Source: an uncultured Nitrososphaerales archaeon
Lineage (GTDB): Archaea > Thermoproteota > Nitrososphaeria > Nitrososphaerales > Nitrososphaeraceae
NCBI GenBank assembly: GCA_963709405.1
Contig: CAVPXM010000069.1
Location: 32,001-96,000, forward strand
Direction of reading: 5' to 3'
DNA: 64,000 nt
Below are positions 1 to 64,000 of the stretch, in pieces; the first letter of the stretch is position 1, and every line of letters begins with the position of its first letter. Under the pieces are notes generated by a model, which was not told the DNA's origin, made no database searches, and was given only the letters and a program-made list of their open reading frames with translations. The translations under genes and the position numbers were made by a program.

Positions 1-1437
1 CAAATTTTCAAATATGGCAACATAAGATGAAACCCCAGCTTTGCTATTAGAATAGGTTGATAATCCTATTGCTTCGACAAAAGTTGTTTTTGAATCATCC
101 TTTAATTCCATTACCAGTGAAGCCTTTCTATCAACTACTAATATAGTGGCTTTAGTATCTGACATCTGTACAATATATCTGACATCTATTATATTGTTAG
201 AACAACAATATTGTTTTAGCCGTTGTACTTTTTGTTCAATTAAACCGCTTGCAGGTATCATTATTCTAACTCTAACATTTCTTTGTGTGGCTGCCTCTTC
301 TGCTAATTGTATTGCTCCTATCTTCTCTTGACGGATAAAAGCATTGATGCTAGGAAATATCCATAATATTTCCTCTGAGGCTGACTTGACTATATTCAAA
401 TATAGCTCCTGCGTTCTTGCTGAGCTTGGAATAACTTCAATATCAGCCAAGTCTACTCCTACTTCGATATCTTTTATTCTCTGTATAGCATCAACTCCAT
501 TCTTCCATAGCTCTTCAAAAATAGAATTATAATGTCTAATATAAGCTGGTTCATTACTAGTCAAAAGGCTTTTCATAAGCTTACCATTCTTCATCTTATC
601 TATAGTGGCATAAAAGTATCTGTCATCAACAGCAAAATTCATAGGTGTTAGGTTTTTGAGGTGCCTTGTTTGTATACCTGCATTTAGAAATAGTTTAACT
701 AACTCTATATTGTCCTTGTCTATAGAAGTAATCCAACGTATGCCTTTACCTTTTTTTCTTCCTCCTCTTTGCCTATCAATTATTTTCTTGTATTCTTGAA
801 AGAAATTATTATAAACTAATTGCATTCCACCCATTGAAGAAACAACCGATCTTTCGCTGGCCTTCTCAATAACAGATTTCATATGTTTAAAGATTTGTTC
901 TTTATTTTCTAATACTTTAGTTTCATAATGTATTATCCCTTCTTCTATCTCCTTGATCTTCTGCTCAGCTGGTATAGATCTAGTCCAAAAACTATCAAAT
1001 ACAAATTGTCGCTGGTATTCTACGATTTCCTTTACATTACTGTATATTATCTGGGATGCTGGCTTTCCTTTCTCATGGAAAGTAGCAGGAGCAATGTATT
1101 CTGTTTCGCTCAAGTAGAAATTACCTTTAATACCTGCTATGTGACGAAGCTCATCAACTATCTTTATTAATTCTTTACAATAGCTAACATTATCCTCAGT
1201 AATTTCAGTAACGTATCTTAATTTGACACCTCTACTCTTAGCATCAAGAAATGCTTTCCTTAGCTCTTCGATTTCAACGACTAATGACGGTCTAGTGTAA
1301 TCTACACAGGCATCGATTCTATTCGTTGCTTTAGAGGTAAATTGTAACACAATATTTACTACATTCTGCTCACCATGTAATACCTCAGTCCTTTCACCGA
1401 TGGCATCTGATGACGATGGTGATGCTTGTGTAGTCAA
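1..1437 (-). CDS. Sensor histidine kinase, N-terminal part (runs off the window start); paralog of 7811..9955
   Basis: Manual translation from TTG at 1437 is open to base 1: LTTQASP...ERTEVLHGEQNVVNIVLQF...RIDACVDYTRPS...LRYVTEITEDNVSYCKEL...SNEPAYIRHYNSIFEELWKNG...GLSTYSNSKAGVSSYVAIFENL. It is collinear with the N-terminal 470 aa of the 7811 kinase. Kinase domains would lie outside the window. Confidence 0.85.
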   Translation of the reverse strand, partial: MTTQASPSSSDAIGERTEVLHGEQNVVNIVLQFTSKATNRIDACVDYTRPSLVVEIEELRKAFLDAKSRGVKLRYVTEITEDNVSYCKELIKIVDELRHIAGIKGNFYLSETEYIAPATFHEKGKPASQIIYSNVKEIVEYQRQFVFDSFWTRSIPAEQKIKEIEEGIIHYETKVLENKEQIFKHMKSVIEKASERSVVSSMGGMQLVYNNFFQEYKKIIDRQRGGRKKGKGIRWITSIDKDNIELVKLFLNAGIQTRHLKNLTPMNFAVDDRYFYATIDKMKNGKLMKSLLTSNEPAYIRHYNSIFEELWKNGVDAIQRIKDIEVGVDLADIEVIPSSARTQELYLNIVKSASEEILWIFPSINAFIRQEKIGAIQLAEEAATQRNVRVRIMIPASGLIEQKVQRLKQYCCSNNIIDVRYIVQMSDTKATILVVDRKASLVMELKDDSKTTFVEAIGLSTYSNSKAGVSSYVAIFENL

Positions 1438-1614
1438 AGAATCATCTAATAGTTACTAATAAATTGGTAAGTATAAAATATTAACTGGAAACGTTCTGCT
1501 ATCTATTGCTGCTCTTGGTAACTATTAATGACATTTCTTAGAAAAGTGTCCGCAATAACGGATGACAGTCATAAAAAGCAGATATGCTAATTATGGACCA
1601 AACCTAGGAGCAAG

Positions 1615-1762
1615 AGCTTTTCCTATAAATAATCTCTTCATCCTATCGATTAGAGCAATTGCTAAATCTATTCTAGGTCTTGTGACAATACACATTTGTG
1701 AACCTGATAATGCATTATCTTTTATGCAAAGCCAGGCCATAAACCTGAGCATAAATTCAGAG
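1615..1762 (-). pseudogene. Fragment of a Nitrososphaera-type terminase-large-subunit-like / helicase-like ATPase
   Basis: The minus strand reads SEFMLRFMAWLCIKDNALSGSQMCIVTRPRIDLAIALIDRMKRLFIGK. I recognise this as the segment after the Walker A motif in a thaumarchaeal terminase-like ATPase family. No complete ORF is present. Confidence 0.55.
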
Positions 1763-2134
1763 AACGAGTAATTTGAATTATCATCATTTTACATTAGGAA
1801 TAACAGAAATTTCAAAAGAGGCGCCAAAGGGTTGAAGGCGGCAGTTAATCCAAATGCCGCCAACGTAGAAAGCCGGACCATCACCACCAAGTAAAAATCC
1901 AGACTTCTCACGTACCCTTGCTCATTCGAATGAATTAAGAATATTTTTATAAGATTTGCCTTTATGTATTGCTCACTTCCTGAATGTAACTTAACTAAGA
2001 ATGAGAGTAACATTTTTCCCATTCTTCTTAATTAATATATATGTATATTTTTCACAGTTAAATCCCTATGACTCTACACGACCCAAACATGTTAAACCCC
2101 CGTATGTATTATGAGATCCACATTTTTCTACAAC

Positions 2135-2324
2135 AGCTTATCTCATCATTTCTCTTATCTCATCATTTCTTGCGTTTGTAATATCCTGGTCTTTCTATAG
2201 ATCTTATGGATTTTCTGGTTTTGGATATCTTTTGGGCCTGCCAATGGGATTTACACTTTTGGGCATATCTTTTCTATTTCATTATTTAAGTCTGAGTTAT
2301 AGATTCCTTTTTGTATACCCATAG
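2135..2324 (+). pseudogene. Fragment of a hydrophobic membrane protein
   Basis: Reads ...LAFVISWSFYRSYGFSGFGYLLGLPMGFTLLGISFLFHYLSLSYRFLFVYP*. No clear start codon; a short tandem duplication ttatctcatcatttct lies at about 2138-2170. Confidence 0.35.
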
Positions 2325-2477
2325 TAATTCATTCCTACTGTTGATCGCAGTGCTCTTTTCTCCTTGATAGTGTCAAATTATCCTGGCCCAGGAATATGCC
2401 AGTCTCTACTTATTATGTCCATCGAATAGACGAATGAATGAACCTTTTACTATTATTAGCTGTCAACTTATGTTTAT

Positions 2478-3530
2478 TCAACTACTATCAGTTCGAATTA
2501 CTACAAGTTTATCAGTTCCAGACTCTGCTCCCCATACCTCTCCAGACCTACCAAGAATCTGACGTACATTGGCGCCCGGAGTTGGTAAGGAAAATACTTG
2601 GAACTTTTGTTGCACGGGATCAAAACGCAGTAGAGCATTTGCACCAAAATCGCTTAACCATACAATGTCCTTGTCATCCACATAGACAGCATAAGGCTCG
2701 GGTTGTTTCCTGGCAGTCGCATCTCTTTCCATACCTTAGACATAGGATCATAAACAGCCAACTGTCCTACGTTCCATTCAGTTACCCAAAGACGTCCATG
2801 AGAATCTGGCCATACACGTCGTGCACCTTGATTCTGAGTAGGCGGTTCAAGTACTGTAGCCTTTCCGGTTTGTAAATCAATGCGGGCGACATAACTTCCA
2901 GCCAGTGAAGTAAAGTATACCGTACCATCTGGAGTCGTAGAAATGCCATATGGTCCTGTTCCACGTGGTGCTTTGAAGACCTCTATCTTACTGGTTGACG
3001 GATCAAGACGGCCATAAATTCCACTCTGACCAGTAAACCAAAGCATTCCACTGCGATCGAATGTGGCGGTGTTTAGATTAGCATAACCTGTGCCTCCAGG
3101 TAACGCAAATAACTTGACCTTTTCTGTATTGGGATCAACACGCACAATCGCATTTAGTCCTCCATCTGTAATCCAAGCACCATCCGGTCCTACAATGACA
3201 CCATGTGGCGCAGACCCATTACCAAGCGATATTTGACTGGTCTTACCTGTCGTTGGATCTAACCGTCCCAACTGGCCAGATAACTGAGCCGTGTACCAAA
3301 CTGTCTTTCCATCATCTTGCCGTGTCCAACATCATGTGGTCCTGAACCTAATGGGACAGGGAATTCTTGAGCGTAGGCTTTGCAAGGCGTAGTATAGAGG
3401 ATAATGGTTTTCCTTCTCCTTTAACTTTCTCGGACAGAAGTAGAGGTTGTTGTTGTCCTCCTACAATCATTGTAAAACTTAGGATAAGCAATAGAATTAG
3501 TGAGCATGTAAATACATTATCTCCACCCAT
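2478..3530 (-). CDS. Virginiamycin B lyase (Vgb)-like beta-propeller protein, secreted; frameshifted
   Basis: Three ORF pieces (3348-3530, 2654-3271, 2478-2732) carry Vgb repeats: GPHDV..VWYTAQ..GRLDP, PHGVIVGPDGAWITDGG, GPYGISTTPDG, GARRVWPDSHG, EPYAVYVD, VRQILGRSGEVWGAESG. The N-terminus has a hydrophobic signal. Confidence 0.85.
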
Positions 3531-3650
3531 AAACTAACCTTCTTTTCCCTTTAGTGATGTATTGTCTTACATAATATTAGACATTATCCCTTATCTTCTC
3601 ACTATATAGACTAAAAAATAGAGCAGAAGATGTGCAGCAGTGACTACTAA

Positions 3651-4106
3651 TTACGCAAGAGAGCTAGTATGTTTATGCATTGCAGAACCGTTTATCATAA
3701 CCATGTTAAACATACTTGCAAATTTCCCAGAACTAGTGGCTGGCGTGTTAGCACCAGTATTATTGCCTAATGTCGGTACGGCAAAAGTCGAATTAACTTT
3801 CGATGGCAAACTGGCTTTCCACATTCCTGAGACTATCCAGGTAGGTTTCCCCTCCGGATTATTTTGTAAACCTGATATTGTCCCCATTAAAAAGTCTCCA
3901 CTGCGCATCATCATTTTACCCCCATTAATATATGGGTGGGAAGAATATGCCCTCCACCGCTAGCTAGAGGCATAGCCATTGCTGCATTTGAAGTAGAAGT
4001 AGATAATGAATAGGTTGTTATAGCAAATACAAGGCCGGATAATAAAATTAGTGTAGTAATTCTGCCTGAAATAAAAGCGGCGTTCCTCTTTTAGTTGACG
4101 TTCATT
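3651..4106 (-). pseudogene. Conserved thaumarchaeal secreted hypothetical protein, frameshifted and 3'-truncated
   Basis: A signal-like segment (ITTLILLSGLVFAITTYSLS) precedes the ORF containing GTISGLQNNPEGKPTWIVSGMWK...FNMVMINGSAMHKH, which stops abruptly. Confidence 0.5.
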
Positions 4107-4317
4107 GTTTCTAAATGAAGTAATGTGATTTTCAAAGTCGCTCTATCGAAGCATTAAGAATATAAGAATTACAGCTCATTCGACGAACGTATAGTCTCAT
4201 ACAGTCCGTACCTTCCTTTATTTAATACTGCCAATGACTGGATCACACTATCTCAATCTCTCATTCTATAATAAAATAATATTTTTGCTCACAGTGGTGA
4301 CAGCGCAATGCAGCTCA

Positions 4318-4332
4318 TGAAAGCTTTTATAC
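4318..4332 (+). promoter_or_regulatory. Putative archaeal BRE/TATA box of the sugar dehydrogenase gene
   Basis: tgaaagcTTTTATAc lies about 30 nt upstream of the ATG at 4362. Confidence 0.4.
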
Positions 4333-4361
4333 TGTATTAAGGCATACCAGAGATTACAAAT

Positions 4362-5639
4362 ATGAGAAGAGAAAGAAAATTATCGAATATAACAAGTCTA
4401 TCTTTCTCTATAATGGTTATTATCCTAGCAATTGCTCTAATTGCAGGTTTACTCTTTGCTCCAGTTTTGACAAATCGATATGTAGTAGTTGCACAGCCAG
4501 CTATAACCAAAGATCCACATCTAAAAGTGGAATCAATAGTGAGTGGTTTATCTTCTCCAACAAGTATGGCATTTATAGACAATAACAATATCTTAGTTTT
4601 AGAAAAAGAAGGAAATGTCAGACTAGTATCAAATGGTCAGTTACAACAACAGCCTGTGCTACAAGTACCAGTGGACATAAAGAGCGAACGTGGCTTGCTT
4701 GGAATTGCAGTGATGAAAAATAGCAACACTGTATTCTTGTATTATACCGATTCACAAGCAGGAGGAGAGCTAAGAAATAGAGTTTACAAATACGAATGGA
4801 ATGGACAGACACTTGTTAGCCCTAAATTAATATTAGACCTTCCTGGACTGCCTGGACCGAATCATGATGGTGGAAAACTAGTCATAGGAAATGATGGTAA
4901 TCTATATGCCATAATTGGCGAACTAAGACATAATGGCAAACTTCAAAACATTAAAGACGGACCTGATCCTGATGATACAGGTGTTATATTTAGAGTAAAT
5001 CCTGCTGACGGTTCTCCAGCGAAAGGTAATCCATTTGCAAATAATGGGAATGCGGCAATGCATAGATACTATGCATATGGTATTCGAAACAGCTTTGGGA
5101 TCGCAATTGATCCTGTTACAGGTAATCTTTGGGAAACTGAGAATGGAGAAGACACTTACGATGAGATTAATCTGATCAAACCTGGCTTTAATGGTGGATG
5201 GAAGGTCATTATGGGTCCAATGTCTAAAGGCAACGGTATAACAGAAAATGACTTGGTTAACTTTCCTGGTTCTCATTATGCAGATCCTGTTTTTAGCTGG
5301 CTAAAACCAGTTGCAGTTACTGCAATTGAATTTCTAAAATCATCAAAGCTTGGAACAGATTATCTGAACAACATGTTTGTTGGGGACTATAAGAATGGCA
5401 ATTTGTATTTCTTTAAGCTAAACAAGGACAGAACAGCTATAGAACTTGATAATAATCAACAAGCTGCAGGTCTTTCAGACTTGGTTGTAGATAATAAAAA
5501 TGAATTAGAGGCAGTAAAATTTGCATCTGGATTTAATGGTATAACCGATATCAAGACAGGACCAGATGGATTATTGTATGTCTTGTCATTTGGTGATGGA
5601 AACATCTATAGAATTAGTCCAGCATCTTCTACTTCTTAG
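4362..5639 (+). CDS. PQQ-dependent soluble aldose/glucose-sorbosone dehydrogenase (GSDH family), secreted or membrane-anchored
   Basis: Intact 425-aa ORF with an N-terminal TM/signal and motifs SGLSSPTSMAF, ERGLLGIA, NHDGGKLVIG, YAYGIRNSFG, ENGEDTYDEINL, ITDIKTGPDGLLYV. Confidence 0.93.
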   Translation: MRRERKLSNITSLSFSIMVIILAIALIAGLLFAPVLTNRYVVVAQPAITKDPHLKVESIVSGLSSPTSMAFIDNNNILVLEKEGNVRLVSNGQLQQQPVLQVPVDIKSERGLLGIAVMKNSNTVFLYYTDSQAGGELRNRVYKYEWNGQTLVSPKLILDLPGLPGPNHDGGKLVIGNDGNLYAIIGELRHNGKLQNIKDGPDPDDTGVIFRVNPADGSPAKGNPFANNGNAAMHRYYAYGIRNSFGIAIDPVTGNLWETENGEDTYDEINLIKPGFNGGWKVIMGPMSKGNGITENDLVNFPGSHYADPVFSWLKPVAVTAIEFLKSSKLGTDYLNNMFVGDYKNGNLYFFKLNKDRTAIELDNNQQAAGLSDLVVDNKNELEAVKFASGFNGITDIKTGPDGLLYVLSFGDGNIYRISPASSTS

Positions 5640-5937
5640 CAACATCTATCAATACATAATAAAAGGAATTAGGAATATCAAAATAACTCAATGCAGTAGT
5701 ATACTGCAGGTAATTAGAATAGTAACCTCTCCTCAGAGACGTTACCCTTGTGGCCTTAACTCGTTCGATCATACCTCAATAGGATGTCGATCTCTCATCG
5801 ACTTGAGAAACCGGAAGTCAGGAAAAAGACCTACTGAGTGAGGCAAAATTTTGAGCCACGAAACAAATTTTTTTTCTTTATTGCGACGTTGGGCATCATG
5901 ATAATTTAAAATCCTTTAATATTTAATCATTGTATTA

Positions 5938-6252
5938 GTGTTACAGGAGAATGTATTGAAATGGGTAAAGAAACCCAAAATTGATAACGAGCATGGACAT
6001 AATACGTGGTTAATTAGCAATAGCACATTCTATTTTGTGGATCGTCTACTCATGAATCCGGATCATCCAATACACGCTGATGACATTTTCAATCTCACCA
6101 AGCTATCAGAATCCATTCTTCTAGCCGAAAAAATCACAACTTTGCCGATCCATGGTGAGGCAAGGAAGGCTTTCATTGATAATGAAATTTTTAGGAGATT
6201 AAAAAATGACATTGTTGAACTCAAGATAAGTAGGGCACAAATAAATAAATAA
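5938..6252 (+). CDS. Hypothetical protein
   Basis: 104-aa ORF with plausible composition and an AT-rich TATA-like upstream region. Confidence 0.55.
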   Translation: MLQENVLKWVKKPKIDNEHGHNTWLISNSTFYFVDRLLMNPDHPIHADDIFNLTKLSESILLAEKITTLPIHGEARKAFIDNEIFRRLKNDIVELKISRAQINK

Positions 6253-6402
6253 CATCACAATATTGTTATTATTCGAATCGCTATTTCAAATTTGGTGTTT
6301 TATAGAGCACATATTCCATTTAACAACATAACCTGAACAATGAGTGATAAAATATTGAGCAGATACTTTAACTACATAAGTGAAAAATGCTCATAGAAAA
6401 TA

Positions 6403-6864
6403 ATGAATAATTCAAAAATAATGTCGATTGTTATTGCAACGATCGCAGCGGCATTAGTCATGTCGTCAATCCATTCTGCGAGTCATGTATTTGCAAAGAA
6501 AGATGACACTAGCAGTAGTGGTGGCGGCAGTGATAGTGGTAGTAGTGGCAGTAGTGGCAGTAGTGGCAGTAGTGGCAGTAGTGGCAGTAGTAGTGGGACT
6601 AGTAGTGGCAGTAGTAGTGGGACTAGTAGTGGCAGCGGATCTGGTTCATCCAAGAGTGATTATGATAATTTCCAAAAATGTCTTTCCGATGCCGCGACAG
6701 GTGGTTCTGCGGCAAAACAGCAAATAAAAGATTGCTTTGATTCTACCTATGGGAGTGGAAGTAGCAGCGGCGGTAGCAGTAGCAGTGGCAATACCGACAA
6801 TTCTGGTAGCAGTAGCGATACAGGTAATAACCCAGACAACACTAACAACGATGCCAACAATTAG
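6403..6864 (+). CDS. Small secreted Ser/Gly-rich protein with a two-Cys helical core
   Basis: Signal peptide ending in VFA; SSG repeats flank YDNFQKCLSDAATGGSAAKQQIKDCFDSTY; Asn/Asp-rich tail. Confidence 0.8.
   Translation: MNNSKIMSIVIATIAAALVMSSIHSASHVFAKKDDTSSSGGGSDSGSSGSSGSSGSSGSSGSSSGTSSGSSSGTSSGSGSGSSKSDYDNFQKCLSDAATGGSAAKQQIKDCFDSTYGSGSSSGGSSSSGNTDNSGSSSDTGNNPDNTNNDANN
6532..6635 (+). repeat. 9-bp coding tandem repeat (agtagtggc)n with variants
   Basis: agtagtggc is visibly repeated and encodes SSG. Confidence 0.85.
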
Positions 6865-7038
6865 CAAAAATTAGACACATATGATAGTATATTATCTGTA
6901 ATCCTAACTCTTTTTTAGATTCTTAACTGATAAATAAACGAACATCAGCAAACGTCTTTCATAGACACCGCATAGGACTTTTATCTGTGAGATTTATAAT
7001 CGCTGCAGAAATACCTCCACAAGCCGGAAACAGACTAT

Positions 7039-7455
7039 CTAGAAACTCATATGTATCCCGACCAGAGCGTTCTCTTCTGGGGAGGCGTTCCAGTAGCCAT
7101 ATTTGCCGCTAATCGCTGCGAAACGCGCAAGATCTTCTGGCGTCACAGGCAGAGGGATGCTCGTCTCCGGTCTTCCAGTCTCCTGAAAGAATTGTCCGAG
7201 CTTTTTGGTCATGATGATGAGAACAACCACAGATGCCCCAGAGACGTTGCGCCAGGCGTGTCATGCATTAGAAGGCACATGAATATAATCGCCCGCTTTT
7301 GCTCCGATCGATGTCTGGTCCTTGCTGTCTTGCCTCAGACGCTCTAACTCACACGAGATGACGAGAAAGTCCTCTGTATCGGCGTGAGAGTGAAGGGGAA
7401 CAGAGACGCCTGGTGGGATCGCAATCCAGCCAGTTAAACGCTCCTTGAAACCCAT
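7039..7455 (-). pseudogene. Cupin-domain protein with an in-frame nonsense codon, 5'-truncated
   Basis: Reads PLHSHADTEDF...AGDYIHVPSNA*HAWRNVSG...VLIIMTKKLGQFFQETGRP. The two ORFs share a frame and are split by TGA at 7261-7263. GC is visibly higher than in the flanks. Confidence 0.75.
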
Positions 7456-7511
7456 TCTCCGAAAGTATTATTCTTCAGAATATTCTTTTAGGTTCAATTC
7501 CTCTTATAGAT

Positions 7512-7632
7512 ATGTCTGCAATCGTTAGTAGATCAAATCCATCTGGATAACAAGAAAACCTTGAGACTTGTAGATGGCGACATTACGGAAAGACACGTAG
7601 ACGTTATTGTAAAAGCTGAAATTCTTATCTCC
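7512..7632 (+). pseudogene. Macro-domain (ADP-ribose-binding) N-terminal fragment
   Basis: ttgagacttgtagatggcgacattacggaaagacacgtagacgttattgtaaaagct translates to LRLVDGDITERHVDVIVKA, matching the GDIT..VDxIVNAAN motif. Confidence 0.6.
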
Positions 7633-7666
7633 TACTTTTATAGCTAATCGTTCTATTGATAACCAT

Positions 7667-7740
7667 ATGGATTATAGCAGATTATGTAAAGATATTTTGA
7701 CCTAGACCAAAAGATTCGGTTCGCTGCTATATTTGACATG
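7667..7740 (+). pseudogene. N-terminal fragment of a DUF6659/roadblock-like protein
   Basis: MDYSRLCKDI/DLDQKIRFAAIFD; same family motif as the ORF at 63623. Confidence 0.45.
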
Positions 7741-7810
7741 ACAACAGAGTTCGAATTACCGTCTGTCTTATATTTACCAATACCCTTATTATTATTGAAC
7801 AACTTCGCTA

Positions 7811-9955
7811 ATGAACGAAAAGATTAAGGTATTACATCGAGTTGAAGTCATAAATGCGATATTGGACATTTCCTATAATGCAGAGGATAGGATAGATATC
7901 TGTGGCAATTCTAGATTTCCATCATTAATCTTAACTTTTGAATCAATTAGAAAAGCAATAATGAATGCTAAAGATAGAAAATATACAAGGCAAAGATATA
8001 TCTTTGAAATTACAGAGGAAAATATCCAATATTGCAAGGATTTAATGAAAATTGCTGAGATTCGCCATATGAACGAAATTGAAGCTAACTTTTTACTCAA
8101 TGAAAAGGAATATTTGGGCTCTGTAACTTTGAAGGAACCCCATCAACAAGCTGTGTATACTAATGTAAGAGAAATTGTAGAACAGCAACAGAATATTTTT
8201 GAGACTCTGTGGAATGAATCAATAACTGCAGAAAAGAGGATTAAAGAGATAGAAGAGAGAACAGTACATTATGAAACTAGAATAATTGAGGATGCTCAAG
8301 AGATTGTCAAAGAATTCAGTCGCTTAACTGCCAGCTCAAGTGAATTTTGTACATGTTTAACATCTGGAGGAATGCAATATAGTTACAATCATTTTTTTGA
8401 CGTAAAGAAAAAGTTATTGGACAAGCAAAAGAAAGGGGAGCATAAGGGTATCAGATGCATAAGTAACATAGATAAAGATAATATGAATATAGCTAAGATA
8501 CTTCTAGATGCAGGTATCAAAATAAGACATCTTAAAAATCTGCCACCAATGAGCTTTGGTGTTTCAGATAAAGAAATAGCAGCTACCATTGAAAAGATGG
8601 AAGGTGGTAAAAATGTTCAAAGTCTATTACTCAGTAATGAACCTGTATATATGAACCATTTTTATTATATATTTGAAGAATTATGGAAAAATGGAATTGA
8701 TGCTAAAGATAGAATAAGAGATATTGAAGAAGGTATTGAATCAGCTAGCATAGAAATTATTCCAAATCCTACATATTCTATAAAACGAGCTTATGATTTA
8801 GTAAAATCAGCAGAAGAGGAGGTATTAAGAATATTTTCATCAATCCATGCATTTCGTCGTCAAGTAAGATTAGGTATAATGCACTTATTCAAAGACGCAG
8901 TAGAACGTGGTGTAAGAGTTAGAATATTAATTCCTGCTGATCAAAAGGAGATAATACAAATAGTAAACGAGGTAAGTTTGGTATTGCCTCAGCTAGATAT
9001 TGGAAGCGTCGACAAGAGTTTAGAAGGTACAGTTGGAATTATAGTAGTTGATAGAAAAGAATCTCTAATTATCGAGACAAAACACGATTCAAAAGATAAT
9101 TCCTATGATGCAGCAGGATTAGCTGCTTACTCTAATAGCAAACCAATTGCTTTAGCATATACTTCTATATTTGACAGTCTTTGGAAACAGACAGAACTAC
9201 ATCAAAAATTAACTAAGATGTATGAGGAGCTAAGAATCCATAGTAAAATGCAAAAAGAATTTATCGATATAGCAGCACATGAGCTTAGGACTCCTATCCA
9301 GCCAATACTTGGCTTAACTCGTATTCTTCATTCTAATAATAACGGAAATAGAAGATCAACAGCAGAACAAGATGAATTACTAGATGTTATAATGAGGAAT
9401 GCAAAAAGACTGCAGAGACTTGCTGACGATATTTTAGATGTTACAAAAATTGAAAGCGAGTCACTAAACCTAAAGAAGGGGTTTTTCAACTTAAATGATG
9501 TAATAACAAATACTATAGACGATATGATAGCAAACATTGCTACGAGCCAACAAGGAGACCTTATAAAATTAGTATATCAGCCTCGCGATATCTTCATAGA
9601 AGCTGATAAAGCAAGAATAACTCAGGTAATTTCCAATATTCTAAATAATGCTGTTAAGTTTACCGAAGCAAAGCTCAACAAAGGAGAAGGAGGAAGAGGA
9701 ATTATAAATATTAACGCCGAAAAGGTTGATGATGGTCAGGCTATTGTCAGTATTAACGATATTGGTATAGGTATAGATCCTGGAATAATGCCTAGGTTAT
9801 TTGAAAAGTTTGCATCAAAATCTTTTCAAGGTACAGGATTAGGGTTGTATATCTGCAAAAGCATTATAGAAGCTCATGATGGCAGAATATGGGCTGAAAA
9901 TAACAAAGATGGTAGAGGAGCTACGTTTTACTTTAGTCTGCCAATAAGCAAATAG
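7811..9955 (+). CDS. Cytoplasmic sensor histidine kinase (tandem N-terminal TrmB/PLD-like domains, HisKA, HATPase_c)
   Basis: H-box AAHELRTPIQPI, N-box NILNNAVKFT, G1 DIGIGI, G2 GTGLGLYICKSIIEAH; no TM segments. Confidence 0.95.
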   Translation: MNEKIKVLHRVEVINAILDISYNAEDRIDICGNSRFPSLILTFESIRKAIMNAKDRKYTRQRYIFEITEENIQYCKDLMKIAEIRHMNEIEANFLLNEKEYLGSVTLKEPHQQAVYTNVREIVEQQQNIFETLWNESITAEKRIKEIEERTVHYETRIIEDAQEIVKEFSRLTASSSEFCTCLTSGGMQYSYNHFFDVKKKLLDKQKKGEHKGIRCISNIDKDNMNIAKILLDAGIKIRHLKNLPPMSFGVSDKEIAATIEKMEGGKNVQSLLLSNEPVYMNHFYYIFEELWKNGIDAKDRIRDIEEGIESASIEIIPNPTYSIKRAYDLVKSAEEEVLRIFSSIHAFRRQVRLGIMHLFKDAVERGVRVRILIPADQKEIIQIVNEVSLVLPQLDIGSVDKSLEGTVGIIVVDRKESLIIETKHDSKDNSYDAAGLAAYSNSKPIALAYTSIFDSLWKQTELHQKLTKMYEELRIHSKMQKEFIDIAAHELRTPIQPILGLTRILHSNNNGNRRSTAEQDELLDVIMRNAKRLQRLADDILDVTKIESESLNLKKGFFNLNDVITNTIDDMIANIATSQQGDLIKLVYQPRDIFIEADKARITQVISNILNNAVKFTEAKLNKGEGGRGIININAEKVDDGQAIVSINDIGIGIDPGIMPRLFEKFASKSFQGTGLGLYICKSIIEAHDGRIWAENNKDGRGATFYFSLPISK

Positions 9956-10194
9956 ATATTTAATACAAAAAAATTGAAAGCCTATTTTTTCGTTATATAA
10001 ATTCAAATTCTAACATGCAAGAGAAGCCACAGTACATGTACCAAGAGTCAGTACATAGAATTGTTGGGTCTATCCAGTTTGAATCGTTTTGTTCTAAAAT
10101 ATCCTGAAATCTGTGAATGATTGTATTCTCTGCCTGGCTTAAATTTGCATTGACATGCAGTGAAACCTAAAATTACAAATAACACTTCTGGTAA

Positions 10195-11740
10195 TTGAAC
10201 CATAATGCTAATATGATAATGCCGGTATCAGATGAACTAAAACGCATAGCAAAGGGCGAAATACTCTCTGATGATTGGAGTAAAGTAATATACTCTGTAG
10301 ATGCAAGCCATTACTCTATTAAACCATCAGTGATTGTATGTCCATTAGATGAATATGATCTATCGAAAGTATGCCAGTATGGGTATTCTAAAAATATATC
10401 CATAACTGCAAGGGGTGCAGGTACGGGACTTTTAGGACAATCACTTAACGATAACATTATCATTGATTTTACGAAGCATATGAATAAAATCTTGGAGATT
10501 GGAACTGATTACGTTTTAGTCCAGCCAGGATTAGTTAAAGGTATATTAGATAAAGAATTGAAGAAAAGAGGAAAATTCCTTCCCCCTGACCCAGCTAGCA
10601 GCAACTGATTGTACTATTGGCGGTATGATTGCAAATAATTCGAGCGGTGTTCATGCGTTAGGTTATGGTAGCACAATCGAGTTTCTAGATATGGCTAATG
10701 TAGTATACTCTGATGGTAGTTTTGGATCCGTTAGCAGTAGTAATACTAGTAGTTCTGGTAAAGAATCTGATGATGAGAAAATTGCAAAATTGTACAGATT
10801 ATTATCACCTCACATAGAACTAATACAGAAACAATATCCGAAAGTAACAAAGAATTCGTGCGGTTATCGTCTTGATGCAGTAATAAACAATGAAAAATTT
10901 TATCCACATAAAATATTTGCTGCTTCAGAAGGAACGTTAGGAATTGTAACTTCGGCAAAGCTAAAGATCATTGATATTCCTTTGTATAGAGCTACGATAG
11001 TGTTTGGCTTTAAGGATTTATTATCTGCTATCTCGGCAGTGCCTGTTGTTTTACAATTCTCTCCTGTTGCTCTGGAAATGCTTGATCATACTGTGTTTCG
11101 TAATCTTGATGTTGAGGCCTCTCCAAGAGTCATGGATAGTGCTAGTGATGGAGGTTCTCTATTATTTGTGGAATTTGCAGACGACACTCTTATTAATGTT
11201 GAGCAAAAACTTACTTCGTGCAAGGATAAATTATCTTCTGTATCTACGACTTTAGAGACTGTGACCGATGAAAATAGCTCCAGACAAATATGGGGAGCAA
11301 GAAAAAGTGCATTAAATAATGCTATGAAAATGACTGTAGGAAGCAGGAAGCCTGTAGGCTTGATAGAAGATACGGTGGTAAGTCCAGATATACTTTATGA
11401 TTATACTAGATTTCTGCTACAAAAATATAATGATAACAAGTTAGACTATGTAATATATGGTCATGCTGGAAATGGAAATTTACATACAAGACCTATGATC
11501 GATACAGAATCAAAGAGTGAACTTGAATTATTTAATATTCTAGCAGATGAAGTTTTTACTAAAGTAATTAGTTGTGGTGGAACTATAACAGGTGAACATG
11601 GTGATGGCATAGCCAGAACTAAGTATATCGAATTTATGTATAGTGCCCAAATAGTTTCAATTTTTGAGCAAATCAAAAAATTATTTGATCCTAAATTTAT
11701 CATGAATCCTGGCAAAAAAGTAATTAGATCTGATCTATAG
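10195..11740 (+). CDS. FAD-linked oxidase (GlcD / D-lactate dehydrogenase-like); single frameshift
   Basis: Motifs RGAGTGLLGQSL, PPDPASSN/YCTIGGMIANNSSG, SEGTLGIV, GHAGNGNLH, GEHGDGIAR, DPKFIMNPGK. One extra base at about 10607 (aac t[g]at tgt) splits the ORF. Confidence 0.9.
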
Positions 11741-11972
11741 TATTAACTGATGTCTTTGTTGGATCTTTTAGCATTCTTTTGTGGGTTGTCTCAGAATTTT
11801 CATTGTTAATTTGGTTGTTTAGTCTTGTAAAATCACCATATTTTCTTATGCGTTGCTCTATTTGTACAGGAGTTAGTTCAACTTCAAGGTCTCTTCTGAC
11901 TGCATTGGATATTTCTCCTTGCTCTAGTCTTTCTAGCCATTTTACCGCTTCTTGCGCTGCTTGTTGTTCCAC
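11724..11972 (-). pseudogene. Probable C-terminal fragment of a hypothetical protein
   Basis: 82-aa ORF with protein-like helical composition that abuts the pirin fragment without room for a promoter. Confidence 0.3.
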
Positions 11973-11973
11973 T

Positions 11974-12117
11974 CTGGATATCCTTCTAATAGGAGGAGTC
12001 CCATTAAGTGAACCAGCAACAAGATATGGTCCATTTGTTATGAATACTAAAGAAGAGATTCTTCAAGCAATAGAAGGTTATCAAAATGTACAGATGGGTA
12101 AAATTGCTATTCAATAG
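11974..12117 (+). pseudogene. Pirin C-terminal fragment
   Basis: LDILLIGGVPLSEPATRYGPFVMNTKEEILQAIEGYQ matches the Pirin_C motif (GxPLxEP..YGPFVMNT.EEI.QA..DY). Confidence 0.8.
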
Positions 12118-12383
12118 AGATCTTCCTAGGAGCTCCGAGTCTAGCCAGCATCCCTAGCTACAAAATAAGCAACCAAAAACAAGGAACTTAATATAATGCC
12201 AGTATCGTTTTTCTATATACATTCGTGAAGATACCGAATTGAATTTTACCAATTAATCTACCATTTGCATATCTCATAGCAGGACCACCAAGACACATAT
12301 CACAACGCGATTATTGAACCAAATCAAATGTAATAGCAAACCGCAGCCTTATGTGGTCGAATTGCTGATTTGATAATACTTAA

Positions 12384-12947
12384 CTAAGAGTTAACTAGAA
12401 CTACTGACGTTCCGTTAGTCAAGGTATCAAATGCAGGCGAAAACCTCTTTCCAAGTTCACGCAGCTCGTTTATTTGTTCTACTGAGGCAGTATCGCTTTT
12501 GATATTCACATTTACTCTAAATTGCTGAGCGCCAGGTCTTACTTCATTAGATATACCAGTAAAACCACGCAGGTCTACATCGCCTTCTACATCAATGCTG
12601 ATGCTATCAATCTGGATACCTCTTGATGTAGCGTGAGCTACAATAGTTTGTGTCAAACATGCTGCTAAGCTACCCATACAACCCTCACATACGGTAGGCC
12701 CCCTTCCCTCTCCTGAGAGCTGATCTGGAAAATCATACTGCATCCTATATTCAGTGTTTCTATCTATATTTTGACCGCCAATACGAAAGGCTTTGGAGTT
12801 AGACGTAACACTAAAACCACCATTCCATTCTGATTTTACAGAAAATGTTACTTTTGCCATTTCTGGCTGATTTCGCATGGAATTATATACTGTATTTAGT
12901 ATTTGCGTGTTTACTCCATTGAATCTATCATTTTTCTTACCATTCAT
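12384..12947 (-). CDS. OsmC-like family protein
   Basis: GPTVCEGCMGSLAACLTQT, VEGDVDLRGFTG, RPGAQQFRVNV, SPAFDTLTNGTSV. Confidence 0.85.
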   Translation of the reverse strand: MNGKKNDRFNGVNTQILNTVYNSMRNQPEMAKVTFSVKSEWNGGFSVTSNSKAFRIGGQNIDRNTEYRMQYDFPDQLSGEGRGPTVCEGCMGSLAACLTQTIVAHATSRGIQIDSISIDVEGDVDLRGFTGISNEVRPGAQQFRVNVNIKSDTASVEQINELRELGKRFSPAFDTLTNGTSVVLVNS

Positions 12948-13072
12948 TTAATGGAAGTAATGGAAGAGGTCTGCAAATAATAACTTTTGTTGTCATTCTT
13001 TGCATTCATGCGGAAAGACAATCAACAATACGGTATAATAATTGCAATATTCACTGTACTGTTGGTGATAAT

Positions 13073-13456
13073 GTGGAGATCGATGATATATTTACAAAAG
13101 AGCATATTCATAGATGGACTAAGGCATGGAATGATCATGATATAAAAGAAATTCTTTCTCTCTACTCTGAGGATATATTATTTCGTAGTCCTAAAATAAT
13201 ATCAGTATATCCTAATCGGACTTCAGGAACAATAACAAACAAGAAAGATTTGGAAGAATATTTTTCTTTAGGTTTAAAGAAATTTCCAATGTTACACTTC
13301 ATACCAATAGACTATTTCTTGAAAAATCATAAAGTAATATTCGAATATAACGCAACCCCTGATAATATAATACAATGGTCTGTAATCGAAAAGTTTGAAT
13401 TCAACAATGATGGATTGATCGAAAAATCTAATGTATATTATGGTGCGGAAGATTAG
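13073..13456 (+). CDS. SnoaL-like / NTF2-family protein
   Basis: WTKAWNDHDIKEILSLYSEDILFRSP...KKDLEEYFSLGLKKFPMLHF. Confidence 0.85.
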   Translation: MEIDDIFTKEHIHRWTKAWNDHDIKEILSLYSEDILFRSPKIISVYPNRTSGTITNKKDLEEYFSLGLKKFPMLHFIPIDYFLKNHKVIFEYNATPDNIIQWSVIEKFEFNNDGLIEKSNVYYGAED

Positions 13457-13696
13457 AGAAGGAACTTTTAGCTAAGCAAAGAACATAATCCAAAGAGTAC
13501 CGTAAAATGGCCTTGTCCGTCTTTGATACCTTTTATACTATCCTTATAATGCAAATGCTACACTATGATGCAAAACTTGATAAGCCATACTATGAAATAA
13601 ATCTTGACTTCAAGAATAAATTCTGTGACTGGAATACCACTGTGCTTCACACTATCTGGGCTTGTGATTTTAACTAAGACCTGCGGTTGTATGAAT

Positions 13697-14462
13697 TCAG
13701 CTCTCAGTCTTCGCAGTCAGATTTTCTGTTCCTGCTAGATGTAATAACACAAAACCAAGGCTACTCATATCTACGTCTCTAGAGTCACAACTGCACAACA
13801 ATACAACACCTATATGCTTGGTAGGAGTAAAGCCTACAAAGGCATCCCAACTATTGATTGATCCAGTATGAGCTAGGGTCTCGGCTCCAAAATTAGTAAG
13901 CACTCGCCATCCTAATGCTACGTATTCTGCATAATTCATTGGATTAGTGTTTATACCTGGATGTCTTATTAAATGCTGGAGTTGGATAGCAGCATCTAGT
14001 TTGGTATGAAGGAAGCCCAAATTAGCAGATACATATTTTAGCAAATCACTAGCAGTTGATCGAAACGCTCCGGCTCCTTCTATTACTGCTGCTATTATTG
14101 GTGTATCGATCTCTTTGCCATTATGATGACCGACAGGAAACCTATTCTTAATATCATCTTGTGAGAGAGTAATTTTAGTATCATTCATTCCCAGCACATT
14201 TAGAATTCTATCTTTAATTAGCTGCTCGTATGGAACACCTGCTTTCAAAGATAATATATGTCCGAGTAACCCCAAGCCAAGGTCTGAATACTGAAATTTT
14301 GACCCTGGCTCCCTTGTTAGGGTAAAATTAGATAAGGCCGTGTACAACTGATTTGTTGTATAATTCGAGTTAATCACTCCAACTTTATTGCTTACCCAAA
14401 TATTAGAAGGCAAAAAAGGAAGTCCTGAAGTATGTGTTGCCAAGTCTTCAAGTGTTATACTC
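13697..14462 (-). pseudogene. Serine hydrolase (class C beta-lactamase-like), 5'-truncated
   Basis: ITLEDLATHTSGLP, PGSKFQYSDLG, GAGAFRSTASDLLKY and HTGS are present. The N-terminal SxxK region is missing because the sequence breaks at about 14462, just before the divergent P450. Confidence 0.8.
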
Positions 14463-14529
14463 GTATGAATGAGCTACCATTTGCTAACCACAACATGCTT
14501 AAATCAGACCTATGTATCCTTAGAAACAT

Positions 14530-15798
14530 ATGAATATCTTTCCTCCTCTTGAACAAAGGTTAAACCCATTTAAGTTCTATGCAATGATGAGAGGATCCAA
14601 TCCTATCGCTTATGATGATAAGAATAAGCTATGGGGGATATTTCGCTATTATGATGTGCAATCGATATTGGGTGATTATACTCATTTTTCTTCAAACCCA
14701 CCGAGTCCTCAAAGTGGTAAACAATTGTTGGATGATGGTAGACAACTACCCTTCTCTCGGCCAAGTCTTCTTAAATCTGATCCTCCATATCATAGAGTAC
14801 TACGGGGAGTAATCGCATCGGCCTTTACACCTATGGCAATAGCTCGGCTGGAAACTCGAATCGAGAATGTAGCGAATCATTTGGTAGATCGAGTAATTAA
14901 AGAAGGACACATGGATCTTGTATCTGACCTCGCATATCCACTACCGGTAACAGTTATCGCCGAACTACTAGGAGTCCCAGTTGAAGACCGTAATATCTTT
15001 CAGGGCTGGGCAGACAAGTTGGTTTCCTCAGCTGGAGGCGAGCTAAACGATCAGCCAAACTCGACTAAAAACCTAATTACAATACAATCTGAAATGGATG
15101 AATATTTTGGCCCGATAATAGATACCAGGTCTAAGGATCCACGACAGGATCTTATAAGCAGCTTAATAAGGGCAGAGGCTGACGGTAACCACTTAACTAA
15201 AGAAGAAATACTTGCTTTTTGTACCCTGTTACTGCTCGCCGGACATGTGACCACAGTCAATCTTATAGGAAATGCTGTTCTTTCACTTCTTCAATATCAG
15301 GAACAGTTCAAACTTCTGAAAGATGATATTTCAAATTCTCTAATTCCTTCTGTGATAGAAGAGACACTACGTTACCGCTCTCCAGTGCAGGCAGTCTTTC
15401 GAATTACAAATCGAGGCGCAAAAGTCGCGGATCAATCTATCGGGTCTGGACAAGGTGTAGTAATATGGCTCGGATCAGCAAATCATGACGAAAAAGCATT
15501 TCCTGATGCTGACAAGTTTGATATATCTAGAAATCCACAAGGTCACTCTCATGTAGGATTTGGTCATGGAATTCATTTTTGTCTGGGCGCACCTTTAGCA
15601 AGGCTTGAGGGAAAAGTAGCAATTAAAGTAATTCTAGAGCGTCTAAAGGATCTCCAATTCGAGTACGAACGAGGTACTGACCTAGTTGAGGGTTTACCAC
15701 AAAACGTAAAACCATTGCATAGTTTGTTCTTTCACGGCGTATCAGCTCTGCCCCTAAAGTTCAGACCGGGTATTCCCATAGGCTCGAAAAGCGATTAG
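14530..15798 (+). CDS. Cytochrome P450 (bacterial CYP107/109/113-like type)
   Basis: DPPYHRVLR, I-helix LLLAGHVTTVNLI, EETLRYRSP (ExxR), heme motif FGHGIHFCLGAPLARLE. Confidence 0.95.
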   Translation: MNIFPPLEQRLNPFKFYAMMRGSNPIAYDDKNKLWGIFRYYDVQSILGDYTHFSSNPPSPQSGKQLLDDGRQLPFSRPSLLKSDPPYHRVLRGVIASAFTPMAIARLETRIENVANHLVDRVIKEGHMDLVSDLAYPLPVTVIAELLGVPVEDRNIFQGWADKLVSSAGGELNDQPNSTKNLITIQSEMDEYFGPIIDTRSKDPRQDLISSLIRAEADGNHLTKEEILAFCTLLLLAGHVTTVNLIGNAVLSLLQYQEQFKLLKDDISNSLIPSVIEETLRYRSPVQAVFRITNRGAKVADQSIGSGQGVVIWLGSANHDEKAFPDADKFDISRNPQGHSHVGFGHGIHFCLGAPLARLEGKVAIKVILERLKDLQFEYERGTDLVEGLPQNVKPLHSLFFHGVSALPLKFRPGIPIGSKSD

Positions 15799-16267
15799 AA
15801 AGACAAAGACTTGATACATCTTAAATGCTGGTTATTGAATCTTAAATATTGTTTTTAATAAATTACATATATGGATGGCAATCCGAAATACGATTGAGGC
15901 AAGGATGCGACCAACTTTATGATCGTGACACCGCATTCTTTCGACAAGCAGCCTTTTCATGACTATGATGACTGGATTAGGATGTTGTGTTTTATTTTAG
16001 CATTCTAAGATAGGCATACTAAGTTGAGTATTGGATACGAAATTATGGTCTCCTAATCTTCATTAAACAGAATTAGTTATACTGGACTTATGGCGATATA
16101 CGTAGACCAAATATTTACCCAAGATATTAATTAATTAAGTCTTGAGCATCCCACTCCATGAAAATTTAGTAAATCGTAGTAGCTGTGTCTATAAGTTGAC
16201 GTGGAGTATCTAGATACATGATTTTTGAATAGTAATATTAAAATCAAAGACCCTGATCTATTGATCT

Positions 16268-16423
16268 ATGGCAGGAGCATGTCTGGCTAGCCTTGCTATT
16301 TTGGCAGGTGGACTCTCACTTGTATACGGAGTAGGATGGTATAGAGATAGAAAACAGAATGGAAAAACTAGTAGAGATGTAAAGGTAAAAGAAAAAAGAC
16401 CTGAACAATCGATTATTAATTAG
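16268..16423 (+). CDS. Small single-pass membrane protein (51 aa)
   Basis: MAGACLASLAILAGGLSLVYGVGWYRDRKQNGKTSRDVKVKEKRPEQSIIN*: a TM helix followed by a basic tail. It is below the ORF-track cutoff. Confidence 0.45.
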   Translation: MAGACLASLAILAGGLSLVYGVGWYRDRKQNGKTSRDVKVKEKRPEQSIIN

Positions 16424-16673
16424 CATCTCATAACTATACAAGATAACTTTTTTGCTTGTTATGATCTAGAATGAAGAGAGCAGGACGCTTTGCTTGCCGA
16501 GTTAGGCAGATTATAGTATCAAATCCTACAAGAAATTCGGTATTAAGCTCAAATATAAAATTTACAAAAATTTGATCAAGGGATCAAATTATTTCTATTG
16601 CATATTGTATATCAACGATAAAGGATTTATTGATGACGGTGTTTATGAATATCAGCAGAGGAGGAGGAGAATA

Positions 16674-17342
16674 ATGTCTAGTTCCAATTATGATTTAAAT
16701 GATAGCCCCAATCATTTCATGGTGCTTGATGCCATAACTAAAGGCGTTGACAGCATAGACAAGATTGGGAAAGCTACTAAATTGCCTAAAGACGAGGTTG
16801 AATTGATTGTTAATGATTTATTGACCCAAAGATTGATAGTCAAGGTTGAAAAGAAGGGGTTCATATTTCTCAAGAAAAAGGTAAACTTGGGTGTTACTGA
16901 AGTGGGAATCAAACTTCTAAATGCAAAAAAACAAGAGTTGGAAGAAAAAAGACAGCAGATGCAGCAGTCGTTTGAAAACGGTAACGGTACCCAGCTGCAA
17001 GGCTATATGGATGCCAATAGATCATGGATACCTTTGATGTTATTTTCTGGAATAATGGATATTATGTTTTTCACATCAATGATGTCTTTTATGGGATTGG
17101 GAATGAATCCTGTAGAGAGTTCACTGGTATCAAATGATGGCTCAGTCCAGGATACGGGGGGCAATACAGGAGAGGCACATCATGTCAATGACCAGAGTGG
17201 GACAGCAGGTAATGACGACACGAGTAGTATTGACAGCAATGTTGATGGCAGTGCTGCTACTGATTCTGATGGATTCGCTTCGAGTGGAATTGATTCGGGT
17301 GGATTTGACGGTTTTGATGGAGGAGGATTTGATAGTTTCTAG
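16674..17342 (+). CDS. Hypothetical protein: winged-helix-like N-terminus, Met-rich hydrophobic segment, Asp/Gly-rich tail
   Basis: Likely ATG at 16674 after ggaggag. FMVLDAITKG..IDKIGKATKLPKDEVELIVNDL is HTH-like; WIPLMLFSGIMDIMFFTSMMSFMG is hydrophobic; the protein ends GGFDGFDGGGFDSF. Confidence 0.75.
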   Translation: MSSSNYDLNDSPNHFMVLDAITKGVDSIDKIGKATKLPKDEVELIVNDLLTQRLIVKVEKKGFIFLKKKVNLGVTEVGIKLLNAKKQELEEKRQQMQQSFENGNGTQLQGYMDANRSWIPLMLFSGIMDIMFFTSMMSFMGLGMNPVESSLVSNDGSVQDTGGNTGEAHHVNDQSGTAGNDDTSSIDSNVDGSAATDSDGFASSGIDSGGFDGFDGGGFDSF

Positions 17343-17685
17343 AGAATTAATACTCAAGAATATATTTTATCTATCACGATATCTGCAAACTAAGGCAGAG
17401 TTTTAGCAAACAAATTTCTCGTTGTATGTTGGAATAGGAAGAAGCCTCCAGCTTGTACTAATGACACCGTTCAAAAGAACAATCGATTATTCAAAATATA
17501 TGTTAATTAATCTTTTTTCAAGCAGAATAAAATCAGCATAGCATAGATAGGTAGTAATGGATGGCATGATTATTAAAGGAGAAGATCCTGCATTGAATTA
17601 TATTTCGAAAATAAATTATGACTTATCTACAAAGTATATTTTATTACGATACAAAGGTGTTTTCAGGTGCCGATTCATATGATGG

Positions 17686-18495
17686 TCATCGTAAAGAGAA
17701 TAAAGAGCAAGCATTTTCAGCCATCAACAAATTGTAAGACTGTTTGTCTAGATCCAACTTTTCGACAAATTTCAAATATGCACCCATATCACAAAGTGGC
17801 CAATCGCTTCCGTACAACAACCTATGGGGATCCCCTACATACCTTAATAATTCCTTGATCTTACGCGCATAATATTCCTCATCATATGGTGAAATATCGC
17901 CAACAAACAATCCTGAAATATCAGCATACACATTTTTGTTCTTGTATAGTACCTCTTGGCAATCCACAGTCCATGGATTTCCCAAATGGCACATTATAAC
18001 TTTTAGTTCAGGATTGTCAACGGCTACTTCATCTATGTTCAAAGGATGAGAGAATCTTATTTTTGCGTTACTTGCAAAGGTATCTCCAGTATGAATCATT
18101 ACTGGTTTTTTATATTCTACACACAGGTCATAAACGCTTTGATATCGTTTATCATATGGATAGTAATGTTCGTATCCACAGTAAAGCTTTATGCCTTTGA
18201 TCAAATCATCTTTAAACCATTTTCTATAATCGCTCAGGCCATCGGTGCGATTATCAATTGTGAACGAGGCAACAACTCCAATTTCATTACTACGTCTGTT
18301 AGTATGCTTGATGATTTGTGATGTAGAAGGCCTATTTTGATTGACCCTGTAAGAGGATAGTATTAAAGAATAATCTATATTATGCGTAGCCATAGACCGG
18401 ACCAGTGCATTTATTTTTTCATCTAAAGTGTTCTTGCCGTCATTTCCATAATTGGGGTAATGGTTTACATGAACATGGCAATCAACTCTTTGCAT
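17686..18495 (-). CDS. Amidohydrolase family protein (Amidohydro_2-like)
   Basis: DCHVH, GIKLYCGY, VMIHTG, IMCHLG, YADISG, LLYGSDWP. Confidence 0.9.
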   Translation of the reverse strand: MQRVDCHVHVNHYPNYGNDGKNTLDEKINALVRSMATHNIDYSLILSSYRVNQNRPSTSQIIKHTNRRSNEIGVVASFTIDNRTDGLSDYRKWFKDDLIKGIKLYCGYEHYYPYDKRYQSVYDLCVEYKKPVMIHTGDTFASNAKIRFSHPLNIDEVAVDNPELKVIMCHLGNPWTVDCQEVLYKNKNVYADISGLFVGDISPYDEEYYARKIKELLRYVGDPHRLLYGSDWPLCDMGAYLKFVEKLDLDKQSYNLLMAENACSLFSLR

Positions 18496-18498
18496 ATG

Positions 18499-19194
18499 CT
18501 ATACTGACCGTTTTTTAAGACTTTTATCAATAGTTTGATATCTGGGGTTTAGCCACTCAATCAAGCTGGCATTGTTTAATGACCGTTTATCAAAAAGGTA
18601 ATTTGGTAAAATTTTAATATACTTGAAGCCATTTTTGAGCTGAAAAGATAGAACTGGATCGTGTAGTTCTCCTTTTACGACTCGATCTGCGTATTCATAG
18701 GCAGACATCATATTCGAATATTTACAATAATCATATAATCTACCGCCAGCTAATATTCTTCTCAAATTTAACTTTATGGCTAAATCCTTTCTTGAGTCAT
18801 ATAGCATAGTTCCAATACCCAGATTACGAAATTTTGGATGTGTCGAAAGATCTGCTCCATACAAAGTATCGCCTTCACCGTTATGATTTGAAAATAACCC
18901 ATTTCCAGTTATACCAAACCAATCATGTTCTTCATAGTCAGTTCTTAGTGATACCAATAAACTACTAGATGATCCGACTATCCTACCATCGATTTCTGCG
19001 CAGAATTGTCCATCTGGAAATATCTTGATATGGTTTCTTAGATAGGCGCTTGGAAATACCATCCCATATTTGGCCATATCTGCGAAAGATACTTGTTGCA
19101 ATTTAACTATTTGAGGGATATCCTCTTCTGTGATATTTCTTATTACAATACTATGGATACTAGTCTTATCATCCTTGTAATGATCTCGTTTCAT
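18499..19194 (-). CDS. GNAT N-acetyltransferase (YkwB-like)
   Basis: FPDGQFCAEIDGRIVG, LYGADLSTHPKFRNLGIG, GGRLYDY, DPVLSFQLKNGF; lies 3 nt upstream of the amidohydrolase. Confidence 0.9.
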   Translation of the reverse strand: MKRDHYKDDKTSIHSIVIRNITEEDIPQIVKLQQVSFADMAKYGMVFPSAYLRNHIKIFPDGQFCAEIDGRIVGSSSSLLVSLRTDYEEHDWFGITGNGLFSNHNGEGDTLYGADLSTHPKFRNLGIGTMLYDSRKDLAIKLNLRRILAGGRLYDYCKYSNMMSAYEYADRVVKGELHDPVLSFQLKNGFKYIKILPNYLFDKRSLNNASLIEWLNPRYQTIDKSLKKRSV

Positions 19195-19586
19195 ATGGGA
19201 ACAGAATCTTTTACTGAGTCAATCAAATAAATCTATGGCAATTGAAATCTCCGAAGCATTTTGAGACGATAACATGTACCGATCATTTCTTGAGATTGCC
19301 AGATTTGTAATGCTTTCTCGTAAGTGCGCGAATTAGAAGGGTCAAGTTAGAGAATTACACTGGGGTTCAATAAAAATAAAAATAATAGTACGAAATCAAA
19401 GTTGATAACGACTATTCTACCATAATGAGTTAGAGAGATATATTTTGATGAATGCTGCGACTCTACATGTGGTGGCAAAAGAGTATAGGAGAAAATGTCC
19501 AAGCACTTGAAAAAAAATCAAATCCCAGGGAGTTGTTCTGTTATAGCATCATCTACAACTATACCTCAACATTCGATAGTTATCTA

Positions 19587-19970
19587 CTACCTACCTGCAC
19601 CTGGCAAGCCGAGAACCTTTGTTGGTGATCGGTAACTGGCGTTAACATGAATTCCTTCCTTAGCAGTTACATTTACAGTATTCACAATCGTGTCAGGTTT
19701 TGGATAGAAATAGAATGATTGTCCGGCTTCTAATAAGGACAAATGTTGAATATCACTCGTTCCTTGAATAACAGTTATTCCTGTAATTGGTTTTAATCCG
19801 ATATTTGTCAACCTTATTCTATATTGCGTTCCAGCGATATCTGTGGTGTCTTTTGTCGGATCTACCTCCAATCCGAATTGAGGTCTATTTATTTGCATAG
19901 AATAAAAATAAACTGCTAAGAATCCTGCAACGACAGCTACAATTAGATAATAGATATATCGTTTACTCAT
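19587..19970 (-). CDS. Hypothetical membrane-anchored protein
   Basis: Likely start MSKRYIYYLIVAVVAGFLAVYFY (TM), followed by a beta-rich domain ending PTKVLGLPGAGR. Confidence 0.7.
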   Translation of the reverse strand: MSKRYIYYLIVAVVAGFLAVYFYSMQINRPQFGLEVDPTKDTTDIAGTQYRIRLTNIGLKPITGITVIQGTSDIQHLSLLEAGQSFYFYPKPDTIVNTVNVTAKEGIHVNASYRSPTKVLGLPGAGR

Positions 19971-20017
19971 TGTGTAAGCTTGACGATTACTATATAAAAT
20001 ATCTTTTGAAGACGTTA

Positions 20018-20733
20018 CATCTACCATACAGACAGGCAGAGGGTGTAGTTATAGTTCATGCGAGTACTAAGGTACCATGCATACCAGATTATAGTACTAT
20101 TAGTAGACGTGTAAACAAACAGACTAGATATCAAAATCAATGAAAGATTAGGAAATAATATTGTCATTGCTTTGCTTTAGACAGCACTGGCATTAAAGTA
20201 GCTAATCGTGGAGAATGGATACGGCATAAATGGCATGTTAGAAAAGGATATCTAAAGATACATGTAGCAGTTGACATCAAGAGGAAAAGAATCCTGTCCT
20301 TGGAGGTAACAAGTGAAGAGGTACATGATGGTCAGATCTGAAAATAATAATCTGAAGGGTATATTGGCTGATGGTATGTATGATAGTAATAACAACTTTA
20401 GATACCTATCAAAGAACCACATTAAACCTGGCATAAAGACAAGAAGTAATTCCAAAGTCAAATCAACTAACTGTCACGCTAGGAATATGTCTGTAGTAAA
20501 ACAACACGCAAACTTCAAAAGATGGAAGCGTAGCGTGAGCTATGGATACAGGTGGTTGGCAGAAACGGCATTCTCTTCTATTAAAAGGATGTTTGGTGAA
20601 CATGTAACAGCTAGAAAATTTCCTAACATGGTAAGGGAGATCTTCCTAAAGGCAACTCTGTATAACATGTTCAATCGAATGACATAACCATCGGCATAAA
20701 TGAATTAAATCCTAATGGATCATGCAACAGAGC
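20018..20733 (+). mobile_element. IS5-family transposase relic (5'-truncated, frameshifted) with a surviving right end
   Basis: HLPYRQAEG, PDYSTISRR, DSTGIKVANRGEW, YLKIHVAVD, ADGMYD, YGYRWLAETAFSSIKRMFG. The putative right TIR atgcaacagagc lies at about 20722-20733. Confidence 0.85.
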
Positions 20734-21118
20734 AGCACAGCAGTAAATCGATTCAAGTTGTCTCCCGTAGGAGCAGCGGCGAGAGCAGTGCCTACATAAG
20801 TCTATCTAAGGATCCACTGATTGAATGGATTGAATGGATCATCCAACCTCCAGGCTTGCTGTCATCTAATCTATCTAGATAAATAACAATACTAATTCGC
20901 TTAAAAATGCCTGGAAATTGGAGTACCGAAAGTTACACATTCGAATAATTGAGAGTCATATTTCATTTGATTTGCATAGCCAATAATGAGAGAGCATCGA
21001 TGCTCGATCTTTACAGGAATGTGTTTTTTTGTTAGACAAGAAATAGAATATTATGCAATTGCAAGAAATTTACATATATCGAAGGTGTTAATATAATCCA
21101 GTACACACTGATTGGCAA

Positions 21119-21448
21119 ATGACTCGTTTTGATCTTCCTAGCAAGAAAGAATTAGATATGATAGATAGTAAAGAAAGAATGAATATCTTTAGACAGTATT
21201 TTGCAGCTAGTCGCTATGATCGCTTACTGATTCAGCAATGCTTACTTAGCTGTGCATATGACGAATCCAGTATATCTAGGGTCAAAGACCTGGAGAGAAT
21301 ACATGATGAGAATTATTACGATAAGGTGAAGCTTATTAGAGAATATGGCTTTATAGATGAATTTATTTTGGCAGTGAAGGAAGAAGAGCAGGCTATTCAG
21401 AAAATAATCGAGGCCTATGATAAGAGAATGAGGATGTCAAGTCTCTAA
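21119..21448 (+). CDS. Hypothetical protein
   Basis: Intact 109-aa ORF with a TATA-like ttaatataa about 25 nt upstream. Confidence 0.7.
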   Translation: MTRFDLPSKKELDMIDSKERMNIFRQYFAASRYDRLLIQQCLLSCAYDESSISRVKDLERIHDENYYDKVKLIREYGFIDEFILAVKEEEQAIQKIIEAYDKRMRMSSL

Positions 21449-21975
21449 ATCTTTACTTTAACTATGGTCTGAGTCAAAGGAGAGCCTATTTGGGATTGCC
21501 AGCATAGGCGGCGAAGCCAAGCCAAGTCAAGCTTTGAAACAGATATCCGCCTAATTCTCATTGATGAACTATGAAGTACAAAATAAAACTACAGTAAATT
21601 TAGTACCGATAAATTATGTATTAATGATATCAATTGGGGTATATCCTTATAGCTTTTCTATCATGCTTCAAACTGAGGCCTAGAAAAATGTTCATATTTA
21701 ATTTTTGCGGTCGTGGCAAGACATTCATCGAATGGGAAAAATTTGAATGCTGACTATTCTAAAAATGTCGAACCCGCACTAGTTTACCTGTGCCTCTATC
21801 AAAGTATTCACTATATGCTGTGTTTTATTAATTGTCCGATGCTCAGATAAGCGTGCCATGATTGACTAAGTGGGACAGAACGACGAATACGAGAGCTTTA
21901 TTAGTAACACACATTTAAAGCAACTAGAGCGAATTATTGTTATTCCTCCTTTCCTTACTTTATGCCTTTTGAAAA

Positions 21976-22880
21976 GGTAATACCTAAGAAGTTGGAACAG
22001 CTTTTACCATTATATTAGCCAGTAACCGGAAGATATCTTCGTTTCTCTGGTTAAATCTAAATTCCATTTCTTTAAGGTACAGGTGAAAGTACTGTTTGGG
22101 TACTCCTCGATAATGATACAGCCATGTCTTTGCATAACTCCAGAATCCTTCAATACCATGGATATCACTAGTATCTTCACGTACATATTCTTCCATTCGA
22201 TGAGCAATTATCTGATGTTTTCCGATTAGATCTAATGAAGCATATGCAGTATGGTCATCGGTATAATACAAGGAGCCCTTCTTAGTATGAAGTTTAATTA
22301 ATGGAATTAATGTATCATGTATTCTGTCAGATACAGGAAATGTGATGACCTTCCCATTTCTTTGATATATTCCAAATACTAGGTTTTACCTTCAGATCCA
22401 CCATCTCCATTTTCCTTTCCTATGCCCACCAAATAATGCTTCGTCTATTTCTATTTCTCCTGACAGTTTCTTCAGCTCCTTTAATTTCTGAAGTGATTCA
22501 TTGTAGATTGATTGTCTGAATACTCTGAATGTTCTTTCTATTGTGGCCAAGCTAAGTGGAACATAAAATCGGATTCTGTACGCTGGTACTCCAAGAGCAT
22601 AGAGATAGAGTAGGTGTGCTAGTATATCAAGTGAGAAATAAAACTCTCCAAATTTGTATCTGCAACGTTTGCATCCAAACCTCCTATCTTTAAGATGGTA
22701 CAACAATCGATATCCACATCTTGGACATCGTCTCCTTCCTTTCCATCTAGCATGACGAAAATATATACGGCTTTTTGTCACACTTCCAGCAAGTTCTATA
22801 GGACTAGATTCACGCACGCATCACGAATAGAGTACTAGAAATTATCCCTTATTATCTGTTGCAAGTTCTTGGGTATTACC
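21976..22880 (-). mobile_element. Complete IS1595-family insertion sequence (905 bp); transposase frameshifted
   Basis: TIRs ggtaatacctaagaagttggaacag (21976-22000) and ctgttgcaagttcttgggtattacc (22856-22880) match at 22/25. The 8-bp TSD tttgaaaa lies at 21968-21975 and 22881-22888. The transposase shows a Zn ribbon CPRCG..CKRC, EIEIDEALFGG, YYTDD, HGIEGFWS and YLKEMEFRFN. Confidence 0.95.
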
Positions 22881-23490
22881 TTTGAAAATACAAATTTATC
22901 AACATATTTAAAGAAAGATTGAATTGCCTAAACTGAAGGGATTAATAGATTCCACCCAAAAATCGACAAGAAATTGCACTTGGTAGTATAATCCACCAAT
23001 ATCACGCTTTTACATAATGATCGAGGGATCTTCTCTTCGAATAGGTCACCTGGCTTGACCCGACAACCTTACAGATCCATAGGGGACCTTTAGATGGTCT
23101 TACACAAAGATAGCATTAGTTTAGTTCACTTTCTTTTTTCTTGCTTCTTGTTTTCTGTATTCATTATATAATTCTGCTTCCTCTTCGCTAAAGGCTCAAG
23201 TTAGTGCATTCCTTGAGTCATTTTCAATCTATAGATATTTGCATATAAATAAACCCAAAATGCAGAGATAAATTTCTCAGAATATGTGGAGAACTGTACT
23301 AAGATTCCATTGACAGTAAAGCAAAGAAATGAATGAAAACCCGATACAAAATAGTCGGTATATCTTTATATTGTCAGCTCTATAGGTCGGTTCAAGAAAT
23401 ACTTCGATTTGATGTTGAGATGCCTTTATCACTAGTGTGCTACTGTTTATTAGTATCTGGTACTACTGAATGGAATAAGGGAGAATAATA

Positions 23491-23730
23491 TTGAAAGATT
23501 GGTGCGAATACTGCGGCATAACTCGGCAAGAACTTAGACATAATTACGAGCAAAGTATGCATATTGTGTCTCTACCCTTAAAAATTGAACTTGGCCATTC
23601 TGATTACGATCTGAAACGAAAGCTAATATCAATGTGCACATTTTGCATTAAGGATATGGAAAATGAAATTAAATTGGCTGATAAACGAAAATTATACGAT
23701 GAACACGAATATTTTCATTCATTGCATTAG
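23491..23730 (+). CDS. Small putative zinc-binding protein
   Basis: 79 aa with CEYCG and CTFC pairs. Confidence 0.6.
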   Translation: MKDWCEYCGITRQELRHNYEQSMHIVSLPLKIELGHSDYDLKRKLISMCTFCIKDMENEIKLADKRKLYDEHEYFHSLH

Positions 23731-24220
23731 ACAATCGCTAAATTTATCCAATCAGCAATCTCACCAGGGTAATACACCCAAGTCACGACATCTGTACAAT
23801 AAAGACATAGTGATGTCTTTTAATGCGATGAATAGATTGGCCGTAGATTAAAATGGTAGAGTAATTGGTCCTCAACCAACATGCCCGAGCAAGGGCATGC
23901 CTTTTGTGTTTTATCATTTGTATGAATTACCAATTAAATCAATGATGAACCATGTCTGGTGTAAGTTCTGTCTGTTTTTAAAACAGTATATGGATCCGTC
24001 ATAACTGGTAAAATTATAAAGGTCATTCTGACCAATAAATATTGCAACTGGGCTCCTCTCTGCTGATATTCGATATTCGATTCTGGAAGTACATTCACTA
24101 CTAAAAATTAGTGTACGATTCTAAGTCTATCCTCATTTGATAATGCGGTACGATGATAGTAGAAAGCTATTGGTTTGCAACCAGTAGACCTACCAACAAA
24201 TATAATGACTCTGGACACTA

Positions 24221-25615
24221 TCAATATTTTTTATGTTCAAGCCGCATTCGCATACCATACTTGGGACGTAATGTAATAAGCGGCTTGAGTTCAACCTTGT
24301 GGTCAAGATCATGAAACATTCTCCATTGGCGGCATATTGTGGCCACTATCAATATGGCTTCCATCCAAGCAAACGCCTCCCCTACGCATCCCCTGATGCC
24401 TCCGCCAAATGGGAAGTAACTAAACCTAGGAATCTGAGTCCTGGTCTCCTTTGTCCATCGCTCCGGATAAAAGAGCTCGGGTTCAGGAAAGTATTTGGGG
24501 TTACGATGCATTACGTACTGACTCATTAAAATGATCGATTTGGCAGGTATTACGTAGCCGTCGACGCTGTAATCATTTATTGCTTGACGTCCAAGAGTCC
24601 ATGCTGGAGGGTAAAGCCTCATTGATTCTCTAACAACTTTTTCTGTGTATTCTAAGTTGGGTATATCTTCAACGGTTGGAACTCTTAGCTCTTGGCTATT
24701 CATATCATGGTTACTGCCATTACCGTTATTTAGTACAGTCTTTAGTTCCTCATATAATTTGGCTTCAACTGATGGATATTCAGACAAGAGATAAAATGTC
24801 CAAGTAAGAGCATTTGCAGTAGTTTCATGGCCAGCTAAAAATATCGTCATGACTTCATCTCTCAGTTGTGAATCTGTCATACGTTTAATACCGGCTTCTG
24901 AATCTTGAGCATCTAACAACGTGTACAACAAGTCCAAGTTTGTTCTCCCTCTGGCTTCGTTATCTCGATGCTCTCTAATCATATCATATACGATAGAATC
25001 TAATCTTTTCTTGGCTTGTTGAAAGCCTTTGTTGATGGGCAGTATTGGTATCTTTTCAATAAGCTCTCCGAACGGCATAAGCAAGCGATTAAAGTATTCT
25101 GCACAAGTTAGCAAGTCGTCACCAACTTGACTTGCCTCAGCTGATTTAATGTCTGAACCCAAAACAGCTTTACTAATGATTGCTGATGTGACGTTTATCA
25201 TGCTCTTATGAATCTCTAATATTGTTCCATCATTCCAATCCCTGCACATGTTCTCCGCATATGATGTTACTATCTCACCATACTTCTTTACACGGTTGGG
25301 AAGAAATGCAGGTTGTATTATACGTCTCTGTCGATCATGATATTCTCCTTCGCTGGTTACAAGACCCTCCCCCAATAGGCGCTTTGAAACCTGCAAACCT
25401 CTACTTTTCTTAAAATTTTTGTAATCCTTGACAAGTACATTCTCTATAAATTCCGGGTTATTTAGTAGATACACATGCTGTCTTCCAAATTTAAAATGAG
25501 CTATATCGCCATACTCGTTCGCGATAGCCATGAGGGTTTCGGTGGGATTGTGGATAAATTCGCGCAATAGTTTGTTGGGCAATATTGAAGAAGGTCCTGG
25601 AGGATATTTTATCGG
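24221..25615 (-). CDS. Cytochrome P450 (long type, N-terminal PPGP motif); exact start uncertain
   Basis: KYPPGP precedes the listed ORF in frame. Motifs LGEGLVTSEGEYHDRQRR, IFLAGHETTA, ESMRLYPP, FYPERW, FPFGGGIRGCVG. Confidence 0.93.
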   Translation of the reverse strand, partial: PIKYPPGPSSILPNKLLREFIHNPTETLMAIANEYGDIAHFKFGRQHVYLLNNPEFIENVLVKDYKNFKKSRGLQVSKRLLGEGLVTSEGEYHDRQRRIIQPAFLPNRVKKYGEIVTSYAENMCRDWNDGTILEIHKSMINVTSAIISKAVLGSDIKSAEASQVGDDLLTCAEYFNRLLMPFGELIEKIPILPINKGFQQAKKRLDSIVYDMIREHRDNEARGRTNLDLLYTLLDAQDSEAGIKRMTDSQLRDEVMTIFLAGHETTANALTWTFYLLSEYPSVEAKLYEELKTVLNNGNGSNHDMNSQELRVPTVEDIPNLEYTEKVVRESMRLYPPAWTLGRQAINDYSVDGYVIPAKSIILMSQYVMHRNPKYFPEPELFYPERWTKETRTQIPRFSYFPFGGGIRGCVGEAFAWMEAILIVATICRQWRMFHDLDHKVELKPLITLRPKYGMRMRLEHKKY

Positions 25616-26476
25616 TACGAGCTGCTGGTGACAATCTTGTCTTTTACTCCTGTATTCTCGCCAAGATATAAAGCTGTGTTATAATGATCTAAAAAGAAAG
25701 GGCGGCATGTGTTGCAATTAATTTAGTTTTCCTGATATCAACTGACTGCGACATGCTAATGACCGGTCACTGACATATTTCATAAAGCAGGAATATGGTT
25801 GGAGAACATAAGGATGAAAAAATAGTAGATTTCTTTATAAGATCAATAATTTAATTGACTTGCAAGTACAATCTCATATAAAAATAAATCGCTGCTGTAT
25901 AATCCTTAGGTAACTTACCTCTCTGTCAACGATTATTATCAGATCCATTATCAATACAATATGAGAATGCCTTACATTCTCTTATGCAGGAGCTAGTTAA
26001 TGTGTGTATGTTCTGTTCCCTTGAAATAACAGGCATAAGCTAAAATAAAAGTTGGAATATGGCTTCTCTGAATTGATGTTATCTAACTCTCGACGTGGAG
26101 CGATAAGCGATATAGATTATATCGCCACGCCAGGAACGATAGTGACGGGAATTCTCAGTCATATAGGCCCGCTTTTTAGTTGTACGATTGTTTACCTGCC
26201 TGAATAATATTGTCATTCAAAAAATTAGAAATAGCATGCATTACCTCAATAAAATTTAATACTTGAATACGGCTACATTCATCAAGTATTACGTTATATA
26301 CTCCAGAATAGTATCTATGAACCACTATCAATATCCAATTTTCTATAAAACTGTCAAAGAAAATCTACTGGATTCAGTACAAAAAAAGTTGTTACACTAC
26401 CAATTATTTTCTTAGCGCACCTAAAGGCACGATGTTTCGTAATTGAGACACGCCAAAGACAATTGTCGTATTCAAT

Positions 26477-27442
26477 TCATTTTGGAGTTTCAATGAGCGA
26501 ACCAACCACCTCTGTCCATGCGTCTGCTATATTTTTTAGATTATAGCCCCCTCCGCCCAAGGCAATTATTCTCCCATTACAGTACTCGTGTGATAGTCTA
26601 TGCAAACTATCTGCTGCATATCTATGCGCCTTTGAGCTATATTGCAGGTGGGTTATCGGATCTCCGCTTATACCATCAGCACCACATTGTAAAATTATCA
26701 ATTCAGGCTTTGCTATATTCTCGACAAAAGCTTCAATTTCTTTAAAAGCAGCAATAAAATCGTTGTCAGTAGCACCTGGTCGTAACGGCAGATTCAACTT
26801 TGTGTTCTTGGCATCGCCAACCCCTGTTTCATATTCAAAACCGGTTCCTGGATATAGATAATGACCGTCTTCATGGATATCTGCAACAAAAAGCAATGGG
26901 TCATTTTCAAATTCGTAATATACTCCGTCACCATGGTGAGCATCTATATCTACATACAAGATTCTGTTGATTCCATACTTTTTTCTAGCTACTATGATCA
27001 TTACACCTATGTCGTTAAAAATGCAAAAACCACCTGCATAGCCTCGCCTTGCGTGATGTAATCCTCCGATAGGGTTGAATGCATGCAGAATCCCGTCTTT
27101 TCTTTCCACTATCAAATTCATTCCTTTAAGACTAGTACCAACGACATAGGAGGAAGCCTCGAATGCGCCGATGAAGGCTGGAGTGTCACCTCGATCCAAA
27201 AGACCAGTTCCAAGTTTTGAGGCATCTCTTACAAACTCTAAGTATGTCTTATCATGGAATTGGCTTATGGTTTCTGCTTTTGCAATTTCCGGAAGTTCTA
27301 TTTTAATCTGGTTAGATTTCTGGAAATTTAATTCATTGAATTTTGACCAGAATGCATATAATCTATTAGAATTGAACGGATGCGACCGCCCAAATCCATA
27401 TCTTGCTAGTTCTTCACCGAAAAAGACAGCTGTACGGCACAT
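26477..27442 (-). CDS. Histone-deacetylase-family / AcuC-like Zn-dependent deacetylase
   Basis: GGLHHA, GFCIFND, DIDAHHGDG, YPGTG, QCGAD..GDP, GGGGY. Confidence 0.93.
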   Translation of the reverse strand: MCRTAVFFGEELARYGFGRSHPFNSNRLYAFWSKFNELNFQKSNQIKIELPEIAKAETISQFHDKTYLEFVRDASKLGTGLLDRGDTPAFIGAFEASSYVVGTSLKGMNLIVERKDGILHAFNPIGGLHHARRGYAGGFCIFNDIGVMIIVARKKYGINRILYVDIDAHHGDGVYYEFENDPLLFVADIHEDGHYLYPGTGFEYETGVGDAKNTKLNLPLRPGATDNDFIAAFKEIEAFVENIAKPELIILQCGADGISGDPITHLQYSSKAHRYAADSLHRLSHEYCNGRIIALGGGGYNLKNIADAWTEVVGSLIETPK

Positions 27443-27785
27443 AACAATTCAAATTATGAGGTGGGTCGGAAGATAAGTATTGTGCAATTTGAACGGCCAG
27501 ATTTGTTACGCCAACTGGATCACTAATTCTGAAAATTAACTAATGGTTTATTATCTATTGCCTAGCAAGTTGCATGGGAGTGCTTGGATACATCGAATGC
27601 CTGCATAATGAGGAGGATTTGCAGATATTAAAGGTTGTATAGCACACCGTGCCTATGATTGATAAACTATTATTATTATCAAAAATTAGCAGATGTCGGC
27701 TAACTTACAGCTATGAACTCAGGATTTAGCTTGCTTAAAGATGGTACTTGTTTATCGTCAAACATTTTATTATGTAGCTAATAAG

Positions 27786-28169
27786 CTATACAAATCGTTC
27801 TTCTTGCTTAAGCACTTCTTCTCCACGAGCCTTTGTAGATATATCAAATGCATCGGCAACTTCCTTCACAAAAATATAACCATGAGCATGCTTATCTGGT
27901 TTCAAACTACTCGTAATATCATCGACAATCCCCGGCACTGCAGAATCGGTCACTATGGTTTCCACCTTGCTTCTTTTCACGAATTCTGGAGTGATCATCC
28001 TTCCGGACATGTAAGCCCTAACTTGTTCCGGTATAGCGTCATGTTTAGTGCGGCCGGAACCCATAACCTCGGTAAAAGTCAGGCCCATGACATTATGCTT
28101 GTGAAGGATTTCTGTCACTTCAAATAGTTTTTCGTGAGGAATATAAATTGTTAATTCCTTCATTGACAA
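27786..28169 (-). CDS. PII-family signal transduction protein (divergent GlnB/GlnK-like)
   Basis: MKELTIYI..KLFEVTEIL, GLTFTEVMGSGRTK, KVETIVTD, HGYIFVKEVADAFDISTKARGEE. Confidence 0.85.
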   Translation of the reverse strand: MSMKELTIYIPHEKLFEVTEILHKHNVMGLTFTEVMGSGRTKHDAIPEQVRAYMSGRMITPEFVKRSKVETIVTDSAVPGIVDDITSSLKPDKHAHGYIFVKEVADAFDISTKARGEEVLKQEERFV

Positions 28170-28540
28170 ATGTTAATTACTATTAGTAGAAATATAAACA
28201 TTTATCAATCAGCTTTTCAAGGTAAGAATGTCCAAAAAATTAGGTGTTTGTAAATTATTTGGCATATTTCAAAATTAAGATTGTACTTGGTTTAATAATT
28301 GGTCTAACTGATTCAAATCGTTCCCGAACACCATATGCTACTGATGCACGTTAATCTGTTCACACAGAATTAGATTTTCGTGATCCATACTTAAAGGCTA
28401 TAGGGATGCGATTTCCTTAGCTGCCTGCCAATTGAGACTAATTAGTTTCTTTATCTATGGCACCTATATTCCTAAATATCATATACTTTATCGCAATGAA
28501 TGCCAAAACCTGGCTGAATAGATTGTAATCCTCGTGGAGG

Positions 28541-29221
28541 TTAGTATACATTTACTATAATCCAGTATAACCCGTAGATAAGCAACAACAGATTCAAACC
28601 CAGAAGAACTACAGTGTAAAACCTTGAAGTTAATATAGATATTCCCCTGAATGCAAAATAAGATGTACCTCCGAGCCAGGCATAATCCATCCATATGTGA
28701 AAAATAAATACGGCTAAACTACCTAACAAGATACCAAAAAGAGATATCGAATCAGAAATTATTTTCAGTCCTACAGTGAACCACCATACCAGAAAAAAAG
28801 GATTCAGCAAACTGAATAGAATGCCGCCAATAATTGGCTTGTTACCTAATGCATATTTACTCCTGTTCCCAGGAATATCGCCAGAAACAACATTATTCTT
28901 ATTCCTAGCCATGATACTCCGAATTTGTAGGACTGAGAGAAAGATAATTGTGATCCCACCCAACAGTCCAATAAACCTGAGAATTTCGTTGCTCGCAATG
29001 ACAGGTGCCGAAAAATGGAATAGACCAATTGACAGTATAATAATTATAGGGAGCTCTACGATAGTGTGGCCGTACGCCGTCTTTATTCCACCACGAAAGC
29101 CTTGCGTACTTCCATAAATGAGATTGGCAAAAAATAGCGGCCCTGGAGATAGGACACCTGAGGCTGATAGAAGTATAACCTCTATTGCAAATTCAAACGT
29201 ATTCACGCTCAGACTTAACAT
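28541..29221 (-). CDS. LysE-family translocator
   Basis: SGVLSPGPLF, GHTIVE, LLNPFFLVWWFTVG; multiple TM helices. Confidence 0.88.
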   Translation of the reverse strand: MLSLSVNTFEFAIEVILLSASGVLSPGPLFFANLIYGSTQGFRGGIKTAYGHTIVELPIIIILSIGLFHFSAPVIASNEILRFIGLLGGITIIFLSVLQIRSIMARNKNNVVSGDIPGNRSKYALGNKPIIGGILFSLLNPFFLVWWFTVGLKIISDSISLFGILLGSLAVFIFHIWMDYAWLGGTSYFAFRGISILTSRFYTVVLLGLNLLLLIYGLYWIIVNVY

Positions 29222-30158
29222 TGAGATAGGAGAATTAATAGTTAAAACGTATTACTATTAGTTGTGAATATCGCTTTTGAAATATAAAATTGCCACGTAA
29301 AAATAAATAATGAACTAAAATGCTTAACGCTTACATTATATAGACTTGGATAGATAAACGACAGAGCTTGGCAATGCTAAGACAAGGGAGGACTCTACTT
29401 TTGAGGTGCCAATCAACCCAGGCATGGATTTACATGTAAATTCTTCCATCATTTTGAGTGATATAATGGTCGTGATTCCATAGATGGCGAGTGCAGACTT
29501 GGCTGATACTAGATATCTAATTAGTAGCCACATTATGGCCTGGCTAAAGATTCGATAATTTATTGAATTTGCAATTTCAGATAACCTCAGGGATAGGATA
29601 TAATGGGGGAATTGATTTTCTTATCATCAAATATGCCAGACAATCCGTATCTTTCACCATCAATCACTTTACATAGACTCAATTATACTTTGTGATCTTA
29701 TCAACATGCGCTATGAAATATTCTCACATAATTTGTGTTGGTAGGCTTAAAAGAATGAACCGACATCCGTTCTAAATATTATCCGTCGCGGCATAGCCTG
29801 ATTTATAGTCCCTACAAGTATTATACCTTGAATGGAAACAAAAGGAGAAAACGTTATTATGGAGAATAAAATAGTTTCATTATTAGTCTATCACCGATAA
29901 GCAAATCATTACCCCACCATCAAGAGGTAAGAAACCGATTATGAGTGCATTAGAATATATAGGCTTATGAATAAAAACGAGGAGCATCTTTAATCCACCA
30001 AAATTAGAACACACAACAAAAATTTTAACACTGATGCCATATTTATCATCAAGATCCCAGATATATTCAAGGATGCAAAAATGGTAGAGTTAACTATTGA
30101 CATTGATTAATAAAACAAGTTTATTAATGAGCGTGATTATAGCGGAGAATAGCATACT

Positions 30159-32537
30159 ATGCCTAGTTCACGTTTGCTAAAAGGCCTGTTTGTTCCGTTG
30201 CTGGTATTTTTCTCGGTATCCATTGTATTGTTGATATCAACCCTTACGAATAGTAGCATTTTTACGCCGGGTTTTGCAAAATCTGCCGACCGAAAAATAT
30301 CGCTGACGTCATCAGGTGGGGGCGACGATCAAGGCCTCAGATCTAGAAATAATCAATTACGGAACGAGACTGAGCCTCCGTCAACATCACCGCCGTTGGT
30401 ACCTGAGCCACCGACAAAGAGTGGAACCGGTACGCTTACCCTCAAAAAAATTGTGGTTAACGATGGTGGAGGTAACAGAAGACCATCAGATTTTACAATT
30501 AATGTCGATGGAAATAATCCTACTCCACAATCATTTCCCGGCAGCTCTTCAGGCACATCAGTTGAATTAATCAATGGTAGATATTCAGTTACAGAAACCG
30601 GTCCATCTGGTTATACTTCAAACCCATCATCAGGATGTTCGGGTTCAATAAACCCAGACCAGGAGAGGAATTGTACGATAACTAACGTGTACAATAAGCC
30701 TGTCCCACCACCTGTAACCACTGGAAAAATAATAGTTACTAAACAGGTAATTAACGATGGTGGAGGTAACAGAAGACCATCAGATTTTACAATTAATGTC
30801 GATGGAAATAATCCTACTCCACAATCATTTCCCGGAAGTTCAGCTGGCTCCACAGTGACAATAAATCCTGGAAAGTATCAAGTATCAGAACAAGGCCCAG
30901 TATCTTCTCAATACGTGCCTGGTAAGTATACACCTATCTATTCAGCAGAATGCAATGGAGTTGTCAAAGCGGGCCAAACAAATAACTGTATTATCACGAA
31001 CAAGTATAATTCATTCATCCCAGGCCTGCTATCGAAATTAATAGTTACTAAAAAGGTAATTAACGATGGTGGAGGCAACAAAAGACCATCAGATTTCACC
31101 ATCACAGTACATGGAAATAGTCCTTCACCTGGGTCTTTCCCGGGAAGTTCCTCTGGGACCCACGTGGAGTTGAAGACAGGCAAGTACAGTATTACCGAAA
31201 CGGGTCCTACCTCTCGCTACACCACTGACTACTCAAAAGATTGTTCAGGAAATGCTAGTCCTAACTCGATCAAGAAATGTAATATTACAAATGTCTATCA
31301 GGAACCAGGACCAACTTCTAAATTGATAGTTATAAAAAATATTGTAAATGATCAACAAGAATCTTCAATAACCAAAAGACCATCAGATTTCACTATCACG
31401 GTAGATGGAAATAATCCTTCACCTAGGTCGTTCCCAGGAAAATCAAATAGTGGTATTTCAATTTCAATATATCCTGGTAGATATTCTGTGACTGAAAAAA
31501 CTCAATCAGGGTATACGGTAGACTACTCCACAGATTGTGAGGGAAATATAAAATCAGGGCAAACAAAGGTATGCATAATTACTAATGAAGTCACATCGCA
31601 ATCATTACCTATCCTAGTTACACAACCAACGATCAAGAATATTACTGGATTCTCCGTCCCATACGGAGTTGCAACGGATACTGAAAGTGGTAACGTCTTT
31701 GTGACAAACTTCGGCAGATTCAATACAACTGGAAGTGTATCAATAATAAATAGTTCTACTAACAATGTAACAAGTTCTGTCCTCGTCGCTAAGAATCCGC
31801 AAGCTGTGGCTTACAATTCTGCAAATGGTCTTGTATACGTCGCTAATCTCTTGTCAAATACTTTATCAGTAATCAATGGTACTACAAGCAAGGTGGTAAA
31901 TTCGATTCCCGTTGGCAAATCTCCTGGCAATAGTCCAAACGGAATAGACATTAATTCCATAAATGACACTGTTTACACAATCAATTCAGGATCAAACACC
32001 GTATCAGTAATAAATGGTACCAATAACTCGGTTAAAGGATATCTCTTGGGTTTCTTCACTCCATCTGGCGTTACATATAATCCGGATAATGATGCGATCT
32101 ATGTGACAAACAGAGGAACTAACGCGATATCTATAATTAACGGTACGACTAATGGCTTGATAAAAACTATTCCCTCAGGTGGCGCGTTACCCTCAGCTAT
32201 AGTCTATAATGCGGCAAATGGACTTGTCTATGTCAGTAATACTGGTTCAAATACCGTATCCGTTCTCAATACTACAACTAACAGCTTAGCAGGAATAATT
32301 GCAGTAGGTGCCGGTCCTAATGGTATTGCATATAATCCAAGCAACGGTAAAGTATACGTTGCCAATTCGATATCAGGAACAATTTCCTTCATAAATGGGA
32401 CAACCAATACTGTAAGTAAGACGATCACGATCGGGAAGATGCCTATCGGAGTAAGCTACAATCCAAGTAACCATGGCATCTATGTTGCAAACGCGGAATC
32501 AAATACTGTCACTGTAATTACTGAAAATGATCCCTAG
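30159..32537 (+). CDS. Secreted surface protein: four CnaB/SpaA(prealbumin)-like repeats plus a YVTN/YncE beta-propeller
   Basis: Signal peptide and Pro-rich linker; 4x [KxxVxKxVxNDGGG.RPSDFTIxVxGNxPxPxSFPG...YSVTE...C...CxITN]; C-terminal repeats P.GVAYN...YVAN..SNTVSVIN. Confidence 0.88.
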   Translation: MPSSRLLKGLFVPLLVFFSVSIVLLISTLTNSSIFTPGFAKSADRKISLTSSGGGDDQGLRSRNNQLRNETEPPSTSPPLVPEPPTKSGTGTLTLKKIVVNDGGGNRRPSDFTINVDGNNPTPQSFPGSSSGTSVELINGRYSVTETGPSGYTSNPSSGCSGSINPDQERNCTITNVYNKPVPPPVTTGKIIVTKQVINDGGGNRRPSDFTINVDGNNPTPQSFPGSSAGSTVTINPGKYQVSEQGPVSSQYVPGKYTPIYSAECNGVVKAGQTNNCIITNKYNSFIPGLLSKLIVTKKVINDGGGNKRPSDFTITVHGNSPSPGSFPGSSSGTHVELKTGKYSITETGPTSRYTTDYSKDCSGNASPNSIKKCNITNVYQEPGPTSKLIVIKNIVNDQQESSITKRPSDFTITVDGNNPSPRSFPGKSNSGISISIYPGRYSVTEKTQSGYTVDYSTDCEGNIKSGQTKVCIITNEVTSQSLPILVTQPTIKNITGFSVPYGVATDTESGNVFVTNFGRFNTTGSVSIINSSTNNVTSSVLVAKNPQAVAYNSANGLVYVANLLSNTLSVINGTTSKVVNSIPVGKSPGNSPNGIDINSINDTVYTINSGSNTVSVINGTNNSVKGYLLGFFTPSGVTYNPDNDAIYVTNRGTNAISIINGTTNGLIKTIPSGGALPSAIVYNAANGLVYVSNTGSNTVSVLNTTTNSLAGIIAVGAGPNGIAYNPSNGKVYVANSISGTISFINGTTNTVSKTITIGKMPIGVSYNPSNHGIYVANAESNTVTVITENDP

Positions 32538-33045
32538 CTAACGATGAACTTGTCTTGAATTCTAAAGAAATTTATTTTATTGAACTTTGTTCAATATTAG
32601 AATGCTTACGCTATGCCGGCTCACGCTCTGATTCTTATGACAGTAAAACCCGCCATCGGTTTCATAAATTGACTAATCCTTCAGAGTGATGCAGGATAAA
32701 TAGACACGATTTTAGTTCGGTCTGATTATCAAGTGTTAAGGTGCATAATCTAAGGATTTCGAGATTACGTTGACATCGAGTAACTAGGATGTGGGATCAC
32801 ATCTTCGCAATCTGGATGTGGTCTCAGTAGAAAGTGCTCTGGGGCATATTAAAGAGGAGAATTATCATCTTGGCAGAAATCGATCGGCAATTTTCGACCA
32901 ACCAAGATTATAAAGTTTTATTCACTATTCAAAAAAAGCACAAAAATGCGATTAACTCAGCTGGATTGTGAATATCTTTGTCTCGTGTATGAGTGAGTCT
33001 CTTCAGTGAGTAAATTCAATCAGCTCACATACGATCGTTAAAACC

Positions 33046-34229
33046 ATGAGGTTGATCATTCCAAAAAGGGTTCTCTTAGGACTAGTTGTTACGATGTTCT
33101 CGGTACTTGTATTCCTCTTGTCTCAGCTGAGTATGTTCCGCTCAGGCTGCGCGCCATCTTTACCCGTCATTACATGAAGAACGGTATATTCGATTGGTTA
33201 ATAAGCATAGGAATACTATGCAGGGTGAGCCGGCTACAGATATTGTAGGTGTAAGCTATTTTAGTGATGGACAAACCTTGAATTCCACGATTTGGCTTAT
33301 GGCCCCCTTTATTAGACAGCCTATTCAATACGATGCTTTGAATTGCGGTGTTATGGTTGATTCTGATTATGACAAGACAACTGGGGTTGGTGGTGTTGAT
33401 TACCAACTTGAAATTAGCTGGAAAAACAAAACCAAAACTTGGGATAAGGCGATTACAGAGTGGTCTACTTCCGGACACGATAAACTTCTACATGAAAATC
33501 GAAACTACACCGGGTTCTACCATAATGGGTCTTATTATGTCGCATTACCACTAGACTTGTCCACCATTCCATATCCTAATAAGTATAGGGTCGCGTTTTA
33601 TGCGGAGTCAGAAAAAGGTGGGAGGCTAACTACAGATTTTAGTAACTGGATAAACATTCCACCAGCAAATCTCGCTATCACGACATCTCCTAACCCTATT
33701 GTTGTAAGGCAGGGAGAGCAAAAAACCGTCGAAGTACGTTTGAATACGACGCAAGGGTTTGAACCCTTAGTTCATTTATCAGTAAATAACGTCCCAGGTT
33801 TAAATATGACTTTTAAGTATACCGCCATCCAGATACCTTCCCAGGGATTTACTAGTGTTCCATTAATAATAACTGCATCTAAAAATATCTCCGTATCGCC
33901 ATATACTCTATTGTTATCTACAAATTCCAGCTTTCCTACAGCGGAGTTTATTGGAGCAAATGTACTGAAACTCAGGATTACCAGGAAAAAGTCTACCTGA
34001 CTTCCTGACCCCGAAGGAAGAAATTTCGACTAGTCGAACAGTTTTGGTAGTAACGATGCAAGACGCGTTATCGGATATAGATCGGATAAGCGATTTTTGG
34101 AATAAGTTAGGGTCGCCCATATCATTTGTATATGGCATAGCAGCTGGTCTTTCACCATGGATTTTCAGTAAAGTAAAAAATAAATTAAAGAGACATGAGA
34201 GATGGTTATCTACAATTAAATCTGTTTGA
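33046..34229 (+). CDS. Secreted, C-terminally membrane-anchored hypothetical protein; frameshifted
   Basis: Signal MRLIIPKRVLLGLVVTMFSVLVFLL at 33046; core DIVGVSYFSDGQTLNSTIWL...Ig-like region; C-terminal TM FWNKLGSPISFVYGIAAGLSPWIF followed by a basic tail. Confidence 0.7.
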
Positions 34230-35091
34230 CATTCAAGTGTAGATTTCACCGGACTAACTAACTAATACTATTCCTAGACAGGAGCTATCAGTGTTTATGT
34301 AGAAACAACAGGACAGATGATGAGTGTCCCACCATTGGAAATTCAACCAATAAATGCGAGAGCGAATATTAAAGCCCTGTCTTTCTCCAATACCCTCTGA
34401 GCAAAGTGCTAGCTTAACCATAGTCGATCTAGTTGTCTACAATCCAATGCCAACGCCTTCTGCATATTACTTCTTTTGTAGGGCCGCATGACCTGGCGTG
34501 ATTATCTAATACTATTGATAAGATAGGTTTTGACTCCACTTTTTCTATTCATGTTCGTCTATATCCATCAAGAATATCTGGGATATCTTAAGGGTAATAA
34601 ATTTAGTAATCAAATTAATATCCAATAAAGAATCAACCAGTTTAAAAGATTAGCTTTTAAAAATTCAGCACCATATATCTAAGCCGGAGACAATCTTAAA
34701 AAAGGTATTTGACGTTGAAATATCCTTTACACGGTAAAGATAAACGTAACAAATGAACTTTAAAATGACTTTGAGATATGAGTTCTCATATAATGGTAAT
34801 ATTGAAGTATATCTGTCTCGATGATGTGATTTGGCATATGACAATAAAAAAATCATTATATAGAATTATGCCTATGGAGCAAATCGAAATTGGTGAAGTT
34901 TCTTCGCAAGGACTTGCAGAACTTAATAATTGTGAAAAGGTTTCGCCAGTAATTGATTATGTTGTGATTATTATCAATTCTATGGCTTTGAGCCACTTAA
35001 AGAATCTGTCGTGGATTAGTTGCTCCGAACTAAGCCCTAATCTGTATCGAGTATTACCAGAAATTTGGAAGGCTTTCAGCCTGGAGTAATA

Positions 35092-36725
35092 ATGAAATTA
35101 TTTGGGAAAATCTATCTGATTGCCTTTTCAAAACCCAGAAGAACTTCTGTACTTTCTATCCTATCATATATCGGATTAGTTATCATTTTGATTGGATCAA
35201 TTTCCGATCGTGTACCGATGAGTTTTGGACAAGGTAATGGCGGTAGTGGTGACGGAGGTAATGGCGGTAGTGGTGACGGAGGTAATGGCGGTAGTGGTGA
35301 CGGAGGTAATGGCGGTAGTGGTGACGGAGGTAATGGCGGTAGTGGTGACGGAGGTAATGGCGGTAGTGGTGACGGAGGTAATGGCGGTAGTGGTGACGGA
35401 GGTAATGGCGGTAGTGGTGACGGAGGTAATGGCGGTAGTGGTGACGGAGGTAATGGCGGTAGTGGTGACGAGGTAATGGCGGTAGTGGTGACGGAGGTAA
35501 TGGCGGTGCGAATGCTATCATGGCTAAACATGGCGGGCCACAATGTCATCTAAGTCATCACGGTCACACTGATAGAGAAAGGTGTGTAGATGGCGGATCA
35601 CCGGTGTGTCCTGATGGTTCACAGCAAGGTCCTAAAGGTTGTACATGTCCTGACGGTTCACATCCAGATGGTAATGAATGTCCTACATGTCCTGATGGTT
35701 CACAGCAAGGTCCTAAAGGTTGTACATGTCCTGATGGTTCACAGCAAGGTCCTAAAGGTTGTACATGTCCTGATGGTTCACATCCAGATGGTAATGAATG
35801 TCCTACATGTCCTGATGGTTCACAGCAAGGTCCTAAAGGTTGTACCATGTCCTGATGGTTCACAGCAAGGTCCTAAAGGTCTGTAATATGTCCTGATGGT
35901 TCACATCAGAAGGTCCTAAAGGTTGTACATGTCCTGATGGTTCACAGCAAGGTCCTAAAGGTTGTACATGTCCTGATGGTTCACAGCAAGGTCCTAAAGG
36001 TTGTACATGTCCTGATGGTTCACAGCAAGGTCCTAAAGGTTGTACATGTCCTGATGGTTCACAGCAAGGTCCTAAAGGTTGTACATGTCCTGATGGTTCA
36101 CAGCAAGGTCCTAAAGGTTGTACATGTCCTGATGGTTCACAGCAAGGTCCTAAAGGTTTGTACATGTCCTGATGGTTCACAGCAAGGTCCTAAAGGTTGT
36201 ACATGTCCTGATGGTTCACAGCAAGGTCCTAAAGGTTGTACATGTCCTGATGGTTCACAGCAAGGTCCTAAAGGTTGTACATGTCCTGATGGTTCACAGC
36301 AAGGTCCTAAAGGTTGGACATGTCCTGATGGTTCACAGCAAGGTCCTAAAGGTTGTACATGTCCTGATGGTTCACAGCAAGGTCCTAAAGGTTGTACATG
36401 TTTAATAGATTCAATATCGGATGGTAGCGGCAAATCCTCATGCATAAAAATTCTAGTCTTCGATTCCAAGGGTAACGAAATCGCTTCCTCGTTGGCAGGG
36501 GGAAATCTTCACTTAAAATTGGTGCAAGATAACTCGATTAGGGTGAGTTTTGTTCCCATGATCAAAGCCTGTTCTGTAAAGGTCGATTATTTCCAGTCCT
36601 TAGATAATGGCGCGCCAGCCGGAGGCAATAACAACGATCAGACGAGTTATCGGATCAGCATGAGTAGCGATAATCCTAACCCGGTACATCTGAAGTATCA
36701 TGTGAGGTGTAATGCAGGATCGTGA
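35092..36725 (+). CDS. Secreted Gly-rich / Cys-rich tandem-repeat protein (several 1-nt frameshifts inside the repeats)
   Basis: Signal MKLFGKIYL...[11 protein letters not shown]; (GNGGSGDG)x~11; His-rich linker; ~20 CPDG repeats; ~110-aa C-terminal domain ending CNAGS*. Confidence 0.75.
35233..35507 (+). repeat. 24-bp tandem repeat ggtaatggcggtagtggtgacgga, 11 copies plus a partial
   Basis: Counted directly; the 10th copy lacks one g. Confidence 0.95.
35607..36398 (+). repeat. 39-bp tandem repeat tgtcctgatggttcacagcaaggtcctaaaggttgtaca (~18 copies) with two 42-bp variant units
   Basis: Unit A encodes [13 protein letters not shown]. Unit B (35646-35687, 35766-35807) encodes [14 protein letters not shown]. 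There are no unique spacers. Confidence 0.95.
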
Positions 36726-36738
36726 GGTTTCGATTCAT

Positions 36739-38380
36739 ATGACAAGTAATAATTTCCATGGCGGAATAATAGGGTTGAGATCCATCATTTTATTTATGGT
36801 TGTCCTGGTTTTGTTAGGAAATATTATCACGGTGAATGCACAGCCAGCCGAGAATAATGGTGTAGAGGGCGTTATAACGATTAACAAAAATCCTATAACG
36901 CATCCCAGTGATGGCCTTCCAGGAGAGCCTGTCGGACCTTCTTCAACCCAGCCCCAGGGAACATTCATACAGCCTATCGATGTTAATCAAACAAAAAAGG
37001 TAAATGTGGAGGTAGGGGGTAAAAAAATACCCTTCCAAGATATTGTAGTCCTAAAAGACGAAATTGCCAATAATACCCTGACATTGAAAAATACCTTTAG
37101 CGCTCTAACAATGTTAGTTGAGAATTTCGGTGCGGAAATTATCTATACATACAACGGTACAGTTGCAGGATTTGCATTCAAAGCACCAAATCAACAAATA
37201 TTTAATCAACTGACAGATGTTCTTAGGGTTGATCCGCGTGTTAGAGAAGTCGAACAGGATCGGACCGTAGTACCATTTTCTGAGGAATCATCAACTGGGT
37301 TACACAGGATAGACGCAATCTTCGCACCTGCAGATTCAAAAATAGGATCCACAGGCGTCAACTCAGATATTGCTATTATCGATAGTGGTGTAGATCTAAG
37401 TCATCCTGACCTTAACGTATTTAGAAATACATCTGCAATAATTCCTCAAAACGTGACTTCTATTCACAATACATTAGCTGCTAGCAATATAGATTTAGAG
37501 AAGATTGGACTCAATACTCTAAATTTGGGAAAGAATAGAACTGCATTTTATCCTCCTTTTTCTCAGAATATTAATTCAGCCGGAGACGATGAATGCGGCC
37601 ATGGTACTTCAGTAGCTGGCATTGCTGCCGCGAAACACAATTCCTTTGGAATAATAGGAGTAGCGCCAGGAGCAAGGTTGTGGTCTATTAAAGTACTTGA
37701 CTGGAATAACGCAACTAAAAGATGTGAAGGTTCAATATCTTCTGTAATTGCAGCTATAGACTATGTGACAAAACATGCAAACCAGATTGATGTCACAAAC
37801 CTAAGCCTAGGATGCAAGTGTAATTCATCAGCATTGGATGAAGCAATCATAGGTCTGTAGGCGCAAATGTGACGTATGTAGTTGCAGCAGGCAATATCCA
37901 CGCTGATGCTTCATCGTTTTCGCCGGCTAACAATACAGAAGTAATCACTGCTTATCTGCCATTGCCGACCAGGATGGTAGATGTGGAGCAACTGGAATTC
38001 CTCTATGGGTTGATGCTGGTAATAGTTCAGGGTTTTCTGATGATGATACCTTTGCTCGATTTAGCAATTATGGCTCGGTAGTAGATATCGCGGCACCAGG
38101 AGTTAAAATTAATTCGACATCTGCAAACGGGACATATGCACTGACTAGCGGTACCAGCATTGCTGCTCCCTTCGTGACAGGTGCTGCTCCATTGTATAAA
38201 TCACTGAATCCACATACATCTTTATTGGATATACGTGACGCATTAACAAGTTCAGGTTCCTCGCTCAAAACCATTTGTGACGGTTCTGGTCGAGGCTACT
38301 TTAAGGATGATCCTGACCAGAATCCTGAGCCCCTGTTGGACCTTGGAAATCTTCTCAAAATGAAAAATAAAGCATCCTAA
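36739..38380 (+). CDS. Secreted subtilisin-like S8 serine peptidase with I9-like propeptide; frameshifted
   Basis: Signal peptide; propeptide IIYTYNGTVAGFA...VREVEQD; triad IIDSG / HGTSVAG / GTSIAAP (~38150-38170); oxyanion AAGN; FSNYG..VDIAAPG. Frameshifts at about 37855 and 37950. Confidence 0.88.
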
Positions 38381-38567
38381 CGCTTGGTGTATCATGTAAT
38401 AGACTCACCAGAAATCTGAAAATGAAAATGCCTAATCTCGATACCTGAGATATGCCGTATTTCTATTCCGTCAATTTCTGCGCGAACTATATAATATATT
38501 TAAAATTATAAGGTCAGATATTTCTTAAATATTGATACACTACTACTACTACTAGTGAAAAGATTAA

Positions 38568-38995
38568 TTGGAGAATATGATCTATAATTCACACTCTACA
38601 ATTACTATTGCACCATTAGTTATTGCAGCATTTGTTATATCCCTTACACTCTTATTTCCAGGACATAAACGGATGGAATCCATTTCTGATAACCGAAGCA
38701 GAATTAATATTACTTCCGCCTCACTCGCTAGTTCAGGCCAACAAAAGGTAGAACCATTACAGCCAGTTACCTCGTATACCCTGCCGACTGCTAACCTAGT
38801 CGCACAGTTGTTGCTTGAGTCGTCGCCTGAACTTGTTGCTCAGATTCCCCTAGACCATTTAGCACAGAAAGACATTGTCGAAGTGTTTAGAAATATCCCC
38901 AAGGATAAGATTGTTACTATTATAAAAGAAATACCTCAAGAGAGGTTTGCTGAATATTGAGTAAGCTGCCAGAAGCAAGATTCGTAACGAAATAA
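38568..38995 (+). CDS. Hypothetical membrane-anchored protein with a helical C-terminal region
   Basis: N-terminal TM (IAPLVIAAFVISLTLLF); helical region IVEVFRNIPKDKIVTIIKEIPQERF; probable frameshift near the end. Confidence 0.55.
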
Positions 38996-40357
38996 AGAAT
39001 GTTATGAGCCAACCAGCACATTAGATATAAAGACTTATTACCCCTTAGGATGTCTCAAACAGTTTCTACACCAAGACGTATAGATTGCAAGACACCCATG
39101 GGAAATATCCGAACTGCCTGCGTTGCCTAGTATATAGGACAACTATTACAAGCGAATATCGATTTTTGCTAGCCTGATTTTGGTTACTATGGATTTGTTC
39201 CTTGTTCTACGCAAAATATTGTTATCGTCACATCTGAGGTGAAAAAATTTATTATTTTATTTACCCATTACGGTGCCTTGAGGATAATGGAGTCACTGGA
39301 CTCATATGTCTTAATTCTTCATGTGAATGTAATTTTTGACTGGAGCTAATCTGAATGGTAACTTGGTATATCAAAGATTAGGATGGAGATTCAAATTTGC
39401 CTGCAAACCTAAAAAAGTTGTAACAGTTCAACGTCAGTTCAAGGATAATGGATTTCCAAAAAAATAAGCTCCTGAAATTCTGAAATCAGAACACTTTTAA
39501 GTTGTGACTGATTCTATAAGTGGTAATTCAAGATATGTCGGCTCGATCTCAATTATCATGATTTTGCACTCGATATCAGGAACAATTTCCTTCATAAATG
39601 GGACAACCAATACTGTAAGCAAGACGATCACGATCGGGAAGATGCCTATCGGAGAAGCTACAATCCAAGTAACCATGGCATCTATGTTGCAAATGCGGGA
39701 TCAAATAATGTCTCTGTACTTACTGATAACGATCCCTAGATAACAATCAGGAACCGGAGACTGATCTCACAAATATAATCGAGTGTTTAATTCTAGCCTC
39801 TAATTGTTTTGTCGCTGGCGATCAGCCTTGCCTTCTATGCAATTAAAACCCCCAAAAATTGTTTTGGAAATCTAAGTCAGTGACATATTTTAATAGTTAG
39901 TTTGTGGAACGTCAACATGGTCGCTTTATCATAAATGTTATCACCTATGAAAATGAGTTTCTGAAAGAAATGCTGTGCAATTCAATATCTTTAGTGTAAT
40001 TTTTCGTAATTTACATACTATTTATCTTGTCAACAGCATAAGCTAACTGTGATACCATATGTCCAGCAAAAAGAAAAAGTCATGACTATCATCCACTACT
40101 CTACAAATTGCCCCTCTTGCAGTGAGTATTGAAGAATTGATACACTCTCTCGCATGGCTCGAACCTCCTCGGATAGTATGACCAACTGGGATGGAAACAT
40201 TAGAAATAATTACCCTAATACCGAAGCCTTCGACCGATTAAGCTACGCCGGCAGCCGAATCAATTACCTTTGAATCTTGACCTGGCTGGGATTGGGAAAA
40301 CATAAGAATGAGAACCCTTTTAGTTCATGTTATTCTATAAAATGCAATTGAAGATAG

Positions 40358-41644
40358 ATGCCTGATGTCAATTTTCATGATTTTACGCTCGAGTCGTTAT
40401 CAGAACACAGCCGCACAGAATCCAAAAGAAAAGGAGACATGGAGGCAGAATTCTTTGAAGTGATATCAAACCCTCTCAATACTGAAGAAATTCTGCTAAA
40501 TCTTGCTAAATCTTTACAGAAAGAGGTCTTGTATCTTGTACCAAACGATATGGCCTTAGTGAGGGTAAATAAAATAGGCCTAATAGACCTGCTTATTCAG
40601 GCATCACAACAAAGGAATGTGAAAATAAAGATTATCTGTCCCCTTTCTGACATCAATTCAGATATAGTAAGAACTATAATAAATCAGGCTCCTGACATAA
40701 AGATTATTCCAGGAAAGAATACGTCATCCGGTATATTTATTGCTGATGATCTAAAGATGTTAAGGGTAGAAATTAAGGACGCAGACGCCAGTGAATTCTC
40801 CAAGGCGATTGGTTTTGCTCTCTATTCTAATAGCAAGGCCAGCGTCAGCTCGTTCAAGATGTTCTTTGAATTGCTATGGAATGCTTGCATCCAAAATGAG
40901 GAGCTGATGAGAATCGACAAAATGAAAGACGAATTTATCAATGTCGCAGCGCACGAATTCAGAACACCTATACAATCAGTGTTGGGTTACCTTGAACTCG
41001 CAAAGGCTGACCCAGAATACAATGCGATCGACAATAAAAGAGGTGGGCTAATTGATGCAGCATATCGAAATGCAGTCAGACTTCATAGGCTAACTAAGAA
41101 TATACTAGAAGTAACCAGGATTGAGAGCCAGACCTTGTATTTGAATAAGAAAATATTTGATTTAAAAAAGCCAGTATTAAGCATTGTTAACGATCTTCAA
41201 AATAATACTGCCAAATTGTCACGGAAATACGGTAGTAGCGATACCACATCTAATGAATTTATAGTGAGATTTCCCGATGCTCAAGGTGAGGATGAGTTAA
41301 ATGTTGATGCTGATGAAGAGAGAATTACTGAAGTTCTGGTAAATCTGTTGGATAATGCCATGAAGTTTACTAAACATGGAATAATAACAGTTACGACTGC
41401 AAAAGATAAAGTTAGAAATCAAGCATATGTAAGAGTAAGAGACTCTGGCAGTGGCGTACATCCAGAACTGATGACACGGTTATTCACTAAATTCGCAAGC
41501 AAATCTTCGGGAGGAACTGGGCTTGGACTATATATCTCTAAATCCATCATTGAGGCTCACGGAGGTAAGATATGGTTTGAAAACAATCAAGAGGATAGGG
41601 GATCTACTTTTGGATTTAGTCTTCCCTTGCAAGAAAGACGGTAG
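40358..41644 (+). CDS. Cytoplasmic sensor histidine kinase (single N-terminal domain, HisKA, HATPase_c)
   Basis: AAHEFRTPIQS, NLLDNAMKFT, DSGSG, GTGLGLYISKSIIEAHGG. Confidence 0.93.
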   Translation: MPDVNFHDFTLESLSEHSRTESKRKGDMEAEFFEVISNPLNTEEILLNLAKSLQKEVLYLVPNDMALVRVNKIGLIDLLIQASQQRNVKIKIICPLSDINSDIVRTIINQAPDIKIIPGKNTSSGIFIADDLKMLRVEIKDADASEFSKAIGFALYSNSKASVSSFKMFFELLWNACIQNEELMRIDKMKDEFINVAAHEFRTPIQSVLGYLELAKADPEYNAIDNKRGGLIDAAYRNAVRLHRLTKNILEVTRIESQTLYLNKKIFDLKKPVLSIVNDLQNNTAKLSRKYGSSDTTSNEFIVRFPDAQGEDELNVDADEERITEVLVNLLDNAMKFTKHGIITVTTAKDKVRNQAYVRVRDSGSGVHPELMTRLFTKFASKSSGGTGLGLYISKSIIEAHGGKIWFENNQEDRGSTFGFSLPLQERR

Positions 41645-42356
41645 TATTTTAATGGAATTTAACTGAGTGCCAATTTTATATATTAAATGAGTGGCACAAT
41701 TTAATAAGTTAAATCAAAGAATGCTATATAGCATTACAGACAAGCTCAATCCAATATTGTATTTGTTCATCTGATTCGGGCCTGCAAAACTGCAGATGCT
41801 GTTGAGTCGTCAAGCGCTTCATACACGTCATCATGACAAGGCCTCTTTCTCATATGCAATCCCATTTAATTAGGGTGGTCATGTCAATTTATCCAACCCA
41901 GTACGTCACATGATACAATACTTATATGCCCTGTTATTCGAACATCTTCCGACCTAACATCTCTAATAGATTGGCTGCAGATAGCAAAAGACCACATCAT
42001 TTACATCGTGCCGGATTATCACACTGCCGCAGAAATACACAAGACCATCACGTTTGACCTATCTAATCAAGCAGAGATTGACTTAAATCGGCCAATGTCT
42101 TTAAAAAGTTGTCGGAAGTGTTTATTAAATCTCCTACTCATAACTTGACGCAGTGCCAGAAGGACGTATATTTCTACTAAAACTTCCGAGGTTTGAGAAT
42201 ACCAGTACGAGGCTCGCTATTCTGCTGGTTTTGGCTTCTGGGATTACGTTCAGCACGTCTTCAATTGCTAATGAGGAGATGAAAAATACGATTGAAAAAT
42301 ATAGTCACAATAATTCTAGTCCTTTCCATGGTTTTTGGGAGAAAAAAAGGATTGCT

Positions 42357-42926
42357 ATGGTGGCAGAGTCCTTGATATCGTACTTGCCAAGGGAGGGTAA
42401 GAAATCAGAAAGACTAGTTCATTCAAGTTTTAGACTAAGACAAGATGTGTTGAAATCATTAGAAAGAGAATCGAAAAAGAGAGGAGTCACGCTCAGTAGT
42501 CTTGTCAATAGAATCCTGGAAAATTATATGAATAGTGAAATTTATTTTGAAGAGCTTGGATTTATGTTGATGAGCAAAGATTTCCTTAGAAAGACTTTCA
42601 ATGAACTAAATGAAAAGCGCGTAGAAGAACTCGGCAAAGACCTAGGACTAACAGTTGCTAAAGAATATGTGTCCTATTTTTTTCCGGAAGTAAATACCGA
42701 TAGCCTCATTAAGTTTCTAGAGTTATGGTTCAAGCGTTTTCAATCATTTTCCCATAGAGTGGATAGTAACCGACATTATTTTACTATAAACCATGAAATA
42801 AATATGAATTTTTCAATAATTTTGAGAGCTATGTTGGAGGGTGTTATTGAGCCGATAGCAAAGCGAACAGTTGCCTTCAGAGACCTTACTCCAAATGCGG
42901 TCATATTCTCTTTCGAAGCTAGCTGA
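42357..42926 (+). CDS. Ribbon-helix-helix-containing regulator-like protein (thaumarchaeal family); start uncertain
   Basis: SSFRLRQDVLKSLERESKKRGVTLSSLVNRILENY is RHH-like and is followed by a C-terminal domain. It is convergent with the response regulator. Confidence 0.75.
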   Translation: MVAESLISYLPREGKKSERLVHSSFRLRQDVLKSLERESKKRGVTLSSLVNRILENYMNSEIYFEELGFMLMSKDFLRKTFNELNEKRVEELGKDLGLTVAKEYVSYFFPEVNTDSLIKFLELWFKRFQSFSHRVDSNRHYFTINHEINMNFSIILRAMLEGVIEPIAKRTVAFRDLTPNAVIFSFEAS

Positions 42927-43101
42927 ACTTCAAATGTCCCTTCTACTGTAATTGGCCTTAATAGAGTGGCTTCATAAATTTGATTACCCGGGTGGTACAT
43001 TGATTCATTACCAGAACTAGATATCGATGAAAAATCCAAATCCAGTAGTATTGTTAGTTGATATCTGCTTTGCCGATGTGGCCCAAACCATATAAAAATC
43101 G

Positions 43102-43491
43102 TTATTTTGATTCTAATTCCATCTTTATTCGATTGATGAGGGTGTCTATGTCTATTGGTTTGGTGATAAAGCATCCAACATTTAGCCCTGGAAATTCATG
43201 CTTTAAAGAGTCATAGTAAATTTCATAAGCCGTAATAAAACAAGCCTTTGCGTTTCTATCCTTTTTCTGTATCTCTCTGTATAGTTTGAAGCCATCCATC
43301 TTGTGCATCTTTACATCAAGGAGTAAGAGATCATAAATGCCAGGTTTGAATGCAGCCAACGCTAAGATGGGATCGTTAAATGTATCTACTAAAGCGAATC
43401 CGTTGCATTCCAAGCCTTGTTTCAAGGTCAGGGTGGTATCGGGCTCATCGTCTACAAGTAATATCATATGTTTGGGCGTAGCTATATTCAT
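43102..43491 (-). CDS. Stand-alone response regulator (receiver domain)
   Basis: ILLVDDEPD, YDLLLLDVKM..MDG, FITA, FITKPI. Confidence 0.93.
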   Translation of the reverse strand: MNIATPKHMILLVDDEPDTTLTLKQGLECNGFALVDTFNDPILALAAFKPGIYDLLLLDVKMHKMDGFKLYREIQKKDRNAKACFITAYEIYYDSLKHEFPGLNVGCFITKPIDIDTLINRIKMELESK

Positions 43492-43715
43492 AATGTCTGT
43501 AATTGTCTTTACTAATACTTTTTGGTTACTCTTATTACCGTGATTTAAATTCTCTTTAATAGGATCAATCGTAATAGCTCTCTCTTATTTGTGAAAGGAA
43601 GAGCCTAGATTATTAGTCGGCACTGTGTTACAAAGTCAACCATGTCTAACGATGTCAGTTTGGTACGCCATTGTAGTCACAAGTCCTATGAATCTTGGTA
43701 CTAATATAGTGCACA

Positions 43716-43940
43716 ATGAATGGACCGATATTCTTGCCAAGTTGGAGTTTGAAAAAGAATTCGATAACGGTGATTGCCTCTATTGCGGCTATCTTTGTTG
43801 TATTGACGGTGTCGTCTGCCTCTGGAATAACAGTTGTAAGTGCTCAAAAATCCAGTCCACCTCCGGATCACTACGTCGTTCAAAAAACCGCGGAATCTAC
43901 AGTAAATCCACTTCCAGGTCACCAATCTTCAATTTTACGC
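43716..43940 (+). pseudogene. N-terminal fragment of a secreted thaumarchaeal protein
   Basis: A signal peptide is followed by AQK...VVQKTAESTVNPLPGHQ, after which the sequence looks non-coding. Confidence 0.4.
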
Positions 43941-44100
43941 CTTAGTCTAAGTCAGAGGGATTTTATTCCCTGTGCGCTTATAATTATCACTATAGTGGGA
44001 CACGTGGGCAATCGACCGTTAAGATGACGTATCTTTGTAATTCCAGCAGCTAAAGATAACATGGTAATGCTGTCTTAAAATATGATGATCAACCGAATAG

Positions 44101-45173
44101 TCACTTACTAAGCTCAGCAATTATCATAGCTGCCTTTTGAGCTCCATTTTGATCTGTACTGATAGCTGGCCTGGGGTTATTTGTAGTGATTTTGTCTTCT
44201 ATCAGCGATTGCAAGTTGAAGATGTCTTCATATTTGTACCCCATCATCCTTGCGTTTTCTTCCTGCTCGAAATGGTTTTTAATTGGAATGAAAATACCTG
44301 GTGTGCCATAAACACAGGATTCATCGATCGTCGACTTTCCAGCTAAAGATATCAAAAGATCGGATGCATAAATATATTCGTGCAAATTTTCAACTAGGCC
44401 AACATTCCTAACATCATTGCTTGAATTGCAAAGGTTCAGGGAAGGACCTGAAATAACAAGCATATCCGTATCAAGTCTATTCTGTAGTTTTCTGTGAGCG
44501 TTTATAGCTCTTTCGATCAAGAATCTACCTGCATCTGTTCCGCCTATACTGACTACTATTGTCTTCTTATTCATCGCTAATTTTTTTCTTAATTCCGTTC
44601 GATCCGGTGTACTTAAATTTCTTACAATTGGGCCAACATACGATAAGTTGTCTTTATCGTTCCCATAACTTGGGATTATAACGCAGTCACACTTTTTAAT
44701 CATCTCTTGCATAGACCTATTCATCTTAGACTCAATCTTCGTGAGAAAAGGTACTTTGATAAAAGAGGTTTTAATAATATCAGTTATCAAGACCCGTTTT
44801 CTCTTCATTTGATCTCCGACTGCAATAGATGCAAAGTCTTCATCACTGATTATGAGTCCATCCGTATTCGCTTTTACAAACTTTCTTGCAATTGACTTAC
44901 ATTTTTTATGATACATGACATACCTTAGGCAGCCATACCAAAGGATATTGAAGCTTCATGGTATCGTTCACGGTGAATCTTCTAGGATGATATGCATCGT
45001 ATACTTGATACCCTAGAGATGAAACCATTTTGCACGCATTTAGACCACTTACGATCAACGGTCTACTCATATTGAAGAAGCGAAGCTTTTCCAAAATCGC
45101 GATATCTCTAGTTGCATGGCCTAACCCAATTGGACTAATAAAAAATATTGTTATTTGATTCTCAAGCCTCCAT
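44101..45173 (-). CDS. GT-B glycosyltransferase (GT28/MurG-like); frameshifted
   Basis: SPIGLGHATRD, VGPIVR, VVSIGGTDAG, ASDLLISLAGKSTIDE, FIPIKNHFEQEENA. Confidence 0.8.
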
Positions 45174-45432
45174 TAGATCTCTACTATTCATTAGATGCAG
45201 ATAATAAGTACAATTTTTATATTTCTGCACTGGATGTCTTCATAGAATATTTCTTGCAACAAAGGTCGGCATCCTTAACTGGTAAGGCCATTTTTCAACT
45301 AGTCAGCTTCATAAGGTAAAACTAGAAACTCGAATAAATCCAATTCACATGCCTAATGAGGCGGAAAAATCATTTGTGTGTTCTACGTAAATATAATTTA
45401 GCGAAGTTAATTGGCAAGCTCAACTGGTAATA

Positions 45433-45978
45433 ATGGCGGTAAGGAAGGCACTAGAAAGAAATTTGCAAGAAAAATTGTGTTGATCACTGGCGCTTCATCG
45501 GGGAATCGGAAGGCAGGTAGCAATTGATTTTGCAAATAACGGTGCTTCTAAAATAATATTAGTCTCTCGAACTGAAAGGAAATTGATAGAAGTTCAAAGG
45601 ACGATCGAACAAATATCAATGAATGGATCTGGAGCAGTAAAAGACATGGATATAATTCCATATGTTTGTGATGTTTCGCATAGACAGGATGTAATATCAA
45701 TGGGAAGAAATCTACTTAAAACTTTGGGTAAGATCGATATCTTGGTTAATAATGCAGGATATGGAACTTATGGCAGAGTGAGTGAGCAAGAGATTGAAGA
45801 AATAGAGTCAATCATGCAGACAAACTATTTCGGAATGGTTTATTGCACTAGAGTTTTTTTGAATTCAATGCTGTCAAGACACACGGGTCACATCGTCAAT
45901 GTTGCCTCAGTGGCTGCTAGTTTTGGAGTTGCTGGAATGGCTGCATATTGCGCCGGACCGGACCGTTCGATGAAGTAA
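45433..45978 (+). pseudogene. Short-chain dehydrogenase/reductase, frameshifted and 3'-truncated
   Basis: ITGASSGIG (shifted), CDVS, DILVNNAG, IVNVASVA. It breaks inside YxxxK (AYCA-). Confidence 0.8.
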
Positions 45979-46059
45979 AGGTATCAACCCCTTCAAGTTA
46001 AGAATTTCATTAATTTTTCGCATGGCATATAGTTCAATTAGATGCAAGCCAGTATAGAA

Positions 46060-46770
46060 CGTCGCCCGGGGACTAACTAATCCCTTACCAATTTAGGATC
46101 TTACCAATTTATTCATAATCCGATTAAGTCATTAATGAGGCTTGCGAGAGAGTATAGTGATATTTCTTATTTTTAGCTCGGAAGTCAAAATGTATATCTC
46201 GTCAACAGTCCAGAGTTCATTAAAAAAATTCTAATCTATGATCATGGAAATTTTAAGAAAGCGACGAGGGCTCAAATTGCTAAAGGTCTGTTAGGCAAGG
46301 ATTAGTGACAAATCGAGGGAGAATACCATATCCGCCAAAGAAGATTGATACAGCCAATATTCCGTCCGAAACAGATCAAGACCTTTGATGCAATTATGGC
46401 CAATTTCATTTCCAGTTTGTCAAATAGCTCGTCAGACGGATCATTGCTAGGTATCCCGAAAGGGATGATCCAGCTGACGTTAGTCATTATATCCAAGTCT
46501 GTGTTAAATTACGACGTACAACCTGAAGCTCAGCAAGTTGATGAACCACTAAACTATATGTCGGAGCTACTCTGAGACTCGAGCCCATTGGGTCATGTAC
46601 TAACTAAAATGCCGATCCTCCCTAAGGTAAGGGGCACGATCAAAGCCAAGAATGAGTTGAACCCGATAGTTTACGGCTTGATCAAAAAGAAGAGGCAGGA
46701 AATACGAGGGGAAGGTACTGTATATAATGACCTAATAACTAGATTAGTACAAGCACGAGATCCTGAAGGC
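46060..46770 (+). pseudogene. Cytochrome P450 N-terminal relic (paralog of 24221..25615)
   Basis: FIHNPIKSLMRLAREYSDISYF*LGSQNVYLVNSPEFIKKIL, EGEYHIRQRRLIQPIF, DLITRLVQARDPE. It has stops and frameshifts and lacks the heme motif. Confidence 0.75.
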
Positions 46771-46966
46771 AATATAGCCTTGGCTCTCGGCATTGTCTTT
46801 TTGCTTGCTCGCCTAATCGTATACCTTACTGAAAAATACTAGTTTGGCTCGCTTATCCGACGCAGTTAACATCAGCTTTATCGATTAAACAGACGCAAAG
46901 TTAACAGGACCCATCTTATGATCCTTTATATCAATTATTGCATAAAATAATATTCTGAGCAATAGA

Positions 46967-48237
46967 ATGTCTGAAAGCGGCAGTCATATCCTGGCTGTCT
47001 ACCCTAATAAAGATAAAGAGCTGGAAGACGCTATACGTTTTCTTAAGATTGGCCTAGAAAGTAATGAGGCAGGTCTGCTTATCATTAATGAGGAAGATAT
47101 AAGCAAGGAAGAGGTTCAAGAAAGACTTCATAGCAAATACAATATACCTTATAATGAGATAAATGAGCTACAAACGAAAGGCGATATTTCCATCGTAACT
47201 TCTTCTGAATGGTATCTCTCTAATAATGGTAGCGCTATTAGCACTATTAGCGGTAGTGGCTGCAGCGAAGGCAGTGGTATACGCACCAAAGTAATAGTAG
47301 ATAAAGAAAAGGTCAGGCAATCGTGGACCAATTTAGTTAAAAATGCAATGAGCAGAGAAAAAGTAGGAGCTAGAGTATTTGTAAGTACAAGTCTGTTCTT
47401 TAGACTTGGATTAGCAAAGGAATTTTTAGATTACGAATCCATGTTTTTGGTCAAATTTGATTTTCCAATAGTTACCATATGCGCTTGCCAAGCTAGCGAT
47501 TTATCGTCATATATGAGTAGTGAAGAAATTAGAAGCTTTCTTCACATCTTTCACATATACAAATAGGAAATAAATATGATGTAATTGAAAATCCTCTTAT
47601 ACATGGACATATCGCCATCTTGTATGACAATGATGATTATCGAGATACAATAGTTTCAGATTATATCAATGAGGGATTAAAAAGAAGACAATTATGCGTT
47701 TATGCTAGTATACAATGTCATAATGATGCGCACATGAGAAGAATTAAGTCAAGAATTATTGATTTTGATAATAATGCTAAAGAGGGGAATTTGTTAGTTA
47801 TCAACCTATCCTCCCACTATATTGCAGCTATGACTAGCGATTTAAATTCTTTTGATAAATTGAGAGATGATATAATGCAAAGGACAAAAGGCAGAGAGGA
47901 CAAACATGTGCGTATTGTAGCAGACTGTGCTCCATTTCTATATCAAAATAAGCATTTTGATGAATGTGTTGAGCTGGAAGAATGGTGGCATCAAAGACCA
48001 ATTGAAGGATCTTATCTATGTCCTTATCGTAAATCGCTAATAGACACGTTTCCATATGATTACCACAGATATCGCGTATTTGCTAATCACGATACTATAA
48101 TAGATGAACATGCACAGATAATGGGGTCTTTCATTTGGAAACCGCACAATAACAATAATAGTTATAACGGCGACATGATGACTACTCAAACTAAAGTACG
48201 GGTGCCATCGACAACAGCGACAGCGACAGTAACATAA
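46967..48237 (+). CDS. Tandem MEDS-domain sensor protein(s), probably one gene split by a frameshift near 47540
   Basis: Both halves show the MEDS pattern (HILAVY...FLKIGLESNE; HIAILYD...YINEGLKRRQLCVY...LCPY). The second frame is open back to about 47530. Confidence 0.75.
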
Positions 48238-49476
48238 CAATAGAGTATATGCATGTTGTTGCACCGCTTAGGAGAAATGAGAAAGGAACAGCGTGAACAA
48301 TAGGGATGGCCCCATTTCTTAACTTCCGATTTGCTCAGGTTTTTCTTGATTGACAATTGGAACTGCTGTCGTCATGTTGAAATCTTGAGTTGCCAAGACT
48401 GGTGAAATTATATGAAGACTCCTCTCCTGTCTCGCTGTTGTAACACTCTTTCGATATTTGGCGGCAGTATTTTGATATTGACGATGAAAATGAATATAAA
48501 AATTGGACTTGATAATCGAAAAGACGTTAGGAGCCCTATTATCCTCGGCGAGAGTCAAAACAAACGCCTCAGCCGCTACTACCGCTAAATCAATGATGTG
48601 ACCTGAATCGGAGCAGTTGCCAAAATGAAAAATGGTGGTGGAGATTGTGGTGTCTAATATGGTGTACATCATTGTGATTCCATAAGTTTACGAAAGGGTG
48701 CAAATGCATTACTTGGTGCGATGGTGCATGCTATCATTGCTAATGCAATAGTCGTTATGACTAATGCACGAATTACCGATTATTTATCAGAATTATGATC
48801 TCTATGAAATAAATATAGGTCACATCGGAAATTTTATTAAAGATTATTCAGAAATGGCGGTTTTTATAGCTATGTCAATATCGATAATGTAAAGCTCTCG
48901 CTTGTACAATCACTTATGTACCAGCATAATAATGCCGTTCAAAATTTAAACCTAGTATAAGCTTGTATTAGGAGTAATGAACATTTGTGATTACTGAGGC
49001 ATATTAGCCTAGGTTGTGAAATATTAGGATGTAAAGCGATGAACTTGTCTATAGTCAAAAATCTTGCCTACACGTTTTTCAAATGTATCTATTTATCCTC
49101 GATGGTCCTCCTATCTATAATAATTCCTGGCTGTCCACCAGATGACGTCGGTTTCGCAATAGTCAATCTAAGGCAATTTGTCTCCATTAGTACCACATAT
49201 ACCAGGAACAGATACTAATCATCCGTAGAAAGATTAGGTTAGAGTAACAACTTATCGATATCTGGACAATCACATTCACAAATCTTCTATGTGCTTTTAC
49301 ACATGAATGCATTTTCGAGATCACTTTCTAATTATAAATATCATGATCAAGCAAACCCATGAATCAGCTACCTTATCTACCTTAACTACTTTAGAGTTAA
49401 AGTATTTCAGTGTTCAATAAGAACTGTGCACTCAGAATTTATAAGGTAAAGTATACTAAAATATGCATCAATTCTA

Positions 49477-49824
49477 ATGGAGCCTCTCACAACGTTTATC
49501 CTTGATTTCCACACTCAATCTATATATTTTGAATCCGATCTGCACATTGCGACATCAGTTTTAACTCACTATCAAAAGATCTGTAACTTTGGGAATAAGG
49601 AAGTATTTGCGATTGATCCTCCAATTACAAGCGCAGGTTGGTCGTTTGCAAAATTATTTCTTTCCGGTCAGTTTGTCGAGAGGATCTACGAGAAGGATTT
49701 GCAAGTAGTGAATGGCTCGAAAGGAAAAAGGTTTGAAGATAAGTTCGTTTCTTGGCTAAATGCAACTCTAAAGCATAAGGATTGTAGAGCACACATCAAG
49801 ATCTCTTCGGATATGCTAAGATAG
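49477..49824 (+). CDS. Hypothetical protein
   Basis: Intact 115-aa ORF with an upstream TATA-like tttataa. Confidence 0.7.
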   Translation: MEPLTTFILDFHTQSIYFESDLHIATSVLTHYQKICNFGNKEVFAIDPPITSAGWSFAKLFLSGQFVERIYEKDLQVVNGSKGKRFEDKFVSWLNATLKHKDCRAHIKISSDMLR

Positions 49825-50205
49825 CTACAGTCAGATGACTGCAAATTATTTCATCTAGTAACGGATCAATTTGCTCATAAATTACCTGTTCTATTGTCTT
49901 AGATAATGAAAAGGCCAACCTTTAGAAAAAAGTTTCGTATTTTCGAATGTGGATTATACAAATTCGATCATAGGATGAAAAAAGAATATCGAGCCCTACT
50001 TCATAAATCAGATCATCGTGTATTTTGATACTTCAGAATAAAAACTCGTAGGCTCGTTCTTCAGATTCCATGCTATAATACTAGTAACATTAATTAGCAA
50101 AATTATATTTTCATCCTCTCCGACCCTGACCGATTGAAAGAAAATTCAATTTGTATTATCAATTTATATTGTCATCAGTATTTATTATTCAAACAATGAT
50201 TTTCT

Positions 50206-50929
50206 ATGAAAATAGTCACTCCTCCAGCACAGATTGAGAAACAGCTTAAAAGAGAAGCATTGTACGGCTGTATAATCTGCGGTCTGCCCAGTATTGGAGT
50301 TCGTATATCTTTCAAAACAAGGAAGCGATGTATTCCTTCCTGAAAACATGGCAGCTCTTTGTCCGAATCACAGAAATAATTACAGCAACGATGATTTACA
50401 AGAAAGCCACCTACGAGCTGCGAAGAATAATCCGTATAACAAGAATCATGAGCTGGAAGCCTTTGCAGTTCATTCGCCAGATATCACGGTAAATGTCGGA
50501 AAATGCAAATTCGTTAATACACCACGAATCTTAGTTGTAGATGATTTTGATATCATATCTATAAATAGGAGTCCAGACAATTCGAAGTACGTCCTGTTAG
50601 ATGTTAATTTCTTTGATCGAATAAATAATCTAAACGCAGTATTATCTGAAAATAGTTGGCACAGCGAAAGGAAGAATTTAGAATGGACGATACTGTACGA
50701 GCCTAGGCATCTTTTGATAGAAAATCCGTCTAATTCGTTGGTATTCGATGCAAGGATTGACAACAATACGGAAGAAATCACTTTACTCGTCGATGGATTT
50801 CATTATAACGCATCGCTGATAAAAATTACAGAAAAAGAGATACTGGTAAATGACGAAGAGATTGCGTTAGGTATCAAAGGAACATCAATGAAGAATTACG
50901 AGGCAGGTATAATCGTTCAAACAATATGA
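50206..50929 (+). CDS. Hypothetical protein with a degenerate HNH-like/Zn N-terminus; frameshift near 50284
   Basis: MKIVTPPAQIEKQLKREALYGCIICG.P/VLEF...PENMAALCPNH. Confidence 0.65.
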
Positions 50930-51928
50930 TGATTCTCAAAAACCTGTGAGATGGTAAGAATGGTTGCGAAACCATTAATGGTTACAATCCATCTACTATG
51001 GTAACAAATTACGCTCCAGAATAGACTGCTTTCTTTTCCGAGATACGATGACGGTCAACTCAACTTTTGTATCCCAGGGAAAATAGCTCTATAAGTTTTA
51101 TACTTATTTCGTTTCGAATTATACCTCTTCCAATCTGTTCTTATGAAGTACCAGATCCTAATGTAGCCTCTTACCAAAAATATTATGAATGTAAGAAACA
51201 AGCCTAACCTCCCAACTTTGGTGCGCGATCAATGGTCCTCATCATTTCGGTATGCTACTATACTTTGCATGATCGAGTTCCTACGATATCTTCTAAAGCT
51301 GATAATCCTTTAAAAAATTGAACAGCATCCAATAAGACAATAGATACTCGCAACGAATTTCATGGTGAAAAAGGTAGATGTGATTATAAACATTAGGTAT
51401 ATGAGGCCTATTTTACTTACCTGGAGAATTCATCAATACGTACTTTACATCAGTCCAACCACAAATCCCATATAACATTGTCCGAGTCTTTCTGTACTTG
51501 ATATTTAGATTATGCTGATATACGGCAAAACACAGTAGGTCACATGTCCGAAAGTTATTTCATTAAACCTGTAAGCCAACCTCCAGCTCGATTGGCGTAA
51601 TTTTTGCCCCTCTTGGCTCTCTTTTTCGCGACTCCAGCCATATTGTATCCGGCATTTTTCCTGTGCTAATCTGCATTAGGTTGCAATTTTTTCAAATCTT
51701 ACTTGCCGGTTAACTTCGTGCTAATGATATAATGTATTAATACCTATCCCACGGGATGTAAGTGTGGTAGTGGGACGATGATCCTGCTTATGCTTTCGTG
51801 CATGGACCTTACTTTACAATAGCCGAACTCCCGATTGGTTAGGTTGAATATATCGATACATGCTGAGAGGGCTTTATATAGGCGGGAAGATATAATATCT
51901 TTACTCTAGAATTGTAGGGATATCGGGC

Positions 51929-52141
51929 ATGGAAATTAAATCGGCAAATAATGACGCGGTCGATAGTTTGAACATCTTTTCGCAAGGAAACCTGAAAGAA
52001 AGGGTCCGACAAAGATCTGAAAAATATAACGGCATAAGTATTTGTTCGACCTGCAAAGCGACAGGATTTATCCTTGCCCCTGATGAGGAGAATTTTACTG
52101 AGAAGAAATTTATCGAAGAGTGTCCGGATTGTAACAGTTAA
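51929..52141 (+). CDS. Small zinc-finger protein
   Basis: 70 aa with CSTCKATG and ECPDC. Confidence 0.65.
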   Translation: MEIKSANNDAVDSLNIFSQGNLKERVRQRSEKYNGISICSTCKATGFILAPDEENFTEKKFIEECPDCNS

Positions 52142-52321
52142 TAATCGTTCGCCCAAACTGCCATTTGGTAACACGAGATACAACTACGTATTCATCTAAC
52201 TAACAAATCGCTTAGTTAAGTGGGCTGTCTCAATGTTATCACTTTACCAAATGCGCAAAAGATGTTGGATTTTTAAGGTCAGATGGAACCACAATAGGTT
52301 ATAGAACGCATGCATAATTAT

Positions 52322-53723
52322 CTATCTCCTTAGTGCCTCAAGAGGAGATAAACGAGATGCCTTCCAAGCAGGAAATATTCCTGATGCTATACTGAGAATC
52401 ACTGATAGCATCCATACATTCAAAAGATCATTGACAACAAATACTGGGGTAATGTGGGGAGCAGCTCGCTCCTGGCTGACCTCCTCCAGTCCCAGGCCCT
52501 CTAGGGGCAAAGCCAGCGGTTAACACATAAGCTCCACCGACGCCAGCTAACAAGCCCATACTGGCTCCGATTATACCAATTAGCAGTGCCTCAGATAAAA
52601 ACAGCATAAGAATAAATCGGCTCTTAGCGCCTATTGCTTTCATTGTACCAATTTCCTTCGTCCTTTCACTGACTGAGGTATATAGAGTAGTAATTATTCC
52701 AACGGCGCCAACTAGCAAGGCTATAAATGCTATCGCAATTGTGAATGCACTATTTCCACTTTGAAATTGTTGCCTTGTTTGTAATATTGCCTTGGGAGTA
52801 ATTACTCCGATATTAGTGCCATATAAACTCGTAATTTCTCCCTGAACAGTAGCTACGAGATCTCCCGACAGAGCTGCAACTACCATTTGGTCGTACTTGC
52901 CTGATTTGTGGAAAAGCGAGTTACCAGTGGCTTCATTAATTATAACGGATCGGTCCATGAAATTATTACCAGTAGGTTGTATCACACCACTAATTACAAA
53001 ACTCTTAGACTGTTGTTTTGTTCTGCCTGTGTTCTGCTCGACATACGTGAATGTCCCTTTAACCGTCTGTCCGACGGTAACAAACGGAGTCGTCTTTCCT
53101 GGAGGATTTGCAATGCTATCACCTACTAGCATAGCTGTGGGATTATTCGGTTGTATAGACGAACCGTCTACCAGCTGCAACGACGGAGTTACCAAGTAAA
53201 TCTTTTGCGGATCCATAGATATTATCTGCGTGTTCAGAATATTTCCTTGTGCATTCATCTGCAGCTGGCCTTGATATGATGGAGCAACTTCTTGAACGAA
53301 TGGAAGGGATTTTATCCTGTTAACAACCTCGTTATTAAGTACAATAGTGGGCGGACCTTGAGGGCCGCGAAAGTTCATTTGCCCTGAGCTAACAAATAAA
53401 ACATTAGGTGCCAACATGCTCATCTGTTTGTTCATGAATGCAGATTGCCCAGCGCTCATGCCATTTAGTGCCACCATTAATGCCCCTCCTACCACGACCA
53501 TGAGGATAGTTAAAGCCGACCTTGCCTTTCTCTCTCTAAGAGCATCAAAAGATAATGTGAAGATTTCCTTGTAGTTTTTGCTTTTCGAACTTGGTTTCCA
53601 GGCTTTCCTGGTAGTTGGGGAAGAGGGAGAGTGACGATGAGTAGAAATATACTTTTCTTTATGATGGAGTGGCTCGTTCGCTGAATTCACCTCATCATCT
53701 ATGCCATAATCCTCTATTCCCAT
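52322..53723 (-). CDS. ABC transporter permease, MacB/FtsX-like; frameshift near the C-terminus
   Basis: RSALTILMVVVG, LLVGAVGIITTLYTSVSERTKEIGTMKAIGA, FLSEA, GIFPAWKASRLSPLEALR. Confidence 0.92.
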
Positions 53724-54288
53724 ATTAGTGTACTATCCCATTTTTGCATGATATCATAAGTACTATATCTACAGTTCGTCTTTATCTTAATACTGTGATT
53801 TCCATTGATAGGTTTGAATAACATTTGATCTATTATATACCTACCAATAGCGTAATCCATATACTTCAGATATAATATCATACTCACCTAGCAGATTTAT
53901 AGTTAGCGACAGTTGCACATGAAACAATATTATTTTGGAAAGATATTGACTACATCAAGCGATATGATTGCGTAGTATCTTTCGCAATCCATTGTCGTTG
54001 GAAACCTTGACCTTCCTCTAATACAATATCAAATGCTCGATGATCCGTTGTCCTTTCATAATATTAATTGAGCCGAGTCAGATTACTAGCGCACTTGTTA
54101 AGACCGAATGAATGGACATAGAGCTATATGAAAGTCCATCCCGAACAACCTCTTTACCACGACAATACAAGAATCCAAGCTTTAAGTATAAATAGCAGCT
54201 AACTAAATGAACCTAACTTTATTAAGAGTAGCTTGTGAACAACTGATGTATAGATATTGAATGACAATTAGGCATAAAATAAGTAAAC

Positions 54289-55001
54289 ATGACACAAATC
54301 GTGATATTTGTTACAGTCTTCATGATCTTTCATCTAATTGGAAATTCTGTTAAAGGGATGTATCAGGCGACTCTCAACGACGATCTACTTAGAGCCGACC
54401 TAATTGTAAAAGGGCTAGGCTACCCAAGGAGTATGGCATTTTTAAACGATATTTGCATTCTAGTTCTGCCGAAAGATGATGGAACAGTTCGACGAGTTGA
54501 AAAAGGGGTACAGTCACCGGAGCCGGTTCTACATGTAAACATTAACAACGAAACTAGTACACGCCGTCTCGGATTACTAGACGTAGCTGCGTTGAAATAG
54601 CTGCGTTGAAATGCCAGATAATAATGGTATCGAAGCTACAGGATCGGCACTTAGTTACCACACATGAGGAGGCACCACAGCACATATTCTCTTGTATTAT
54701 ACAGAGTCAAAGAATAGAATAGTAAAATATGAAACGTCGTATATATATGAATGGAATGGAAGGTTAATTTTGAATCCTAAAATTGCTCTTAGATCTCCCT
54801 GCTGGAGGTTTGAATCACCCTGGCGGTAAACTAGTCCTAGGAAAAGATCATTCCCTTCATGTAGTCATCTGCGATTTGAATCAGCAAGGACAATTACAAA
54901 TTTTAAACATGGATCACTTCCAGATTAGCTTCGATCATATTAAAAATAAATCCCATGATGGGGCAAACTTATGGAAACAGCCCATTTATAATAGCCCGTG
55001 A
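54289..55001 (+). pseudogene. Degraded GSDH-family sugar dehydrogenase (paralog of 4362)
   Basis: GLGYPRSMAF, LGLLDVA, LLDLPAGGLNHPGGKLVLG. It carries stops and a 14-bp tandem duplication tagctgcgttgaaa (~54584-54611). Confidence 0.8.
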
Positions 55002-55735
55002 ATTAGTACATTTAACTATTTAATTCATTACTTCATTAATTCATTAGTGATCGCTTCTAAGAGATCAATGTCAAATGGTTTACATTAAGTACAGAATGAT
55101 CTGCAACAAGTCAAATCATTATAATCGTAATATTATCGATGCGGCAAGATATCGCCACAGACAGAATATAATACCGATTACCATTACAAGTTAAAAACAA
55201 TGCATTTGATAAAGTTGTAGGTCAGGCTACTTTACAACTAAAATATTTATCTGCTAAGGTTAAGAGTTTTCATGGTTACGATACTTATTAACTGTTGAAC
55301 TTATCATGTACAGCCAGTCATTTCGAATCTCAGTCATTTTCATATTCAGATCTGAAATTAAAGGCAGATTATCAATTATTCTTTAAATTCTCCTCTAGTT
55401 CAGTCCGTATTTTCGATTACAAATTATCATACCTCAATACCGTCTTGTGAGATGCATACCAAATATTAAAGTATGTTGCCATAAGAAAAAGGAATGAATA
55501 CGGAGTCACAAGTAGAATGAGATCGTAACAGTGACCAATGACCATTGTTCATGGATTGTTATCACGCCTGCTTGCTGTCACTGGAAATAAGAGTAAATAA
55601 TGCCAAGTAATTGGCGGTAGTGGATTCTTGCATATAATATGAGCAATACAAAATTATCACTGATGAGCAATTGTGACATCAATTCTGAGTGAAGCTCGAG
55701 TGATGCAAGCAGGCGATTATTCATATGGATTTTCC

Positions 55736-56227
55736 TCATAAATTAATGAATTCGGCAGTCCTTGTTTCTGTATTAAAAATCGCCGCAGTGGCATTGTACC
55801 CAAAGAACCATCCATTTGCAGTTCCTGGATTAATTAAAATGGTCTTTCCAACCTGCAGCTGTTCCTTTTTATGGGTATGGCCACAAACAACTATGTCGTA
55901 CCTACCTGATTGAACTAACGATAGCTTTTTTTTGGCATTAGTCCCATGATAGACTGCGAACAATACGTCATCTTGCTCAATTTCACAAAACTCACCTTTA
56001 AGCCGGCCTCCTATTTCTTCGAAGCTCAATGACAGTCTTTCTTTCTCAATGTCGTTATTTCCGAGTACTCCAACCAAATTAACGCCTTTGAATGATTTCA
56101 CTGATTCTGGACTCACGATATCGCCTGCATGAATAACAAATTTGGTATCTCTATCATTACATATTTTCACGAATCTCTCGATATTTTGAGTGTTGTCGTG
56201 GGTATCAGAGATCAATCCTATTTGCAT
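55736..56227 (-). CDS. YfcE-like metallophosphoesterase
   Basis: ISDTHD, IHAGD, GNND, YHG, GHTH, INPG. Confidence 0.92.
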   Translation of the reverse strand: MQIGLISDTHDNTQNIERFVKICNDRDTKFVIHAGDIVSPESVKSFKGVNLVGVLGNNDIEKERLSLSFEEIGGRLKGEFCEIEQDDVLFAVYHGTNAKKKLSLVQSGRYDIVVCGHTHKKEQLQVGKTILINPGTANGWFFGYNATAAIFNTETRTAEFINL

Positions 56228-56344
56228 TGCACAACTTTACACGATTTCAACATTTTTAATCGTACCTATCAGGACTGGAGTCCAGATTTACTCTCCCTTC
56301 ATATTCGTACTTACTCGATTTTCTAGCATTTGTAGATCTTTACT

Positions 56345-57487
56345 TCACCCTGTAGAATCAGTTTCTTTTATTGTTTCGGGAGAGAGATATGCATTTCGAG
56401 CAATAGTCGGGGACTCAATTTCGGTCCTGATTATTCTTGTGACTGAGCGTATCTGCGCTGCATAATTTTTGATGAGTCGAGTATATCCTGATCTTATCTT
56501 TTCAAAGCCATTCTGATCCATTTTTGAATTCTCAAAACAGCTTTCGATAATGTTGTAAAGTCTTTGTATTAGCGTGATTTGACTGGTGTCGAACTTTGAC
56601 ATTTTATCGTGTCTTTATTTTTATCGCTAAATAAGACGTCTTTTGCCTTGCTCTCGACTTCTGCATTATTGGTAGGTAAATGACTAACTTTTCTAGGATA
56701 ATTTTCGACAATAAATATATTCTTATCGTTTCTTGGTGATACATGCAATACTTCTCTCATCTGCGTATTGCTAAGTAAACTACCATCCCAACCAAGTACT
56801 CCAACGTCTACTTCTATCCATGGGAACCCGTATAGGTGATAACCAGCGCTAGCCGGAATGTGCTTTGCTTCGACTCGCATATTAGTAGCGTCGTTTATTA
56901 ATGGCTTTGCTGTCATTATATTTACTGCAGTTATTACAAGACGAAAGTAATACCTCTGGCAATCTTTCCTTGGTTGCAGCAGGGTTGAGTTTCTTATAGT
57001 CTATGTATTTGTCAAGTGTATTGGCTAACGGCCAAAGTTCGTATAAGTAAGTGCAAATTCTAAGATCAATATAATCATTTTTTTTGAGACGAGTTCCCAA
57101 TTTTGTAGCCATATGGGAATGAACATCTTAGAGAACCCAAAGAATAAAGCATTTGTCGAAGCTGAGGAAATCCTTTTGGATTCAATCGTTTTGGACCTCA
57201 TATCATTGTCTAAAACAAAAATATCAGGAATAATATTAGGACAGCTGTCTGCTAATTCCGTCCAAAAATCTTCAAAGTCCCTTTCTGGATAGTCACTATT
57301 ACTCCAAAATAGTGGCCGTATTCACGGCTCCGATCGAAGTCCCCGGCCCTATGTCTATTCTTATTCGTTTCTTTACCAACGCTTTAAGTACTCAACACGC
57401 AAAGGCTCCCAAAGAACCACAGCCCTGCATAACCAGGTCGTTTGTTACATTTATTCTTGTGGTTCTCCTTGAGGTGTTCAATTGCAT
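56345..57487 (-). pseudogene. Patatin-like phospholipase, degraded
   Basis: LVMQGCGSLGAFAC*VLKAL (oxyanion motif), GTSIGAVN (GxSxG), WDGSLLSNT (DGG-like). Contains an in-frame stop and several frameshifts. Confidence 0.8.
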
Positions 57488-58334
57488 TTCGGTGAAATTC
57501 TCATTTTCTATAATGGGATAGTCATATTTAGATGTGGGTCTCATTGTGTATGAATATTTCTATTATCAATATCAACAGCCACGTTGGAGTATAAATGCTC
57601 AATCCGCCAACTACAATTGTATATTGATATTGATTCAATTTCTACAATTATATATTATGGTAATAGTAATATAATTAAACAGGCAATTGATGTTATTACA
57701 TTTGGTCAGATTAGGCATCAAACATTGAAGAGAAATTGTACTAAATCTTGTAACATCTCACAATGCAACACTAATGATCTCGTTCATCGGAAATTTGTAT
57801 ATGATGTCGATAGAAATAGGACGAATTTGTCATTTGTTATCTTCCTTTGCTGCTCTCCTGCTCTAATATAGTTCCAGATGTGTCGGAAACGGCTCTGATG
57901 AACACGAGGGCCAAAACGGATTATTAACTAGCCATATCGAAAATAAAAAAGCTTAGTTTCGTTCCCACTAGATATTATATTTTGTATTGGGTATGATGGT
58001 GATTGTAATCCAACGATGCAAGCGATCGAAGACATACTAATTAATGTGACAATTGATATTTCCTAGCAAGAACTACCGAGCAGGGATTTAACGGCAAATC
58101 TTTGATTTTGCGCGCGGGATTTCGCAATCATAATATGCAATCTAATGAGATCTGTCTTGTATAATTGATTGATCTTCAGGCCTGGCTGCTGTCAGATCAT
58201 CTCCACTGAATAAACTTGTTTGTCTAATCTTGCACAGGCTTGTACTACTGTTGTTAGGATTTCGAATGTTATCGTAAGTTTCAGCTATATGAGCAAAGGA
58301 ATAATATTATAGGGATTTTATATACTGATATCCA

Positions 58335-58682
58335 ATGGCTAAATTAGAAGATTCTGGTCAAATTATCTACCTGCAGTATAAGAACCTAGAGGACATGCTT
58401 AAGGTCATACTCTTTTCGGCCCAATCAGCTCTGGGTCTGACACCTATGCTTTATAGCATTAAATATACGAGCAATAGCATACTTTTTATTCAAACAGGGA
58501 TTGCTAACGGTGCGGTAGTCCATTATCTTGTGATGCGGGATGCAAGACCAGAACATAAATACATAGAATTGAAGCGATTAACCGGAGAATTCAGATTTGT
58601 TGATAGTATCGGTACGGATACCATGTCGCTCTATATCCCAGTCTTAGAACTTGAGACGTCTACCCTTAAGTTTCCCATTTGA
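58335..58682 (+). CDS. Conserved hypothetical protein
   Basis: Intact 115-aa ORF. Confidence 0.7.
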   Translation: MAKLEDSGQIIYLQYKNLEDMLKVILFSAQSALGLTPMLYSIKYTSNSILFIQTGIANGAVVHYLVMRDARPEHKYIELKRLTGEFRFVDSIGTDTMSLYIPVLELETSTLKFPI

Positions 58683-59376
58683 CTCTACCAATTATTCTTC
58701 TTTTGTGTGAGTGTATTACACCAGCAAAAAAAGTTGCTATGAATAGATATAAGTATAATGAGAATGCGTTCTAAGGCGATATTAATTATATTGACCATTA
58801 GAGCCTTTGACGTACGAGTAGATTATATATCAACTACAAACCTGACCTCAGCCAAGCAGTTCAATTATAGAATCCATTTGATATAGTTGTTGATGTTATC
58901 AAATGACAGTTAATACTAGTGTATTTAGTATCGAAGTATGTGAAAATGCATCATATGTATGTGCAATTAATTAGATTAATGAATTTGCACACCTGGATTT
59001 AGCCGAGTCGAGCATGTGGAATCGATAGTTTAGGACTTTATGAGAGTAACACTATTCAAAGATGAGAATATCCAAGAGAAAAAGACTAAAGTCGACTCGC
59101 CTTCTAAAAAAATCATCCTTTTAGTCGCCTATAAGATTTTTCGGACATCCCTTAGCGAAATTATGAACCCATTTTATAATAATTCTTCAAATAATATGAG
59201 ATTCTTTGAATTCGCCATTACAGAGCTAGTCTGGTGTATCAGGCATATCCATATTCCATTTCTCAATTTGGATACGCATGACCTTTGCTTAGCATTGCAT
59301 GCCAATTCCAGAATTCATTATGAACAATACTTGGTGCATCAAGAATAAATATTCTGTTAATATTACGGATCTATCA

Positions 59377-59616
59377 ATGAATAGCGAGATACGAAGGCCG
59401 TGCAGCAGGTGCGATGGTTCGATGCTAGGTGAAATACAACCTATACCAAAGAAAATTCCACTACCGATACCTCTTAAGCCATCATTGTCGATCGAGAAAT
59501 ATTTGCCGAATATAACGCGGGGTTATGATTTTTATACTGTGTTCATATGTTCATCATGCGGCTACATGGATGTTTATTTTACAAAAGCGAAGCAAGATAG
59601 CAGGATTATGAAATAA
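59377..59616 (+). CDS. Small zinc-ribbon protein
   Basis: MNSEIRRPCSRCDG...FICSSCGYMDVY. Confidence 0.65.
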   Translation: MNSEIRRPCSRCDGSMLGEIQPIPKKIPLPIPLKPSLSIEKYLPNITRGYDFYTVFICSSCGYMDVYFTKAKQDSRIMK

Positions 59617-59856
59617 ATAGATATGAGGAGAACGACAACTTAGCTTTGCCAATATTACTATCCTGAGAGCGTTGTTCCCCATTTCGCAGACTTAATCTAT
59701 TTGCCCCGGTCGATCCGTCATCGCAGATTAATCGTGACATCATAGCTATTTAAGACAATATCAGTGTTATCTAATCAGTACGCACCAATTCGTAAGGCAA
59801 ATCTATATCAGAGGCGATGTAAATTATTATAGGACATCTATAAGGCGATAAAAAAG

Positions 59857-59979
59857 ATGTTAAAGAGCTGTCCTATATGTAGAAACTGTGGCCTGAAAAA
59901 GTTTAGGATACTAAGTCGATCTGAAAATATCATCTTGCAATGTCTTGGATGTGATCAGGTAATGTCAATATCCGACTGA
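59857..59979 (+). CDS. Very small zinc-ribbon protein (40 aa)
   Basis: MLKSCPICRNCGLKKFRILSRSENIILQCLGCDQVMSISD*; below the ORF-track cutoff. Confidence 0.45.
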   Translation: MLKSCPICRNCGLKKFRILSRSENIILQCLGCDQVMSISD

Positions 59980-60312
59980 GTTATTTACTTGTTGATTGAG
60001 CACTAAATTTCACTAATTATCACAATGATCGAGCTTGTGAGAGCCACTTGCGACAGTTAGATAGTAGTATCGTTACGAAATATACGATCTTATAAAAGGC
60101 ATTTAATTTACTACTGGCATTAGTCGAACACTCAGAGTAATAATTTAATCGACCATTTTTATGGTAGGGCAGATGAATTGCTTTATAAGATGCCGCAGCA
60201 TCCTACAATTGTCTCCTCTAAGCCAGGAACGAATAGAAACCGATTGCCGATCTCTGTAGCTCGAATGTAATCTTTTCATGGATCATAAATCAACAAAAAT
60301 ATTTCATCATGG

Positions 60313-60359
60313 AAAAATTAGAAAAATAAATAATAGAATTATTTATTTTTCTAATTTTT
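60313..60359. repeat. Perfect 22-bp inverted repeat with a 3-nt loop
   Basis: aaaaattagaaaaataaataat-aga-attatttatttttctaattttt. Confidence 0.9.
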
Positions 60360-61017
60360 ACTTCTTACCTTTTGATCCTTTCTTCACAGATTTTTTCTTT
60401 GCTCCATTAACTTACCAATGTGCCATGTTCAATATATAAGGCTTGTCATATTGATTATGACCGTGTGTAGTTTCTTTTTGAGGAACAAAAATTTCGTAAT
60501 CGATTTTGTTTGCCATTGCTAGAATATTTCAATCGAGATTTTGTCAAGTAGTGCACTTTCGTTTCTTGCAGATGACATTTCATTAAAGGAGATCAAGAAT
60601 ATGTTGATATAAGATCAGTCTGAAATTATTAACTTGTACTGATTTGTTTGCCTCAGGGCGAATGTATCTTTCAGAAGCGGAGATACTACTCGATGAAAAT
60701 GCTAATTAGGATAATAGTCCGATAGGAATGAATTGGTGTAGAAAAGGTACAGTAATCGTACGGTTGCTTTCCTCAGAATAGTGTTCTTAGAATATTAATC
60801 TACAGCATTCACTTCCAAAAGTCGTAGACAAATACTGGCACGAAGCAAGTATGTACAACTCATGACGAATTAATTGTTACCCTTGGCACAAACCAACCTA
60901 CTAAATAAGATCGCAAATTAACCTGACTCTTTTCTAATTTTAGTCATTAATCAGCTGGGCTACACCTCATCTAAATTCTATCAGCTAAACATTTAGTAGG
61001 ATGTTTGTGTTAAACAT

Positions 61018-61548
61018 ATGATGAGACTCTACAGAGCGATAATCGATAGGTATGTTATTAATGATGTGAAATGCTGCAAATTGTTGTTTAAGGATGGAAT
61101 TACTACGCAAGAGCTTGTTATAGAGAAGGTTGAAGGAATAATCAAAGGCGTCTGGATCGACGCCAGAGTCCAGAAGCCTCTAGTGCCTGGACTTGGCAGC
61201 GCATGTGGGATTCTAAAGAATTTGGATCAATATCAATATATTGTATGTTCAGAAATTCGATCAATTCCTGATTCCAATCCTTACAAAAAAGATTTGCAGA
61301 AATATAGAATTACTATAATAGCGGCATTCGCCAAATTTGCTATGATAATCCATTCAAGAGCCGAAATTGTCCTGCGGGAGTGGATTCGATTTGCTCAGTT
61401 ACTATTAGAATTTATCTCCGACACTCTCGCTAGGGCTAGACTTGGACATAGCTATGTTGAATCTAACAACAATTCATCCAGTTCCATGTTTGACTACTTT
61501 GGCATCCCAGAGAAAGAAGTCGAGTATTTATTACAAGAGATCTACTAG
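61018..61548 (+). CDS. Hypothetical protein
   Basis: Intact 176-aa ORF. Confidence 0.65.
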   Translation: MMRLYRAIIDRYVINDVKCCKLLFKDGITTQELVIEKVEGIIKGVWIDARVQKPLVPGLGSACGILKNLDQYQYIVCSEIRSIPDSNPYKKDLQKYRITIIAAFAKFAMIIHSRAEIVLREWIRFAQLLLEFISDTLARARLGHSYVESNNNSSSSMFDYFGIPEKEVEYLLQEIY

Positions 61549-62655
61549 CATACCACAAATATTACTTTTGTAAGCAAATCCTTATCAATCAATTAACTTC
61601 AAGCTGCGCCGAAATGAATGACCTTAAATTGATCGCAATAGAATGGATGCTTGTAGTTTAATTCCTGCGCATAGATTGAGATGATTGAGAATCGTAATGT
61701 GTTATGAACTGCTAGGATGGAATTAATAAATCAATTTTACTTCTGATATATCCAATAAGTAAGTTTGGCAGACTCAGAGACTTGCAAACTATAAACAACT
61801 ATCTGACCTATGAGCGATCATCCAGTCAAAACATATTGGCAAAGTGTATTTAAGAAGCTTTACGATTATTAGAGTAAAAGAACGTAACAATGACTATTAG
61901 AACTAGTCCGGCTAAATTATACTATGTTAACACAATGTCTAGGGAAAGTTTTCAGTTGCTGGTGGGCGTTTAAAAATGCAACAGCAGTCGTGTCCTAACG
62001 AAAATCTAGAAGAGACTTTGGATCTTCTGCGTATATCGATACATTACAATCAATTTTTATAGGATCTACCAACTAAACTAACTACATTTCATACTGAAGA
62101 CTCAATCCACAGAAACCCATTGGTATCAGTGCAATTTGAGAATGAAAACCAAGTCAAGGTTTTCTGAACATATCGTGTTCCCATCGTCAGACTGACAAGA
62201 ACGTACGGTATTTCACTTCTATCCTGATTAAGGACTGAAAGGTCAGCATCTAATCTATTCCAATGTATGACACGAGCCTAAGATAGCCTGAATTAATCTC
62301 TCAAAATCATTATTCATAAGATCTATCCTAGAATCGGGAGCAAGAGCGTTCTATCTTTCAAATTGTTGTAAGCAGGTATTGTAACAGACTGTTGCCCTCT
62401 GGTAAGATTGCTGTTGTTCATAGTCGGATTTGTATCTTTCAAAAAATTATTCTACAAGTTGGTTTTAAGTAAAGACACATGTAGGCCTTCGTAAAAAGTG
62501 GGGAATGTATTACGTGTTATCATACTTGGATCCAGCTTATCGTGTTTGTTGATTTGCTTTGATGACCAAAAACCATATGATTCTGGGTACTCAATATTGA
62601 ACTGGCCGACCCACCGAGATTAGAAACTAATCAAGTGAGTGTGAACTTTCAGAGA

Positions 62656-63271
62656 TTATTTCGTACGTCTATTTACTTTCTTTCCTCTTGTTTGCCGCTT
62701 CGTTACCTTTCGAGTTTTTTCCTTTAGTTGCTTCACTTTTACTTTTCCAACCTTCGCAAATCTTGTCGCTCGAGTCTTAACGTTAGCAGTCCTCTTATGA
62801 GCTACTTTCCTAGGCTGATTAGTAGCTCTTCGCGACACTTTCTTCGCATTACTTATCACTTTTTTTATTTGTCTGGTTGTTTTAGGAGCTGCTTTTGGAA
62901 TTTGTTTAGCAGTGTCTTTGGTTAGCCGCAGTTTTGCTAGCAACTTCTGCCGTCTCTTCAAGTACCCCAGCTGTATCTTCTACGACATGACTATCTTTTA
63001 CATCTCTGGCTGTTTGACCGATAGCATTTGTAGTATCCCTGGCCGCTATTGATGCGTCATGTACTGCACCGACGAGATCCATGACCGCTCCACTCTCATG
63101 AAAGGCTTCAGCTGTCTCCTTCACTACTGCAGATGTATGTCGTATATTTTTCGCTACATCTTTTATTAATTCAGCTGCTCTCTTAGCACCAGCGCCCATA
63201 TCCTCCTTTCCTTTTGATGAGTTTGTTTTTCTTCGCCTTACTTTTCCTCTCTTCTCGTTCTTCGCAGACAA
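62656..63271 (-). CDS. Ala/Thr-rich helical protein with a very basic Lys/Arg-rich C-terminus; frameshift near 62925
   Basis: The two overlapping ORFs join as ...ETAEVASKTAA/TKDTAKQIPKAAPKTTRQIKK...KKVNRRTK. Confidence 0.65.
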
Positions 63272-63622
63272 TATCTATCATAGATTTACTTGTAACAACT
63301 ATATTAAATGGTTGATAATGTCATTACAACGGCGAAGTCATCTTACACTTGCCATCCGTGAAGATCTCGAACAATTGCTCATTTTTTGTTATTTATTTTA
63401 ATACCGGATTTATTCATCAGTTGCCCTTTATTCCCAATTTATCTACGATCCAGTCAATGGTTGGACGGGAGTACTTTAAGAGCGATCGGACGATTTCTGG
63501 ATCAAAACAGTCGTTTCAGGAAGTAAATTATGCAAATATCATTTCCATAATGTGCTATTTATGACAGCTCCTCCAAAAAGGCCAAAAAGCGTATATATTT
63601 TGCATAGATAATTCGTAAATTG

Positions 63623-64000
63623 ATGAAAGCTGAACAGCTATCTAACAACATACTTTCCTTAGATTCTAACATACGGTTTGCGGGCATCCTAGAAAAATCC
63701 GGGCATCTTTATGCTGGTGGTACAAGAGGCGGAGTCACAGAGTATCTCAAAGGCAGAGATTCCGAAATCAGTTTTTCTCAAACTGCCTACATAGTCGACT
63801 TAAGAAAGATGTTTACCACAGATTTAGGTGATTTAGAATATATTGTATACGTGCACAAAAAAGTGAAAATCTTCAGCATGCCAGTAAAGGATCATATATT
63901 GGTATTTTCAACAAGTAGCGATGCAGTTGACATAGAAGACATCACAAACAGAGTTCTGGACTATATAAAATCGGTAGAAACCCAATTATCGTTATACCCA
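63623..64000 (+). CDS. DUF6659/roadblock-like thaumarchaeal protein (runs off the window end)
   Basis: MKAEQLSNNILSLDSNIRFAGILEKSGHLYAGG...LGDLEYIVYVHKKVKIFSMP; open to base 64000. Confidence 0.75.
   Translation, partial: MKAEQLSNNILSLDSNIRFAGILEKSGHLYAGGTRGGVTEYLKGRDSEISFSQTAYIVDLRKMFTTDLGDLEYIVYVHKKVKIFSMPVKDHILVFSTSSDAVDIEDITNRVLDYIKSVETQLSLYP

Follow-up and report, generated by a model that had tools for sequence, protein, structure and literature searches.

The region of the window (the whole stretch of 64,000 nucleotides analysed here) that had been annotated as a five-gene locus probably consists of one native gene, gene 1, followed by an inserted module of four genes that has decayed. 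Five plus-strand gene-like units span positions 30159 to about 39113, and each of them opens with a hydrophobic stretch, as judged by eye from the translations. To this extent the initial annotation was correct, but it had counted five genes, and among the five units only gene 1 is one uninterrupted frame. The other four units are referred to below as g2, g3, S8 and g5, or together as the cassette, and the features of the region are given in Table 1.

Table 1. Features of the gene 1 region and the inserted cassette, in positions of the window.
Feature	Positions	Strand	Description
Gene 1	30159..32537	+	Intact 792-aa surface protein (ORF and Pfam), native to the locus
Direct-repeat copy a	32367..32545		Last 171 nt of gene 1 and 8 nt past its stop codon
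Spacer b1	32546..32933		Between gene 1 and the cassette
g2 pseudogene	33046..34229	+	Signal segment, two beta-sandwiches, C-terminal membrane anchor; three reading frames
g2-g3 spacer	34230..35064		835 nt; 73% conserved with G004
g3 pseudogene	35065..36725	+	Signal/TM segment, two repeat arrays, C-terminal domain
g3 GNGGSGDG array	35232-35507	+	Tandem repeat, 24 nt x 11.5
g3 13-residue Cys-repeat array	35607-36401	+	Tandem repeat, 39 nt x 20.1; twenty near-identical units
g3 C-terminal domain	36402-36722	+	Roughly 100 aa; common to G004, G111 and G070
S8 subtilase pseudogene	36712..38380	+	I9-like propeptide; 2 frameshifts; start overlaps g3 stop by 14 nt
g5 remnant	38568..38960	+	130 aa; N-terminal TM segment, MgtE_N-like helical end
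c'	39458..39573		Diverged copy of the histidine-kinase upstream region and 5' end
Direct-repeat copy a'	39570..39747		Displaced 3' fragment of gene 1
Histidine kinase	40358..41644	+	Follows gene 1 in 4/6 congeners, as its native neighbour on the right

Gene 1 and the insertion next to it

Gene 1 had been described as a CnaB-like/YVTN surface protein, and the Pfam searches bear this out. Its N-terminal hydrophobic segment is followed by four SpaA_2 prealbumin-like domains (PF19403, 122.2 bits in 4 stretches, E 1.4e-35) and a YVTN/NHL beta-propeller (NHL 65.5 bits, YNCE 49.6 bits, Lactonase 40.9 bits). The HDAC/P-II/LysE surroundings of the gene 1 orthologs are kept in all six congeneric genomes, and in four of these (G001, G002, G003 and G006) gene 1 is followed, after ~415-433 nt, by the histidine-kinase gene; in G004 and G005 its neighbours differ from the kinase. 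The seven genes flanking the region are all open, and their Pfam architecture is as expected in six cases. In none of the six congeneric genomes is gene 1 followed by the cassette g2-g5. Gene 1 is a native, conserved and intact surface protein, separate from the cassette genes.

On comparison of its sequence with those of the six congeners, 32546-39747 is a 7.2-kb insertion specific to the source genome (G000). The direct-repeat copies a and a' are 93.9% identical over 179 nt, the first 85 nt at 99% and the last 93 nt at 90%. Position 39739, which had been taken as the end of the fifth gene, is in fact the stop codon of the duplicated gene 1 3' fragment. Within spacer b1, positions 32724-32820 resemble the intergenic region between gene 1 and the kinase of G003 (71% over 98 nt, E 2e-8), and c' is 73% identical to positions 40307-40392 of the window and 79.6% identical to the kinase start of G003. 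The c'|a' junction is present in soil contigs that extend 30 nt beyond it. The pieces therefore follow one another as the gene 1 3' end, foreign-type intergenic DNA, the cassette, a kinase 5' fragment and the duplicated gene 1 3' end. Because this order fits, we infer that the DNA may have been imported from a relative in which gene 1 and the kinase enclosed the cassette, and the import would have involved one homologous and one illegitimate crossover.

Decay of the cassette genes

Compared with four intact orthologs, g2 shows indels of +1, -2, -7, +1 and -3, four of which disrupt the frame. The intact ortholog in G004 has 385 aa, and the MAG P0002 has an intact g2 allele with a C-terminal half identical to that of the window g2. 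The model of the G004 ortholog (AF2, pLDDT 83.8) presents an Ig-like sandwich and terminal helices with a C-terminal membrane helix, in agreement with the C-terminally anchored Ig-like protein of the initial annotation, and in the fold search MG/PapD/S-layer domains were matched at a VIA Z of about 12. The spacer between g2 and g3 contains no convincing ORF, and a Pfam search with the ORF at 34778-35089 returned nothing.

The Gly and Cys repeats reported earlier were both recovered as tandem arrays in g3 (Table 1). The gene itself is divided into four stretches by 5 frame-disrupting indels, consisting of a -1 at about 35470 and of repeat units of 40, 41, 41 and 40 nt in place of the usual 39. 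Its C-terminal domain found 9 matches in 1.84 billion representatives. When six of the Cys repeats were modelled with this domain (AF2), the result was of low confidence, with a mean pLDDT of 56 and values of 29-49 in the repeats.

The identification of the next unit as an S8 protease was also right, as the subtilase domain was matched by Pfam, though the gene is broken and divided among three reading frames: PF00082 scored 62.0 bits at positions 6-133 in frame 0 and 45.8 bits at positions 183-272 in frame 1, with a cut-off of 21.8. Relative to G002 and G004, 1 nt is missing near 37847 and 2 extra nt are found near 37951; the loss of a single A from GCAATACAT is one of the window indels. The translations contain DSGVD, HGTSVAG and SGTSIAAP, which we take to be the catalytic Asp, His and Ser motifs of S8, and also AAGN. 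For the Inhibitor_I9 propeptide, the window S8 scored 18.0 bits (cut-off 21.2) and the relative at metagenome locus L053 scored 26.8 bits. The g5 remnant is without its 504-nt central part and has a premature stop, and homology to the G004 g5 reaches about 39113. A soil contig carries 504 additional letters at 38681|38682 relative to the window g5.

In all, the window cassette has 11 indels that disrupt the frame, a deletion of 504 nt and a premature stop, and because of this damage the copy in the source genome is most likely non-functional. Pseudogenised as assembled, it could not work here as the matrix module that had been proposed.

The source genome is a 100-contig MAG, and an alternative that we consider unlikely is that the organism possesses an intact cassette, here or elsewhere, and that errors of mixed-strain assembly account for the frameshifts and the 504-nt gap, and perhaps also for the repeat joins. 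Four soil runs, with contigs compared over 36450-41000, contain several close haplotypes of the region (none of the seven runs containing the region was an RNA run). The contigs are 99-100% alike and yet differ at indel sites, by 2 nt at 37951 and by 504 nt at 38681. The deletion junction of the window g5, 38681|38682, was found in none of the four runs, the contigs carrying other sequence after 38681, and contigs X1 and X2 do not have the 2 nt that are extra at 37951. It could therefore be that some of the lesions are mixed-strain consensus errors. In addition, the lesions are concentrated in a strain-variable region, and the soil contig graphs branch at the a/a' repeat. The joins across this repeat have 30-nt overlaps only, so that the cassette is put between gene 1 and the kinase on the authority of the MAG assembler. 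However, the indels are not homopolymer slips (-7, +2 and the single lost A), the seven flanking genes are clean, and the c'|a' junction words are found in X1 and X2. The independent copy in G004 is damaged as well, at different positions, and other MAGs and metagenomes yield intact assembled copies.

The module in relatives and in soil metagenomes

The five units had been proposed to form a dedicated linked module, with conservation of gene order among relatives as the check and unlinked genes as the outcome that would speak against it. When this comparison was run, the linkage of g2-g5 was upheld in G004, in G111 and at the metagenome loci L053/L054 and L059, whereas gene 1 was linked to them in none of the six congeners and has to be removed from the module. 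To judge by these loci, g2-g5 is a genuine linked, co-directional and tightly packed set of genes for predicted secreted or membrane-anchored proteins, and the clustering is more than chance because the set recurs in other lineages.

Of the 151 Nitrososphaeraceae genomes searched, five have the module, and it was also found in contigs from soil metagenomes. In the congener G004 the block recurs, 75-85% identical, on a different contig from gene 1, and this copy is damaged too: S8 has a -1, the g3 array is irregular and a 780-nt repeat element has been inserted. In G111, which belongs to another genus, g3, S8 (551 aa), g5 and g2 are all open, and intact copies of S8, g5 and g2 are present at L053/L054 and L059. 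The order g3-S8-g5-g2 of G111 and L053 differs from the g2-g3-S8-g5 of the window. G070 has a protein with the g3-type C-terminal domain, and the intact S8 gene that comes after it (578 aa) overlaps it. As for g2, only one of 17 other examined genes of its family has S8 or g5 next to it.

At the metagenome loci with a visible upstream side, a repeat-protein gene adjoins S8 in seven of eight cases, the secreted repeat or Ig-like ORF stopping no more than about 60 nt from where S8 starts. Adhesin-type domains are found at L053, with Big_1/Big_3_5 in the repeat protein and VWA in the protease; the conserved domain at the C-terminus of g3 is not apparent at this locus. Where g3 has its repeats, G070 and L053 have cadherin-like, TSP3-like and Big domains.

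Intact modules encode a large, fast-evolving secreted repeat protein, often ending in the conserved domain of roughly 100 aa, with Cys-pair repeats, Gly- or acid-rich arrays, and Ig-like, cadherin-like or TSP3-like domains. The gene for a subtilase with an I9 propeptide abuts or overlaps that of the repeat protein, and two membrane proteins complete the set: the small g5, with an N-terminal anchor and an MgtE_N-like helical end, and g2, with two beta-sandwiches and a C-terminal anchor.

Possible roles of the module

From the predicted proteins, we infer that the module may have a role in adhesion or in a matrix. Our tentative preference, held at somewhat less than even confidence, is for protease-matured surface display. 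The subtilase would mature or release the repeat protein at the cell surface, where this protein would be displayed as a variable adhesin or part of a coat, with g2 and g5 as its membrane partners.

Perhaps the S8 enzyme instead serves nutrition, as a protease that is secreted or held at the surface and provides peptides, its neighbours holding the enzyme on the cell and not being its substrates, but this appears improbable. Extracellular S08A subtilases of Thaumarchaeota, paired with serpins, are described as nutritional and as a sign of mixotrophy (PMC6790972). They belong to the same peptidase family, with a predicted extracellular location; the enzymes considered here differ in having their own N-terminal region and a repeat-protein gene, g5 and g2 alongside. 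A feeding role is likewise proposed, in the description of the Staphylothermus marinus system, for the subtilisin-family protease that tetrabrachion binds (PMC5744192), and the VWA domain of the L053 enzyme is of a docking type. Nevertheless, tight coupling to a fast-evolving repeat gene would be more typical of an enzyme with a dedicated substrate, and the S8 subfamily, full-length or broken, is rare (5/151 genomes) in comparison with general S8 paralogs (89/151).

There is also little probability that an integrative mobile element, inserting beside or into chromosomal genes, carries the cassette as its cargo, the function of the cassette being incidental to mobility. Presence and absence among close relatives, the different contexts in G000 and G004, the permuted gene order and the 179-nt direct repeat flanking the insertion would all suit such an element, and broken integrase-like ORFs lie directly upstream in G004 (PHROG integrase E 3.7e-4). 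However, these G004 ORFs have no Pfam integrase domain, the G004 copy is without flanking repeats, and inside the 7.2 kb neither an integrase or transposase nor any other long ORF was found: 32546-39747 contains no further ORF of at least 100 aa, and a Pfam integrase was found in none of the 10 pieces scanned. No tRNA gene was found in the window, and the right junction is a kinase fragment and not an att-like site. The identity between the cassettes of G000 and G004 is also similar to that of the flanking core genes (71-82%), and therefore there is no sign of recent transfer between the two.

A working five-gene operon building an adhesive matrix or fibre, from an adhesin, an anchor, a cross-linkable polymer, a maturation protease and an anchored helical protein, is very improbable: the units are co-directional with hydrophobic openings, the Gly and Cys arrays are genuine and the S8 start overlaps the g3 stop, but four of the five units are broken, gene 1 is unlinked in 6/6 congeners and the fold of the Cys repeats is not confident. 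It is hardly credible that g3 is a multi-copy peptide precursor from which the subtilase frees 20 small Cys-containing 13-residue units, as in multi-core peptide natural products or fungal kexin-processed repeat proteins, since the near-identical units, the absence of a confident repeat fold and the overlapping, dedicated S8 gene are countered by the large domains at the homologous positions of G070 and L053, which are not short cores, by the absence of a modifying-enzyme gene from the cassette and by a g3 N-terminus that is a membrane or signal segment and not a cytoplasmic leader.

Comparison with known systems

Protease-matured surface display has a parallel in the filamentous haemagglutinin (FHA) of Bordetella, a large repeat adhesin matured by the subtilisin-like protease SphB1 in a bacterial system of two-partner secretion and autotransporter protease. 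Both would have a large repeat adhesin that requires a dedicated subtilase for its maturation or release. The homology is limited to the S8 domain, however, and here the genes are adjacent and accompanied by two membrane-anchored partners. The logic behind the initial annotation is that of the Bacillus subtilis matrix operon tapA-sipW-tasA, in which the gene for a secreted structural protein stands with those for an anchor or accessory protein and for a peptidase dedicated to processing. That peptidase, SipW, is a signal peptidase and not a subtilase, and TasA forms demonstrated fibres, whereas no fibre-forming property is predicted here.

Among archaea, tetrabrachion is described as a coiled-coil stalk that forms the S-layer of S. 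marinus, and its partner STABLE as a subtilisin-family protease, proposed to cleave the surface-protein precursor, that remains on the surface (PMC5744192). Both systems would pair an archaeal surface protein with a protease of this family, and the seven of eight assessable metagenome loci at which a large secreted repeat or Ig protein is encoded beside the protease have the arrangement expected of a system of the tetrabrachion or FHA/SphB1 type. The differences are that tetrabrachion is a coiled coil from the Desulfurococcales, and no coiled coil was seen in the module, whose Nitrososphaeraceae candidate partner is a Cys/Gly-repeat or Ig-domain protein.

The statement of the initial annotation that no equivalent is described in AOA was too strong, because an adhesion region that is induced in biofilms has already been published for N. 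viennensis (NVIE_000940-001020) and for N. maritimus (Nmar_0455-0459) (PMC12448741). It is described as an AOA cluster for large adhesion proteins and putative surface, aggregation and Ca-binding proteins, irregular in its distribution among genomes. Compared by description only, it differs in its adhesins of 1000-3000 aa and in that the main text of that paper contains neither 'protease' nor 'peptidase' (PMC12448741).

Taken further than we would readily defend, and doubtful as it stands, the finding would mean that some soil AOA have an undescribed, strain-variable surface-display module in which a dedicated subtilase matures a hypervariable Cys-repeat protein while the co-encoded membrane proteins g2 and g5 hold it on the cell. 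Close strains may gain such a module, move it, diversify it and lose it, as happens with surface structures under pressure from phages or grazers, and the copy in the window would then be a snapshot of its loss.

Five gene-like units and a duplicated gene end

The initial annotation had read five consecutive secreted or anchored plus-strand genes in this region as one adhesion or fibre-assembly module. Five gene-like units do lie on the plus strand from 30159 to about 39113, each with a hydrophobic N-terminal segment as read from the translations, but only the first of them, gene 1, is a single open frame. It encodes a surface protein whose propeller has Pfam matches to NHL, YNCE and lactonase-type families in addition to the SpaA_2 domains listed in the table. 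The other four units, referred to here as the cassette, correspond to an anchored protein (g2), a Gly/Cys-repeat protein (g3), a subtilase (S8) and a small anchored helical protein (g5). The source assembly comprises 4.83 Mb in 100 contigs with 37% G+C, and its closest protein matches in databases carry names that assign it to the Nitrososphaeraceae.

The seven flanking genes (histone-deacetylase-like, P-II, LysE, gene 1 itself, histidine kinase, a 257-aa ORF and a response regulator) are all open, and six of the seven have the Pfam architecture expected of them; a Pfam family was not found for the 257-aa ORF. The cassette lies in a 7.2-kb segment delimited by a direct repeat of 179 nt that corresponds to the 3' end of gene 1, the two copies being 94% identical overall, 99% over the first 85 nt and 90% over the last 93 nt. 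No tRNA genes and no Rfam families were found in the window, and two long stretches of it hold no ORF of at least 140 aa.

Coordinates of features in the window and in the G004 locus L009 (contig G004:C16)
Feature	Sequence	Position (nt)	Strand	Remarks
Stretch with no ORF of at least 140 aa	window	20027-22392
Gene 1	window	30159-32537	+	792 aa; four SpaA_2 prealbumin-like domains, 122 bits (Pfam)
179-nt repeat, first copy	window	32367-32545
g2, signal segment	window	33046-33177	+	frame one
g2, body	window	to 34000	+	second frame
g2, C-terminal membrane anchor	window	to 34229	+	third frame
Stretch from g2 to g3	window	34230-35064		835 nt
g3, missing G	window	near 35470	+	end of 24-nt GNGGSGDG array
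S8, one nt short	window	near 37847	+	relative to G002 and G004
S8, two nt surplus	window	near 37951	+	relative to G002 and G004
g5 truncation point	window	38681/38682	+
Kinase-derived fragment	window	39458-39573		diverged 90-116-nt copy of kinase upstream region and 5' end
179-nt repeat, second copy	window	39570-39747
Histidine-kinase gene, start	window	40358
Stretch with no ORF of at least 140 aa	window	56227-61018
Two overlapping broken ORFs	L009	5522-6453	-	just upstream of G004 cassette
Multi-copy element	L009	12623-13398		780 nt, between S8 and g5
g5 with central domain	L009	13465-14418		central domain at residues ~75-210

Recurrence of the four-gene set

The congener G004 carries a block equivalent to window 32934-39113 at 75-85% identity, on a contig different from that of its gene 1. 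In this second cassette g2 (385 aa) and g5 (318 aa) are intact, the g3 array is irregular, and S8 has a -1 frameshift of its own at a place other than those of the window lesions. No flanking repeats were found around the G004 cassette. The broken ORFs upstream of it gave a PHROG integrase match (E 3.7e-4) and no Pfam match; a frameshifted tyrosine recombinase is a lead only. The multi-copy element looks like a MITE or an IS-derived repeat: the genome of the window has at least 11 near-full-length copies at 72-79% identity on 10 contigs (C21, C60, C18, C61, C55 and C33 among them) as well as further partial copies, and weak inverted arms are present at its flanks. After the g2 copy of another congener, G002, the spacer and g3 were not found at the nucleotide level.

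Contig C297 of G111, a genome of another genus, has the end of a Cys-repeat protein followed by S8 (551 aa), g5 (262 aa) and g2 (380 aa), each as an open frame. G070, from a third genus, has a TSP3-repeat protein, next a cadherin-like protein whose C-terminal domain is shared with g3, and after these an S8 of 578 aa that is intact and overlaps its neighbour. Metagenomes scanned with the subfamily-specific N-terminal part of S8 gave 10 loci. Two of these, L053 and L054, are one locus, in which a repeat protein that measures at least 874 aa and combines 16-residue Cys repeats with Big_1/Big_3_5 domains precedes a VWA-bearing S8 of 992 aa, a g5 of 196 aa and a g2 of 396 aa. L059 has S8, g5 and g2, L058 has S8 and two g5-like genes, and S8 alone was seen in the remaining six. 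In seven of the eight metagenome loci whose upstream side is visible, the end of an ORF and the start of S8 are no more than about 60 nt apart.

The members of the set differ widely in frequency. The S8 subfamily, full-length or broken, occurs in 5 of 151 family genomes, S8 paralogs matching the catalytic domain only (E 1e-60 or better) in 89, the large multi-copy g2 family in 91, and the central part of g5, often in several copies, in 118; these tallies include two unpublished genomes, G050 (S8, g2 and g5 counts) and G088 (g2 and g5 counts), on neither of which any locus-level claim is based. Among the genomes listed in the S8 comparison, those assembled as a single contig gave no full-length match to this subfamily. 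The g3 C-terminal domain had nine matches at E 1e-3 or better among 1.84 billion representatives. Of 17 further members of the g2 family that were examined, a single one neighbours S8 or g5. The central domain of the G004 g5, absent from the window g5, belongs to a family of small secreted or anchored proteins of about 200 aa that is very common in Nitrososphaeraceae and is without a Pfam name.

Protein models and domain matches

The AF2 model of the G004 g2 (pLDDT 83.8, 22-row alignment) predicts a helix at the N terminus and a membrane helix at the C terminus; between the two are a beta domain (38-207), a beta-sandwich (210-343) and then a disordered linker. The fold comparison, which bears on domain 210-343 and hardly on 38-207, gave Z of about 12 and rmsd of 2.2-2.5 over about 100 residues to macroglobulin MG, PapD-like and SbsC/Sap S-layer domains. 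As modelled, the match of this second domain is generic Ig-like, and Foldseek likewise returned only generic multi-domain Ig-like matches for the g2 model (TM about 0.2).

The last in-frame piece of the window g3 gave a mean pLDDT of 56, with 29-49 in the repeats and 60-84 in a C-terminal domain of beta structure. A model this poor is neither support for nor evidence against a solenoid or fibre. The helical end of g5 is weakly MgtE_N/FliG_C-like (29.5 bits in G004, 27.5 bits in L053). An Atlas lead to DUF7482 at 0.80 was not confirmed by Pfam, and the other Atlas matches of g5 were to unnamed Nitrososphaerota clusters only, below 0.85. Apart from S8, I9 and the weak MgtE_N matches, the four-gene set is without Pfam names.

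Damage in the window and comparison with soil contigs

Alignment with four intact orthologs places indels of +1, -2, -7, +1 and -3 in g2. The five frameshifts of g3 result from the lost G and from the four units of a 39-nt array (13 protein letters each), which measure 40, 41, 41 and 40 nt. The Pfam match of S8 is divided between reading frames, and g5 is a 130-aa remnant from which the central part is missing. Pfam gave no family for g2, for the g3 pieces or for the ORF at 34778-35089. The stretch from g2 to g3 is 73% identical to G004 over 796 nt. It has neither a Pfam match nor an ORF that convinces, and could be regulatory DNA, a long leader or the remains of a gene. A partial g2-family protein from another Nitrososphaeraceae MAG (P0002), aligned with window 33131-33997, is 100% identical over the last 157 aligned residues, with identity dropping to about 69% in the part before them, a pattern in the sequences that suggests recombination between g2 alleles.

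Parts of the stretch are present in seven DNA runs from four soil studies, with no RNA run among the seven. Four runs, each in the form of contigs, were compared with the window over 36450-41000, a span that covers S8, g5 and the right junction. A 3660-nt contig of run X1 matches 36450-39599 nearly exactly, with four differences. It is without the two extra nucleotides at 37951, so that one of the frameshifts in S8 is healed; there is one more single-letter gap; 61 nt at 38481-38541, between S8 and g5, are swapped for 4 other letters, a strain-level difference within the cassette; and 504 extra letters stand exactly at the point where the window g5 is truncated. Past 38681 the same non-window sequence was found in all four runs, and the deletion junction of the window was seen in none of them. 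The junction at 39570 between the kinase and gene-1 fragments is crossed by contigs of X1 and of a second run, X2, only via a 30-nt overlap at the branch point. A loose contig end before 39570 says nothing about strains with an empty site, being gene 1's own 32337-32366 mapping onto the duplicate; a second loose end, after 39741, had no match in the window, the genome or the fetched loci.

The X1 differences indicate that close strains with less damaged copies exist. Some of the lesions may be products of mixed-strain assembly, as may the joins that span the 179-nt repeat. A pure artefact is nevertheless argued against by the kinds of indel found, by the clean flanking genes, by the independent damage to the G004 cassette, and by the intact g2 allele P0002, identical over its C-terminal half.

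Proposed origin of the 7.2-kb insertion

Thirty relatives were searched at the nucleotide level, and the contigs fetched were then aligned. In four congeners (G001, G002, G003 and G006) gene 1 lies in the same upstream context and the histidine-kinase gene comes about 415-433 nt after it. In G005 gene 1 is followed by the 257-aa ORF, and the kinase is absent. In G004 it is followed by other DNA, and no kinase, 257-aa ORF or response regulator comes after it; this locus (L010, G004:C38) has a piece matching contig C40 of the window genome and then resumes at the equivalent of window 44101. The genus has a rearrangement hotspot downstream of gene 1. The cassette follows gene 1 in none of the six congeners, so gene 1 is not part of the module.

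The kinase-derived fragment lies directly before the second copy of the gene-1 repeat and is 79.6% identical to the kinase of G003, versus 73% to the window's own. Behind gene 1, 98 nt of the spacer resemble the G003 intergenic region. From these junctions the layout after gene 1 is intergenic DNA of foreign type, the cassette, the 5' fragment of a kinase, the displaced 3' end of gene 1, native intergenic DNA and finally the kinase. The donor DNA would have come from a relative already holding the cassette between gene 1 and the kinase, and its entry could have combined one homologous crossover, within the gene-1 3' end, with one illegitimate join, a mechanism that we take to be homology-facilitated illegitimate recombination. 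A tandem duplication with a later insertion is a poorer fit because the duplicated parts have diverged very unequally. Phase variation by repeat slippage was rejected, both repeat units being multiples of 3 and the frame-breaking indels lying outside simple tracts.

Discussion

The run of secreted-protein genes is not a new matrix operon. It probably consists of a native adhesin-like gene and, adjacent to that gene, an imported and now dead copy of a surface module that is rare in Nitrososphaeraceae. The idea of a module has partial support for genes 2 to 5, which recur together in G004, in G111 and in the L053/L054 locus, and no support for gene 1 or for function in this genome. What recurs is most likely a rare four-gene set of soil Nitrososphaeraceae that has a variable repeat protein and a dedicated subtilase at its core. 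Tentatively, such a set could serve subtilase-matured surface display.

Analogies to a repeat protein paired with a subtilase include FHA and SphB1 of Bordetella, and the tapA-sipW-tasA operon of Bacillus offers another point of comparison. A literature search did not find a description of the four-gene set. Among archaea, the nearest precedent is tetrabrachion, to which the protease STABLE of the subtilisin family is bound; STABLE is proposed to cut the precursor (PMC5744192). An adhesion gene region induced in biofilms of ammonia-oxidising archaea has been published, and its main text makes no mention of a protease (PMC12448741). Extracellular S08A proteases of Thaumarchaeota have been interpreted as nutritional (PMC6790972).

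For the window itself the result is mainly corrective, in that an apparent run of secreted-protein genes resolves into one native gene and a dead accessory insertion. Should the four-gene set serve surface display or adhesion, the known means of attachment and aggregation in soil ammonia oxidisers would gain a protein-based component, and the set's patchy and decaying distribution would make this a trait that varies between strains of one soil.
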